A program made the translations under genes and the position numbers. DNA of 63,951 nucleotides, filler included, from Octopus bimaculoides (lineage: Eukaryota), in the NCBI RefSeq assembly GCF_001194135.2. It is 7 parts of 7 records of this genome, joined end to end, with 100 filler letters (N's around TTAATTAATTAA, not from the genome) between each part and the next. Parts side by side here need not be neighbours in the genome. Positions count along the whole stretch, not along the records: positions 1 to 11,762 come from NC_068989.1; 6 more parts are not named here. One strand, written 5' to 3'. Positions 1-63,951 of the stretch are shown here, one piece after another. The notes under the pieces are model-generated. The model saw nothing but the letters and a program-made list of their open reading frames with translations, made no database searches and had not been told where the DNA came from. Numbering within the stretch: position 1 is the stretch's first letter; each line of letters opens with the position of its first letter.

Positions 1-180
1 AACTAGTGCTGATGCGTTTACACCCCTATCACTAAGCAGTTTGACAAAAGAGACTGATAGAAGTAAGTACCAGGCTTTTAAAAATTTAAGTACTGGGGTT
101 GGTTCATTCGACTACAATGTTTCCAAGGCAATGCCCCAGCATGGCTGCAGTCTAATGACTGAAACAAGTGACAGATAAAA
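1..180 (+). mobile_element. 3' half of tRNA-derived SINE (5' part outside window)
   Basis: Same body and tail as the full copy at 49127-49575 (...gactgatagaagtaagtaccaggc...gccccagcatggctgcagtctaatgactgaaacaag). Confidence 0.8.
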
Positions 181-1264
181 GATAACGATTCAGATTTAAA
201 TTTAGTTTTTGACAAAACATTTAATCATTTTGTGACCATATTCCTGATCAAAGATATTGACTAAATTTCAATTAACTTTGAAAGTAATGAAAAAATTTGA
301 AGGATCTAATAAAATAAATAACTTTCTTACTTATCAGTAAATTAAGCTGTTGTTTGAAACATAACTTAAATTTTTTTTATATACAAAATTAAAATATATA
401 GTTTAATTATATATATGTAGACTTTAAGAACAGGCAGTTAGGGAGTCTCGGTCAGTATGAAAAAAAGCTAAACAGACAAGAAATTTATCATGACTGGTAA
501 TGGAAACATCAAACTCAGGGATCCCCAAACTTTTTCATGGAATCATTGATCCCTCAGCAACATCAGGCATGTACAAAAAAATAAATTAATAATAATAATA
601 ATAATTTAGTAGATGTGCAGTTTCCATGTTTTCTAGAGTTTGTCATAACCTCCTTACATCCTCAGTCATCACATAAATATTTCCTTCAAATAAATATATA
701 ACCACACATTGGTCATTATTATAGCTCATAATTAAAAATGTGTATAAGCAAGTTGTATTTTATGTAGTTTTACTTCTTAAACAAACGTCAACATTTGAAC
801 CCAAAAGTTCATTTGACCCTGGCATTTATCAACCCCCTTTTTACCCCCAGGCATTTATTGACCCCTTGAAGAGCCCCACTGACCCCCACAGCTCAATATT
901 GACTTCTTTGGAGACCCCTGATCTAACTACTCACAAACCATATATCTGTTTAGTCCACAGAAAAATAAGCAAATTTAGTAAAACAATTCTAAAAGTCAAA
1001 AGTAATTAACAGTTCAGAGCTTCATGTTGAGTAATTTTGTCTTAGACATTCCAAGTTTTACTACAGCTATTTTATACACTGGTCTCTGTAGGGTTTCATT
1101 AGGCCATAAGCATGCTACAATAATATATAACATATATGTGGAACTACTTCCCTAAAATGTGAAAAAATTCCATAGCATCACAGGAAAGAGATTGCTTAGG
1201 ACAATAACAGCTATTAGCTTGAATTAAAGTAACAAAAGAAAATGAAGAAATAAACTTTCATTAC

Positions 1265-1389
1265 CTCTTTTAATGGAATCTCACTCTTCAGAGATTGCTC
1301 TATCCACTGGAAAGATACAACCCAACATTTATGGGCAATACCTTGAAAATATTTCAGTGTACGATCACAGTAACGCACCTGTGGAGATA
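1265..1389 (-). CDS. BRCA1: BRCA1 BRCT1 exon (equivalent to human exons 18+19)
   Basis: Acceptor ttttgtttag, donor gtaatg, 125 nt, phase 1 to 0. Translates (V)[41 protein letters not shown], matching from memory BRCA1 [37 protein letters not shown]. Confidence 0.88.
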
Positions 1390-1998
1390 CTAAACAAAAT
1401 ATTTGTTTCTTTTACTGTCTGAAAGGCCAGTATGAGTAAAAGCATTAATGTTAATAAAGGTTAACATAGCAATTAGTGATATGATAACCACATCAAACAA
1501 AAGTAACAAGTATGCTAAAAGGTTCATCACAGCTAAACTTTCTTGTTAAATATTTATAGATGAGGAAACTTTTTTAGTGTGAAGTTTGTAGGTAAAGAAA
1601 CTAAGATGATAAGAGAAAAATTGAGAAAGGCATCAGGCTGGTTTAGGTGGTGGATAGTTACACAGTTTGCTAGTTCAGGAGAGCTGAAGTTGTTGAAAGA
1701 TGCAGAGAAGAAACAGTGATCTGTGAATCAGTGACTGTTACCTGCTGGGGTGAGTGAATCTTTTCATGAACCATCCACATTAAAGCCAATTAATTTGTTA
1801 CATTTTTTTTCTTTGCAGATATTAGAGTTGAATATGGTCTATATATTTCAATCATCAAATCAACATTTTTCATACACAGTCAAGTAAGGATCAATAGATT
1901 CAACATATCAAATATACCATCTTGATAATCTCTCTCTCCTTCACCAAATATACAATTCTGTATAAAGAATTCAGTTTCTAATATTTCAACAGAATAAA

Positions 1999-2165
1999 AG
2001 GTGTCAAGCTGGCAGAATCATTAGCACACTGGCAAAATGCTTAGTGGCATTTCATCTGTCTCTAGGCTCTGAGTTCAAATTCCGCCTTTCATCTTTCTGG
2101 GGTTAATAAAATAAGTACCAGTTGAATACTGGGGATGATGTAATCAAATTATTTCCTCCCCCATA
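1999..2165 (+). mobile_element. SINE with Deu/Nin-like core
   Basis: gctggcagaatcattagcac...gagttcaaattccgcc..tttcatctttctggggttaataaaataagtaccag; same family as many copies in the window. The Deu/Nin label comes from recalled similarity of the gcctttcatcc...gataaattaagtacc motif. Confidence 0.7.
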
Positions 2166-2284
2166 AGTGCTGGCTTAGTACCAAAATTTGAAATCAATAC
2201 TTCAACAGATATGATGAAACTATACTTCAACTGAACATTTTAATTTATATCCTAATTAGAGAATGTATGCAAAATTCTGCTTAC

Positions 2285-2372
2285 CTGTCTTTACTATAAC
2301 ATGTGTTACTTCTGATGAGAATTGCAAAGAAAACTTATACCCAACTTTATCACAAAACTGTTTGACTTTATG
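2285..2372 (-). CDS. BRCA1: BRCA1 BRCT1 exon (equivalent to human exon 17)
   Basis: Acceptor atatttgcag, donor gtaagc, 88 nt, phase 0 to 1. Translates HKVKQFCDKVGYKFSLQFSSEVTHVIVKT, compared with human [29 protein letters not shown]. Splices in frame to 1389-1265. Confidence 0.85.
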
Positions 2373-3351
2373 CTGCAAATATATTGATTATCTATCATTA
2401 ACTTCAAGTCTGCATGTGTGGAAATTTCTATTCAAGAGAACTTATTTCTCAGTGTTGAATGACACTTAATATGAAAGAGAACCAATAATTATTTCAGTCG
2501 GTAACAACTTGGTATTTATTACCAAGTTGAAAATAATTTAGATTAAAAAAGCACCAAATATTAACTCAACAGTAAATAATATAAAAACAAACTGATTAGA
2601 TCTCTAAAGTTATCAATAAAGCTCTCCTGCAAACTACAGGAAGCTTATAACATATATTCAAACATGTCTTATGAAGAAGTATTAAATGTCAATAGTCTTA
2701 AAACCAACAAATACATCAAATGCCATAATTATCACATCTCCAGACACAGCCATTACAGAGACAGACATGAAAAGAAAAACACAGTAAGGGAAATAAAAAG
2801 TTACTCCTGAAGTTGGGATAGTACAATGATTTCCTTTCATTACAAAAATTTCACACACACACAGAAGCAATCCAACAGAAAATTCACATTAAAAAGGATC
2901 TTCAATAACTACAACACAGATAGAAATTGTTATATCATCAATATAATGAAATGTAATGTAATGTAGCTTGAAATATCACTATAATTCATTTTAAAATGAG
3001 AATAACATCCCTGACTAAGGGCTGTCATTCCACCATCAAAAGCTGAAAAACAGCTACAAAACACTTGTAGATCTGTTATTCAACCAGTCTTTAGCTTTCA
3101 AAGATCATGAGCAACTCTGACAAAATAAATAAATAAGAAAATGGCTAAGATGGCTGTTACAAGCCATTCATCCATTCCTAATTACCTCATTTCCTCCCAG
3201 ATTATAAAATCTTTCTTGTTTTAACTGCTCACAACTCTAATAGTTAGCTGCCTCACCAAAAGTACAGTATATATGACTCTAGAACCAGTTGCAAGCTAAA
3301 ACGAACCTACTCAAAAGATGTGCAATGATTTTTTTCTATCACCTTCATTCA

Positions 3352-3680
3352 TCATCATCATCATCATTTAACATCCATCTTCCATGCTGGCATGCATTAG
3401 ATGGTTTGACCAGAGCTGGTAAGCTGGAAAGTCACACCAGGCTCCAGTCATCTGTTTTGGATTGATTTCTACAGTTAGAGGCCCTTCCTAATGCTAACCA
3501 CTTTACAGAGGTTCTGGGTGTCTTTTACATGTCACCAGTACAGGTGCCTTTTACGCGTCGCCAGTATCATCATCATCATCATCATCATCATCGTTTAACG
3601 TCCGCTTTCCATGCTAGCATGGGTTGGACGATTTGACTGAGGACTGGTGAAACCGGATGGCAACACCAGGCTCCAGTCTG
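3352..3680 (-). mobile_element. Two 3'-terminal fragments of RTE-type LINE with (GAT)n tails
   Basis: (cat)n followed by ttaacgtccgctttccatgctagcatgggttggacg, the reverse complement of the 3' end attached to the RT-coding copies at 7660 and 27862. Confidence 0.75.
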
Positions 3681-3822
3681 CAGCCATGCTGGGGCATTGC
3701 CTTGGAAACATTGTAGTCGAATGAACCAACCCCAGTACTTAAATTTTTAAAAGCCTGGTACTTACTTCTATCAGTCTCTTTTGTCAAACTGCTTAGTGAT
3801 AGGGGTGTAAACGCATCAGCAC
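3678..3822 (-). repeat. Exact inverted duplicate of positions 6-150 (SINE segment)
   Basis: Base-by-base comparison: the reverse complement of 3678-3822 equals 6-150. It ends at the gap starting at 3823. Confidence 0.9.
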
Positions 3823-4879
3823 NNNNNNNNNNNNNNNNNNNNNNNNNNNNNNNNNNNNNNNNNNNNNNNNNNNNNNNNNNNNNNNNNNNNNNNNNNNNNN
3901 NNNNNNNNNNNNNNNNNNNNNNNNNNNNNNNNNNNNNNNNNNNNNNNNNNNNNNNNNNNNNNNNNNNNNNNNNNNNNNNNNNNNNNNNNNNNNNNNNNNN
4001 NNNNNNNNNNNNNNNNNNNNNNNNNNNNNNNNNNNNNNNNNNNNNNNNNNNNNNNNNNNNNNNNNNNNNNNNNNNNNNNNNNNNNNNNNNNNNNNNNNNN
4101 NNNNNNNNNNNNNNNNNNNNNNNNNNNNNNNNNNNNNNNNNNNNNNNNNNNNNNNNNNNNNNNNNNNNNNNNNNNNNNNNNNNNNNNNNNNNNNNNNNNN
4201 NNNNNNNNNNNNNNNNNNNNNNNNNNNNNNNNNNNNNNNNNNNNNNNNNNNNNNNNNNNNNNNNNNNNNNNNNNNNNNNNNNNNNNNNNNNNNNNNNNNN
4301 NNNNNNNNNNNNNNNNNNNNNNNNNNNNNNNNNNNNNNNNNNNNNNNNNNNNNNNNNNNNNNNNNNNNNNNNNNNNNNNNNNNNNNNNNNNNNNNNNNNN
4401 NNNNNNNNNNNNNNNNNNNNNNNNNNNNNNNNNNNNNNNNNNNNNNNNNNNNNNNNNNNNNNNNNNNNNNNNNNNNNNNNNNNNNNNNNNNNNNNNNNNN
4501 NNNNNNNNNNNNNNNNNNNNNNNNNNNNNNNNNNNNNNNNNNNNNNNNNNNNNNNNNNNNNNNNNNNNNNNNNNNNNNNNNNNNNNNNNNNNNNNNNNNN
4601 NNNNNNNNNNNNNNNNNNNNNNNNNNNNNNNNNNNNNNNNNNNNNNNNNNNNNNNNNNNNNNNNNNNNNNNNNNNNNNNNNNNNNNNNNNNACTGTTCCC
4701 TGTGAGTAGGTCCTCTTTCTCTCACTCTGACTGTCTCTAAATTTCTCTCCTTCTCTCTTCCACCTTCTTTTGCTTCCTTGTCCTACTGGAGAAGTGAAGT
4801 ATCTCCTCTACAGTAAGACAGGTATCCCTGTCACTCTATCATACTTCAACCTCTCGCTTTGCTCACAGCCACTTCTCCT

Positions 4880-5400
4880 GGTTGCTTTCCCTCTCTCATT
4901 TGAGATGTCCTTGTCTTGTAAGCTACTTAGCAACTCCACAGGTTCTGGTGCCACACAGACAGCATCCCTGTCAATGCCATGTAAAAAGCACCCAGTACTG
5001 TAAAGTGGTTGGCATTAAGAAGGGCATCCAGCTGTAGAAATCATGCCAAAACATGACTGGAGCCTGGTACAGCCCTCTAGCTTGTCAGCTCCTGTCAAAC
5101 CATCCAACCCATGACAGCTTAGAAAATGGACCGTACATGATGATGATGATGATGATAATTGCGAATCAAATCTATTGAATCAGTCATCATCATCATCACC
5201 ATCACCATCTTTTAATGTCTGTCTTTCATGCTGGCACGGTTGGGGTGATTTGACAGAATCCAATCAGTCCAATTATGCCCCAATATCTGCTTTGACATGT
5301 TTTCTAAAGCTGGATATACCCTTCCTAACATCAACCACTTAACAGAGTGTATTTGGTGTGTTTTCCATAGCACCAGCATGTAACTTGCAAAACTAAAACC
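4880..5400. mobile_element. RTE 3'-UTR fragments in opposite orientations
   Basis: The + copy ends ...aaaatggaccgtacatgatgatgatgat (~5155). A - copy starts catcatcat...ttaatgtctgtctttcatgctggc (~5185). Confidence 0.65.
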
Positions 5401-6560
5401 CACATTGACTGAGTTAAACTACAGTAGAGAGGTATGTGGTTTTATGGGATGAGGGATTAAAGTATGAGAGAAGGGAGCCAAAACAACAGATTTCTAGCAA
5501 CTCATACTATAGAGGTTGGGGGTAACAGGGGTGGGGCTGCAAAGAGATAAAGTACTGATGATGATTTACCAGGGTGGACCCTGAAGGTACAAGAAGGTGA
5601 GTAGATGGAAGTGGGATAGAACAATGGAGAATGAGGGTGGGTGGGAAGTATGGTTAGAGACAGGAAATGGCTGGGGTGGGACAAATATAAAGGACAAGGT
5701 TTGAGAGGTGGTTGATGATAAAATGATGCTGGGGGGAAAGAAAGGAGAGAGTAGGTGATGACTGTAGAGATTTGATATGCTTGAGTGGGGATGTAGTGAA
5801 GGGTGGACAAGAATGGAAAGATGATTGATAACATATTAGTTAGAGGAAGGTAGAGGAAAGTAGGTAATGATTAACAGTACTACAATACTTTCAACCACTA
5901 CTTCAACACCTTCAAACACTACTACAACACACTTAGACACCACTACAACACTCCCAAACACTACTGCAACTCCCACAAACACTACAACACTATTTCTCAC
6001 TCAGATTCAGTAAATGCATACAAAATAAACAGCAGCATCAATAACCACATTGTCTAAACATTCTGTTGAGATGTGGTGCCATATGATCAAAGAACCAACA
6101 ACTATTGCATTCCTGTGGAATTCATGTTGCTTGTTACCAATAGACTCCAAGTGGAGAATATGCAACATGTTCAGACTACTGTGGTTATACCCCATATGTC
6201 AATGTACAGTATGATACCCAACTAGATACAGAAGGCACAGTATATCTGGGGTACTAGATTGGAAGAGTACATTTATTCATTAAACTGATTAGCTACCTGT
6301 CATAAGTCATTGCATCAGGACCAACCAGGGTTACACAACCACAAGAAGAAGCAGTTTCATTGTTAGTTACAACAGGAAAGACAATTTTCATATAACTGCT
6401 TTATGTTGTTTAAAAGAATACTGGAAAGATGAGCTGTATCAGATTTATACTCCTTATTTATTGGCATTACATCTATTTCCTTCTGAACCTGCTGAATTAT
6501 TTTATTTTGTTTTATACTAGTGAATGAAAACATATTACTAAGCTATCTTTTGGTTTTTAG

Positions 6561-6696
6561 GCTGATTTTGAAATCACTGGTGATACTGTTAATGGTAAAC
6601 ATCACAGAGGGCCAACACGATCACGTCTATCAAATACAAATCTTTTAACATCCTATCAAATTTATTTTACTGGGGAAACCTCTGAACTACCATTAG
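6561..6696 (+). CDS. BRCA1: BRCA1 inter-BRCT linker/BRCT2-start exon (equivalent to human exons 20+21)
   Basis: Acceptor tggtttttag, donor gttagt, 136 nt, phase 0 to 1. Translates ADFEITGDTVNGKHHRGPTRSRLSNTNLLTSYQIYFTGETSELPL, compared with human [46 protein letters not shown]. Confidence 0.88.
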
Positions 6697-6855
6697 GTTA
6701 GTATCTTAATCTTTCTTTTTATCTTCATTCACTTTGTCTCCCTTTGTTTGATAGTATTGGCATAATAAAAACTATGAAAATAATTGAATACATAAAAATT
6801 AATATATACTCAAATATATATTTACTCAGAATAGAACTTTTGAGATGCAGGTTCT

Positions 6856-6975
6856 TTAACCCTTTAGCATACAGATTCTTCTGACAAATGTAAAGCTTAT
6901 TTATTCACATTGTTTTGAAGTAATCATGAATTATCTCATAGCTTTCAGATTTCAGTAATGTGATTGCTTATTTTC
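6856..6975 (+). mobile_element. Partial piggyBac-like MITE (left end)
   Basis: ttaaccctttagcat... start, homologous to the complete copy at 41288-41503. Confidence 0.6.
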
Positions 6976-7659
6976 ATATATATATATAATATAAAATTCC
7001 ATTACAAAAAAGTTGACACACCCAGTTATTAAAATTTTAATTATTGAACTTTGTATCTTTGGTTTTAACATTGTCAAAGCAAGAAATTAAATACAATAAA
7101 ACCAAAAATAACTAAACTACTAACACATTTTGTGCCTCCCTAACATAAACATACACATTCGCTTACAAAGTTCTACATACATGAATAAATTCTAAACAAT
7201 AACATAACCCCAAATTTAATCAATAAAAATTTCTCCAAAACACGTCCTAAAACCTGATTACTACCCCACTCAAACCCACACACCCAAGGAAAACTTAAAC
7301 CCAACAGAGATCTTATAAAGCTAAGATTAATTCTAATTCATCACAGTCCAACAATAGCTTAACTGGTGGAAACTTTGAAGTCACTGTCAACAATATTCTT
7401 GTTCAAGAATAAGCTTATCCTCCACAAAAGTATCGAGTAACCCCTCAAATTAATGTAAAATTATTTTTTTATTATAACTAGACATAAAAACAAGTGTATA
7501 TAGAAATTGGGCTTGTTCCAGTTTCCATCTACCAAATCCACTCACAGGGCTTTGGTTGGCCTGGGCTTATAGTAGAAGACACTCGCCAAAGTTGCATTGC
7601 AGTGAAACCCCTGTGGCTAGGAAACAAACTCCCTGCCAGACAGCCACACCTGCACTTAC

Positions 7660-10050
7660 TATCATCGTCATCATCGTTTAATGTCCGCTTTCCATGCTGA
7701 CATGGGTTGGACAGTTTGACTGGGGGCTGGCAAGCCAGAAGGCTGCACTAGGCTCCAGTCTGATCTGGCAAAGTTTCTACAGCTGGATGCCATTCCTAAC
7801 ACCAACCACTCCAAGAGTGTAGTGGGTGCTTTTCACATGCCACCAGTATGAGGGCCAGTCAGGTGACACTGGCATCGACCATGCTCGAATGGTGCTTTTT
7901 ATGTGCCACCGGCACAGGTGTCAGTCAGGTGGTTCTGTCATCAGCCATGACAATGACATCACTTGACTCAACAGGTCTTTGCAAGTGCAGTTTATTGTCC
8001 AATGATTGAAGTGTACTCTTGGATGGGCTGGTTATTCTGCACTGGCATAGGCCATGGTCACAGTCTCACCCGGCTTGCTGAGTCTTCTCAAGCACAGCAT
8101 ATCTCCAAAGGTCTAGGTCACTTGTCATCGCCTCCGTGAGGCCCAACGTTCGAAGGTTGTGCTTCAACACCTTATCCTAGGTCTTCTTGGGTCTACCTCT
8201 TCCACAGGTTCCCTCTACTGCTAGGCTGTGGCACTTTTTCACACAGCTCTCCTCATCCATATGCAATACATGACCATACCAGTGCAGTTGTCTCTCTTGC
8301 ACACCACATCTGATGCTTCTTACGTCCAACTTTTCTCTCATAGTGCTTACGTTCTGTCATGTTTGCAACTGACATTACACATCCAGTGGAGCATACTAGC
8401 TTCATTCCTTGCAAGCTTACGCATATCCTCAGCAGTCATGGTCCATGTTTCACTGCCATGTAGCATGGCTGTTCACACACCTGTCATACAGTCTACCTTT
8501 TACTCTGAGCGAGAGGCCCTTTGTCACCAGCAGAGGTAGGAGCTCTCTGAACTTTACCCAGGCTATTCCTATTCTAGCAGCTACACTCACAGAGCATCTG
8601 CCTGTTACTAACTTGGTCACCTAGGTAATGGAAGCTATCAACTACTTGTAGTTTTTCCCCATGGAATTTGACGGAAGCTGTTTTCTGTACATTTTCAGTG
8701 TTTATTGCCCCTGAGCATTTTCCACACACAAAAACTATCTTCCCAGTTAGCCTTCCTTTGATATTGCTGCACCTTTTATGTGTCTATAGCTTGCACTGGG
8801 TACATCTTACGGAGTTTCTACCTACGCCTTTTCTACATATCGAGCAGGGCCATCTACCTGAAGGGATTTTTGATTTGTCTGCCTTCCTGCTTATTAAGAC
8901 TTTAGTTTTTGCCATATTGACTCTAAGGGCCTTTGATTCTAGACCTTGCTTCCACACCTGAAACTTCTCCTCTAGTTCAGATAGTGACTCTGCTATCCTG
9001 TCTTGAATTCTACTGTTATTGCCTAGAGGACTATGATGAATAAAAGGGCTGAGGACTGATCCTTGGTGGACCCCTACCCGGAAGTCTTCACTGTACTCGT
9101 TGCCAACCCTCACCTTACTGACAGCATCCCTGTACACGGCTTGTACAGCTCTCACTAACCATTCATCTATCCCTAGTTTCCTCATTGACCACCAGATAAG
9201 GGATCAGGGGACCCTGTCAGAGGCTTTCTCCATGTCAATGAAAGCCAGGTATAAAGGTTTATCTTTGGCTAGGTATTTCTTCTGTAGCTGTCTTACCAGA
9301 AATATAGCATCAGTGGTGCTTTTCCCTGGCACGAATCCAAACTGCATCTCTTCTAAACTGACTCTCTCCTTTATTAGTTGGGCAATGACCCTTTCATTAC
9401 TTGCTCCAACAACTATCATTACCTGCTCCAACAAGTTTTATTACCTGTTCCAACAACTAGATACCTCTATAGTTATTCGTATCTAATGCATAACCTTTAC
9501 CTTTGTGGCAGTTGACTATGGTGCTGCTACACATTAACCTATTTTTCCACAAGAAGTATACCCACGCCCATCAGTGTCCCTTGCCCAGAAAATCTAATAC
9601 CTATGTTCTTTGCCTGTGAGGAACCTAGCAGAACTTCCTCTCCACCTTACTTCTTGGATGCAGCACAAATCTACACGTTTCCAGTCAAGCATCTCAACAA
9701 TTTCACCAGACTTACCTTTCAGTGTGCCAGCTCTGAGTGTGAGGGAAGTGAGACCCTGGGACGAGAGACAGCAGCATCATGTACCTGAAAAGAAAGCTTG
9801 CATTTGGCAAAACTCATAAACATACAATAGCCCTCAACCTTCATACACTACATCATAATTTTATGCACTACATAATCACTACATTACATAGGAGATAAAA
9901 CCTAAGTAGAGATGGGAATATTAAGCCTTTGGCGGTGTTCATGGCAGAGACATCTGATAGAGGTCAGACTTCCGGGACAGGTGGTGGAGGTGGGAGTGGT
10001 GGGTGCATCATGAAACAGCAAAGACTCAGGCTGCCAGAGGGAGAAAATAT
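7660..10050 (-). mobile_element. Degenerate, internally deleted RTE-clade LINE (APE start, RT, 3'UTR)
   Basis: RT fragments QFGFVPGKSTTDAIFLVRQLQKKY, AFIDMEKASDRVP, VGVHQGSVLSP. APE N-terminus GTLKGKSGEIVEM...DLCCIQE near 9650-9730. (GAT)n tail at 7660. Many stops and frameshifts. Confidence 0.85.
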
Positions 10051-10145
10051 TAATGATAATAATGATAGAATTGGGCATTTGAATTCTTAACTAGAGCTAT
10101 AACCACCAGTTTTTGGTCAGCCAAACTTTGACAAAATTAGATAAA

Positions 10146-12108
10146 CTAGCAGTATAGCCTGGCATTGCCTGGGATTAAGTTAGGACTATTAAGCGATCAG
10201 GCACTTTATTTCAAACCAAAATAAGTGACACCAGCATCAAATTCGCATGAAATCCGTTGAAATTGATAAACATTTGGCTGAAAATGGGTTGCAGGCAATT
10301 TGATTGGGAAATCCCATAAGGAATCGGTTTATCGATTATTTCCACTCATCGATTTTTTTTTTGAGAACTTAAAGCATTCAAAGATCCCATGAGTCCTAAG
10401 TAATGCTGGTATCAAGTTTGAGCAAAATACATCAAAATTGGTAAAAGTTATGGTTGAAAATGGGGTATAGCCAATTTTAGTGGGAAATCCTATAAGGAAT
10501 CGGTTTATCAATTGAATGGAAAACCCCAAATGGATGCCTGCCACTGATAATGTTTGGCCTTGGGATTTGTTGATGGACATGGCAAAGCATGGTCTCACCA
10601 GGAACTGCAATCTGCAGAAGTTAAACAGCATGTCTGACCCCGAGGGTAAAGCTGCATCCTTGAAATGAAAAGATTTTCAACCCTCCTGCACCCTGTAACA
10701 TGCATGTTTGTGCGTAGGCTTAAGTCTTAACCTGGGGCCACAACATGGATGACTTAAGGCATGTGTGCACTTCATCAGCCTGGCTCCCTTTAAGGATGAC
10801 AGGAAGGGTTTGCTGGAAATCTCCTGAAAGCAATAGAGTTACACCACCCATAGAAGCTGTATAATCCCTGGTACCTTTCAGTGATCAGTCCAGTGCCTCA
10901 AGGGCACCCTTATTGGTCATTGTGCATTTGTCCCATACAATGAGACAGCACTGTCTAAGAACTTCAGCTTCCTCTGAATTTTTGCCAATGCTGCAAGTAG
11001 GAACCTCGGCCCTCAACAAATCTAAAGGCAGCTTGAATGCTGAGTGCGCCATCCTACCTCGCGGCAATAATGTAGCAGCGATTCCCGAGGAAGCAATGGC
11101 TAGTGCAATTTGCTTCTCGCGACGAATCTTAGCAAGTATTAATTATGTTACAAAGGATTTGCTGGTACCTCTAGGAGCATCGAGGAAAAAAATGCTGCCT
11201 GCCTGTTTTTCAATGGCACTGACGACAGTTTTGTACACCAGTCTCTGATCAGGGAGCAATTTCGGTTCATTTACTCTCAGGTACTCCGCAAGGCCATCAG
11301 CATCATACAACTCCAGAAGTAACTTTGGTGGGAGTGTGTTAACATCCTATCGCAATGAGGATGGCAAACCGAATGTGTTCAATACGCCCCACCCATTTTG
11401 AGCAGGGCATCCTCGATTTCAATTAGCGCATTATTGTAGATCAGGTCATTGTATCCAATGTCAGCATTAGGGCACTGTTGCTTTGCTAGTCATCATTTGC
11501 CTTGACCAAGAAAGCAAAATTACATACAGAGAATTTCATAAACAGGAATGAATGGATAAATGGTTGGTAAATTTTTAGATTAACACTCGCATGATTTGCA
11601 CTAAGAAAAAAAATAATCGGATTTTTTGTGTGGAATTTTTTGTGGTCCGAAAAACAGGGTAGAGTGTGGTGGAAGCCTCGGAAATTTCGCTCCCCACACC
11701 CATTGATCTTTTCACCATCTATTTTTCAATGTACATGGAAATATACGGAGATTAAGAATATGNNNNNNNNNNNNNNNNNNNNNNNNNNNNNNNNNNNNNN
11801 NNNNNNTTAATTAATTAANNNNNNNNNNNNNNNNNNNNNNNNNNNNNNNNNNNNNNNNNNNNACGAAATTTAAAAAATCTGTTATCTCTCTCCCTTTATT
11901 TACACCATCGCTAAAAGGGGACTTAACTCATGCTCCAACTTGAAAATTGTTAGAAGTTATGGTTTAAAATTATTTTTAATACAAAAATTCACGTCTTAGG
12001 AAGCAATAAAAAAAATAATAAATGGCCGATTCCGGGCATTTTCGACCATGAGGAATCCATTGGTGTGACTCCCAGATTGCTATCTTGTAAAGTGTGGATT
12101 TCTATAGA
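10146..12108 (-). mobile_element. Non-autonomous Helitron with both termini and PIF1 helicase remnants (spans a gap)
   Basis: 5' A|TCTATAG at 12108. 3' CTAG|T at 10146, preceded by a cccaggcaatgccagg hairpin. PIF1 pieces LPRGRMAHSAFKLPL, LIVWDKCTMTNKGALEALD and RLQFLVRPCFAMSINKSQGQTL. Confidence 0.8.
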
Positions 12109-12142
12109 TGCAACACGCACACACACACACACACGCACACGC

Positions 12143-15100
12143 TCACAAACTCAGCTTTACAATATGTATAGATGACTCAATTAGCCACCACAGATGTACC
12201 CACTGGGGACCTGAGAATATACATATTGGCAGATTTAAATAAATAACGGTTATACTGTCACCATGGCTACAAAGGTTAGCTACAGCATTACAGATCAAGG
12301 CATTATGGATGGTAACTAATGATGAGCAATGCTGTAATAGCAAGGTTAAAGTAACTTTAACGGTATTAATGGCAGAGTCGACAATAGTGACAGAGACAAC
12401 AACCATTTCTACATCTGCCACAATACAGGGCTCAATACTAATAATTTTAAAGTAGTACAAATATGTCTTAAGAAACAAAAAGGAAAATTACAACAGTACA
12501 CCAAATCGTTTGTCCTATGGTTAATCTGGAAGCGCCCCCCTCCCCCAAAGAAAGCCAGCCTGGGGTCAAAAAGTCATTCACTGGTACAAACTCTTCTCTG
12601 AATACAAACCTGGATGGTCACTTGAATGGGAACTGCCCCAACTCAAACTTTCCAAGTCCACCACTACACACACCGCAGAAAGAAAAATGTGAGACGAAGA
12701 GTATACAGAAGTAATATACGCCTATTACTATGCATTAGGCAGGCTACCTGAAGAGAAACACACTGCATACCCTTATCAAATATGGAGAACATGAAATCAA
12801 GACAGCAGACTATATTTGGATGAAAACAAGTTAGCAAATGTTAGGAGGGATATTTTCAGAAATAAAAGGCTCACGGATAGTAAAATAACCACGATCAAGC
12901 AAGCAGCAGAAAATGACTTAAATATAAGACAGAAAGGAAATGAAGAACTAGACAAAGAGAGTAACTTTCCTTGAGTTTCAATTGAAAGACTACCATTGAC
13001 CAGAACATGCAAACATCTGGTGAAATAAATTGTAATGAACCTGATAAAGATAGCGAGGAAAGTGGCAAAGAAACAATATTTGAACATTATACACTTACTG
13101 CAGAACATGATAGAACTGAAGCAGAAAATCATGAATAAGCTTGCAGTTGTAAAACACACCAATATGCATGATAGAGAACCACTTCATAAGCTCTCAAATA
13201 CAATCCAAAATAGAAAACAAATTAAAATTGGAAACTATGTAACAAAGGAAATTATACAAGAACTAAAACCAGATCTCACTAAATTAAATGAAATTATTTA
13301 CACAGCTGCTAAGACAATTGAAACTAGTTGTATGCCTCTGAAAAAAAAAATACAAAAAAATACAAACCTGAGAAAAATTCCAAACTGAAAAAGTAAAATT
13401 GAAAAAGAGATTGAAATAATGAGAGGTGAAATATCAATATTGAATGAACTAATCTGTGGAAACGATGTAAAAACCAGAAAAGGAAGAAAGATAAAGAGAA
13501 AAAATAGATTCTCACCAAGAGAAGAATTACTTTCAGCGAAAGAAACACTGTGACAAAAAGTCCAAGCAAAAGCTCAAAAAATACGAAAATTTGAGAAGAG
13601 AAACAAATTTTACAAGCAAAATAAGCTGTTCACATCCAATGCGAAAACATTCTACAGAGAAATAGGGAAGGAGAAATAACCATTGAAGACCTCACCACCT
13701 GCCATGGAAGAAGTTGAAAACTTCTGGAAAAATATCTAGAGTGATGAAAACACTTACAATGAAAATGCAAACTGGATTAGATGCGCAGAAGGATCCTCTC
13801 AAAACTTACCAGAACAAGCATGGGAAGTCATCACAATAGCAAATCTAAGGATGACACTGATGAAGGCTCATAAGTGGAAATCCCCTAGTAATAACAGGGT
13901 GCCAAATTTCTGGCTTGCCTCGCTCCCATGTGCACATGAAAAGTTAGTCCAGTTATTCAATGAAATTATGAGAGATCCTACGAAAACAGATTGGTTAGCA
14001 AGAGGTATTACTTACCTACTCCCAAAGAATAATGTAACCAAATTTCCCCAAAACTATAGAGCCATAACATGTTTATCTACCATGTATAAAATTTTAACAT
14101 CCATTTTCATGGAGAAAACATACAAATTTATGGAACAGAACAATATTTTCCCCACTGAACAAAAAGTATGTTGATGAAGCTCATATGGATGTAAAGACCA
14201 ACTCTTAATCAATCACGTGATCCTTGAGAACTGTCATAACAAACACAGAAATCTCAGTTCTTCATGGATTGATTATAATAAGGCCTTTGACAGCATACCG
14301 CATCCATGGATCTTGAAATCACTGGATATCTTCAAAATTTCTCCTTTGATTTCAAACTTCCTGAAGCACATGTCAATGTGCAATATGAACCTCTAATTAT
14401 ACCACTCTAATGGAGTAGTGACCACAAAAAATATTAATATTAAATACAGCATCTTCCAAAGTGACTCACTTTCACCTTTAATTTTCTGCACAGCTCTAAT
14501 ACCCCTTGCAAGTGAACTTAACAGTATAGGGTATGGATATAAAATAAGTCATCTATTTTAAATGGATGACTTAAAACTCTATGGCAAAGATGATAAAGTT
14601 GAAGGACTACTACATACTGTGAAAGCATTCAGTGATGACTTCAGGATGGAATTTGGTATTGATAAATGTGCCAAGGCCACTTTCTAGAAAGGGAAATTGA
14701 AGACCTCACATTCATTGGTGTGGGATGTTGACACAGATATAAAAGAACTTGAGCAGGAACAAACTTGCACATACCCCAGAATAAATGAGGGCTCTGGCAT
14801 TCAGCATGCAAGTATGAAAGAGAAGATCAGGAAGGAGTGTTACAGGAGAGTTCGAGCAGTCCTAATAATCCAAGTTAAATGCATGTAACAAGGTGTCAGC
14901 TATAAATTCTTCAGCAGTTCCGGTTGTTATTTACAGTTTCAAAGTGTTGAACTGGAATATGAGCAAAATAAAGAAGACTGACCGGAAAATCTGTAAGCTT
15001 GCAATAAGATGTACCACCCAAAGGCAGACACAGATTGTCTTTACCTACCCAGAGCTCAAGGAGGTCAAGGCTTGATCCAATTTGAAATCTCCTACAAAAC

Positions 15101-16304
15101 CACAACAATTGGACTGGCAAAATATCTTGAAACGTCTCATGACTGGATACTAAAGCTCATTGAAAACCATGAAAGATGCAAGAAACTTCGTCCTGTTATG
15201 AAGGAGAGCAAAAAATTTTCAAGTGAGTTTATGCATAATACCCAGGTTGAACAGCATGATGGAAGTGTGGCAACTGTAGTTGAAAAGAAGGTGAAATCAA
15301 TAGCAAAGCAAAATGCATTTGAACAATTGGTTGATAGGTGGGAACAAAAACCTCTGCCTCACAAATATGTGTCCCGTAGCAAACAAGCTGATGTAGACCA
15401 GAAGCACACCTGTCAGTGGCTATAGAGATCAGGGATAAAGGTAGGGAGTAAAGGCTTTATCTTGGCTGCCCAAGATCAGAGCTTATTGACCCAGAACTAT
15501 CAAGCCAATGTAATGGAAAATGATGTAGACCCAAAGTGCCAATACTGCAATGATGGGATAAAAACAGTGGACCACCTAAGGATGTAAGGTTTTAGTACCT
15601 GTAGAGTACAAATCAAGACATAACAGAGCTGGCCAATATCTACTTTGGATAATGTGTTGGAATTATAAAATCAAAACTGCTGACAAATGGTACAAGCACC
15701 ACCCTGAGGCTGTAACTGAGGGAGAAAATGTAACGATTCTTTGAGACTTCCCACTATGTACAGACCAGACCATCAAAGCAAATAAACCAGATATTGTTGT
15801 GAAAGACCAAAACAATCAAGTCTGTTTATTGATTGACATGAGCATACCTTGTGACTATAATATCTTGGTAAAAGAATTTGATAAGCTCAGAAAATATAAA
15901 TATTTGCTAATCGAAATCAAAAAGATGTGGCACATCAAGATGGTTACAATACCAGTGATTGTAAGAGCACTTGGAATGATCAAAAAAGAGAACTGAAAAT
16001 TATTTAAGAATGACCCCTGGGTTACCATCCATGCAGAAAGTGCAAAAGATTGTCTTAGCTGGCACATCACACGTATTGAGAAGAGCATTGTTGCTGTAAA
16101 TTTTCTTTCCTTTTCCCCCTTTTATTTTGTTTACTTTTTTATTTTTTCCTTTTTCTCTATCACATAACTTTGTAAATGAACAATCTGGTGTGTTTATTTT
16201 AATGGCCTACCAATGTATACAGTACATTTCTCTGCCCTATGTGTCAGGAAGACGCTCAACAAGAAATGGAAACAGAATTGAAAGAAGATGCTAATAATAA
16301 TAAT
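12143..16304 (+). mobile_element. Near full-length degenerate RLE-type non-LTR retrotransposon (R4/Dong-like)
   Basis: RT (NYRAITCLSTMYKILT, IFQSDSLSPL, MDDLKLY), remnant of the CCHC region, and restriction-like endonuclease KPDIVVKDQNNQVCLLIDMSIP...K..KY. Ends in (TAA)n. Numerous in-frame stops. Confidence 0.82.
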
Positions 16305-16647
16305 AAAATACAATGACCTGGAAATAGAGGTAACTCAAAATACAAAGACCTGGAAATAGAGGTAACTTGAATGTAGAATCTAAAAACAGAAACAATTCCT
16401 ATCATAGTAGGTGCCTTAGGTATAATAAAAAAATATCCAGACAAATACATAACAAAAACACCAGGACTTACAAATATATATAACATACAGAAAATTGCAC
16501 TACTGGGCACTGCACACATCTTACGCAAAACACTTTCAATACAGTAACCATAAGAACACCACAGCAAACCACAGCACATACCCAAGGCGCACAGAGCTGC
16601 GCTCGGTAGTGAAGTGAAAGCACGTTATAAAAATAAAACTACTGAAC

Positions 16648-16688
<41 letters not shown>
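16305..16688 (+). mobile_element. 5'-truncated R4/Dong-like element of a second subfamily with (TAA)n tail
   Basis: Encodes KYKDLEIEVT*M*NLKTETIPIIVGALGIIKK...IQKIALLGTAHILRKTLSIQ (RLE C-terminus), followed by 3'UTR and (aat)n. Confidence 0.8.
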
Positions 16689-17217
16689 TGGGAATGATGA
16701 TAATGAGAAGGAGGAGAAAGAAATATATCTGGAAAGATTTACAGGCAGTTACTTGAGGACAGACTGACACACCCTAACTTAGACATCTAGGACCAGGCAC
16801 TGGAAGAGTAGGGGAGGAAATCATTAAACAGGAATGATTTAAAAATTTTAACATTCCACCATCAAGCTAACCCTAATCATACAGATCAGACCAATGATCA
16901 AAAGGGTTCCAACCTTAACCATCCATTTTTATATCGCAAACAACATTTTCAATATTTCGTTTGCTTTCAAAAGATAGGTGATTTGGGGGTAATGGCTGCA
17001 GTGGTCAATGCTGTCATGGTCATTGTAGTTATAGTGATGTTAGCAATATTGATAGCAAGGTTGATGATGATGATACCTCACTTGCTATACTGTTACAATC
17101 ATCTTACAACCAACCAACGGTTATCAGCCTATGAAATGTTGTTCTATTTATTACAAGACTGAATATAATATTTACTAACATACCCATGTTGTCAAAACTG
17201 CAGTGTTTTATTAATGA

Positions 17218-17840
17218 CTAGCAGAAACACCCGGCGTTGCCTGGGTTAAAGAGAATAATGAAATCTAAAAACGCCGTCTAGACTACGATACCATATTTCT
17301 ACATTAATAACTCTCCAATCCATGCCAGCATGGAACATAGATATTAAGTGGAATGCTAGAAGAAAGTTTTCAACTCATATGTATATAAAGTAAATACACG
17401 TAATTCAGAAACACGTTTTGTGTATTTTATTTCATAACCAAACAAACATATACAGATTATAAATAATGAAAGGCCAAATTTGGTGATTCATTTGACAGAG
17501 GTAGTAGAGAGACAATGCGATGATAAATCTGAGGTTGGATCTTGAAAGTTTGGATGAATGCTGCCTCAGTTAAATCTCTTGTGGTTCCAAATGATGTCAT
17601 CTGTAGTACAGCGTCGTATTGTCTAATTTTGTTTTGCAAATGTTAGGAATCTTGGTCAGTTGATGATAACAGTTTCTTCAATAGCTCTGGAGGTTGGGGA
17701 TTGTGGAATTGTTGGGAATATTTTTAACTTTGGTGTTATATGTATTGCTTGAAATATATGTATTTTCACTGGGTTTGTAAAAGAGAGTTATGTAGCTCTC
17801 GAGTTTTAGGGATTCACACAGACAGACAGACACACATTCT
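17218..17840 (-). mobile_element. Non-autonomous Helitron
   Basis: 3' CTAG|T at 17218 with a cccaggcaacgccggg hairpin. Helitron N-terminal-like peptide IRQYDAVLQMTSFG...FKIQPQIYHRIVSLLP. The 5' region matches the Helitron start at 63642. Confidence 0.75.
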
Positions 17841-17940
17841 NNNNNNNNNNNNNNNNNNNNNNNNNNNNNNNNNNNNNNNNNNNNNNNNNNNNNNNNNNNN
17901 NNNNNNNNNNNNNNNNNNNNNNNNNNNNNNNNNNNNNNNN

Positions 17941-20217
17941 TCATTAAATCTATGCAATATCACCGCTCCTATGCCATATTCACTGGCATCTGATTCCACA
18001 ATTATTTTCAGATTTGGGTCGAAATGAGTTAATGATAACTCTGATGTTAACCATTTTTTTTAGTTCCTCGAATGATTTCTGACATTCATTTGTCCAGCTC
18101 CATTTCTAGTCCTTCTTTAGCAACTTATTCAACGGAGCTCTTAGCTCATACATTTTAGGTCTGGTAATAATTTACCAAACCTAAAAATGCTTGTAGTGTT
18201 GTTTTGTTAGTGGGAGCAGGTATGTTTTTTATCGCGTCAATCCTAGAAGGGTCCGGTTTTCGTCCGTTTTCATTGATCACCTGTCCTAAGTAGTTTATTT
18301 CTGTGAAGAAAAATTCACATTTATCCTCCCTTACCTTAAACCTGTAATCACATATTCGTTTGAAAACCTTTTTTATATGTTCAATATGTTGGTCCCTTGA
18401 TTCATTTTTGATCAATATGTCATCTAAATATGGGACCGCGAACTCACAATCTGCTAGCATAGTATCTATTACTTGCTGAAATATTGCTGGTGCAACCTTT
18501 ACCCCAAATGGCAGTCTTTTGAAACGGTACAGACCTTTATGAGTATTGATTGTTAATACTTTAGCACATTCTTCATCTACCAGTAATTAGAGGTAGGTCT
18601 CTGACAAATCCAGCTTGGAAAAAATTTTCCCACCATTGCACTTATCAACTGTTCTTCTTTCTTATATATACTGTAGAAGCTGCCCACTCAGAGTAGTCTA
18701 CTTTTTCAATTACTTCCATGTCTTCCAATCTTTTAAATTCCTTCTCAACTTGATTTAACGCCACAAAAGGTACATTCCTTTTCGGTTTGAACACAGGCAC
18801 TGCATTTTCTTTCAACTCAAACTTTACTTTAATTTTTTTACACATACTGAGCTCTTTCGTAAAAATATCAGGGTACATCTTTTTCAATTTTAATTTCACT
18901 TTTTCCGATGCTTTCTCTGACACGGACTGTGACGCATTCACCTTGTTACATAATGTATTCAGTGATAGATCTCATAGGTCAAATCCTTCCATTAAATCTG
19001 TCCCGAACAGATTCATTGTATTCTTAGATACCATTAGTTTACATTTCCACGTCCTGATTTTAAGTTTTATTTCTGGTGAAATTTTGCCCTAGAATTGAAC
19101 TCATTCCCCTGACACACCATGGGCTGTCCTAGTAGTTTTTTTATACAACAGCCTGCCTATCTTACTCCATGTACTTATTATTGATACGTCTGAACCGGTA
19201 TCTAATTGCATTTTGGTCTGAAACCCATTTATTTCTACCAACACAATTTTCGGTTTTGTCTGGTATAATTTACTTTTGTTGAGTAGACTTTCTTTGGTTT
19301 TACAATTTTCTTCAAATGGCATTTCATCTGTATATGCCCAATTTTACCACACTTAAAACATGTTTTATCTTTAAAGGGGCAATCTTTCCACAAATGTTGG
19401 TCTCCGCAACTACAGCACTGTTTTGAATTGATATATTTTCTTCTGTCTGTACTTTCTTTACACATTTGTACATTCTTATTATTGTCTTCTATTTTTCTTG
19501 TATCATCTCAAAGGTTGATTATTTGTTAGCATTCCTCAGACACTTTCTACAAGGTTAGTTTCACATCTTGATTCAGCTTTGATAATATTCTTTTTCTAAT
19601 TTCCGTGTCTTCTGTTGTCACTAGTCCTTTAACGAATATTAGGCACTTGAACATAGTGTTAATTCTTCCAGCTTAAACCTTTCGCAAGCCTTGTTAACCA
19701 CACCGGCTTATATTACAAAATCGTCAGACTCGTTTTTCTTTAAATTTAAACATTCCCATNNNNNNNNNNTTCACTAGACCATCCCTTGCATTCCCCTCGG
19801 AATATGTCTTCGTATCGTCTGTAATATGCAGCAAAAGTAGTTCCTTTATCCGGATTGTAGTGAAATTCTTTGATGGAATTTGCAACATCATCTGCTGAAA
19901 ATGATTCTGTACTATTTCTCGCCTGCAGTAACAATTCTCTTAACTTCTGTAGTTGCTGCTGCTCTTGTTGTTTTACAACTGCTTTCAGTAACTCTTCCAT
20001 TTCGGTACTATTCAAAAGTGGCTGTGTGAGCTACAAAATCCTCATCACCACTGTTTTATCACAATACTACACAGTGGCTGTGTGATCTACGAAATCCTTG
20101 TCACCACTGTTATATCGCACGTCCAGATGACCTCTAGTCAACTACCTCGACATTTAGACTTCTCCCTCTATATCTATGTATTGGGCTAGCCTACTTCATC
20201 GTGTGGGGGCGTCAACA
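17941..20217 (-). mobile_element. Gypsy/Ty3 LTR retrotransposon 5' half (LTR, PBS, gag, PR, RT, RNaseH start), degenerate
   Basis: Gag zinc knuckles (CCSCGDQHLWKDC, CFKCGKIGHIQMKC), protease LDTGSDVSII, RT PYLDDILI, RNase[15 protein letters not shown]. Putative LTR TGTTGA...ATAACA at 20217-20108, followed by a GTGGTGAC PBS-like motif. Confidence 0.88.
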
Positions 20218-20724
20218 CAACAAAGACACTTGCTTGAGATGCTACATAATGGGAATGAACCCAAGACCTTATGGTTGGGAAGTAAGCAACTAAACCATAC
20301 AGCCACACACCCCACACTGTGCCTACACACTCAGGTCACATCAGATATGGCTAGGGTATTAATTGCATCAATCCTATTTCATAGCTTGTGTTCTAGCATA
20401 GAATAACATTCTTTCTGCATTTTTTCTAGGATAAAATAACATCCTTTCTGTATTTTTCCATGCATTTGTGAATGCTAGAGGCCATCCTCTTCACATACAC
20501 CTAAATATTTGTTTTGTTTTGTTTTCAAGATTTAATTCTTTGATGATGATAAACTTGTCTATCTGTGTGTTGTGTTGTACATTTTCAAGTGTTTCCCTTG
20601 AAGAATGTTGTTTTAATGCATTCATCAAGGCCAATCTCCTTTTCAGTATTTACAATAAATTGTTTTATTGTTACTGTTGTTATTGTTGTTATTCTTATTC
20701 TTCTTCTTATTATTATTATGACAG

Positions 20725-20913
20725 ATGACAGCAAGCAATCTAGCAGTGTGTTTTGCCCCTTCTCTGTTCAATGTAATCAGTCTGAAGAGTTCTAACAGTC
20801 CAAGCTTGTTGAGAAACAAGAAACAAACAGGTGTTCCTGATTCCAAAGAAGTGCTGGAACCTGCCCATGAATGTCTTGTCTTCATGATTGACAACTCAAA
20901 ATCCCTTTTCTCT
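20725..20913 (+). CDS. RhoGAP C-terminal exon of DLC1/STARD13/crossveinless-c type (isolated)
   Basis: gacag|ATG...TCT|gtgagt, 189 nt, phase 0/0. Translates MTASNLAVCFAPSLFNVISLKSSNSPSLLRNKKQTGVPDSKEVLEPAHECLVFMIDNSKSLFS. The boundaries correspond, from memory, to the DLC1 exon MTPTNLAVCLAPSLF...GKPDQKDL...KKLFQ. Confidence 0.75.
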
Positions 20914-20924
20914 GTGAGTACTAA

Positions 20925-22120
20925 TCTGTCAAAAGTTGATTTTTTAGATGTTTCTCTAGACCTAAACTTTTCCTCTTATAAACCTTATCTGATGAGAAAC
21001 TTTCCTATGTACACAGTCTGGTCATGCACCCCACCCCATAAAAACCTGAGAGCCAAAATAAGTAACTGAATATCTCTTCCTCCAAAGAAGTTTTCAAGAA
21101 GGCAGCCCCCTACTACAACAATGCTGTAGCCAGTTGTGGCTTTACTGATGAATCTATTTACAACCCCTCTAGTAATAATAAGAATAACAAAAAAAAAAAT
21201 GACCTCAAAATAGATGTAGAGAATAATTTGGGTCACACCCCCACTTTCCCTCAATGTCAAAACCAACATAGGTAAAAAAATTTTGTCTCTCTTAGACAAA
21301 CACTTTCCAATAAAACACAGGTACAGAAAAATATTCAATAGGCACTCAGTTAAATTATCCTATAGTTGCTGCCCCAATATGAAGAGTATCATTACATGCA
21401 AACATGACCAACAGCCTACTCCCTATTATAACTGTTGAGACTCAGGAACCTGTCCACTTGACAAGGGGTAGATAGTTCAATCCATCATATATGAGGCAGA
21501 AATTACAGCAATGCTAGATGATAACAAAACCGAAAAGAAGAGCTACATTAGACTATTTGAAGGCAACTTGAAAAATCACTATGCTAATCACATATCTTCC
21601 TTCTGGTGCAGGGACAAAAGTAAAGTCTGGTATGGGGTTTGAAGGTGGACACCACACCACATACAACCAAGTGGAAAATACTTGAAAAGTCCACACCATA
21701 TGTCAGTGGATCAAAAAAATGTAAACTATGCATAACTGAAAGATCACAGATCCTTTTCCAGATCTAAGAACTCCGCCACACTGCTGAATTCCATATCTGA
21801 AATTTTCTGTGGATGTAAATATATGGGCAAATTCCTGTTGGCAAATTGGAAAATAGCACCCTCTCCAAATTGAGCAGCTGTACTGCAGACTCTAAGCCCC
21901 TATCTATTCAATCTTATGGCTTTACAGTCAAAGGAGACATAATTCTAATTACCCCCATTCTTTTTTCTTTTTCGTTTTCCAATGTTTTCAACCTTCCACC
22001 TTTTACATCTATTTCTCGCCTTTTCTCATATTTTCTCCTATTTTGTCATCCTGTTTTACCTTATTACACCATGTGGGCAGAGCCTGAGGATTGTGTGAAG
22101 GTACTAGACATGTTATAAAA
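20925..22120 (+). mobile_element. 5'-truncated Penelope-like element (RT C-terminus + GIY-YIG)
   Basis: KVDFLDVSLDL..SYKPY, IIWVTPPLSLNVKTNIGKKILSLLDKHFP, VKLSYSCCPNM, SIIYEAEI...KKSYIRLFEG. Frameshifted. Confidence 0.8.
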
Positions 22121-22524
22121 TGCTGAGTTGTTTTCATCAGAGGAAACTATTTGTAGCTCATAAAAATATATGCTATGTTTTTTAAATAATATTTATTTCT
22201 CACCATCTGGAGTACATTTTTGCTGATCTTAACATCACAGAACAGTACGTTATATTCACTGTTTCAAATTATTAATGACGTACCATTTTTTTTTTTTTTA
22301 AACTACTAATTGGAATTCAACAAAATTTTCAGAGAATGACAGTAACAGTTGTATGTGTATGGCGTGTAAAAAATGTGAGGTTTTGTAAAACAACACAGAA
22401 ACTACAGGCATATTTACCAAATTAATGTAATCTTTCACTGTTTCAAATTATTAGTGGGATGTAATTAAAACTCATGTAAACAAGAAAATACCAATTTAAT
22501 TATTTGAAGTGAGATCTAAATCTA

Positions 22525-23390
22525 AGGCCTCAACCAGTCCACTTAGGCGTACCTTCCTTCATTGGACACTGGACTCCACTTGCGAAGACCTGTTGAGGCA
22601 AGTGAAATCGAAATCGAGTTAAATTGGACACTAAACTCCACTTGCGAAGACCTGTTGAGGCAAGTGAAATCAAAATCGAGTTAAATTGGACATGAAACTC
22701 AGCTTGCGAAGACTTATTGGGGCAAGCGAAAGCGAATTTGTGATGGCACCTGTGCCCAGCATCGCCTTTCTGGCACTTGTGCCCGCGGCATGTCTAAGGA
22801 TTTTCGAGTGAGATCGTTGCCAGTGCCCCTGGACTGGCTCTTGTGCNNNNNNNNNNNNNNNNNNNNNNNNNNNNNNNNNNNNNNNNNNNNNNNNNNNNNN
22901 NNNNNNNNNNNNNNNNNNNNACTCCACTTGCGAAGACCTGTTGAGGCAAGTGAAATCAAAATCGAGTTAAATTGGACATGAAACTCAGCTTGCGAAGACT
23001 TATTGGGGCAAGCGAAAGCGAATTTGTGATGGCACCTGTGCCCAGCATCGCCTTTCTGGCACTTGTGCCCGCGGCATGTCTAAGGATTTTCGAGTGAGAT
23101 CGTTGCCAGTGCCCCTGGACTGGCTCTTGTGCAGGTGGCACATAAAATACACCATCTTGAGCATGGCCATTGCCAGTACCGCCTGACTGGCCTTCGTGCG
23201 GGTGACACGCAAAAGCACCCACTACACTCTCTGAGTGGTTGGCGTTAGGAAGGGCATCCAGCCGTAGAAACTCTGCCAAATCAGATTGGAGCCTGGTGTA
23301 GCCATCTGGTTTCACCAGTCCTCAGTCAAATCGTCCAACCCATGCTAGCATGGAAAACGGACGTTAAACGACGATGACGATGATGATGAT
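22525..23390 (+). mobile_element. Retroposon with RTE-type 3' end inserted in the DD37E element
   Basis: Ends cagtcctcagtcaaatcgtccaacccatgctagcatggaaaacggacgttaaacgacgatgacgatgatgat. The 5' part has tandem ccacttgcgaagacctgttgaggcaagtg units. Partly duplicated across the gap at 22847-22920. Confidence 0.7.
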
Positions 23391-24464
23391 ATATGTACTG
23401 AAATGAACACATACAGTCATAAACATGGAAGAAATAGTAATAAACAAATAAACAGCATTCAAAAATGAAAGGTGAGCTGGTTAATATGAGATACATAAGC
23501 CTTTGTTTGAAATGAGTTGGAAAAGGCACTGCTCTATGGAACATGCTAGTTTCTGGATCTCCTTTGATGTTATGCCACGAGATACATCCATTATTACCTG
23601 CCACAGTTCATTCTTGTTTCTAAATTGACATCCATTCTCATAAACTCATCACTTTAGAATACTCCACAAGTTTTCTATCGGGTTTAAGTCGGGGGAACAG
23701 GCAGGCCACTTCTTCTTTTGAGGTCAACAGAAGCCTAATTGTTACAAATACTTTGTAGTTTTCTTTGCTAAGTGCGAGGGTGCATTATCTTGCATGAATA
23801 TTATGGTTGTCTTGGAGATCCTTTGCTTTTTTAACCAAGGTTCAAGAGACTCCCTCAGAAACGTTATGTAAGCATCCACAGTCATTTTAACACCACCAGG
23901 CACTTTACGAAGACCAACCATAATACCTCCAATAATACCTTCCCAAACCATGATGACTCCTCCCCCTTATTGGTGTCTCAAGCATTGATGATGATCTCAT
24001 CCATGTACAACCCATCCCTTGCTCCATCAGGTCCATCAAGGTACCATGAGTTTCGTTTGTAAACAAAACTTTTGAAAAGTCGACCTTCATGTTATCTCCT
24101 GCCCATTTCAGATGATTTTATATGTGTATTTTGTTTAAAGGAGGCCTTTTAACTAATGTCATTGGTTTACCAACCTTTTTCAGTAGATGACATCATTTAG
24201 TTCTGGGCACAGTTGTTTCAACAATGCACTTGAAAAGTTCTCCACCTGCAAGACCTAGGTTCTTTACAGCTTCACGCTTAATTTGTGATAGAAATGTTGA
24301 GAAACAGCCCTCAATTCACTCCTGTTGGCTCTCTTACGTATCTTGTAGGAGCTGTAATAGTTGGGTTTTTTTTACAGTTTGGTGATATCTTCCAATTATT
24401 TTAGATATTTCTAATGTTGATTTACCTTTTGCAAGTTCAGAAGTAATAACAGATTTCTCTAAGG

Positions 24465-24676
24465 CAGCGAGCCGGCAGAATTGTTAGCATGCTGGGTGAA
24501 ATGCCTAGCAGTATTTCATCTGTCTTTACATTCTGAGTTCATATTCCACCTATGTCAGCTTTGCCTTTCATCCTTTTGGGGTCGATAAATTAAGTGCCAG
24601 TTGCATACTGGTGTCGATCTAATCAACTGGCCTCCTCCCACAAGATTTCAGGCTTTGTGCCTAGAGTAGAAAAGAA
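24465..24676 (+). mobile_element. Deu/Nin-like SINE inserted in the DD37E element
   Basis: Full family sequence, flanked by aataacagattt(c/t) duplicated on both sides (TSD-like). Confidence 0.75.
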
Positions 24677-25439
24677 TAACAGATTTTTCTGAAGCAGTTA
24701 AGTCACATTTACGACCCATATTTACATGATTATCAGACCACTCGTTAATAATTTGGAACATCAAAATTTGGTTGAAATCATGCTAATAGTCGTGGTTTGA
24801 TTACATGTATGCAAAACCTCATGTTTTTTGCACACCATGCTCATATAACTGTTGCAATCATTCTGTAGAAATTTCATTGAATTCCAATTAGTAGTTTTTG
24901 AATAAAATTAAAAAATGAAACGTCATTTATAATTTGAAAAGCAGTGTATAGATATAGATATATACATACATGCACACAAGTGAGCACATAGGCACTTAAG
25001 AAAGTGGGGAAAATAGTACTTGAATACCAAAGATAAAGTAAAGTGAAGCTGATTGACACAAGCATAGCTGCATACTTAAGAAATTTGCTTCCCAACTGCA
25101 TAGTTCAGGTTCAGTCTTACTGCATAGTACCTTAGGCAAATGTCTTTTAATATAGCCTTGGGTCAACCAAAGCTTTGTGAGTAGATATGATACACAGAAA
25201 TCAAAAGAAGCCTGTTGTATTTTTCTCAAACAGAAAAAATTACATTTTAAAATTTACATGGTCACAGTTTCATATCTAGAAAACAGAACTTTTATTGTAA
25301 AAAAAATTATTTCATATGTAAAATATAGGAGTCACAATTTCATGGGGGTAAAGATTTAATGCAACATAGCATGATCTGGAAACCACATCGTTAGTAACTT
25401 ATAAGCCAGAGCCAATACACATTTCAATTTGCATACACC

Positions 25440-25740
25440 TTTCAATCCAATACTTCTTTGTTGACTATGTTCTTCATGTAAGTTCTCCCACTTCTTTTTC
25501 CTTGTTTATCAGTATTGATAACTTTATCTCTCACATCAGATAATTTGTGAACCCTTGAGAATGCAACATATAGCTCACCATGGCTGAATACAGGTCCAGG
25601 CAAGAACAGCCCTGCTTTATCAAATTTCTGCCCTTGTGATATATTGATAGTCATTGCATATGACAGGCAAATGGGAAACTGGTTTGTTTCTAAAATGAAT
25701 GGCAAGTTTGTGGTGCACATGCTAGAAGTGGTAGTTGATA
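25440..25740 (-). mobile_element. Helitron PIF1 helicase C-terminal fragment
   Basis: [44 protein letters not shown] (helicase motifs V/VI). Confidence 0.8.
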
Positions 25741-26157
25741 TAAAAAAAAATTAGTTCAATTTTTTTTAAAATTATTTTTCACTATGCACTCACTATTGCC
25801 ACCACCACTACCATCATATCTCTCTCTCTTTCTTTACTCTCACCTTTTTTTAATCTCACCATCAGAACATCACCCTTCTGCTAAAATTATATTCCTAACT
25901 CTCCTCTGTATCACTACCTTCAACTTTTTTAACTACATAATAGGTATTACATTCCCCCTACCATATGTCATGGACACTTCACTTTCCGTATTTTCTTTCT
26001 CCCTCTTTCTTTTTTTGTCTCTTTCTGCCTCACTCTTTGCATTATCCTCTTTCTCCCTCTTTTTCTCTAATCATGTGAAAGCATTACTGATGGGCTAAGC
26101 AACATAATGACAAGCAGAATTATTATTCATTTACACCCATGCACACACACACATATA

Positions 26158-27612
26158 CACTACTATCCAAAAGTTTAAGATCACCTAATAAAAGTTTATT
26201 TCAGACTGGACTTTTTAGTTCAATGTCATTAATTTAGATAATTTTTTTTTTGTATAAAAATATGGAATAACATATTGCATAAAGTTTGAGGTTTATATGA
26301 TATGGAACACTATTCATATTTTATATGCAAATAATCATATTTCTTGACAGCAAGCCTATTTTAGAATGTTGTCAAAATCCTTATAGTGTCCCCTTTTTTG
26401 TAACATTGCAATACATTTTGATTATTTACACTCCTTATGTACTATCAGTTGAGATACCATCACTTAATGACTGCGTTTTATGTGTTATTGTTGCTTTCAG
26501 GTTCAGTTATTAAAAATAAGTAAAATTAGTGAAATTCCTAAAAAATCAACTTAAATAAGGGCAAAACCAGCAATTTATCACCTGAAAAGATAGCATGCAT
26601 TGTCAAATTACATAGTGAAGTCTATAGTTTTCGAGGTATAGCCAAAAAAGTTCAAGTTTTCTACACTACTGTCTACTCCACTGTCAGGTGCCTTCAAAAC
26701 AGGCACCTGACAGCAAATGAAATTGCTGCACAAGTAAGTGAAGCTGGCAAGCTAATGTGTCTCCTACAACCATGAGAAGACGCATTGCTGCCAGCCTAAA
26801 TGATCATTGTGCTGCCAGAAAACCACTGCTTCAACCAGGGAATAAACATAAGCAACTTATATGAACCAGAAAACACCAAACCTGGACTATTGATCAATGA
26901 AAATGAGTCCTCTGGACTGATGAATCAAAGTTTGGATTCTTCGGATCCAGGCATAGAGTTTATGTGAGGCAAAAAAATGGTAAATGGATGACTCCTGAGT
27001 GTATAGTTCCAACTGTAAAGCATGATGGAGGAAGTGTAATGATCTGGGGGTGTTTTTCAGGCAATGGTGTTGGGGATATTCATCGGGTAACCCTATCCTC
27101 CAGCATCATGTCATTTTATCTAGGACGAGGCTGATCAGTGATACTTTTGTGCTAAATATACTTCTAAGTTATGCAAAAACTATTTACAGAAGAAAATGGA
27201 TGAAAAAAGTTGACTGTAATGGAATAGCCAGCCCAAACCCCCAATTGCAATCCAATCGAAATTGTGTGGGATGAATTGGATCACATAGTCAAAAAGTGCA
27301 GAAACCTTCTGGACACTCTTACAAGAGGAGTGGCAAAATATTACTAGCAAAATATTTGCTTTCATTGGTCGAATGAATGCCCAGAGTATGCTCTACAGTG
27401 ATCAAGGGCAAGGACAGATATTTTGATGAGTCTAAAATTTAGAGTTTTTCACTCATTTTTCATAGTTTTGTTTAGTTGCTGAATTAATTATGTCATCCAA
27501 TGAATGTAGCTATACATTAATGAAATATTTTACTAGAACTCTCAGTTATTTCCATTTTATAGATATTTTTCAAAAATAAGTTTAGGTGATCTCAAACTTT
27601 TGGATAATAGTG
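26158..27612 (+). mobile_element. Tc1-like DNA transposon, degenerate
   Basis: 30-bp TIRs cactactatccaaaagtttaagatcaccta / taggtgatctcaaacttttggataatagtg with TA on both sides. Transposase remnants LWTDESKF, PTVKHDGGSVMIWGCFSGNGVG, NPIEIVWDELD. Confidence 0.85.
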
Positions 27613-27861
27613 TACATAAACCATAAAAAGTCAGGCAGTATGAGAGATGAATATATTTATCTAATCACTTGTCATTCTTAGGATTACAACCATTTTGTGG
27701 CCTTCACCATGAAATAATAAATTTCAGTGTATAATATATTATGTTTACATGTCTGCATTAACATGCATGGTATACATTATGCTATACAATTGTATATTTA
27801 CAAATCAGTGCAGATAACAAAATCTCAGATCACCATAACATCATGGTTACATCAATGCTCC

Positions 27862-30800
27862 GACTCTAAGTCATCATCATCATCATTCAATATCTGCTTT
27901 CCATGCTGGCATGGGCGAGATAGTTTGACTGGAACTGGTAAGCCAGAGGGCTGCACCAGGTTCCAGTCTGATTTGGCATGGTTTCTACAGCTGGATGCCC
28001 TTCCTGATGCCAACCATTCCGAGAGTGTAATGGGTACTTTTTACGTGCCACCAGCACAGGTGCCAATTACAAGACACCAGCAATGGCCATGACTATGACT
28101 TCATGGGTGCCATTTATATGACACTGGCAATGGCCACGACTACGATTTCACTTGGCTTGACAAGCCTTATCAAGCACAGCACATCGCAGAATGTCTCAGT
28201 CATTCATCATCATGCTACTGGCAACGGCTACCAGCATTATGCTACTGGCAATGGCCACCGTTACAATTTCACAGGTGCCATTCACATGACACTAGCAACA
28301 GCCACAACTACAATTTTACTTGGCTTGATGAGTCTTCTCAAGCACGGCATATCACCAAAGGGCTTGGTCATTTGTTATCACCTCCATTAGGCTCAATATT
28401 CAAAGATTGTACTTCACCACTTCATCCCATATCTTCCTGAGTTTACCTCTTCCACAGGTTCCCTCTACAGTTAGAACTCAGCACCCCTTTACACAGCTGT
28501 CCTTGTCCATACACGTCACATGACTATAGCAGCATATTCGTCTCTCTTGCACACCACATCTGATGCCTTTTATGCCCAGTTTTTTTGCTCAAAACATTTA
28601 CACTCTGTCATATATGCACACTAACATTACACATCCAACAAAGCATATCACCTTCATATGTTTTCTGCAGTCATAACCTGTGTTCCACTGCTGTGGAGCA
28701 CAGATGTTTACACACAGGCATCATACAGTCTTTCATTCTGAGGAAGAAGCCCTTTGTTACTAACAAAAGTAGAAGCTCTCTGAATTTGCCCAGCCTATTC
28801 TTAGTCTAGCAGCTACTGACCTGGTCACCTAGGTAATGGCAGCTATCAACTACTTCTAGTTTTCCCTACCTGGCATTTGATGGAGTTTATTTTCTGTACA
28901 TATTTAGTGTTCATTATACCAGTACATCTGCCACACACAAAGACCATTAACCTTCCTCTGATATTGCTGCATCTCTTATGCATCCATAGCTTGCACCGGG
29001 TACATCTTATGGAGTTTCTACCTATGCCTTTTTTACAGATCAAGCAGGGCCATCTACCTGAAGAGATTTGTGATTTTTCTACTTTCCTACTTACCAAGAC
29101 TTTGGTTTCTGCTAGATTAACACTAAGGCCCTTTGATTCTAGACCTTGCTTCCACAGCTGAAATTTCTTCTCTAGTTCTGGAAGTGATTCAGCTATAAGA
29201 ACAAGGTCCTCAGCATAGAGGAGGTCCCTGTCTTAAATTCCTCTGTTATTTCTTGGAGAACTATGATGAACAAGAAGGGGCTGAGGACTGATCCTTGGTG
29301 AACCCCTACTTGTACTCAGAATTCATCACTATACTCGTTGTCAACCCTCACCTTACTGACAGCATCCCTATACATGGTTTGTACAGCTCTCACCAGCCAC
29401 TGCTCTATCCCTAGTTTCCACATTGACCACCAGATAAGGGAGGGGAAGACCAGGAAAGCTCCTGGCTCATCAAGAATCACTCTGAGATGCTTAAAATATC
29501 AGGTGGTATGGGTTATGGCCTAATCACCCATATAATTAACTAGGTTGTACATGGAGAGTCATACCCAGTGACTGGTGAATCAGCATCATAGTCAACTGTT
29601 ACAAAGGTAAAGACGATGCCTTAGACAGAAATAATTACAGAGGTATCAAATTGGTGGATCAGGCAATGAAAGTTATGAAGAGGGTCATAGCCCAAATAAT
29701 TAGGAAGAGAGTTAGTCTAGATTGGTTTTGTGCTAGGGAGAAGCACCACTGATGCTATATTCCTGGTCTTCATATCCTTCATGGCTTTATCTACCTGGTC
29801 CCTCTGTTGGATCCACAGTATACAGACTTTCCTTTCCCCATGCGTTCTCTACATTTAGTAACCTTCCATAGTGACATTTCCAAGCCTTTTTGCTTTGCAA
29901 GAGGACCATCATCCATGCAAACACACTTCTCTACAACAATATCACAATTTTCCCTGGCATACTGTCTTGTAAACTGCTGGTCCTCATGTTGCATAACATT
30001 GGCAAACTTTTTCCTTTCTGCTTCACCCCTGGCTAAATATACCTGCCTCCTAGCTTTCCTTCTAGCTACCTGATATACCTCCTTGCTCCACTACCTTTCC
30101 AAGCCTGTTTCTTTGTTCTAATGGCCCTGTCAACTGCACTGTTCCACCACCACATCACCTTAGGTCTGGTTGGGACCTTGCACCAATCAGAGATTTGGTA
30201 TGTGGCTCTTAGAAAGTTGTCTTGTAGAAACTTCCCGTTATCCTCTCTATTGCAAGTCTAACTTCTCCTTTTCATCAATTGTTTCTGTTAGGATGTCCCT
30301 AAATCTCTAACTATTCAAAGGATCCTTGAACTTCCATATCTTTTCCAAACTTGCTTGTTTCTTGGGTTCCTTCATGACTGTAGCTTGAAGTCACTAATGA
30401 GTAATCTATACTGAGGGGTACATTCTTCACCAGGAAGGACTTTGCATTTAAGAGCAACCATTAATCCCTTTCTCTGGTGAGAATGTAGTCAATCTGGCTA
30501 GCATGGCCACCAGAATTATAGGTTATCAAGTGACTGGCTGACTTTCTGAAGTTGGTGTTGCAGTTTATTAGATCATTTGTTTCACTGAACTCCAGCAACC
30601 TTGTTCCCTCCTTGTTTTGGGAACCAGTTCCATGGACCCCATGCACTCCATGAAAGATACCTGGTTGCTGCCCAATATGACCATTGAAATCACCAACCAC
30701 AAAGATAAGGTCACTGTCATTTATCTTTGAAGTGGTCTGCAAAAGAGTGTCATAAAAGTAGTCCTTTTGTTAATTTGGTAGACCCTGTTAGTAGGCATAA

Positions 30801-31102
30801 GCAGGCAACATTATTCTGAAAAACTAGTTTAAGCTAAGTACCCTATCACATATTCTGACTACTTCAATCTGCTAGAAGTATGCCAACACCTCCTACTATG
30901 TCACTGTTGCCCTCTCATAAGAATTTATATCTACATAGGTGCAAGCATGGCTGTGTGTTAAGTTTCTTGCTTCCCAACCACATGGTTCCAGGTTCAGTCC
31001 CACTGCATGACACCTTGGGCAAGTGTCTTCTACTATAGCTTAAGGCCAACCAAAGCCTTGTGAGTGTATTTGGTAGATGGAAACTGGAAGAAGTCAGTCA
31101 TG

Positions 31103-31151
<49 letters not shown>

Positions 31152-31600
31152 CTTGTGTGTGTCTCTGTATTTGTCTCCTCCTCCATCGCTTGACAATCAA
31201 TGCTGGTGTGGTTATGTCCCTGTAACTTAGCTGTTTGATGAAAGAGACCAATAGAATAAGTACTAGGCTTGCAAAGAATAAGTCTCGGGGTTGATTTTTT
31301 CAACTAACACCCTTTAAATCAGTGCTCCAGCATGGCTACAGTCAAATGACAAACAAGTAAGAGAATAAAAGAATGTTTTTTGCCAGTGAGGAACGTGGCA
31401 GAAGCTCCCTTCCACCAAACCTCTTTTGGATACAGCACACATCAACACCTCTCCTTTCAAGCATCTCAACAGTCTTGTCAGACTTACCTTTCAATGTGCC
31501 TACATTAACAGTGCCAACTCTGAGGGAATGTGTGGTGGGGCAAGAGGTAACATGGGGAGGGGGAACTGCAGCTATCAGCATCTGAAAAGCATGACATAGC
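27862..31600 (-). mobile_element. Near full-length degenerate RTE LINE with internal inversion and SINE insertion
   Basis: APE LRVGTVNVGTLKG, VGDFNGHIG, SQIDYILT; RT pieces including LLYAEDL; (GAT)n tail at 27862. Segment 29445-29771 reads on the + strand. Confidence 0.85.
30940..31372 (+). mobile_element. Full-length tRNA-derived SINE inserted in the RTE APE domain
   Basis: A/B-box-like head (tggctgtgtg...ggttcagtccc), internal (TA)n, 3' tail cagtcaaatgac..aaacaagtaagag. Confidence 0.8.
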
Positions 31601-31751
31601 AATTGTCCTCACATTTAATCCTCCATTGTTCATGTTACACTTGCTACCTCCATTTGTGTGTGCTGTACCAGCATTAGTACAGTGGTGTTAGCACAAATAC
31701 CAGTAAATGTATATATGTTGACTGGGTAAATGTTAGTACAGATGCGATTAA

Positions 31752-31754
<3 letters not shown>

Positions 31755-31800
<46 letters not shown>

Positions 31801-31900
31801 NNNNNNNNNNNNNNNNNNNNNNNNNNNNNNNNNNNNNNNNNNNNTTAATTAATTAANNNNNNNNNNNNNNNNNNNNNNNNNNNNNNNNNNNNNNNNNNNN

Positions 31901-31990
<90 letters not shown>

Positions 31991-31999
31991 CAGACTGAC

Positions 32000-32040
<41 letters not shown>

Positions 32041-32052
32041 ATTTGATTGATA
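31755..32052. repeat. Compound microsatellite (AT)n / (GATA)n / (GATT)n around a gap
   Basis: Direct inspection. Confidence 0.95.
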
Positions 32053-32329
32053 AAGGTCCTTACCTAGATTCTGTTACAGAAGGCACCCTGTAAACAGGAT
32101 AAACAATACAATGAGTCAGAGTATTTGGATAACTTGGATTTAGGATGAGGATTGGTGGGTGTTTATCTATGCTTGTTCAAATTTGTGTTGTTCTTGCTGA
32201 TGATCATAATGACGATCATGAAAAGAAGGAAAGAGAAGAAAAAAATGACGGGAGAGGTAGTGGGGAAATTATTATGATGACTTATAATGGTGTTGTGGGA
32301 GCGATTGTTGGTATTTTGATAGCGGTATG

Positions 32330-32495
32330 GTCGTCGTTGTCGCGGTGGCGGTGGCAATGGTGGCGGTGGCAATGGTGGTGGTGGTGGTNNNNNNNNNNGC
32401 GGTGGCGGTGGCAATGGTGGCGGTGGCAATGGTGGTGGTGGTGGTGGTGGTGGTGGTCGGCGGGGAGGCAGTGGTGGCAGTGGTGGCGGTGGTTA
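32330..32495. repeat. (GGT/GGC)n low-complexity tract
   Basis: Direct inspection; explains the poly-W/P/H/T/V ORFs. Confidence 0.9.
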
Positions 32496-32699
32496 TAGTG
32501 CACCCCGGTGAAGATGACATAAATGACAGATTACGGGAGGTCAACCGGTGAAACGTATACATCTGGGTGAAGATGACATAGATGACACATGTGAGAGGTC
32601 AACCGGTGAAACCTACTGTCAGCTCTACTAAATTCACAAATACGTGGAGTTAAATATAGCAATGTCGTTTATAATCCAGCCATTGCAGTATCGTTTGAT

Positions 32700-33160
32700 T
32701 TGCTCATGACATTGCTGTTGTGTAACTTTCGTCATATAAATATGACACATCGCTTTTGTGTAATATTCCTGTTGTAATGAACTTCTTCACATAACTATGT
32801 CACATTACCGTTGCGCAGGCTTCTTTATATAATGTCGCATAGCTATGGAGTAATATTTCTCTAGTATAGGTATCTTCATATGAATGTCACACTAATGTTG
32901 TGTAAGCTTCGTGCAAGTTTCTTCATATAAATTTGTCACATTGCTATTATGTATATTCCTCTTATATGGGACTCTTATTTGTGACATTGCTGCTGGGCAA
33001 GATAAGTGTAACCGTTTCATGTAAACATAATGCCACATTGTTTCTATGTAATATTTCTGCTGTATAGGCTTTGTGATATAAATGATGCGATATAAATGTG
33101 CTACATTGCCATTTTGTAGACTCGTTTGTGTAAATATTATGTTACATTGTTATTATACTC
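32700..33160. repeat. Highly decayed tandem array with recurring (cata)taaatgtcacattgc motif
   Basis: About 9-10 variants of tgtcacatt/tgacatt/tgccacatt/tgttacatt at irregular 30-70 bp spacing. Confidence 0.55.
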
Positions 33161-33234
33161 TTTTATTCTTTTACTTGTTTCAGTCATTTAACTGCGGCCA
33201 TGCTGGAGCACCGCCTTTAGTCGAACAAATCAAG

Positions 33235-34392
33235 GAGTAAAATTTGAGTACCGAACTGGTAGTGGCTTGTTCAACCAACAGCGCTTCAAAGCAAAGAAAT
33301 AAGACTTTGGTGCAAACAGTTCGAGATGTGTTTCTTCGCAGACGATTGTGCTCTTGTAGGAGGACATGCAATGGATTCTTCTCGCATGTATCGAAGGCCT
33401 TTGGTCTGACCATCAGCATCAAGAAAACTGAGCTTGTCCATCAGCCCATTCGTGACCATCTTCTCGCTATATGTTGATGGGAAAGCATTAAAAACTGTTT
33501 CCTTCTTCACTTATCCTAGTTCCATTGTGCATAATGATGCCAAGCTGGATAAAGAAATCGAGTCCAGAATCGGAAAGGATAGCTCCGATTTTGGTAAACT
33601 TTATCACAGGCTATAGAACAGCCACGACGTATCGTTGAAGGTGAAATTTATTGTATAGAAGTCGGTGGTCTTGACAACATTGCTTTATGGTGCTGAATCT
33701 TGGACTTTGTGCCGAAAGCACATCAATCAGCTTGACGCTTTTCATATGCGATGCTTGCGTACTATCTCCAACATAAAACCGAGCGACCATATTCATAGCA
33801 GTGAGGTATTTACAAAATGCAACATATCAGGTATTGAAGCTAAGATGGTCCGGTCATCTTTCGAGTATGAGTGAGAGCAGAATCCTGAAGCAACTTTTTT
33901 TTTACCAGTTCCCAACAGGAAGGTCAATTGGAAGGCCACTCTTGCGCTTCAAAGACAAGCTGAAAGACAATCTGAACCGATATAACATTCCCTTTTCTTC
34001 CTAGGAAAACAGAGCATCAGAACGCAGGGCCTGGCTCCAGTCCTGCTTCTCCTAAGTTCAAAAATTTGAGCAAAATCGACTCCAACACCGGGACCAACTT
34101 CATGCAAGCATGAAGGCACGCTGGCAAAACACTGCTCCTCTAAATGGAAACATTACCTGTCAGTGTGGTTTTGTGGCACGGAGCAAAGTAGACCTAGCCG
34201 TCCATTCAAGAAAACACATAGTAAATAATTCAATAATCTACAAGCACTCAAGCAAACTGATTTCTCAACTTGTTCCATTTGCCAAAAGGTTTTCAAGGCA
34301 CCAGCAGGCCTCAAGAGACACGCTCGTATCCATAGAACATGATCAACGCTTTATTTTACTGAACTCTCATTTGTCGCCCACGACGAGAGAAT

Positions 34393-34395
<3 letters not shown>
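33235..34395 (+). mobile_element. 5'-truncated RTE/BovB-like LINE 3' half
   Basis: FADDCAL-like motif, FGLTISIKKTE, VVLTTLLYGAESWT, FHMRCLRTI, LRWSGHL, GRPLLRFKDKLK. A different family from the RTE copies at 7.7 and 28 kb. Confidence 0.85.
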
Positions 34396-34436
<41 letters not shown>

Positions 34437-34536
34437 NNNNNNNNNNNNNNNNNNNNNNNNNNNNNNNNNNNNNNNNNNNNTTAATTAATTAANNNNNNNN
34501 NNNNNNNNNNNNNNNNNNNNNNNNNNNNNNNNNNNN

Positions 34537-34572
<36 letters not shown>

Positions 34573-34574
34573 GT

Positions 34575-35300
34575 GAGTATTGTAGTTCGCTTGAAGCATT
34601 GTGTATTGTTTGTAAAGAATAAAGTGTTTGAGTGGCACAACAATGCACCATAATAATGGCTGACGTGACGCTGCATATTATTTCAGAGAATTTGCGTATG
34701 TGCTCATGTCGTTGGCGGTGTAGTCGGTGAATGATTTTTTCTGATGACGTAATACATACATACGTTCGTCATCAGAAAAAATCATTCACCATCTACACCG
34801 CCAGTTACGCAAATTCTCTGAAATAATATGCAGCGTCACGTCAACCATTATTATGGTGCATTGTTGTGCCATTCAAAACACCTTATTCTTTACAAACAAT
34901 ACACAATGCTTCAAGCGAACTACAATACTCTCCTATCTCTACGCTTGGGTCAGGCCGAGTTCGCAACCGCTAGGGAGTTAATCAAGCTATCTGAGAAACG
35001 TGCTAAAATCGGATGCCAAATAAACTTTCTTAAATGCTGCCTAAAAGACAACATAATTCTCAACACCATCAGGAACATACATCCATCCTCGAGTTTCTGC
35101 AGCCTTACCCTTCGACGATCACTGTTGTTGCTGTTATTGTTGTTGTTGTTGTTGTTGTTGTTGTTTCTTTGGATTGAGGTTCTCAGTTTGGATTTATTAA
35201 GTTTCACTACGAATTGCTTTTTGCCTTTGTCGTATTGTTGTAAAACCCGATTAAAGTGCTTGGAGTTTAAACTCACCATTATAAGAACTTGATCTTACTC
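34575..35300 (+). mobile_element. Penelope-like element 5' end with inverted pseudo-LTR forming a long palindrome
   Basis: Arms 34575-34749 and 34767-34930 are near-perfect reverse complements. The right arm continues into an ORF start (MLQANYNTLL...QINFLKCCLKDNII) resembling PLE N-termini. Confidence 0.6.
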
Positions 35301-36159
35301 ATCAAGTGAGTCTTCATCCACTGCACTCGTAAATTACCATTTTTCTGCGAACTAAACTAAGCACGAGCAACGCTCTACTATTTCTTCTTTTTTTTTCAAC
35401 CACAACACAAAGACTTGCTGGAGAATTTATCGTTGTAACTTCTCTTACTTCAGAACACATCTTTATCTGATTATGTACAAATACCCCATCCCCGTTCCTC
35501 CACAAACACACACACACTTTAAAACTAATTTAGCAATGCCATGGAGAAAACGAAATATCGATTCAAGGTTTGAATTTAGATAAGGATCTGAAGAAGATTC
35601 CATAATTTTTCACCTCAGATATTCTGAGATTTCCATCAATCAGTAACGGAACCTTGATAAAAAAATTTTTTTTAAAAAACCTTCATTAATTAATTTCTTC
35701 GTTCAATAGTTTAATGTGTATTATTGGTAATGGTCTTCAATCAAAATGATGCGGTCTGATATTTCCTTTCAGAAGAATATTAACCTNNNNNNNNNNNNNN
35801 NNNNNNNNNNNNNNNNNNNNNNNNNNNNNNNNNNNNNNNNNNNNNNNNNNNNNNNNNNNNNNNNNNNNNNNNNNNNNNNNNNNNNNNNNNNNNNNNNNNN
35901 NNNNNNNNNNNNNNNNNNNNNNTTTGAGTGATTAGCATCCATTACGTCCACAAAAAAGCAAGCCATAATTTTTTACACCTTTTTTTTTCCCCCATTTAGC
36001 AACAATAACCCTCAAAACATCTATTTTTATCAGTTTCCATTATTGCATTAAACTTTTCCAAATTCCAATGAGTGGTCCATCAAATCATTTTTGTTAAAGA
36101 TAATGCTTCTTTTTCATTTTGGTTTATTCAAATCCCATTGATAAATTCTAATGTATAAC

Positions 36160-36290
36160 CTGATTGCCGGTGGCCGTGTGTTAACCTTATCGTTAACATG
36201 TTGAGTTTCCCATTGATCAGTAGAGTGTTTTAGGCCATTTTCATAACTATTCGTGGTATCTTCATTTTCAGTTTCTTCGATTACTTCGAC
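36160..36290 (-). CDS. Candidate exon of an unidentified gene
   Basis: Acceptor aattattttcag, donor gttata, 131 nt. Open in phase 0: VEVIEETENEDTTNSYENGLKHSTDQWETQHVNDKVNTRPPAI. No family recognised. Confidence 0.3.
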
Positions 36291-36839
36291 CTGAAAATAA
36301 TTTTTTTTTTTTTTTTTTCCACATTTAAGGCAAATGTTACTAAATACAAAATGTCTCGATTGTGTTTGCGTATATCCACAAAAATGATATTTAGAACCAG
36401 GGTTATATCCACAAAAGTGACATTAAGAAGCAAAGTTATATTTTCCTATCAATAGCATGACACACTTTTAGCCTCGAGATCATTCTTACTTTTTCTGTCA
36501 TCTGAAATTTAGGAATTATTTCAAGTTGGTGAATGAATTCAGTGTATTTGTTAAGCTTCCTTCTACCTGTCTCATGATCTTCAAATGCTGTTATACGATG
36601 TTCACATAACTTACATATCGTCTCGAAGTTTCATTTGAATCAGATTTTGTTACTAGTTACTAACAGAAGAAGAATTTACGCCCTGCCCTCCTCTTAAAAA
36701 AAAAGACTTTGCTTTGGCAGTCCCTTTCTATAGCGGCATCTTTAAGGAGGAATCTACATGCATCACGACTCCATCCAAAAATCTTCACAGACCAGGAATA
36801 GCTTCATAAAATAATCTGCTTCGCAGCTCTTTTCTTTAA

Positions 36840-37250
36840 ACGTTAAGACAAAAAGTTATTAATATGGATCAGCCTTTTATTAGGTTTACGAGGAAGCCTA
36901 AAACTGTTAGTTTCTAGGTCTAAGGTATTGTCTATGAAGTTGACCCGAATTAGGAGGTCCGTATTTATAATCTACACGCTGGAGAAATGTAATTACATCC
37001 TTCTTGAGTCTACCCAGCTTAATCTCGTTCATAGTACAGGTAACAGTAAGCCCGTCGTCTCTATATATAGCCCCACAAACCTTTTATTACCCTTCAGAAC
37101 CACAATGTCAGTTTTACGAAGGATTTTATAACCCTACTAAAACTGAAACAACCATAATTAGCAAACACATTTCAGACCCTGTGTTACTTACAATTAGGAA
37201 TGTTATAAACTCCCCTTAGTAGAACTTCCGCAAGTCTGTTTCTAACCGGT
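36840..37250 (-). mobile_element. Penelope-like RT fragment
   Basis: YRDDGL (RT motif C, frameshifted GLYRDDGL) and RVNFIDNTLDLETNSF..RKPNKRLIHIN. Confidence 0.7.
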
Positions 37251-37394
37251 TTAAGAACATTTAGGATAAACGGAGCTGCAAGTTCCTCTAGTTTGATGTA
37301 GTCAATTTTTACCCGTCAATAAAAATCAATAAACATAGAAACAAAGGTAAATATACATATATATGTGAATTTGTGTGTTTATAGATGTGTTTTT

Positions 37395-37622
37395 TCTTTG
37401 CTGCCCACAAGGGGCTGCACACAGAGGGGACAAACAAGGACAGACAAACGGATTAAGTCGGTTATATCGACCCCAGTGCGTAACTGGTACTTAATTTATC
37501 GACCCCGAAAGGATGAAAGGCAAAGTCGACCTCGGCGGAATTTGAACTCAGAACGCAGTGGCAGACGAAATACCGCTAAGCATTTCACCCGGCGTGCTAA
37601 CGTTTCTGCCAGCTCGCCGCCG
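37395..37622 (-). mobile_element. Deu/Nin-like SINE, well preserved copy
   Basis: Reverse complement reads ggcggcgagctggcagaaacgttagcacgccgggtgaaatgcttagc...gagttcaaattccgccgaggtcgactttgcctttcatcctttcggggtcgataaattaagtaccag. Further copies at ~38330-38535, 41570-41740, 45245-45450, 46500-46700, 55910-56090, 60500-60660, 61990-62110 (-) and 60755-60890, 61290-61430 (+). Confidence 0.85.
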
Positions 37623-37633
37623 TGTGTATAGAT

Positions 37634-37681
<48 letters not shown>

Positions 37682-37689
37682 CATGCTTA

Positions 37690-38030
37690 ATGTATATACA
37701 CCACTGATAGGCCAGTTTCTGTAGTATTTATTCTGAGATAACATCTCTTATGAACTTGTGTTAAAAACACAACAAATACCAGAGGAAGGCGAAAATTCGT
37801 CCCAGTAGCGACCATCGAGTGAGTGTGCCCGATGTATATCGGCGTTTTGGGATGCTTTTCAAAGGTTTGTACTCGCAACCAGCGATATATTTGGAGGAGA
37901 ATTCGTCGCTTCTGATATAGGAAAAAGATGTTGTGAACAGCCACTCGGATGATTCAAAAGTCGGTATACGCAATTGAGCAAGTATTTCTTTAAAATAACC
38001 GATTTTAATCAGCCGGTCGGATAATAAGAC
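37690..38030. repeat. Unclassified old interspersed repeat
   Basis: Colinear reverse-complement homology to 61590-61915 and direct homology to 61470-61555 (shared attcgtcccagtagcg, cttttcaaa..tgtactcgca, aaatact.c.tcaattgc). Confidence 0.65.
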
Positions 38031-38579
38031 ATAAAGTAATATAAGGATGATCCACAGAGCGAGGAATGACGTTTACTTATCTATCGAAAAAGTAAATTGT
38101 CTCTTCCTGTTGTTTCCGTGAATACTCCGGAAAATATCTGGATAATTTACAGACTGGGCACAAAATAGGCACATGTAAAGGGACTAAGCATAATAATAAG
38201 GAGTTCAACCCCAGGAATAGTCACAATATTTCATACTTCCATGGGGGAACTAAAATGCATAGAAATAATCATACCAACATTAATTAGGACAACAAATTAA
38301 GGAGAAATAGAGTACGCGATAGAAATATTGGTTTCAAATTTCGGCACCGGACCAGCAATTTCAGGAGAGTGGGACTAGTTGGTTACATCAACCCCAGTTT
38401 TCAACTGGTACTTATTTTATCGACCCCGAAAGTATGAAAGGCAAAGTCGACCTCGGCGGAATTTGAACTCAGAACGTAAAACGGATGAAATGCCAATAAG
38501 CATTTTGTCCGGCGTGCTAACGATTATGTCAAGTCGCCGCCCTCATGCAATAGAAATATTACATGGTATAGTGTTACAC

Positions 38580-39480
38580 ACGGAATTCATGTAACCACAG
38601 ACAACCCAGTGATTTTCTTTAAGGCGTTAGACAAATATTTCCTCCTAACAGGATACAATAAGTCAGATAACAGACATACCGAGAAATTTCCATGTTCCAC
38701 TACATCTAATTTAGCGGATACTTAACTTTAAAAAGAGTGTGAGTGCATTTCTTTATTCTGCATGCATAGAGCAATCTGGGTCAACCTTTAATGAACACAT
38801 CTACCAGATGCGGATAACGGAGATAATAATATTTTACTATTTTTGTCTGAATAATAACAATAACACTAATAGAATAAATAAAGCTTCTTGTGCTACATGT
38901 CTAACAGAATCTGTAACTGTAGAAACCTTGGCAAATACCACCCCGCCTAGATAACTAGAAAATTAGGTTTGTGCCCTCTTAAGTTTATGCAAGATTTTCT
39001 AGATCGTTTACTTTAAGCATACTAACAATATTTCTTCTCTAGAAGTTAAATATCCCTTGGGTAACCAATGCCTAACGAAGAATATAACATATAAGTGCTC
39101 GGTCAAAACACATGGGAATCTCGATTGTTGCATAGGCGTTTCCGTAACACAATTCAAGGCCAGGTTATATAATCATGTTTACTCTTTTAAATACAAAAGA
39201 AAACTGCACGTCGTTGGCCAAGTTCGTCTGGGACCTCAAGGGAAGAAATACAGATTATTCTATTTCGTGGTCTATTATACAGAGTGCTGTTCCTTAGACG
39301 CTGTAACTTATGCTTAGTGGAGATGCTTGAATTACTCAGTTGTAAGTCCAGTCTTATTAACTGACGTAACGAGTTATTAATTCGTTGTTCTCACTTATTT
39401 AAAAAAACAGCCTTAAAATAGTCACACAAACTCCTACATAATTATCGTACCAGGGTAAAAATAGAATTAATCGCTACGTT
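38580..39480 (+). mobile_element. Degenerate Penelope-like 3' fragment (GIY-YIG)
   Basis: GNQCLTKNITYKCSV...CCIGVSVTQFKARLYNHVYSF. Confidence 0.7.
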
Positions 39481-39826
39481 ACTTTATTAGGTATTCTCTC
39501 TCTCTTTCTTTTTAATTAACTTTTTATGTAATATACCAAGTACTCTTTTCCTAATTAATTTTTAATCTTTAATCTAATTCTTAACTATTGAACCCAATGC
39601 AGTTCAGTTTAATTTTTCATTTAATTAATTTAGTTTAGCCATCGATTTCTCGAATGAAAGGGAGATAAGGATAATTAAGTAATAAATTCAACACACACTG
39701 ACTACACACCCAATTGACCTTCCTCTGATCCTTTTCTTCTGGATATATATATATAGCCATGATAGATCGTTGACCAGGGACTACTCAATTTTTTTCTCCG
39801 TGTTTTTCTCCTTGTTTTCTCCGTAT

Positions 39827-39864
39827 TCTTTCTGTTAAAGAGCGTAGCTCGAAACCTTAAAGAC
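39827..39864 (+). ncRNA. Degenerate minimal hammerhead-like motif in PLE pseudo-LTR remnant
   Basis: tcttt CTGTTAA A GAGC gta GCTC GAAA CCTT aaaga. Stems I and II are intact; the core deviates from CUGANGA and ACGU. Confidence 0.4.
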
Positions 39865-39956
39865 TTTCTGTATTCCCGAGTGTCAAACTAATACATCCTT
39901 TTGTTATTTACACCACCTGTCCTCGTCTGTTGTTGTTTTTTTTCGTACATTCTCCC

Positions 39957-39988
<32 letters not shown>

Positions 39989-40240
39989 TTCAAATTACGA
40001 TGAACGTAAACAAACAAACGAAGTTTGCTTTTAGAAGCGCTGTGATGTCTTAGAAAGTCACAGAAGTGATTTTAAATTCTCAAACGCAGGATAATGCTAA
40101 TAATATAGCCTGAACAGGATAAGCTACCCCTATTTTGCAGAAAAATGTGTAGGCAGCCAGCTATGAGACTCAAACTCACACCTCACTGGATATGCTAACC
40201 ATCTGTATTGACCTTATTTACCTATCTCTTTTCTTTACAG

Positions 40241-40265
40241 AATTTGAATGCCCAGGAGTGTTTAG
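40241..40265 (+). CDS. Candidate 25-nt micro-exon
   Basis: Strong acceptor ctcttttctttacag and donor TAG|gtaatg. Open in two frames (NLNAQECL or EFECPGVF). Confidence 0.3.
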
Positions 40266-41287
40266 GTAATGATTGTCTTTTTTTCTATTATTAAGAAGGT
40301 TGTCTCAGCTATAAGGATTTCCAGTACTTCACTGAAGCATAAACAGCAACTATGTCCCACCTTTTTGTAGAGATCTGCAGTAGATAGTATAGACCACTGT
40401 AATTCATAGTCTATATTTCTTACACAAATAAGGAAGCAAATCTGAAATGTTTAAAACAAAATCATTGCTAACAAATAACAGACACAAATAATATACAGAA
40501 GAAAATAACAGATAGAAGGGAATAAAATAGAAATAACAAATGCCAAAAGATGTTAATGAGAAATGTTTTACTGTTTTATTTCAAAATGCTGACAGTAATT
40601 TAAAGTATTTAGTATGATAATTAATTATAACAGGATTTAAAAATTAACTCTGGGATGAATTAAACCAAAATAACATGATTGGGTTAACTGATTATTAATT
40701 GAGTAATCAATTAATAGATTGATTGTTGCCATAACAAACAATATGTACAATTTTATAAATCCTATATATTTTTATATATAAAATGTGTTTTATCTATTTT
40801 ATTTGTTGCTTCCTCACATGTGGAAACAGCAAGAGGCGCAAATAACATGTGGGTTTCTATCGAATGGAATCTGCTATTATATTTGATTCCCAGTCCTAAT
40901 TATTTTTTTACCTATTATGGCTAATGCCATTAGGAGAGGCAGGAATGTCAAAACTCTTATTCACTCATCACCTGAAATCAATAACATTAACCATTTTCAA
41001 AGATGTCTCAACAAAAAATTGAAAAAAAATTCTATTGATTGCATTCATTTATATAACATCTGTTTATTGCATAAGTCCGTGCTTCATGATTCAAGATGAT
41101 TGGTTCCTAAACTGTTGGATATGCTAAGTTGTAATAATTTTGTTTCTACCAAGACAATAAAAATTCCAATTAGACACAAGTCTAGAAAACTATGGAGAGG
41201 AGTTAAGGTACCATATTAGACATTTTTCTAAGAACAAAATCACCCCTGGTTCTGTATACAGTGCTGGGCCTACATAACATGCTTTAA

Positions 41288-41503
41288 CCCTTCAGCATTC
41301 AGGTAACTCTGCCAAAGATAATGCTTATTTTTGTATTTTGTTTTGAATTAATCATGCATTATCTCATAGCTTTGAGATTTTGATGAAGTGATAGTTTATT
41401 TTTACAGTGGAATTATAGGCTAAGTGTGAGAGGCCAGATCCGGCCAGTTTGAGCATAAGACTGAATATTTTGGCCAGATATAGCTGGTTTAAATGGTAAA
41501 GGG
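41288..41503. mobile_element. piggyBac-like MITE
   Basis: TTAA|CCCTTCAGCATT ... AATGGTAAAGGG|TTAA: CCC/GGG termini flanked by TTAA. Confidence 0.75.
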
Positions 41504-42678
41504 TTAATTTCCTGAACATGCATTGCTGAAACTGGAGTGTGCCTTGTATGCCCAGGTACCTTTTATGCCACCAACTAATGTACTTAAATCAATCCCAGGA
41601 TCTAGTTGGTACTTTATTGTAGTCAGAAGAATGAAAGGCAAAGTTCAACTTGGTGGGGTTTGAACAAAAAAAGCAAAATAAACACAACTAAAATCCTGCA
41701 AGACATTTGTCAGACGCACCAACAATTCTGCTAATTCATCAACTGAAAAAAATCAGTAAAGAATGTGATATGCGATATCTTTTATCAGTTATTGAAACTA
41801 TATCAAACACTCAATTACAGAGAGCTTATATATTAATTTTCATCCCAGGCAATTTCATGGATGAAATACAGATTTCTTTTAACTAGATTTAGGTGCAACA
41901 CCAACTTTCTGGATACTGATGGGTCAGAACCTTTTAGAATCCTGACTAATTAACACTAATGAACAGGTAACTGTATTTTACTTAATTATTAAAGTAAACT
42001 TAATATTTGTTTAATTTAGAGTGTGTTGGCCAAGGTAACCATGACTGGTTAAAAAAAAAATCAGTCTTGGAAACCAATGTTGTATCTGTAAGTAATGGAG
42101 CCATTGTTAGTAATGGAGAATTATCATGAACTGAACAGATCAATACAAAATATAAATATTGATCTTTTAACTGAATAGATCCAGTCTTGATTTATTGACA
42201 ATGGAGGAATGAAAAACAAAGCCAACATTGGCTGGATTTAATCCCAAAACATAAAAAGGACAAATTGAAATTCTTTAAAACATTGAGACTGATGCTCTGT
42301 CAGATTTGCCATTTACGCAACTATTCTTAAAACAAATATGTCTGATATCAGCACCAGAACAAGATATTTTGGAGGTGAACATGGTTGATTTAATCAATCT
42401 CATCACTAAAAACGGACACGTTTTACTGAACCCGAAAAAATGAACAGCAAATCTGACCTCAACAGAATCAGAGCTCAGAATGGAAAATTACAAATGATAA
42501 ACAAATTTGCTTGAAATGGTACCAGTTCTATATTTTGCTGCTCTCTACTTGGTTCTAAATATGGAAACTAATTAGTGACAGAAGAATCACCAAAGTCTCA
42601 ATTCTATTTGAGGAGACAGAGAGAGAGAAAGAAAAGCATTAGTAGTATGTCTATTTAAGGAGAGAAATTTCAACAGAT

Positions 42679-42746
42679 TAAGTGCCAGGCTATTCTAAGT
42701 GCCAGGTTAGCCTAAGTGCCAATCTAGCCTAAGTGCCAAGCTAACC
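42679..42746. repeat. 4 x 17-bp tandem repeat TAAGTGCCA(G/A)nnTAnnC
   Basis: Units start at 42679, 42696, 42713, 42730. The first 9 nt are invariant; the last 8 vary. Confidence 0.9.
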
Positions 42747-43879
42747 TAAAAGCAGACATAAATGCACTGAAGATGATGATGATAATGATGATGATGTTGA
42801 TGATACTTTGCAAAAGTGTGAGATCTCAGAATTTTAGAAAGAAGAAGAAAAGAAATAACTTTTTGTGATGCAGATGACATTTTGTTTTGTTTTTTTCCAA
42901 AGACCATTAGCAATATAAAGGGAAAAAAAAAAAAAAATTTTTTTAATTATTATGCCATTAAATGATGATGATGATGATGAAGGTTAATGATCCCACAAGA
43001 AAATCCTTATCAACTAATACAAATTACACTTTCTACTTAATGAATTTAACAGATGTTGTTGTTGTTGGTTTAAATAATACAGCTACTGGAATAAACACAG
43101 AGTTGCCACCTCATTTTCTCTCTGCCCCCCCCCCACCAACCACTTTATTCTCTTATGTTATCAACCTGTTGACATCACAGACGAATCTCTTCACAACCTT
43201 ACAGAGAACATATTTTTTCCAGGTTGTGTTAATTAAACGGGGGGGGGGGAGAGTAGGAGGGGTTAAAATTAAGGATCTCACTTAAATAAATATTATAACT
43301 TTTTGGACAGGGCACAAAATGAGAATTTAATAAACAAAACAGTTTTAAAATTCCTTTTTAAATTCCTTTAATAATTTAATGAATCAGAAATGTAAGAAAT
43401 CAAATATTACATTAGATAATTAAACAAGTGATAATTAATTAGTTTATATTTCTTCCTTATACAGAATTAACCTCCAGCTTAAACACACTTGATAGGTATC
43501 ATAATTTAAAATCAGCCCCTAAAGGGGATTTGAAAGTGACTCACCCTCCATCCCTTTTTAAAGAGGATCTATGAACACCCTCCAATCCAGAATTAAAATT
43601 AACCCCTAAAAATAAGTCACCTTATAGATGAAAGAATTAGAAACCCATTTCTCCCCCAAATTAAATTCAGCCCCAATGATATGTTTGTTTTTTTTTAATT
43701 GGAGTGAAAAGCTGAAGGTAATTACAGGTAAGATATATTTTGCAATAATGATTTTTTTCCTAAAATGTAAATTCCTTTGATAGGAAAGAAAGACAGGTGT
43801 ATATAGTAGCCCTTTACACTGTCGTATCCTAAAAGAAAATCAGGGGTCTACCACTACTCACATAATACCCCCTTTTTAG

Positions 43880-43927
43880 ACATCTCCTCGTTTATCACCA
43901 GTGACACCCCCTAATGACACATACAGG
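43880..43927 (+). CDS. Candidate symmetric 48-nt exon
   Basis: ccccctttttag|ACA...AGG|gtaagt. Only phase 0 is open: TSPRLSPVTPPNDTYR. Confidence 0.45.
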
Positions 43928-44137
43928 GTAAGTGTGACGTTCCTCTTTCTAAAAGACACCCATGCTACATCCGAGACACAAATAACAAACATTCCACCCT
44001 GATACACACCCAGCCAAACCAATATTTCATTCCTCATAGACATGTATGCATATGCATACTTGACTATAGACACACACATGCACAAATACATACACACAAG
44101 CATATTATTTCATCATATATATATATATATATATATG

Positions 44138-44176
<39 letters not shown>

Positions 44177-45458
44177 TCCAGAAAAGAAACAGTATATCAC
44201 ACAAACATTTGTACCACATAGACACACACACACACACACACACACATTCCAGAGTCTGAACTTTCTCCCACATCAGAAATATTTTTCTGAATCTTCTACT
44301 TCTGAATACACNNNNNNNNNNNNNNNNNNNNNNNNNNNNNNNNNNNNNNNNNNNNNNNNNNNNNNNNNNNNNNNNNNNNNNNNNNNNNNNNNNNNNNNNN
44401 NNNNNNNNNNNNNNNNNNNNNNNNNNNNNNNNNNNNNNNNNNNNNNNNNNNNNNNNNNNNNNNNNNNNNNNNNNNNNNNNNNNNNNNNNNNNNNNNNNNN
44501 NNNNNNNNNNNNNNNNNNNNNNNNNNNNNNNNNNNNNNNNNNNNNNNNNNNNNNNNNNNNNNNNNNNNNNNNNNNNNNNNNNNNNNNNNNNNNNNNNNNN
44601 NNNNNNNNNNNNNNNNNNNNNNNNNNNNNNNNNNNNNNNNNNNNNNNNNNNNNNNNNNNNNNNNNNNNNNNNNNNNNNNNNNNNNNNNNNNNNNNNNNNN
44701 NNNNNNNNNNNNNNNNNNNNNNNNNNNNNNNNNNNNNNNNNNNNNNNNNNNNNNNNNNNNNNNNNNNNNNNNNNNNNNNNNNNNNNNNNNNNNNNNNNNN
44801 NNNNNNNNNNNNNNNNNNNNNNNNNNNNNNNNNNNNNNNNNNNNNNNNNNNNNNNNNNNNNNNNNNNNNNNNNNNNNNNNNNNNNNNNNNNNNNNNNNNN
44901 NNNNNNNNNNNNNNNNNNNNNNNNNNNNNNNNNNNNNNNNNNNNNNNNNNNNNNNNNNNNNNNNNNNNNNNNNNNNNNNNNNNNNNNNNNNNNNNNNNNN
45001 NNNNNNNNNNNNNNNNNNNNNNNNNNNNNNNNNNNNNNNNNNNNNNNNNNNNNNNNNNNNNNNNNNNNNNNNNNNNNNNNNNNNNNNNNNNNNNNNNNNN
45101 NNNNNNNNNNNNNNNNNNNNNNNNNNNNNNNNNNNNNNNNNNNNNNNNNNNNNNNNNNNNNNNNNNNNNNNNNNNNNNNNNNNNNNNNNNNNNNNNNNNN
45201 NNNNNNNNNNNNNNNNNNNNNNNNNNNNNNNNNNNNNNNNNNNNTAATAATGATTTCAAATTTTGGCACAAGGCCAGCAATTGTGAGGCGGGGTAAATCA
45301 ATTACCCCAGTATTCAACTGGTATTTATTTTATCGATCCCAAAAGGATGAAAGGCAAAGTTGACCGTAGCAGGATTTGAGGTCAACATTTAAAGAACTGG
45401 AAGAGATGCTACAAGACATTTTGTCTGGTGGGCTAATGATTCTTCCTGCTTTCCATTC

Positions 45459-45521
<63 letters not shown>

Positions 45522-45825
45522 GTGATGATGATAATGATAATTTTAATAATTTTTAAAGGAAACATTATTTTATGAAAAACTATCACAGAGATCAGAACCA
45601 GTAAATTCTTTACAAAGTTCAACAATTGTTATTACAGATTCTTCAAATATATAAAAACTTAGACTCTAAATTCGAAAAGTCTAAAATTCTTCAACAGTAA
45701 AAATTGGATTTATCATAATTATGTTCCATTTCAGAATTTGCTTTGTTTTCTTTTTTCTTTTATTGTTTTTCAATTTTCTTCTGGAAATATTTGTGAGAAG
45801 AAGAAATTTTTTGAAGATTTAACAG

Positions 45826-45979
45826 CATCAGAGCAATAACTCCAGAAGATTCTGTTCCTGCTTCTTGGAACAGTAAAAACCACTCCAGCACTGTGAGTTC
45901 ACAAGTGATTTATAGTCATGGAATAGCCATAGGAGCAGGGACGTTCCCAGAAAAGACTAAAATGTTTGTAAAATGTTAA
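45826..45979 (+). CDS. Candidate terminal coding exon
   Basis: aacag|C ATC AGA..., 50 sense codons then TAA: IRAITPEDSVPASWNSKNHSSTVSSQVIYSHGIAIGAGTFPEKTKMFVKC*. Weak acceptor; not recognised. Confidence 0.25.
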
Positions 45980-46870
45980 AAACCCTTGTAGACCACAGAG
46001 CCTTTAAAAGTGGCTTCCATTGTGGCTTAGCTGTGTGGTATTAAGCTGATGAGAGATAAATTTACCTCAGGATAAGATACAGGTCTTTTGCATTCTGAGA
46101 TAATGAAATCAGATTGGTACCTATGTAGGTGACAGCTCGGTGAAGTGAGGCGTGCAGAATTAAGTGTATGGTTGAAATACTCCAGAAAACATCTGCAGCA
46201 GATCAGAATTCTATATCCTCTTGACAGTCCATAACCATTCAGCTCTTTCGGTTCCACAAACATATGACAGCTGTTTATGACTAAAGGATATAACAGAAAG
46301 CCATTAATAATCCATGTTTAAAGATGGATGAGAGTTCGGCTAATCCTTTACGGACCACAAGAATCCATAGAATTGGCAAACACTAAGTGAATGAAACATC
46401 AATTCCTTCTTGGATCAGATGCTGGAGTATTGCAGGAACCTTTTCTGACTGAATTGAGCATCGTAGACCAAACATTAACACCTATAATATTTCTTTCTAC
46501 TACAGGCACAAAGCCTGAATTTGAGGGGAGGGGGCTAGCCAATTACATCACCCCTAATATACAACTGGTACTTATTTTAATGACCCCCAAAAGGATGAAA
46601 GACAAAACCAGCCTTGACAGAATTTGAACTCAGAACACAACGCCAGAAGAAATACCACAAAGTATTTTGTGTGACAAGTGAAGGATTCTGCCAGCTCACC
46701 ATGTTTAAGATCTGTAATGCTGCCACTGCCATAACTCTCAACAGTCAATTCCACCCAACCCTCAAAGGATTCAACAAGTTTCTGTAATATAGTCTACAAC
46801 GGTAAACCATAGGGAAAGTCTGCCTTCAGTTAAACCATTGATGAAGAAGCATGAAAAACAAAAAATCAAC

Positions 46871-46916
<46 letters not shown>

Positions 46917-47800
46917 AAGAGAGAGAGAGAGAGGGGGGGGACGAAAATGATGATAGACACTTCGGCTAAATGGAGAAATGAGAACCACTCAATGACTCGC
47001 AGACCAGTAGCAGAGTTAGCAAAGATAATTCCTGCCTGTGGTAGAATAACAATAACAATTTGATGAGCAATTAATATCCACTGATTACATCAACTGACAT
47101 GTCAGGAGACCATGCTCTGCCCGATTATTAATTGATCACATTAATCGTTCGTCTGTAAGGGAAGCCAAAACAATTCTCTTTGGTTGAACTCTGTGTGTGT
47201 CTGTGTCTGTGTCTGTGTGTGCGCTCATGCGCACGCGTGCGTGTTTCTCAACTATAAATGTTCAGAATTTTTTTTTTCTTTTCATAATTCTAACAAATGT
47301 TAGAGATCAAAAAACAGGATTCGGCTGATAGCCCAAAAAATATCCAAAAAAATAAAAAAATAAAAAATTATCAGCAGAATTGTCAGCAGAAATATGCAAA
47401 AAAAAAAATGCAGAGTGTAATCTTCAACCCTCTTTTGAGATTGGATTACTCTGTAAGAAGCAGTTTAACTTCCACTTCGGACATTTGTGGTCGCCTGCTG
47501 GTGTAATAACACCAAATATCTATTGTGAATGAATATCAAGTATCTTATTTAAATAATGTGTTAATATTCAATGAATATTGTACATTCATATTGTAATTGT
47601 ATGTTTGAATAAGAAAAATACCAAATATTCATTTCAGCTTTTTGTCTGTGTCAGTCCTGTAAATGACTCCTTTAGAAAATACCACTGAAGACAAAACATT
47701 TTGAAAAAAGAAAAAACCATCCTTAGATTTTTCATTAAAACAGGATTGTGATGTGGCATCACATTGCATTTTCTTCTAGATGGAGACAATGGAACTAAGT

Positions 47801-47919
47801 TTAGTTTTTTTTTTTTTCATTTTCATCTTCAATTTCTGACTTGATGTCTTGTGACATTTCCTTTGTGTTACGTTCACGAGCACAACATCGAGGGAACCAT
47901 CCTCTCACCCGAGGCTGAT
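47801..47919 (-). CDS. ZDHHC6: ZDHHC6 last coding exon
   Basis: ttgctttcag acceptor, phase 1. (D)QPRVRGWFPRCCARERNTKEMSQDIKSEIEDENEKKKN*, compared with human RIRGWFPRKCV...EGEKKNR. Confidence 0.9.
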
Positions 47920-48711
47920 CTGAAAGCAAAGAACAATGCTACAAATTAGAAGAAAAAAAGGTAGACCGTTTCAAGGCTGCATGAACAGCTCTTCATACAT
48001 CTTTGGATAGCACAAACAATATTTTCTATCAATTGTGCAAACATGAACAACAACAACAGAAATAATTTTAACAATGTTTTTAAGGGCAACTCAAAGGTCC
48101 CGTGCAGAAAACATGCTTGTCTCTGAGACAAACCTGCTTTAATCTATCCTGATGATAGATTTTCTTGCTATCTTGATCATCATCATCTTCACCATTTAAA
48201 AACCATTTTCCATACTGGCAAGGTTTGGATAGCTTGACAGGAGTTGAGGAGCCAGAGGACAACACCAAGCCCCAGTGTCTGTTTTGGCGTGATCTCTACA
48301 GCTGGATGCTCTTCCAAGAGTCAACCACTTTACAGATTGGACTGGGTGCTTTTTTATATGGCAATGACACTAGTAAGGTCACCAACTAACTTGCAAGACA
48401 AGACACACCTCAACTGAGAGTGATCAAATCCTTTACCAAGCACAACCCAGAAAAAACAAAGTAACACTATTTCTTTTTTAAAATCATACAAAAAAGTTCT
48501 TCACATCTGTTCAAATTCCCACATTTTGGGGGCTCATTATTTTTTTTTTCCACCCAGCTTAGATAGGGTTTTTTTCATCAACACTTAGATTTGGGGCTAA
48601 AAGCATTATTAACAATTTCTGCAAAAAGAAAAAGTCAGCTTACTTTTAAATTCTGGTAATTGGATAAACCTCTAAAACAGTGACTTACTCTGAGATAAAA
48701 CTTCCAATAGT

Positions 48712-49029
48712 TATCATATTTGATGGCCTATAAGACACACCCTTTTTATCCAAAAATGGCTTAAAAAATCCCCGTGTCCAATGCACTCAATGTGGGCTCA
48801 AAACTTGCCTACATGTGCTGCCATCTATTGATGAACAATCGCCTACAGAATGTTTATGTGGAATGTGGATGCAATAAATTGCATATAATTAGTGGTAATA
48901 ACATAAAGTTATACAGGTAAGTGGAGGAATTAAAGCATTATTTTAGTGGTAATTTATTTTACAAAACTAAAGCCTAGGCTGGGATGCGTCCTATGCACTC
49001 GTGCGTCTTATAAGCCATGAAATACAGTA
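48712..49029. mobile_element. Tc1/mariner (pogo-like TIR) MITE
   Basis: Right end gtgcgtcttataagccatgaaatacagta; degraded left end atatttgatggcctataagacacac. Confidence 0.55.
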
Positions 49030-49126
49030 TTAACTGCACTCACCTTCCTTAATCTAGTAGAAAATAGTGTTTACTTTACAAATTGCTGTAGTTTATTTTA
49101 ATCTGTATGTTAAAATTATACTAGAC

Positions 49127-49288
49127 GCAGGAGTGGCTGTGTGGTAAGTAGCTTGTTTATTAACCACATGGTTCCGGGTTCAGTCCCACTGCGTGGCACC
49201 TTGGGCAAGTGTCTTCTACTATAGCCTCGGGCCGACCAAAGCCTTGTGAGTGGATTTGGTAGAAGGAAACTGAAAGAAGCCCGTCATA

Positions 49289-49371
<83 letters not shown>

Positions 49372-49575
49372 TTGAGTGTCTGTGTTTGTCCCCCTATCAT
49401 CGCTTGACAACCGATGCTTGTGTGTTTACGTCCCCGTAACTTAGCAGTTTGGCAAAAGAGACCGATAGAATAAGTACTAGGCTTACAAAGAATAGGTCCT
49501 GGGGTCGATTTGCTCGACTAAAGGCGGTGCTCCAGCATGGTCACAGTCAAATGACTGAAACAAGTAAAAGAGTAT
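49127..49575 (+). mobile_element. Full-length tRNA-derived SINE
   Basis: gcaggagtggctgtgtggtaag...ggttccgggttcagtccc head, internal (TA)n(TG)n, tail cagtcaaatgactgaaacaagtaaaagag. Related copies at ~25065, 51640-52070, 55600 and 60998-61175. Confidence 0.85.
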
Positions 49576-49589
49576 AGATTCAGGTATAA

Positions 49590-50560
49590 GAACAAAGTCA
49601 TCAGCATTGAGAAGCTCCCATGGGCAACTAGTTTTAAATTCTTCTGTTATGGCCTACAGGACTATGATAAATAAGAGGGAACTGAGAGTTATCTTTGATG
49701 AATTCCCGTCTGTGCTCTAAATTCGTTACTGTACCAATGCTGACTTTTACCTTGCTGATAGCATCTCTGTCCATGGCTTGGACAGTTCTCACCAGCCACT
49801 CATTTACTCCGCGCTTCCAGTCGACTATAATGCTGCTACACCAATCATTGGATATGATTCCTTCCTGGATGACCCAAGGAACTATAATGGGTGACTAGGC
49901 CGCGTCCTACTTTGCCAGATATTTTAAGTATCTTGGCAGTAATTTCTGATGGTTCAGCAGCTTTCCCCATCTTCATATCCTTAATTGCTTTATCTTTCAG
50001 GCTGCTGTCAACTCAACTGTACCCTTTGTTGGATCCACATTGTCGGGTCCACTCTTCTTTTCTTATGCATTCCCCACCTTTAGCATCCTTTCATAGTAGC
50101 ACTTCCATGTCTCCTTCTTTTCAGATTCACTAACAGCAAGTGTACCATCGTACATTTCAACACATTCCTCTCTTACAACATCATGGTTTTCTCTGATACA
50201 CTGTCTTCTAGCTACTTAGTTCTGTAGTGGTCTAGGTAGTTAAATAGTTGAATGATCTCCCTTACAAGAAGGATTATAGAGTAACTTCCCTTTACTAAGT
50301 TTCTCAAAGCATCTGTGTCATGTGATGTGATTCTTAATTATTCAAGAAGCTTAGTGTTTCTCTTGGAAGTTTCTAGAATGTCTAGTGTTCCATTAATAAA
50401 AACAGCTTGCTAACCCTGCTCTTCGCTTCTTAGTCTATTAGACTTAGAGCCATTCACATCACAGCTATGGCCATCTATTTCTCTACGCCACATGGCTGAA
50501 AGCCACCACTTAGCTGTTATTTCTTTATTTCCTACATCTGAACTTTCTTGCATAGATTAC
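49590..50560 (-). mobile_element. Old RTE LINE fragment
   Basis: Homologous to RT-region pieces of the 27862-31600 copy (ctcaccagccactc, gttggatccac). Confidence 0.6.
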
Positions 50561-50948
50561 TTCATTCAACTAAATTCTACATTTCGATTCCATGTATCAT
50601 CACCGACCAGTAAATAAAATATATTTTTATGTAGTAAATATATAAGTCTTGAATTTATTCTTCATCTCTGTATGAACTCTTGTAATAATATACACACAGC
50701 CACATCAACACCTGGTACTGACTATATATATATATATAACCACTACAGTTCTCTGCTACCCCACCCCACTCTCCCAGTTCTTCCAGACCCATTTCTTTGC
50801 TCTTATGATATTGTCTGCTTCACTGTTCCATCACCATGTCATCCTGGATCTGATAGCAAGTTGGCACCAGCCACAAATTTGGCCTGTGACTCTTGGTAGA
50901 AACAAAAGCAATAAATCAAGTTTTATTAAGAAAGAAATTCCAATTTAC

Positions 50949-50989
50949 CTGTATCCTCTTTGTTGACTTTTGTTCCATATAACCAATAT
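50949..50989 (-). CDS. ZDHHC6: ZDHHC6 exon (41 nt)
   Basis: ttgtttcag|A TAT TGG TTA TAT GGA...ACA G|gtaaat, phase 2 to 1. (R)YWLYGTKVNKEDT, compared with human RYWLYGDK. Confidence 0.9.
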
Positions 50990-51772
50990 CTGAAACAATT
51001 AGAATTTATCAAAGATTATTCATGTCAGATGATAAGAATTAATATTCCTTAGTTCCACCATAACACACTGAGATATTAAAGTACAACTAAAAACCTTGTC
51101 AACATATTCCGGAGCATGAGACATTCTGGCACAGTCATTTTAGTACCACCGAAATGGCATCACTGATTTCTCTCAGTGTTTTAGCATCTAGTTATTCATG
51201 TATGTACGTGTAAAGTCTCTCTCACTCTCTCTGTATGTGTATATTTCTGTATGTGCATGCATGCATGTATGTGTATGTTTGCCTCCAGCACCCAAAGGCA
51301 CTGTCACCAAAACAATGACTATCCATTCAGCCATGCCAAATCGCTAGCGCCCAAACAGCAGTGCCAAACTGTCTCATTCCAATATATTGTGTATCTAAGG
51401 CAAATCAGCTTTGCAGCTTTTTCCAATCTATAACCTTCCTAAGGTCAATCATTTTACATGGCACATGTGGGGTCACCAGAAACTTGTAAGATAAGACCAC
51501 TCAACTGAGATGTGTGGGAGGTATGTGAGGAAGGTGGCTTTATCCCAGGTGATGAGAAGTTACAGTATGTTAGAGGGACAGGAACAAATGTTTTGCCGTA
51601 GGAAAGATACATGACTACCTCCAATACATATATAATATAATATAGATGCAGTTTCCAAGTTCAATCCCACTGCATGGCACCTTGGGCAAGTGTTTTTCTT
51701 TTTTTTTTTGGTGGGACTGACCAAATCTTTGTGAGTGGATTTGGTAAACAGAAACTGAAAAAAGCCCTTCTA

Positions 51773-51812
<40 letters not shown>

Positions 51813-51832
51813 NNNNNNNNNNAGCCCTTCTA

Positions 51833-51865
<33 letters not shown>

Positions 51866-52105
51866 ATGTATTTGACCCCCATTACAGCTCTTGACAACTG
51901 ATGTTGGTTTGCTTACATCCCCATAACTTAGCAGTTCAGCGTAAGACACCAACAGAATAAATACCAGGTTTTGAAAAAAAAGGTGCTGGGGTCAATTTGT
52001 TTGACTAAAAAGTCTTCAAGGTGGTGCCCCAGAATGGCCAGAGTCTAACAACTGAAACAAGAAGGTAAAAGAGAATATTACACAATCCACAAAGTCATAC
52101 AATAC

Positions 52106-52293
52106 CTTCTGCCACGACTAACTTCAACGACATCTCCAACACTAAGAGGAATTCTGGCTTCGTCACTACAAGGAATATTGTAAACCACACGGCATCCTTT
52201 GCTGAATGGGAACCAATAACCAGAGTAATTTTGGACAATGTCCAGCAGAACAACACGTTCTTTCTTTTGAGCCTTTTGAATGAGTTGCTCCAC
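52106..52293 (-). CDS. ZDHHC6: ZDHHC6 SH3-region exon
   Basis: 188 nt, phase 0 to 2. VEQLIQKAQKKERVVLLDIVQNYSGYWFPFSKGCRVVYNIPCSDEARIPLSVGDVVEVSRGR, compared with human IEQLKQKADKRVR...PCTEEPRIQLQKGEFILATRGLR. Confidence 0.92.
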
Positions 52294-52459
52294 CTGATCA
52301 GAAGATAAGAACAAAATGGAGGCACAATATTTAATGGATGTCACTGGCAAAGACAACTTTCACCCTTTAACATTCAGATTTCTCTCTCAAATGTAACATT
52401 TATTTACATTGCTTTTAATTAATCACGCAGCATCTCGTAGCTTCAAAAGTTTCACAATG

Positions 52460-52609
52460 TGACTTTTATACATTATTTACATTTGACGGATATTTGTCCT
52501 CATCTTGTTTGTTGTTAACACAACGTTTCGTCTGATATATCCTCCAGCCTTCATCAGGTGTCTTGGGGAAATTTCGAACCTGGGTTATCATTCCTAAGGT
52601 ATTTTTCAA

Positions 52610-52612
<3 letters not shown>
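52460..52612 (-). mobile_element. Penelope-type pseudo-LTR remnant carrying a hammerhead motif
   Basis: Short repeat bounded by (TAA)n and containing the motif below. PLE association is inferred from the known PLE-hammerhead link. Confidence 0.55.
52517..52562 (-). ncRNA. Minimal type I hammerhead ribozyme motif
   Basis: 5'-GACAC CUGAUGA A GGCUG gaggauauau CAGAC GAAA CG U U GUGUU-3'. Intact catalytic core, 5-bp stem I, stem II with one mismatch, loop-less palindromic ACGU stem III. Confidence 0.65.
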
Positions 52613-52667
<55 letters not shown>

Positions 52668-53247
52668 ATTTGGAATTGAACTACGCCATATGCCCTCTAC
52701 TTTATGTGTGTGTGTGTGTGTGTGTGCTTGTATGTATAAATGTGTGTGTGTGTGTGTGCATGCATGCTTGATGTATAAATATGCATGTGTGTGTTTTTGT
52801 GTGTGTATGCATGCTTGTATGCATAAATGTGTATGTGTGTGTATGCATACTTGTATCTATAAATGTGTGTGTGTATGTGTGTGTGCCCTTATCTTGATGT
52901 AATGTTTCTAAACAAGCATAATCATCATACAAGTGAGGTTGTTTGTTTCCAGTCTTCCATGAAAAGCAAGTCTGGTCATGGGAGGGGGGGGGGATATTAC
53001 CTTGCTTGGAAACAGGTGGGGGGGTTGGCAACAGGAAGGACATCCAGCCTCAACAAATTCCATCTGACCCATGCAAGCACAGAAAAGTGGATGTTAAAAT
53101 GACGATGATGACGATGATGGCATTCAACTGTTTCCAGTAACTTCAATAAACATAACAGTAAAAAGGTAACACCAGCAGCAGCACCAGTGGCAACAACAAC
53201 AACAGCAACAACAAGAATAATACGTAAAGAGGACCAGAATGCCTTAC

Positions 53248-53409
53248 CGTTAACGTGTATTGATTGCAGGAATCGATGACAGGCCAAGTGATGCCATTCG
53301 ACTTGATTTCATCAGTCGACCAGAAAACAAGTTTCAGATTGTTTTTCCATCCTAAATTATATGGGTAGATGAATTCGGATTCAGACGGATCCCTTTCACG
53401 AGATTTTGC
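53248..53409 (-). CDS. ZDHHC6: ZDHHC6 exon
   Basis: 162 nt, phase 0/0, ctcttctcag / gtaagg. AKSRERDPSESEFIYPYNLGWKNNLKLVFWSTDEIKSNGITWPVIDSCNQYTLT, compared with human AKDR...FVFPYDMGSRWRNFKQVF...GDGLEWPVREGCHQYSLT. Confidence 0.92.
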
Positions 53410-53870
53410 CTGAGAAGAGGAGAACCAATGACATGAGTCAGACAAGAGCCAGAAAAATCAATTTGTCAAAAATATCTCAGTACATATGAGTTTAAAAGGA
53501 ATGAATTATCCAGGTGGTTACCATGGTAACTCTCGATTTACCCAACAATTTATGTTGTATGACAAACTATAAAATTAAAAGAGAAATTTGATGATGTACC
53601 AGTCTCCGTGTTCTTTATAATTCTTTGAAATATATTTACACACAGACCTTCAACCTGTACCTCTTTTGATAAGTGCCAACACACAAAACTCTCGAACCTT
53701 GAGTCACTCCGTTGTTTCCGCTAAATGTTAACAAATATATATTACAAAGTTGTAAAAACGGCACCGTAGAAAAAAGACCATTTGCACCGAAAGCATATAG
53801 AAAGTTTGTTTACATATAAAAAAACAAACACAAACTATTATAGTTCTTAAATTTGACATAAATGGGGAGG

Positions 53871-53947
53871 CTGATTCGCTGGTGTAAAGGTAATACACTT
53901 AGTCATGTTAACAAAGGGATGTGGGTTCGACTCCCACACAAACAGGA
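53871..53947 (+). pseudogene. tRNA-like relic
   Basis: Perfect T-arm GTGGG TTCGACT CCCAC and D-stem GTGT/ACAC, with a T-run just downstream. Acceptor and anticodon stems do not pair. Confidence 0.3.
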
Positions 53948-54402
53948 AAGCTTTCTTTTTTCTATCGAAGGCTTACATGCCCCATTATTAGACTATTTTC
54001 CTTAGTCATTGCACGGTGATCGCCATAAGAGGCAGTTTCAGCTGGTTGGTATCAAAATGGTTAAGAGTACACTTGTCTGTGGAGCTTTCAGCCACTTTTA
54101 TATTAATTTCACGAATAGACTGTTCTGCTGAGCAAATCAACTGGAACACTTGTCATCATAACCAAAAGAGAGCCAGAGACAATCCCTCAATGGGCTTCAG
54201 TACAGTTTCCGTCAGTCCAATTCACGCCCAAAGTATGAGCCGACCCAAGGAAAACAGAAAATGAGATTTGCCTGAATGCCACACAGTGAGATCAAACCCG
54301 GGTCCTTGGGGTTATGAAGCAAACTTCCAACAACAGAGTCACACCTGTCTCTGTAATTTACCATTCCTCTGATTTACTAATTCTTCAAAACTTATTACTT
54401 AC

Positions 54403-54456
54403 CTTTTCAATAATCCAAGACTCAATGGCAGTTTCATTCTTCAGAACTTCATGAAA
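54403..54456 (-). CDS. ZDHHC6: ZDHHC6 exon (TTxE-motif region)
   Basis: 54 nt, phase 0/0, ttcctttccacag / gtaagt. FHEVLKNETAIESWIIEK, compared with human MKIILRNKTSIESWIEEK. Confidence 0.85.
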
Positions 54457-55061
54457 CTGTGGAAAGGAAATGTTCAAAAATTAATAATGTGGTACATAAA
54501 AAGCACCATTCAAGCGTGGTTGTTGCCAGTGCTGCCTGACTGACCCTCGTGCCGGTGGCACCTAAAAAGCACCCACTACACTCTTGGAATGGTTCACATT
54601 AGGAGGAGCATCCAACTGTAGAAACATTGCCAGACCAGACTGGAGCCTGGTGCAGCCTTCTGGTTTGCCAGTCCTCAGTCAAACTGTCCAACCCATGCCA
54701 GCATGGAAAACAGACGTTAAACGAAGATGAAGATGAATTTGAATTAATGGTGTTCCCTGTGGGTAAGCCTCAATACATTTCCCACACTATCTACTTCTCT
54801 CTCTCTCTCTCTCTCTCTCTCCCTGAGTGTCTCTCTCTCTCCCACCTTCCTCTCCTTCCTTGTCCTACTGAGATGGCCCAAGTACCTCCTCTATACTGAG
54901 ACAACTATCCCTGTCCCTCTGTCAGCCTCTGACCCCATGCCAGGCACACACAGCCACTACCNNNNNNNNNNNNNNNNNNNNNNNNNNNNNNNNNNNNNNN
55001 NNNNNTTAATTAATTAANNNNNNNNNNNNNNNNNNNNNNNNNNNNNNNNNNNNNNNNNNNN

Positions 55062-55120
<59 letters not shown>

Positions 55121-55549
55121 GAGAGAAATAGAGAGAGAGATAGAGAGAGAGAGGGAGAAGGAGATTGATGACAGATAGGCAAACATACAGATAGACAGAC
55201 GAGCAAACAGACAAAAAGATAAATTAACATATAGTTAAATTGACGGACATACAGATTGATAAATAGATTGATAGATCGATGGGTAGCTTGTTGGTTAGAT
55301 AGATAAGTAGATAGAAAAAAGCAAGCAGGCGGACAAAGGCTCAGAAAAACAGGTAAATTGAGCATAAGATGAGAGAGTACATCTGAGTGTCATTGGGTGA
55401 CTGTATCATTGCATATTATTCATATCCGGTTATTATTTTCAGTGAAATCTTAGCATTGAAGGAAATTATTAGCTTGCCATTCCTTTATTGTTTTTAATGT
55501 ATCATCGCTTTTGTGTATATAGGTGCGTATCCATACATACATACATACA

Positions 55550-55585
<36 letters not shown>

Positions 55586-56377
55586 TATAGGTACACGCAT
55601 GTTCACTTTCAAACCGCGTAGGTTCGGGTTCAGTCCCACGGTCTGGCACGTTAGATATGTTTCTTTTTCTATAATGCGAGGTCGTCCAATGCTTTGTGAG
55701 GAAATTTGGTAGACGAAAACTGTATGGAAGGCCATCGTATATATATAACAGTAACTCGAATGTAGATCTCGTGTGCATTAAATTACAGATACACACACAA
55801 GCACAGACATGTATATTTCTATGTTTGTATTTATGTGTGCGTGCGTATACATACGTATATATGTGTGTGTGTGTGTGTGTGTGTCTGTGTATATATATCC
55901 ATTCTACTATAAGCACAAGACCTGAAATTGTTGTGGGGGGGGGGTGGAGCAAGTCAATTACATTGACCCCGGTGTTTCACTGGTACTTAATTTATCGACC
56001 CTGAAATGGTGATAGGCAAAGTCAACCTCAGCGACTCAGAACGTAGCAGCAAACGAAAAACCGTTGAACATTTCGCCCGGTGTGTTAACGATATATATAT
56101 ATATATGCACACAAATACACACACAGAGAAACAAATACTTACGGACACAAATCTCTTGTGTGTTTTATTGAAGGCGAATATAATTCATAAAGCGGCTTGT
56201 AAACCATTAAATTTTTCATAGCAATTGTGGTTGTGTGATGATCGTCCTGTGAAATTCTCACTGAAAGTGTATGTAGAATTACAATTTTAATAAAGCAATT
56301 CTTTATTCTACCTTTCATATTCGAGCACTATTTTCTCCATCTTGTTTTGCACCTGTTTGCTGGATATGCGCGCGTGA

Positions 56378-56423
<46 letters not shown>

Positions 56424-56540
56424 CAAAGTTATTTTATTCACACGGGTAGAAATATATGAGAAATAGAATTTCAAAATGCACTAAAATATTTAAAATATTT
56501 ATTATTATTGTATTTAAAGATTTAACCGGTTTCACAATTC

Positions 56541-56919
56541 ACACTGATTTTCAAAAGTTTGAAATTGGAAGACGTGGCTTATATCGCAGCTGTTTTGCTT
56601 TCGATTAGTGTTTGAAGCTTGCCTTATTTTTATAGGGAGTTTATGGCTCAAATTTGTATATGTTTTGAATAGGGTTTCATTGGTAGAAGATAGTCACATG
56701 TCTGGTCTTAGAAATTTTTGTAGGTTCTCAGCTACGTCCGTGTTTTAGTAACAAGTGACAATGTTTAACGTCGTAAGTTAAGGCTGACACGGTTAACTGA
56801 ACATCTATTTAAAACATATACTAATTTGAGCCATGAGCTCCCTGTAAAAATAGGGCAAGCTTTAACCAACTGCGACATATTGCCACGTCTTTCTATTTCA
56901 AATTTTTAAAAATCAGTGT
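56541..56919. mobile_element. Fold-back element/MITE with ~110-bp imperfect TIRs
   Basis: acactgattttcaaaagtttgaaattggaagacgtggc...tagggagtttatggctcaaatttgtatatgttttgaatag versus its reverse complement ending ...ttcaaatttttaaaaatcagtgt. Confidence 0.7.
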
Positions 56920-56925
56920 AAACGT

Positions 56926-56972
<47 letters not shown>

Positions 56973-56973
56973 C

Positions 56974-57021
<48 letters not shown>

Positions 57022-57481
57022 TGCTTGCTATTTATTTCTCTTTCTCCATCTCTATCTTTTCACACCTTGTTCCTCTTTTCTATACTTCTATCTGATATTT
57101 TGCTTCTTTTCCTCATTGTATTTTCAATTTTTATTTTCCCTTTTACTTTTTCTTTCTCCGAAAGGAAACATCATTCATACAGCAAGGAAATCAAAAACGG
57201 ATGTAACTGGTATTAGTTATGACGTTTTAGGTATTAACTATAATTAAGTTATTTATTTATTTGTCTATTTATATATTTATTTATTCATGGAGGGATTAGG
57301 ACGTGGTTCAATGTAGGAAGGATTTCCTGGTGATGTTTTAAGAGATTACGTTCTCTCGACTCATATATTTCTGTTTCACTCTTTGAAAAAATTACACCGA
57401 GTGTTAGACATGTGGGATAAACAACCATTCTTAATTTCATCCAAATAAAAGAGAAAACAATTAGCTCTACTGATGAACATC

Positions 57482-57858
57482 GTGGAGGCGCAATGGCCCA
57501 GTGGTTAGGGCAGCGGACTCGCAGTCATTGGATCGCGGTTTCGATTCCCAGACCGGGCGTTGTGAGTGTTTATTGAGCGAAAACACCTAAATTCTCCACG
57601 AGGCTCCGGCAGGGGATGGTGACGAACCCTGCTGTACTCTTTCACCACTCTTTCTTCCTGTTTCTGTTGTACCTGTATTTCAAAGGGCCAGCCTTGTCAT
57701 TCTGTGTCACGCTGAATATCCCCGAGAACTACGTTAAGGGTACACGTGTCTGTGGAGTGCTCAGCCACTTGCACGTTAATTTCACGAGCAGGCTGTTCCG
57801 TTGATCTGATCGACTGGAACTCTCGACGTCGTAAGCGACGGAGTGCCAACACACTCCC
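57482..57858 (+). mobile_element. Young full-length tRNA-derived SINE with 13-bp TSD
   Basis: TSD actgatgaacatc at 57469-57481 and 57859-57871. A box TGGCCCAGTGG, B box GGTTTCGATTCCC. CpG-rich body. A related - strand piece lies at ~62500-62663. Confidence 0.88.
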
Positions 57859-60189
57859 ACTGATGAACATCATGTGATGAAGTCTGCAATCCACCCGGTT
57901 ACGAATTTTCAAGGAATTTCACACAGTTAAGTCATAAGATTTATGATCCCGTAACACATACGACAATTATGATATACATAGTATACCGAGTAAACATGTA
58001 ATGAAAATATTCAAACATCGTCATTGTCTTTCCATATCCTGTTGCATTTCACATGAAATGTTTGGTTCTCGTAAGCCATCTTGGTACATAAATCAACCTA
58101 CTTTCATTGGATGTACATTTGAGTCCGAAAATACAACTTCTGTGCAGAAAATATGGTAAATCAACACATTCTTCTTTGAATCCGAGGATCTCAATTTCAT
58201 TGTAATTCTTAGCCCAAAACCATTGCCCTTCATTTATCACTTAGCTATTTTTTGAGTTTATAATTTCATTGCAGTTTAAAGTAGAATGATACCCTCGTTG
58301 GTTGCATTCGATGAGTCAGCTACTTCACGACATTCGCAATAACAAGGGTGATAAAGGAACGTTTATGCGAATCTGCCGAAGCAAATACAACGAATGATGC
58401 TTTGGCTTAAGAGAAATGAAGGATCAGTTTTCTCGTCGAATTTTCTATCTTCTGCCAATCTGTATTCTCTCTCTCTCTCTCTCTCCCTCTCTCTCTCTAT
58501 CTCCCCCTCCTTCTCTCTCTCTCTCTCCCTCCTTTCCCTCCTTCTCTCTCTCTCTCCCCCTCCTTCTCTCTCTCTCTTTCTCTCTCACATACATATATAC
58601 GTATATGGATAAACGTACGCACCCATATATTATAAGCGCAAATATATATATTTATGAATGTATATGTGTGTGTGTGTATGCGCGCGCGTGTGTGCATGTG
58701 TGTACATAAATGCATATGTAAGTATATATATACATATATATATATTTGTTCATATGATGATATCTCCACAATGTGTTGATGAGATAAACATGTAATCGCT
58801 ACCAATATAGCAAGAGATTTCTCCCCAAAGGTCTAAAGTAGACTCCTTAAGGATCGATCTCCTTGGTTATATATCAAAAATTTTAATGAGAGTTTTGACG
58901 CTGATATCCATTATTATTGAAGTTTATTCCTGCGTCAACATTTCTGTATAAGGCTATATTTAACTGTCAAATTCAAGTTAAATAGATAAATTACCTTACA
59001 CATCTTCAGAGTAAAAGGTAAATATATATATATTGATACATGTATACATATACGTATATATATTTATGTATGTATATAAACAAAAATACTATTGAGAGTG
59101 ACTTCAAAATGTAGGCCTTCGTCGATCGTTTATTGACCATAACTCCTAAGTCACTATTGATAATATTCTTGCTTTAAGAATAATAAATTTGTGTGTTCTA
59201 CAAATGTATAGAGCAGCCTAGCAGATTAATATAAAATTGTTTTAATTATAACCGAATAACAAACATTGATATATATATACATACATATACATACGTGCAT
59301 ACAGTCACACACATACACACGCATACACACATACATACACTCACACACACACGCAGAGTCTTGTACGCAATCTTGCACCGCTTGGCCCAACACGATAGCA
59401 CGTCACCAAGTACAGTGTTTTATATCGAAGATGTGATATAAAATTAAGTGAAATTAGATAAGACAACTAACCAGTGAACAATATCTGTTAATGCAGAATA
59501 CTGTGTAAATCAGAGGAAACGAGGTAAATTTAGATATGATATAATATTGAATTTAGGTCTGAGAAAAGGTTTAATAATACTGTAAACATGTTCCTTCGAG
59601 TCTGCTGAAGTACAGCGTGAAAAGACGGCAGTCTTCTGAGAGGCGTTGCCCAGTTTGATGACAGCTCTTCGTGACAGCTTAATTCAAGACTGCTTTTGAT
59701 AGGGACGATCTATGGAATTGATTGCAGGAAGAGTATGGAAATATACTCTCCGAGGAGCGATCAATGAACAGCGAGACGGTCGGTCAGGAGACTAGCGCCA
59801 GCAAACAACGTCGTTCGGTTGTTTTTTTTTTTTTTTTTTTTTTTGTCAGATGTTCAATGCAGCAAAAAATATTGGGACTAAGAAGATAATTCCTTCGTGG
59901 CACTCTTGATGTTTTGTAATGAAAATAATGAAAAAAAAAAAACCCCAAAAAACAAAAAAACAGGGAAGTTAGTTGAACGTTGATTATATTGTTTCAATTG
60001 CAATGGGTTGATGTGTCCTTGGAAACAACAATTACGACGATGACGACAAAACTAACAACAACAACAACGTTATCCGTTATCAACGAGAGAATTCTAAGTC
60101 GCAAGTATTCCGAGGAGAAATTATTGAGTGAAGTACTTAGTGTGAAAGAAAAGACTAATATGTTGAACAGATATATTAGTGATAAGAAA

Positions 60190-60360
60190 AGGGCAAAGGG
60201 GACAGCTACTTCCGGTGCGCCTGTACGGGATCTGCTTTTTAAAAGAAAAGCAAGGCAGTTACAGTAACGTTGAGAGAGACACAGAGAGAGAGAAAGAGAG
60301 AACAGCAGGGCTAGGGGTTTATGGATTGTAGTATGCAGGCAGGGTCGGTATGAAGTAAGT
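60190..60360 (+). promoter_or_regulatory. Candidate promoter/first-exon region between divergent ZDHHC6 and RUNDC3-like genes
   Basis: Local CpG enrichment (also 59640-59820), ETS-type ACTTCCGGT at 60208-60216, ATG AA|gtaagt donor at 60350-60360. Inference only. Confidence 0.3.
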
Positions 60361-60705
60361 CCTTTAATACATTTGTTACCATATTTTTTGGTAAAATCGG
60401 AATGGTTCTATGGCAGATAGACTCATTCCGAATCATCCAGGGAGAGAAAGAGAAAGAATGACAGATAGACAGGGAAGGGAGAAGAGAGAGAAGCACCAAC
60501 GTTAGTTCTAAACTAGTACTTTATTTATCGATCACGAAAGAAAAAAAAAACGAAAATTTGACCGCAGTGGAAATTGAACTCAGAACAATTGCGAATTTTG
60601 CCAAAGGATTCAAAGAATTCTATACGCTGCTCTAACGACTCTGCCAAATCGCCACCTTGAAATCGATGTCTCAATTAATAGCAATGATGAAATTTTACCA
60701 AAATA

Positions 60706-60737
<32 letters not shown>

Positions 60738-61469
60738 CCATCGTCATCATTATTGAAGGCGGCGAGCCGGCAGAATCGTTAGCACGGCGGGCGAAATCTT
60801 TAGCGGTAGTTCGTCTGCTGCTACATTCGGAGTTTCAAATTCTGCCGAAGTCGACTTGCCTTTCATCCTTTCGGGGTCGATGAAATGGACTTAGACANNN
60901 NNNNNNNNNNNNNNNNNNNNNNNNNNNNNNNNNNNNNNNNNTTAATTAATTAANNNNNNNNNNNNNNNNNNNNNNNNNNNNNNNNNNNNNNNNNNNNACA
61001 ACCGATGTTGGTGTGTTTACGTCCCCATAACTTAGCGGTTCGGCAAAAAGAGACCGATAGAATTAGTACTAGGCTTACAAAGAATAAGTCCTGGGGTCGA
61101 TTTGCTCGACTAAAGGCGGTGCTCCAGCATGGCCGCAGTCAAATGACTGAAACAAGTAAAAGAGTAAAAGAATAAAAAAAGGAATTTTAAAACAACTTTC
61201 TACAAAACTAGTTTTTAAGCTTCGAATGGCTCAAAGGGGTCCATAGATAAAAAATGGGTGAGAATCTCTGCTTTAAACTAAGTCGAGAGTAACTAAATGT
61301 CTGATTCTAGCGGAGTTAGTGAGCTTGCAAAATCGTTAGTGTGTCGGACAAAATCCTTAACGGCATCGCTTCCGACGTTTTACGTTCTGAATTCAAATTA
61401 CGCCGAGCTCGATTTTGCTTTTCATTCTTTGAAATATCATCTCTTATGGACTTGCTGTGCTAAAAACAA

Positions 61470-61980
61470 TAAATATCAAAGAAAGAGAGACGAATATTCG
61501 TCCCAGTAGCGGCCAGCGGGAGCACCAGATGTATTTCGGCCTTTTCAGTAAGTAAGTCTAGCCTAAGACCGTGCATATACATTCATCATGGCTATATAAT
61601 TAAATACTGCTTCAATTGCATACATCGGATTTTTAATCAGACGGGCGGCTATACGCAACATCAGTGAATATTTTATTCACTTATTCCTGTATCAGAGAAA
61701 ACGAATTCACCATCGAAAATGTGGCCCGCTGCGAGTACACACGTTTGAAAAGACCCTAAAATATATTTGCATTCTCGCTGGTACCTGCTTGGGCAAATTT
61801 TCGTCTCTCCCTGATATATACTGTATTTTTAACATACCAAGTTTACAAGAAGTGTTAGCACAAGACATACTGCAATAACTGGCCTGTCGACAGTGTGTAT
61901 ACATTCAAAATGACACGTAGATGGGTATTTTATTTAATTACAGCTTCAATTGCATATCAAGCCACTCGTACCGTTCTAGT
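61470..61980. repeat. Old fold-back repeat related to 37690-38030
   Basis: 61470-61555 and 61740-61850 are diverged inverted copies. The aatact/acagcttcaattgcata motif is repeated at ~61600 and ~61940. Confidence 0.55.
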
Positions 61981-62162
61981 CAGGAAATTTCACCTAGAAG
62001 GATGAAAGGCAGAGTCGACCTCAGCAGAATTTGAGCTCAGAACGTAACGGCAGACGAGATGCCGCTAAGCATTTTGTCTGTGTTAACGTTTCTGCCAGAT
62101 TGCCACCTTAATAATAATAATAATGATATTAATAATGATAATGATAATGATGGTGATGGTGG

Positions 62163-62226
<64 letters not shown>

Positions 62227-62431
62227 AATGCATAACAAAAAACAGCAGAACTAACAAGTATATATAGCATATAGAAAGTATCACTACCATGCAACGCACA
62301 AAGCTATGATAGATTTCTAAGGTACCACGCTGTAGAACCAAACCCGTGACCACCTTGTTGCGAAGCGAAATTTCTAACCGCACAGCCTATATAAATTTGT
62401 GTTATAAATAGCTTTGTGTAATATGCATTTA

Positions 62432-62462
<31 letters not shown>

Positions 62463-62803
62463 CATACATACGAAAAAACGATAAACGTCGCCCTTTCAAA
62501 GCCTAACCAGGCTCATGGGCCCGGTTTCCCGGTTTCTATGGCGTATGTGTTCCCCCCAGCTAGACGGAACGCCAGTCCATCGCAGCGTTACTCAAGAAAC
62601 AGGAAGAAAGAGTGAGAGAAAGGTGGGGCGAAAGAGTACAACAGGGGTCGCCCCCCCCTGCCGNNNNNNNNNNNNNNNNNNNNNNNNNNNNNNNNNNNNN
62701 NNNNNNNTTAATTAATTAANNNNNNNNNNNNNNNNNNNNNNNNNNNNNNNNNNNNNNNNNNNNAAAATTCAAATGGCATTTATAAATATCTGCTTAATTT
62801 CAG

Positions 62804-62937
62804 CACACAAAACCTGGTATGGATCTGAAGGAACACGACCATTTTGGGATTACATCCGAGTCGCTTGTCAGGGTGTTGCACATAACTGCATCGAGAGCAT
62901 AAATACAATTGAAAATATTCGTTCTCCTCATGCAAAA
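62804..62937 (+). CDS. RUNDC3: RUN-domain exon of RUNDC3A/B (RPIP8)-like gene
   Basis: ttaatttcag / gtaagt, 134 nt, phase 1 to 0. (A)[44 protein letters not shown], compared with RUNDC3B [43 protein letters not shown]. Confidence 0.88.
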
Positions 62938-63641
62938 GTAAGTAGTATTATTAGTTTCAGTTATCTTATAAATTTTTGGTTTGAAGTATCCAAGTTACAT
63001 GTCAATATTTTTGATGGTGGATTTTCTTTTTGTCACACTGAAAGGAGAAAGCAGCAGCTGTGCTGAGAAAAGTGAAAAACAGGGGAAGAAACTGCTATAA
63101 AGTGTGGTGGATTAGATAGATAAATAGATAGGTGGAAGATTGACTGGATGTAAGTCAGCAGTTTGTGATACAGGCAGGCTACTATATAAAATGATAGTCT
63201 AATAAAGGGTGGGATAGAAAGCAAAGTGAGAGGAAGAGAAAGTTTAAGTGTGAGAGGGAAGGTGATAAGAAGAAAGATAAAATTCTCCAATAGAGAGGTA
63301 ATGTATTTGGATATGCACATTTGTGTGTGTGTGTGTACATGTGTAGTTATATATAGGTTAATTGCTGTTAAAAGAAGACCATGTGAATATTGAAATAATG
63401 TTCTTTTGTTATGTAACATATCATTCTTTATTATAAAAGATTGCTCTCACTGTTGACATACTATATGCATATCTTTTAGTTTTGTTCTTATCAAACTGGA
63501 AAAATTAATGTTAAACTTGTAAAGAATTTAAAAACTTATTTTGTACTCAGCTGAATTATTGATGAAGGATTCTTACATGTTTGTTTTGATATTCAAAAAA
63601 TATATATTTCATTATACTACATAAAATTACATGCTCTATTA

Positions 63642-63951
63642 TCTATATATATAAAAATGAGAATGTGTGTCTGTCTGTCTGTGTGTGTGTGTGTGAATCC
63701 CTAAAACTCGAGAACTACGCAAACAATTTCATTCAAATTTTACAGATGCCTTACTTAGGGTTCCAGTTGTGTTTTAGTCAAAAAAAATTTTTAACTTTCT
63801 TGCAGAGTTCGAGCCCACGGCAACATAATATCTCCTCCACTATTTAAGTATTACATGTCAAAAGTGAAACAAAAACACTCATGTCAAATACTTTCACTTT
63901 AAAAATGAAACTATTCCACTAACTGAAACAATCACATTTCGATACTGTAAT
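63642..63951 (+). mobile_element. Helitron 5' end (runs off the window)
   Basis: A|TCTATATATATAAAAATGAG start. The following sequence matches the 5' part of the Helitron at 17218-17840. Confidence 0.7.

What the first reader, a model, noticed from the sequence alone, without database searches (positions are those of the whole stretch)
1265..6696. Consecutive BRCA1 BRCT exons lie on opposite strands
Seen: 2372-2285 (-) splices in frame to 1389-1265 (-), which ends ...PLKE in phase 0. The very next BRCA1 peptide (ADFEITGDTVNG..., phase 0) is on the + strand at 6561-6696. All three exons have intact splice sites and no stops. Known: these segments are contiguous in the BRCT1-linker-BRCT2 region. 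Inference: flipping the 1-3822 block restores a normal gene, so mis-orientation of the contig is the most likely cause. Alternatives are a real or polymorphic inversion that breaks BRCT1, or trans-splicing. Automatic annotation would split or miss this gene.
Basis: partly seen in the sequence, partly recalled or inferred. Interest (0 to 1): 0.75.

Follow-up and report, generated by a model that had tools for sequence, protein, structure and literature searches.

The report
Octopus BRCA1 exons flipped by mis-scaffolding
Three consecutive exons of the octopus BRCA1 gene do lie on opposite strands here, but the switch happens across an unsequenced gap next to a small contig with identical inverted ends, so it is most likely a draft-assembly orientation error and not biology.

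Summary
Exons at 2372-2285(-), 1389-1265(-) and 6561-6696(+) have AG/GT splice sites. Spliced, they give 116 aa matching the human BRCA1 BRCT region (E 2.5e-21) across the strand switch. The window is the Octopus bimaculoides draft assembly (XP_014790196.1 maps at 100%). In Argonauta hians the same three exons have the same lengths (88/125/136 nt) and phases and lie in order on one strand within 1.7 kb.

The strand switch falls on the gap at 3823-4691, so no sequenced base joins the two orientations. Contig 1 (1-3822) ends in a perfect 145-148 nt inverted repeat (6-153 / 3675-3822). Its right arm stops exactly at the gap, so the contig's ends say nothing about its orientation. Both exon sets are under purifying selection (dN/dS 0.15 and 0.06), which rules out an old gene break.

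Best reading: the scaffolder mis-oriented a 3.8-kb contig (about 0.85). A recent or polymorphic inversion flanked by the repeat is not excluded (about 0.08). No independent Octopus assembly or transcript was reachable to settle it.

The parts
2285..2372 (-). BRCA1 exon A (BRCT1, 88 nt, HKVKQF...VIVKT plus 1 nt). It corresponds to A. hians exon L001:17352-17439 and, from my own knowledge, to human exon 17 (also 88 nt).
1265..1389 (-). BRCA1 exon B (rest of BRCT1, 125 nt, ends ...PLKE in phase 0). It corresponds to A. hians L001:18486-18610.
6561..6696 (+). BRCA1 exon C (inter-BRCT linker and start of BRCT2, 136 nt, ADFEITGD...SELPL plus 1 nt). It corresponds to A. hians L001:18903-19038.
3823..4691 (.). 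Assembly gap (869 N, estimated size). It is the only link between the minus-strand exons and the plus-strand exon.
6..153 (+). Left arm of the perfect terminal inverted repeat of contig 1 (6-150 identical to the reverse complement of 3678-3822). It starts 5 nt from the edge of the piece.
3675..3822 (-). Right arm of the terminal inverted repeat. It ends exactly at the gap. Its inner edge abuts a truncated (ATC)n-tailed SINE-like copy, with 3-6 nt of microhomology (ctg at 3678-3680).
2664..2783 (+). First exon of the NCBI model XP_014790196.1. It lies antisense to BRCA1 inside contig 1 and has no counterpart in the A. hians locus, so it is probably filler that gives the truncated model a start codon.
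6144..6237 (+). Second exon of XP_014790196.1. It is not BRCA1-like and has no counterpart in A. hians, so it is probably filler.

Best explanation
The window is part of the fragmented short-read Octopus bimaculoides assembly. It carries three consecutive exons of the single BRCA1 orthologue. Exons A and B sit on a small contig (1-3822). The scaffolder joined that contig, across an unsequenced gap, to the contig carrying exon C, and it did so in the wrong orientation. The contig's two ends are the same 145-148 nt sequence in inverted orientation. Reads or links that anchor in either end are therefore equally compatible with both orientations, and only links from the unique interior could orient the contig. 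That makes an error easy. Turning 1-3822 around gives exon A, exon B, about 4 kb of intron including the gap, then exon C, which is the order seen in a related octopod.

Shown: the exon identities, their contiguity in BRCA1, that the strand switch coincides with the gap, the terminal inverted repeat, and purifying selection on both parts.
Inferred: that the scaffolder, and not the genome, produced the orientation.
For: 1. The strand switch coincides with the gap at 3823-4691, so no sequenced base spans it.
2. A. hians BRCA1 (GAB1603383.1, locus L001) has exons of identical length and phase (88/125/136 nt), all on one strand in the order A, B, C within 1.7 kb. The window aligns to them minus, minus, plus.
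3. A+B and C-plus-downstream match complementary, non-overlapping parts of the human BRCA1 tandem BRCT: 1JNX chain positions 33-82 and 88-210.
4. Contig 1 has a perfect terminal inverted repeat (145/145), with its right arm ending at the gap and its left arm 5 nt from the piece start. There is no other copy in the window or in the 30-kb A. hians locus.
5. dN/dS against A. hians is 0.15 for A+B and 0.064 for C. Splice sites are intact and there are no stops.
6. The assembly has about 714,000 contigs for 2.34 Gb, so contigs of a few kb joined only by paired links are the rule (PMC10700109).
7. The published gene models are split exactly at this point.
Against: No independent assembly, long read, mate-pair mapping or transcript of O. 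bimaculoides or a close Octopus species could be retrieved (searches were empty), so the orientation was not tested directly.

The inner junction of the right repeat arm (3677/3678) joins two unrelated repeats through only 3-6 nt of microhomology. A k-mer assembler would not invent such a join, so the inverted repeat is probably real DNA. An inverted segment flanked by a perfect inverted duplication, with one native and one novel inner junction, is also what a real staggered-break inversion would leave.

The NCBI model splices 2783(+) to 6144(+) across the gap. If RNA-seq supported that splice, it would favour the present orientation.
Confidence: 0.85

Rival explanations
1. A real, recent or polymorphic inversion of about 3.5 kb carries BRCA1 exons A and B. 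It is flanked by a perfect inverted duplication of at least 148 nt. Either the inversion created the duplication (staggered breaks or template switching), or recombination between pre-existing inverted repeats flipped the segment. Skipping the inverted exons would stay in frame (213 nt) but would remove 71 aa of BRCT1. That would probably be a loss-of-function allele carried heterozygously by the sequenced animal.
For: A perfect inverted repeat lies exactly at the two ends of the discordant block. The left arm's inner junction continues smoothly into the same repeat element. That judgement rests on my recollection of the octopus SINE consensus and no tool checked it. The right arm's inner junction is a novel join with ctg microhomology to a truncated SINE-like copy, and this asymmetry is what a single staggered-break inversion predicts. 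The exons are undecayed, which fits a very young event. A+B is 213 nt, so skipping them is in frame.
Against: One breakpoint lies in the gap and the other at or beyond the edge of the piece, so neither outer junction is sequenced. By my estimate, not a measurement, mis-oriented small contigs in an assembly of about 714,000 contigs outnumber real exon-inverting polymorphisms by orders of magnitude. BRCA1 BRCT is strongly constrained (dN/dS 0.06-0.15), and the orthologue in A. hians is collinear.
Confidence: 0.08
2. Two partial BRCA1 copies lie close together. A minus-strand copy contributes A and B, a plus-strand copy contributes C onward, and each has its missing exons outside the sequenced parts.
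For: Nothing excludes it directly. The gap and the sequence left of position 1 are unseen.
Against: The two sets are exactly complementary, with no overlap and no missing residue. There is no exon C-like sequence in the 1264 nt downstream of B on the minus strand. There is no exon B-like sequence in the 1869 nt upstream of C on the plus strand, whereas the B-C intron of A. hians is only 292 nt. Both sets are under purifying selection.
Confidence: 0.04
3. The arrangement is real, and the gene is expressed by trans-splicing two pre-mRNAs made from opposite strands, as in Drosophila mod(mdg4).
For: Exon B keeps a good donor (GTAATG) and exon C a good acceptor (TTTTAG).
Against: Intact sites are equally expected for an ordinary cis-spliced gene. 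There is no transcript evidence. The orthologue in A. hians is an ordinary collinear gene. As far as I know, nothing comparable is known for BRCA1 in any animal.
Confidence: 0.01

Closest known systems
Local contig mis-orientation in mate-pair scaffolded short-read assemblies, especially segments bounded by inverted repeats (the same ambiguity as the flip-flop of the plastid small single-copy region between its inverted repeats)
   Same: A unique segment is bounded by identical inverted sequences. Both orientations give the same junction sequences. The orientation switch coincides with a gap, and flipping one contig restores collinearity with an orthologue.
   Different: This is a nuclear intronic repeat with at least 148 nt visible. 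The assembler's actual link evidence could not be inspected.
Human BRCA1 tandem BRCT region (PDB 1JNX and relatives) and its exons 17-21
   Same: The sequence matches at E 2.5e-21 across the junction. From my own knowledge of NM_007294, exon 17 is c.4987-5074 (88 nt), exon 19 ends at c.5193 in phase 0, and exon 21 ends at c.5332 in phase 1. Those boundaries coincide with the octopus A/B boundary, the B/C boundary and the end of C.
   Different: Octopus exon B corresponds to human exons 18 and 19 fused, with a 2-aa insertion. Octopus exon C corresponds to human exons 20 and 21 fused. The RING domain and the central part of the gene are not in the window.
Argonauta hians BRCA1 homologue GAB1603383.1 (GCA_054771915.1, BAAFZT010000031.1)
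   Same: Exon lengths (88/125/136 nt) and phases are identical. Amino-acid identity is 79-91 %. Nucleotide identity is 86 % over the two alignments covering exons A and B and 79.5 % over a 176-nt alignment that covers exon C and runs into the intron on both sides.
   Different: All its exons lie on one strand. Its B-C intron is 292 nt, against about 4 kb implied here. No copy of the inverted-repeat sequence is present in 30 kb.
Inversions that carry inverted duplications at their breakpoints (the staggered-break model described for Drosophila inversions), and SINE/Alu-mediated rearrangements of human BRCA1
   Same: The inverted block is flanked by a perfect inverted duplication. The breakpoints lie in SINE-like repeats inside BRCA1 introns.
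   Different: Neither outer junction is sequenced here, so membership cannot be shown. The human events that I know of are mostly deletions and duplications, not inversions.

Membership tests
BRCA1 orthologue (tandem BRCT region) | The sequence matches the BRCT domain family. | tested here: met
   Pfam PF00533, E 2.4e-8, 34.5 bits against a cut-off of 21.3.
BRCA1 orthologue (tandem BRCT region) | Each part is closer to BRCA1 than to other BRCT proteins such as BARD1. | tested here: met
   A+B: BRCA1 at 4.8e-10 against BARD1 at 9e-5. C plus downstream: BRCA1 at 1.6e-13 with no BARD1 hit. Combined: 2.5e-21 against 2.7e-6.
BRCA1 orthologue (tandem BRCT region) | The three exons are consecutive in one orthologous gene, with conserved intron positions. 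| tested here: met
   A. hians P0003 residues 669-785 map to A, B and C without gap or overlap. Its exons are 88/125/136 nt with the same phases, on one strand.
BRCA1 orthologue (tandem BRCT region) | An N-terminal RING domain is present in the same gene. | not testable with these tools
   No upstream exon is in the window. Even the exon just before A (A. hians ...HLVTTGLSNVDV) was not found.
Scaffolding mis-orientation artefact | The orientation change coincides with a contig boundary or gap, with no spanning sequence. | tested here: met
   The gap at 3823-4691 lies between the discordant exons.
Scaffolding mis-orientation artefact | Flipping a single contig restores order and orientation relative to an orthologous locus. 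| tested here: met
   The window aligns to L001 at 17346-17444 (minus), 18471-18626 (minus) and 18896-19071 (plus).
Scaffolding mis-orientation artefact | An independent assembly or long reads show the other orientation. | not testable with these tools
   No other Octopus genomic or transcript sequence could be retrieved.
Real inversion | Both breakpoint junctions are sequenced in continuous reads. | tested here: not met
   One lies in the N gap and the other at or beyond position 1.
Real inversion | Inverted repeats or duplications flank the inverted segment. | tested here: met
   6-153 against 3675-3822, 148 nt at 99 %, with 145/145 perfect. This is also expected for an orientation-ambiguous contig.
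Trans-spliced gene with exons on both strands (mod(mdg4) type) | Mature transcripts join exons encoded on opposite strands of a verified genome arrangement. | not testable with these tools
   No transcript data were reachable. A protein search with the spliced peptide found only two fragment models.

The most novel reading that the evidence does not exclude
The sequenced Octopus bimaculoides carries a very young, possibly polymorphic, 3.5-kb inversion inside BRCA1. It is bounded by a perfect inverted duplication of at least 148 nt and turns two BRCT1 exons around. Splicing past them would stay in frame but would delete 71 aa of BRCT1. That would be a natural structural loss-of-function allele of BRCA1 in an invertebrate, and the repeat could allow recurrent flipping.
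Probability: 0.07. Interest if true: 0.55.

Novelty: not a real feature. Interest (0 to 1): 0.12.

Why it matters
If this is an artefact, as is likely, it matters only for annotation. Octopus BRCA1 is represented by fragments: a 73-aa model and a 195-aa model with spurious 5' exons. Comparative studies that use these models would wrongly infer a BRCA1 lacking BRCT1. Correcting the contig orientation would let the BRCT region be modelled whole. The case also shows a simple diagnostic for orientation-ambiguous contigs in draft assemblies: identical inverted sequence at both contig ends next to a gap. If the inversion were real, it would be a natural BRCA1 structural variant in a cephalopod, generated or mediated by an intronic inverted repeat.

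Tried and rejected
1. Exact look-ups of the two published fragment models found no contigs.
2. A protein search with the full A. hians BRCA1 was swamped by its low-complexity middle. It returned only a fish and a plant BRCA1 and no other cephalopod locus.
3. Exact look-ups of ten window ORFs, meant to reach independent read assemblies of the same species, found nothing.
4. I looked for the exon upstream of A, and the exons downstream of C, in the window with sensitive tblastn. They are absent, so the model continues beyond 11762 and the upstream part lies elsewhere.
5. I looked for non-coding conservation with A. hians that might orient the intron sequence on either side of the gap. Only the three exons and SINE-like repeats align.
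6. I considered the two repeat arms as independent insertions of one SINE family. I rejected that because they are identical at 145/145, and no other copy occurs in the window or in 30 kb of A. hians. In addition, the right arm stops at an internal point of the element and the sequence looks like an old CpG-decayed copy. Those last two points rest on my recollection of the octopus SINE consensus, and no tool checked them.
7. I considered a nested insertion of the (ATC)n-tailed element into a second copy of the repeat. I found no target-site duplication by reading the sequence.
8. tRNA and Rfam scans of the window were empty.
9. The Albertin 2015 genome paper could not be opened, so the assembler and library details are not cited.
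Full report
**What is there.**
- Exon A is 2372-2285(-), 88 nt.
- Exon B is 1389-1265(-), 125 nt.
- Together they read 71 codons without a stop: [71 protein letters not shown], ending in phase 0.
- Exon C is 6561-6696(+), 136 nt. It begins in phase 0 with ADFEITGDTVNGKHHRGPTRSRLSNTNLLTSYQIYFTGETSELPL.
- All six splice sites are canonical: acceptors TTGCAG, TTTTAG and TTTTAG; donors GTAAGC, GTAATG and GTTAGT.

The joined 116-aa peptide has a Pfam BRCT hit (2.4e-8). It aligns to the human BRCA1 BRCT crystal-structure sequences at E 2.5e-21. That alignment runs without a break from residue 16 to 98, across the B/C junction at residue 71/72. BARD1 is far behind at 2.7e-6.

**Source of the window.**
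A search of the large protein collection found only two relatives.
- One is a 73-aa fragment holding A+B (UniParc UPI0006956CE8).
- The other is XP_014790196.1, [quoted passage not shown], 195 aa.

XP_014790196.1 maps onto the window at 100 % for exon C. Two further 5' exons map to 2664-2783(+) and 6144-6237(+). Its last 78 residues are not in the window. So the window is the O. bimaculoides draft assembly on which that model was built, and the scaffold continues to the right of 11762. The two 5' exons have no counterpart in the orthologous Argonauta locus. One of them lies antisense inside contig 1. They look like filler that gave a truncated model a start codon.

**Do the exons belong to one gene?**
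Tested separately:
- A+B best-matches human BRCA1 at chain positions 33-82 of 1JNX (4.8e-10, against BARD1 at 9e-5).
- C plus the downstream part of XP_014790196.1 best-matches positions 88-210 of the same chain (1.6e-13).

These are complementary, non-overlapping halves of one tandem BRCT.

The 90 % cluster of the 73-aa fragment also holds an 861-aa BRCA1 homologue of Argonauta hians (GAB1603383.1). Its locus could be fetched from a 27-Mb contig (L001). Its residues 669-697, 698-739 and 740-785 map to window exons A, B and C with no gap or overlap. In A. hians the three exons are 17352-17439, 18486-18610 and 18903-19038. Their lengths are 88, 125 and 136 nt, with the same phases as in the window. 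All are on one strand and in that order. At the DNA level the window aligns to them minus, minus, plus. Nothing else aligns except SINE-like repeats.

From my own knowledge of human BRCA1 (NM_007294), exon 17 is c.4987-5074 (88 nt), exon 19 ends at c.5193 and exon 21 ends at c.5332. Those boundaries coincide with the octopus A/B boundary, the B/C boundary and the end of C. No tool checked this.

**The gap.**
The only N run inside the finding is 3823-4691 (869 N). It lies between the minus-strand exons and the plus-strand exon, in what would be an intron. No reading frame of the gene crosses it. No sequenced base connects the two orientations. The discordance therefore rests entirely on the scaffolder's decision about how to orient contig 1 (1-3822) relative to contig 2 (4692 onward).

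Contig 1 has a terminal inverted repeat. Positions 6-153 are the reverse complement of 3675-3822 (148 nt, 99 %). Positions 6-150 are identical at 145 of 145. The right arm ends exactly at the gap. The left arm starts 5 nt from the edge of the piece, which suggests that position 1 is itself a contig or scaffold end. That last point is an inference. No other copy of this sequence occurs in the window or in 30 kb of the A. hians locus.

A segment bounded by identical inverted sequences gives the same junction sequences in either orientation. Only read pairs that reach from the unique interior across a whole arm can orient it. This gives a concrete reason why a scaffolder could get this contig wrong. 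The O. bimaculoides assembly has about 714,000 contigs for 2.34 Gb (PMC10700109), so it consists largely of contigs of this size held together by paired links.

**Why a real inversion is not excluded.**
- The inner junction of the left arm (150/151) continues into what I recall as the 3' end of an abundant octopus SINE. This is memory only.
- The inner junction of the right arm (3677/3678) joins the repeat to a truncated (ATC)n-tailed SINE-like copy through only ctg or ag.ctg of microhomology.
- A k-mer assembler would not create such a join, so the inverted repeat is probably real DNA.
- One native and one novel inner junction around an inverted block is what a single staggered-break inversion would leave.
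- It is equally compatible with an older inverted duplication of about 150 nt or more, followed by an assembly orientation error.
- I found no target-site duplication that would make the right junction a simple nested retroposition.

**Age of any break.**
Against A. hians, dN/dS is 0.15 for A+B (dS 0.62) and 0.064 for C (dS 0.96). All splice sites are intact. Both exon sets have therefore been under purifying selection for most of the time since the two lineages split. An old, fixed gene break is excluded. Only an artefact or a very young or polymorphic event fits. A+B is 213 nt, so a transcript that skipped an inverted A-B block would stay in frame but would lack 71 aa of BRCT1.

**Weighing.**
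I estimate, but did not measure, that mis-oriented small contigs in an assembly like this outnumber real exon-inverting polymorphisms captured in a reference by about two orders of magnitude. The inverted repeat raises the relative likelihood of a real inversion a few-fold. It also raises the chance of an orientation error for this contig to near a coin toss.
- Mis-orientation: about 0.85.
- Real young inversion: about 0.08.
- Two partial gene copies: about 0.04. This is disfavoured because the two exon sets are exactly complementary. No partner exon lies within 1.3 kb (minus strand, below exon B) or 1.9 kb (plus strand, above exon C), whereas A. hians has a 292-nt intron there.
- Trans-splicing: about 0.01.

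**What could not be done.**

**Verdict.**
As biology it is most likely not a real feature. Its practical value is a corrected BRCA1 annotation for O. bimaculoides.

Noticed in passing
window 3351-3565, 3566-3680, 5195-5400, 7661-7990 (plus strand) and about 4950-5160 (inverted): Several copies of a SINE-like element that begins with an (ATC)n run followed by GTTTAACGTCCGCTTTCCATGCTxGCATGGGTTGGAC. They are 70-89 % alike here, and dozens of related pieces occur in the 30-kb Argonauta hians BRCA1 locus, so the family is shared by octopods.
   Followed up: partly
window about 8000-9500, minus strand (for example 9207-9434): A degenerate fragment of a reverse-transcriptase-bearing retroelement. The 76-aa ORF hits Pfam RVT_1 at E 1.8e-5 (25 bits, below the 29.6-bit cut-off). 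Neighbouring ORFs on the same strand look like further pieces of it.
   Followed up: partly
window 10268-10337 and 10444-10513: A 70-nt direct repeat at 83 % identity, 176 nt apart, inside a region of broken ORFs with no Pfam hit. Its nature is unknown.
   Followed up: no
window 2664-2783(+) and 6144-6237(+): The two 5' exons of XP_014790196.1 have canonical splice sites but no homology to BRCA1 or to the A. hians locus. If RNA-seq supported their junction across the gap, that would be the one piece of evidence for the assembled orientation. This is worth checking in the NCBI evidence tracks.
   Followed up: partly
window 1990-2215: Another SINE-like element with short matches to the A. hians locus (2084-2140 against L001 4565-4603 and 23755-23811). 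Its left part looked tRNA-like by eye, but ARAGORN found no tRNA.
   Followed up: partly
L001 18611-18902 compared with window: The B-C intron is 292 nt in A. hians. It would be about 4 kb in O. bimaculoides after flipping (1264 nt, plus an estimated 869 nt of gap, plus 1869 nt). Part of the sequenced difference is SINE-like insertions.
   Followed up: partly
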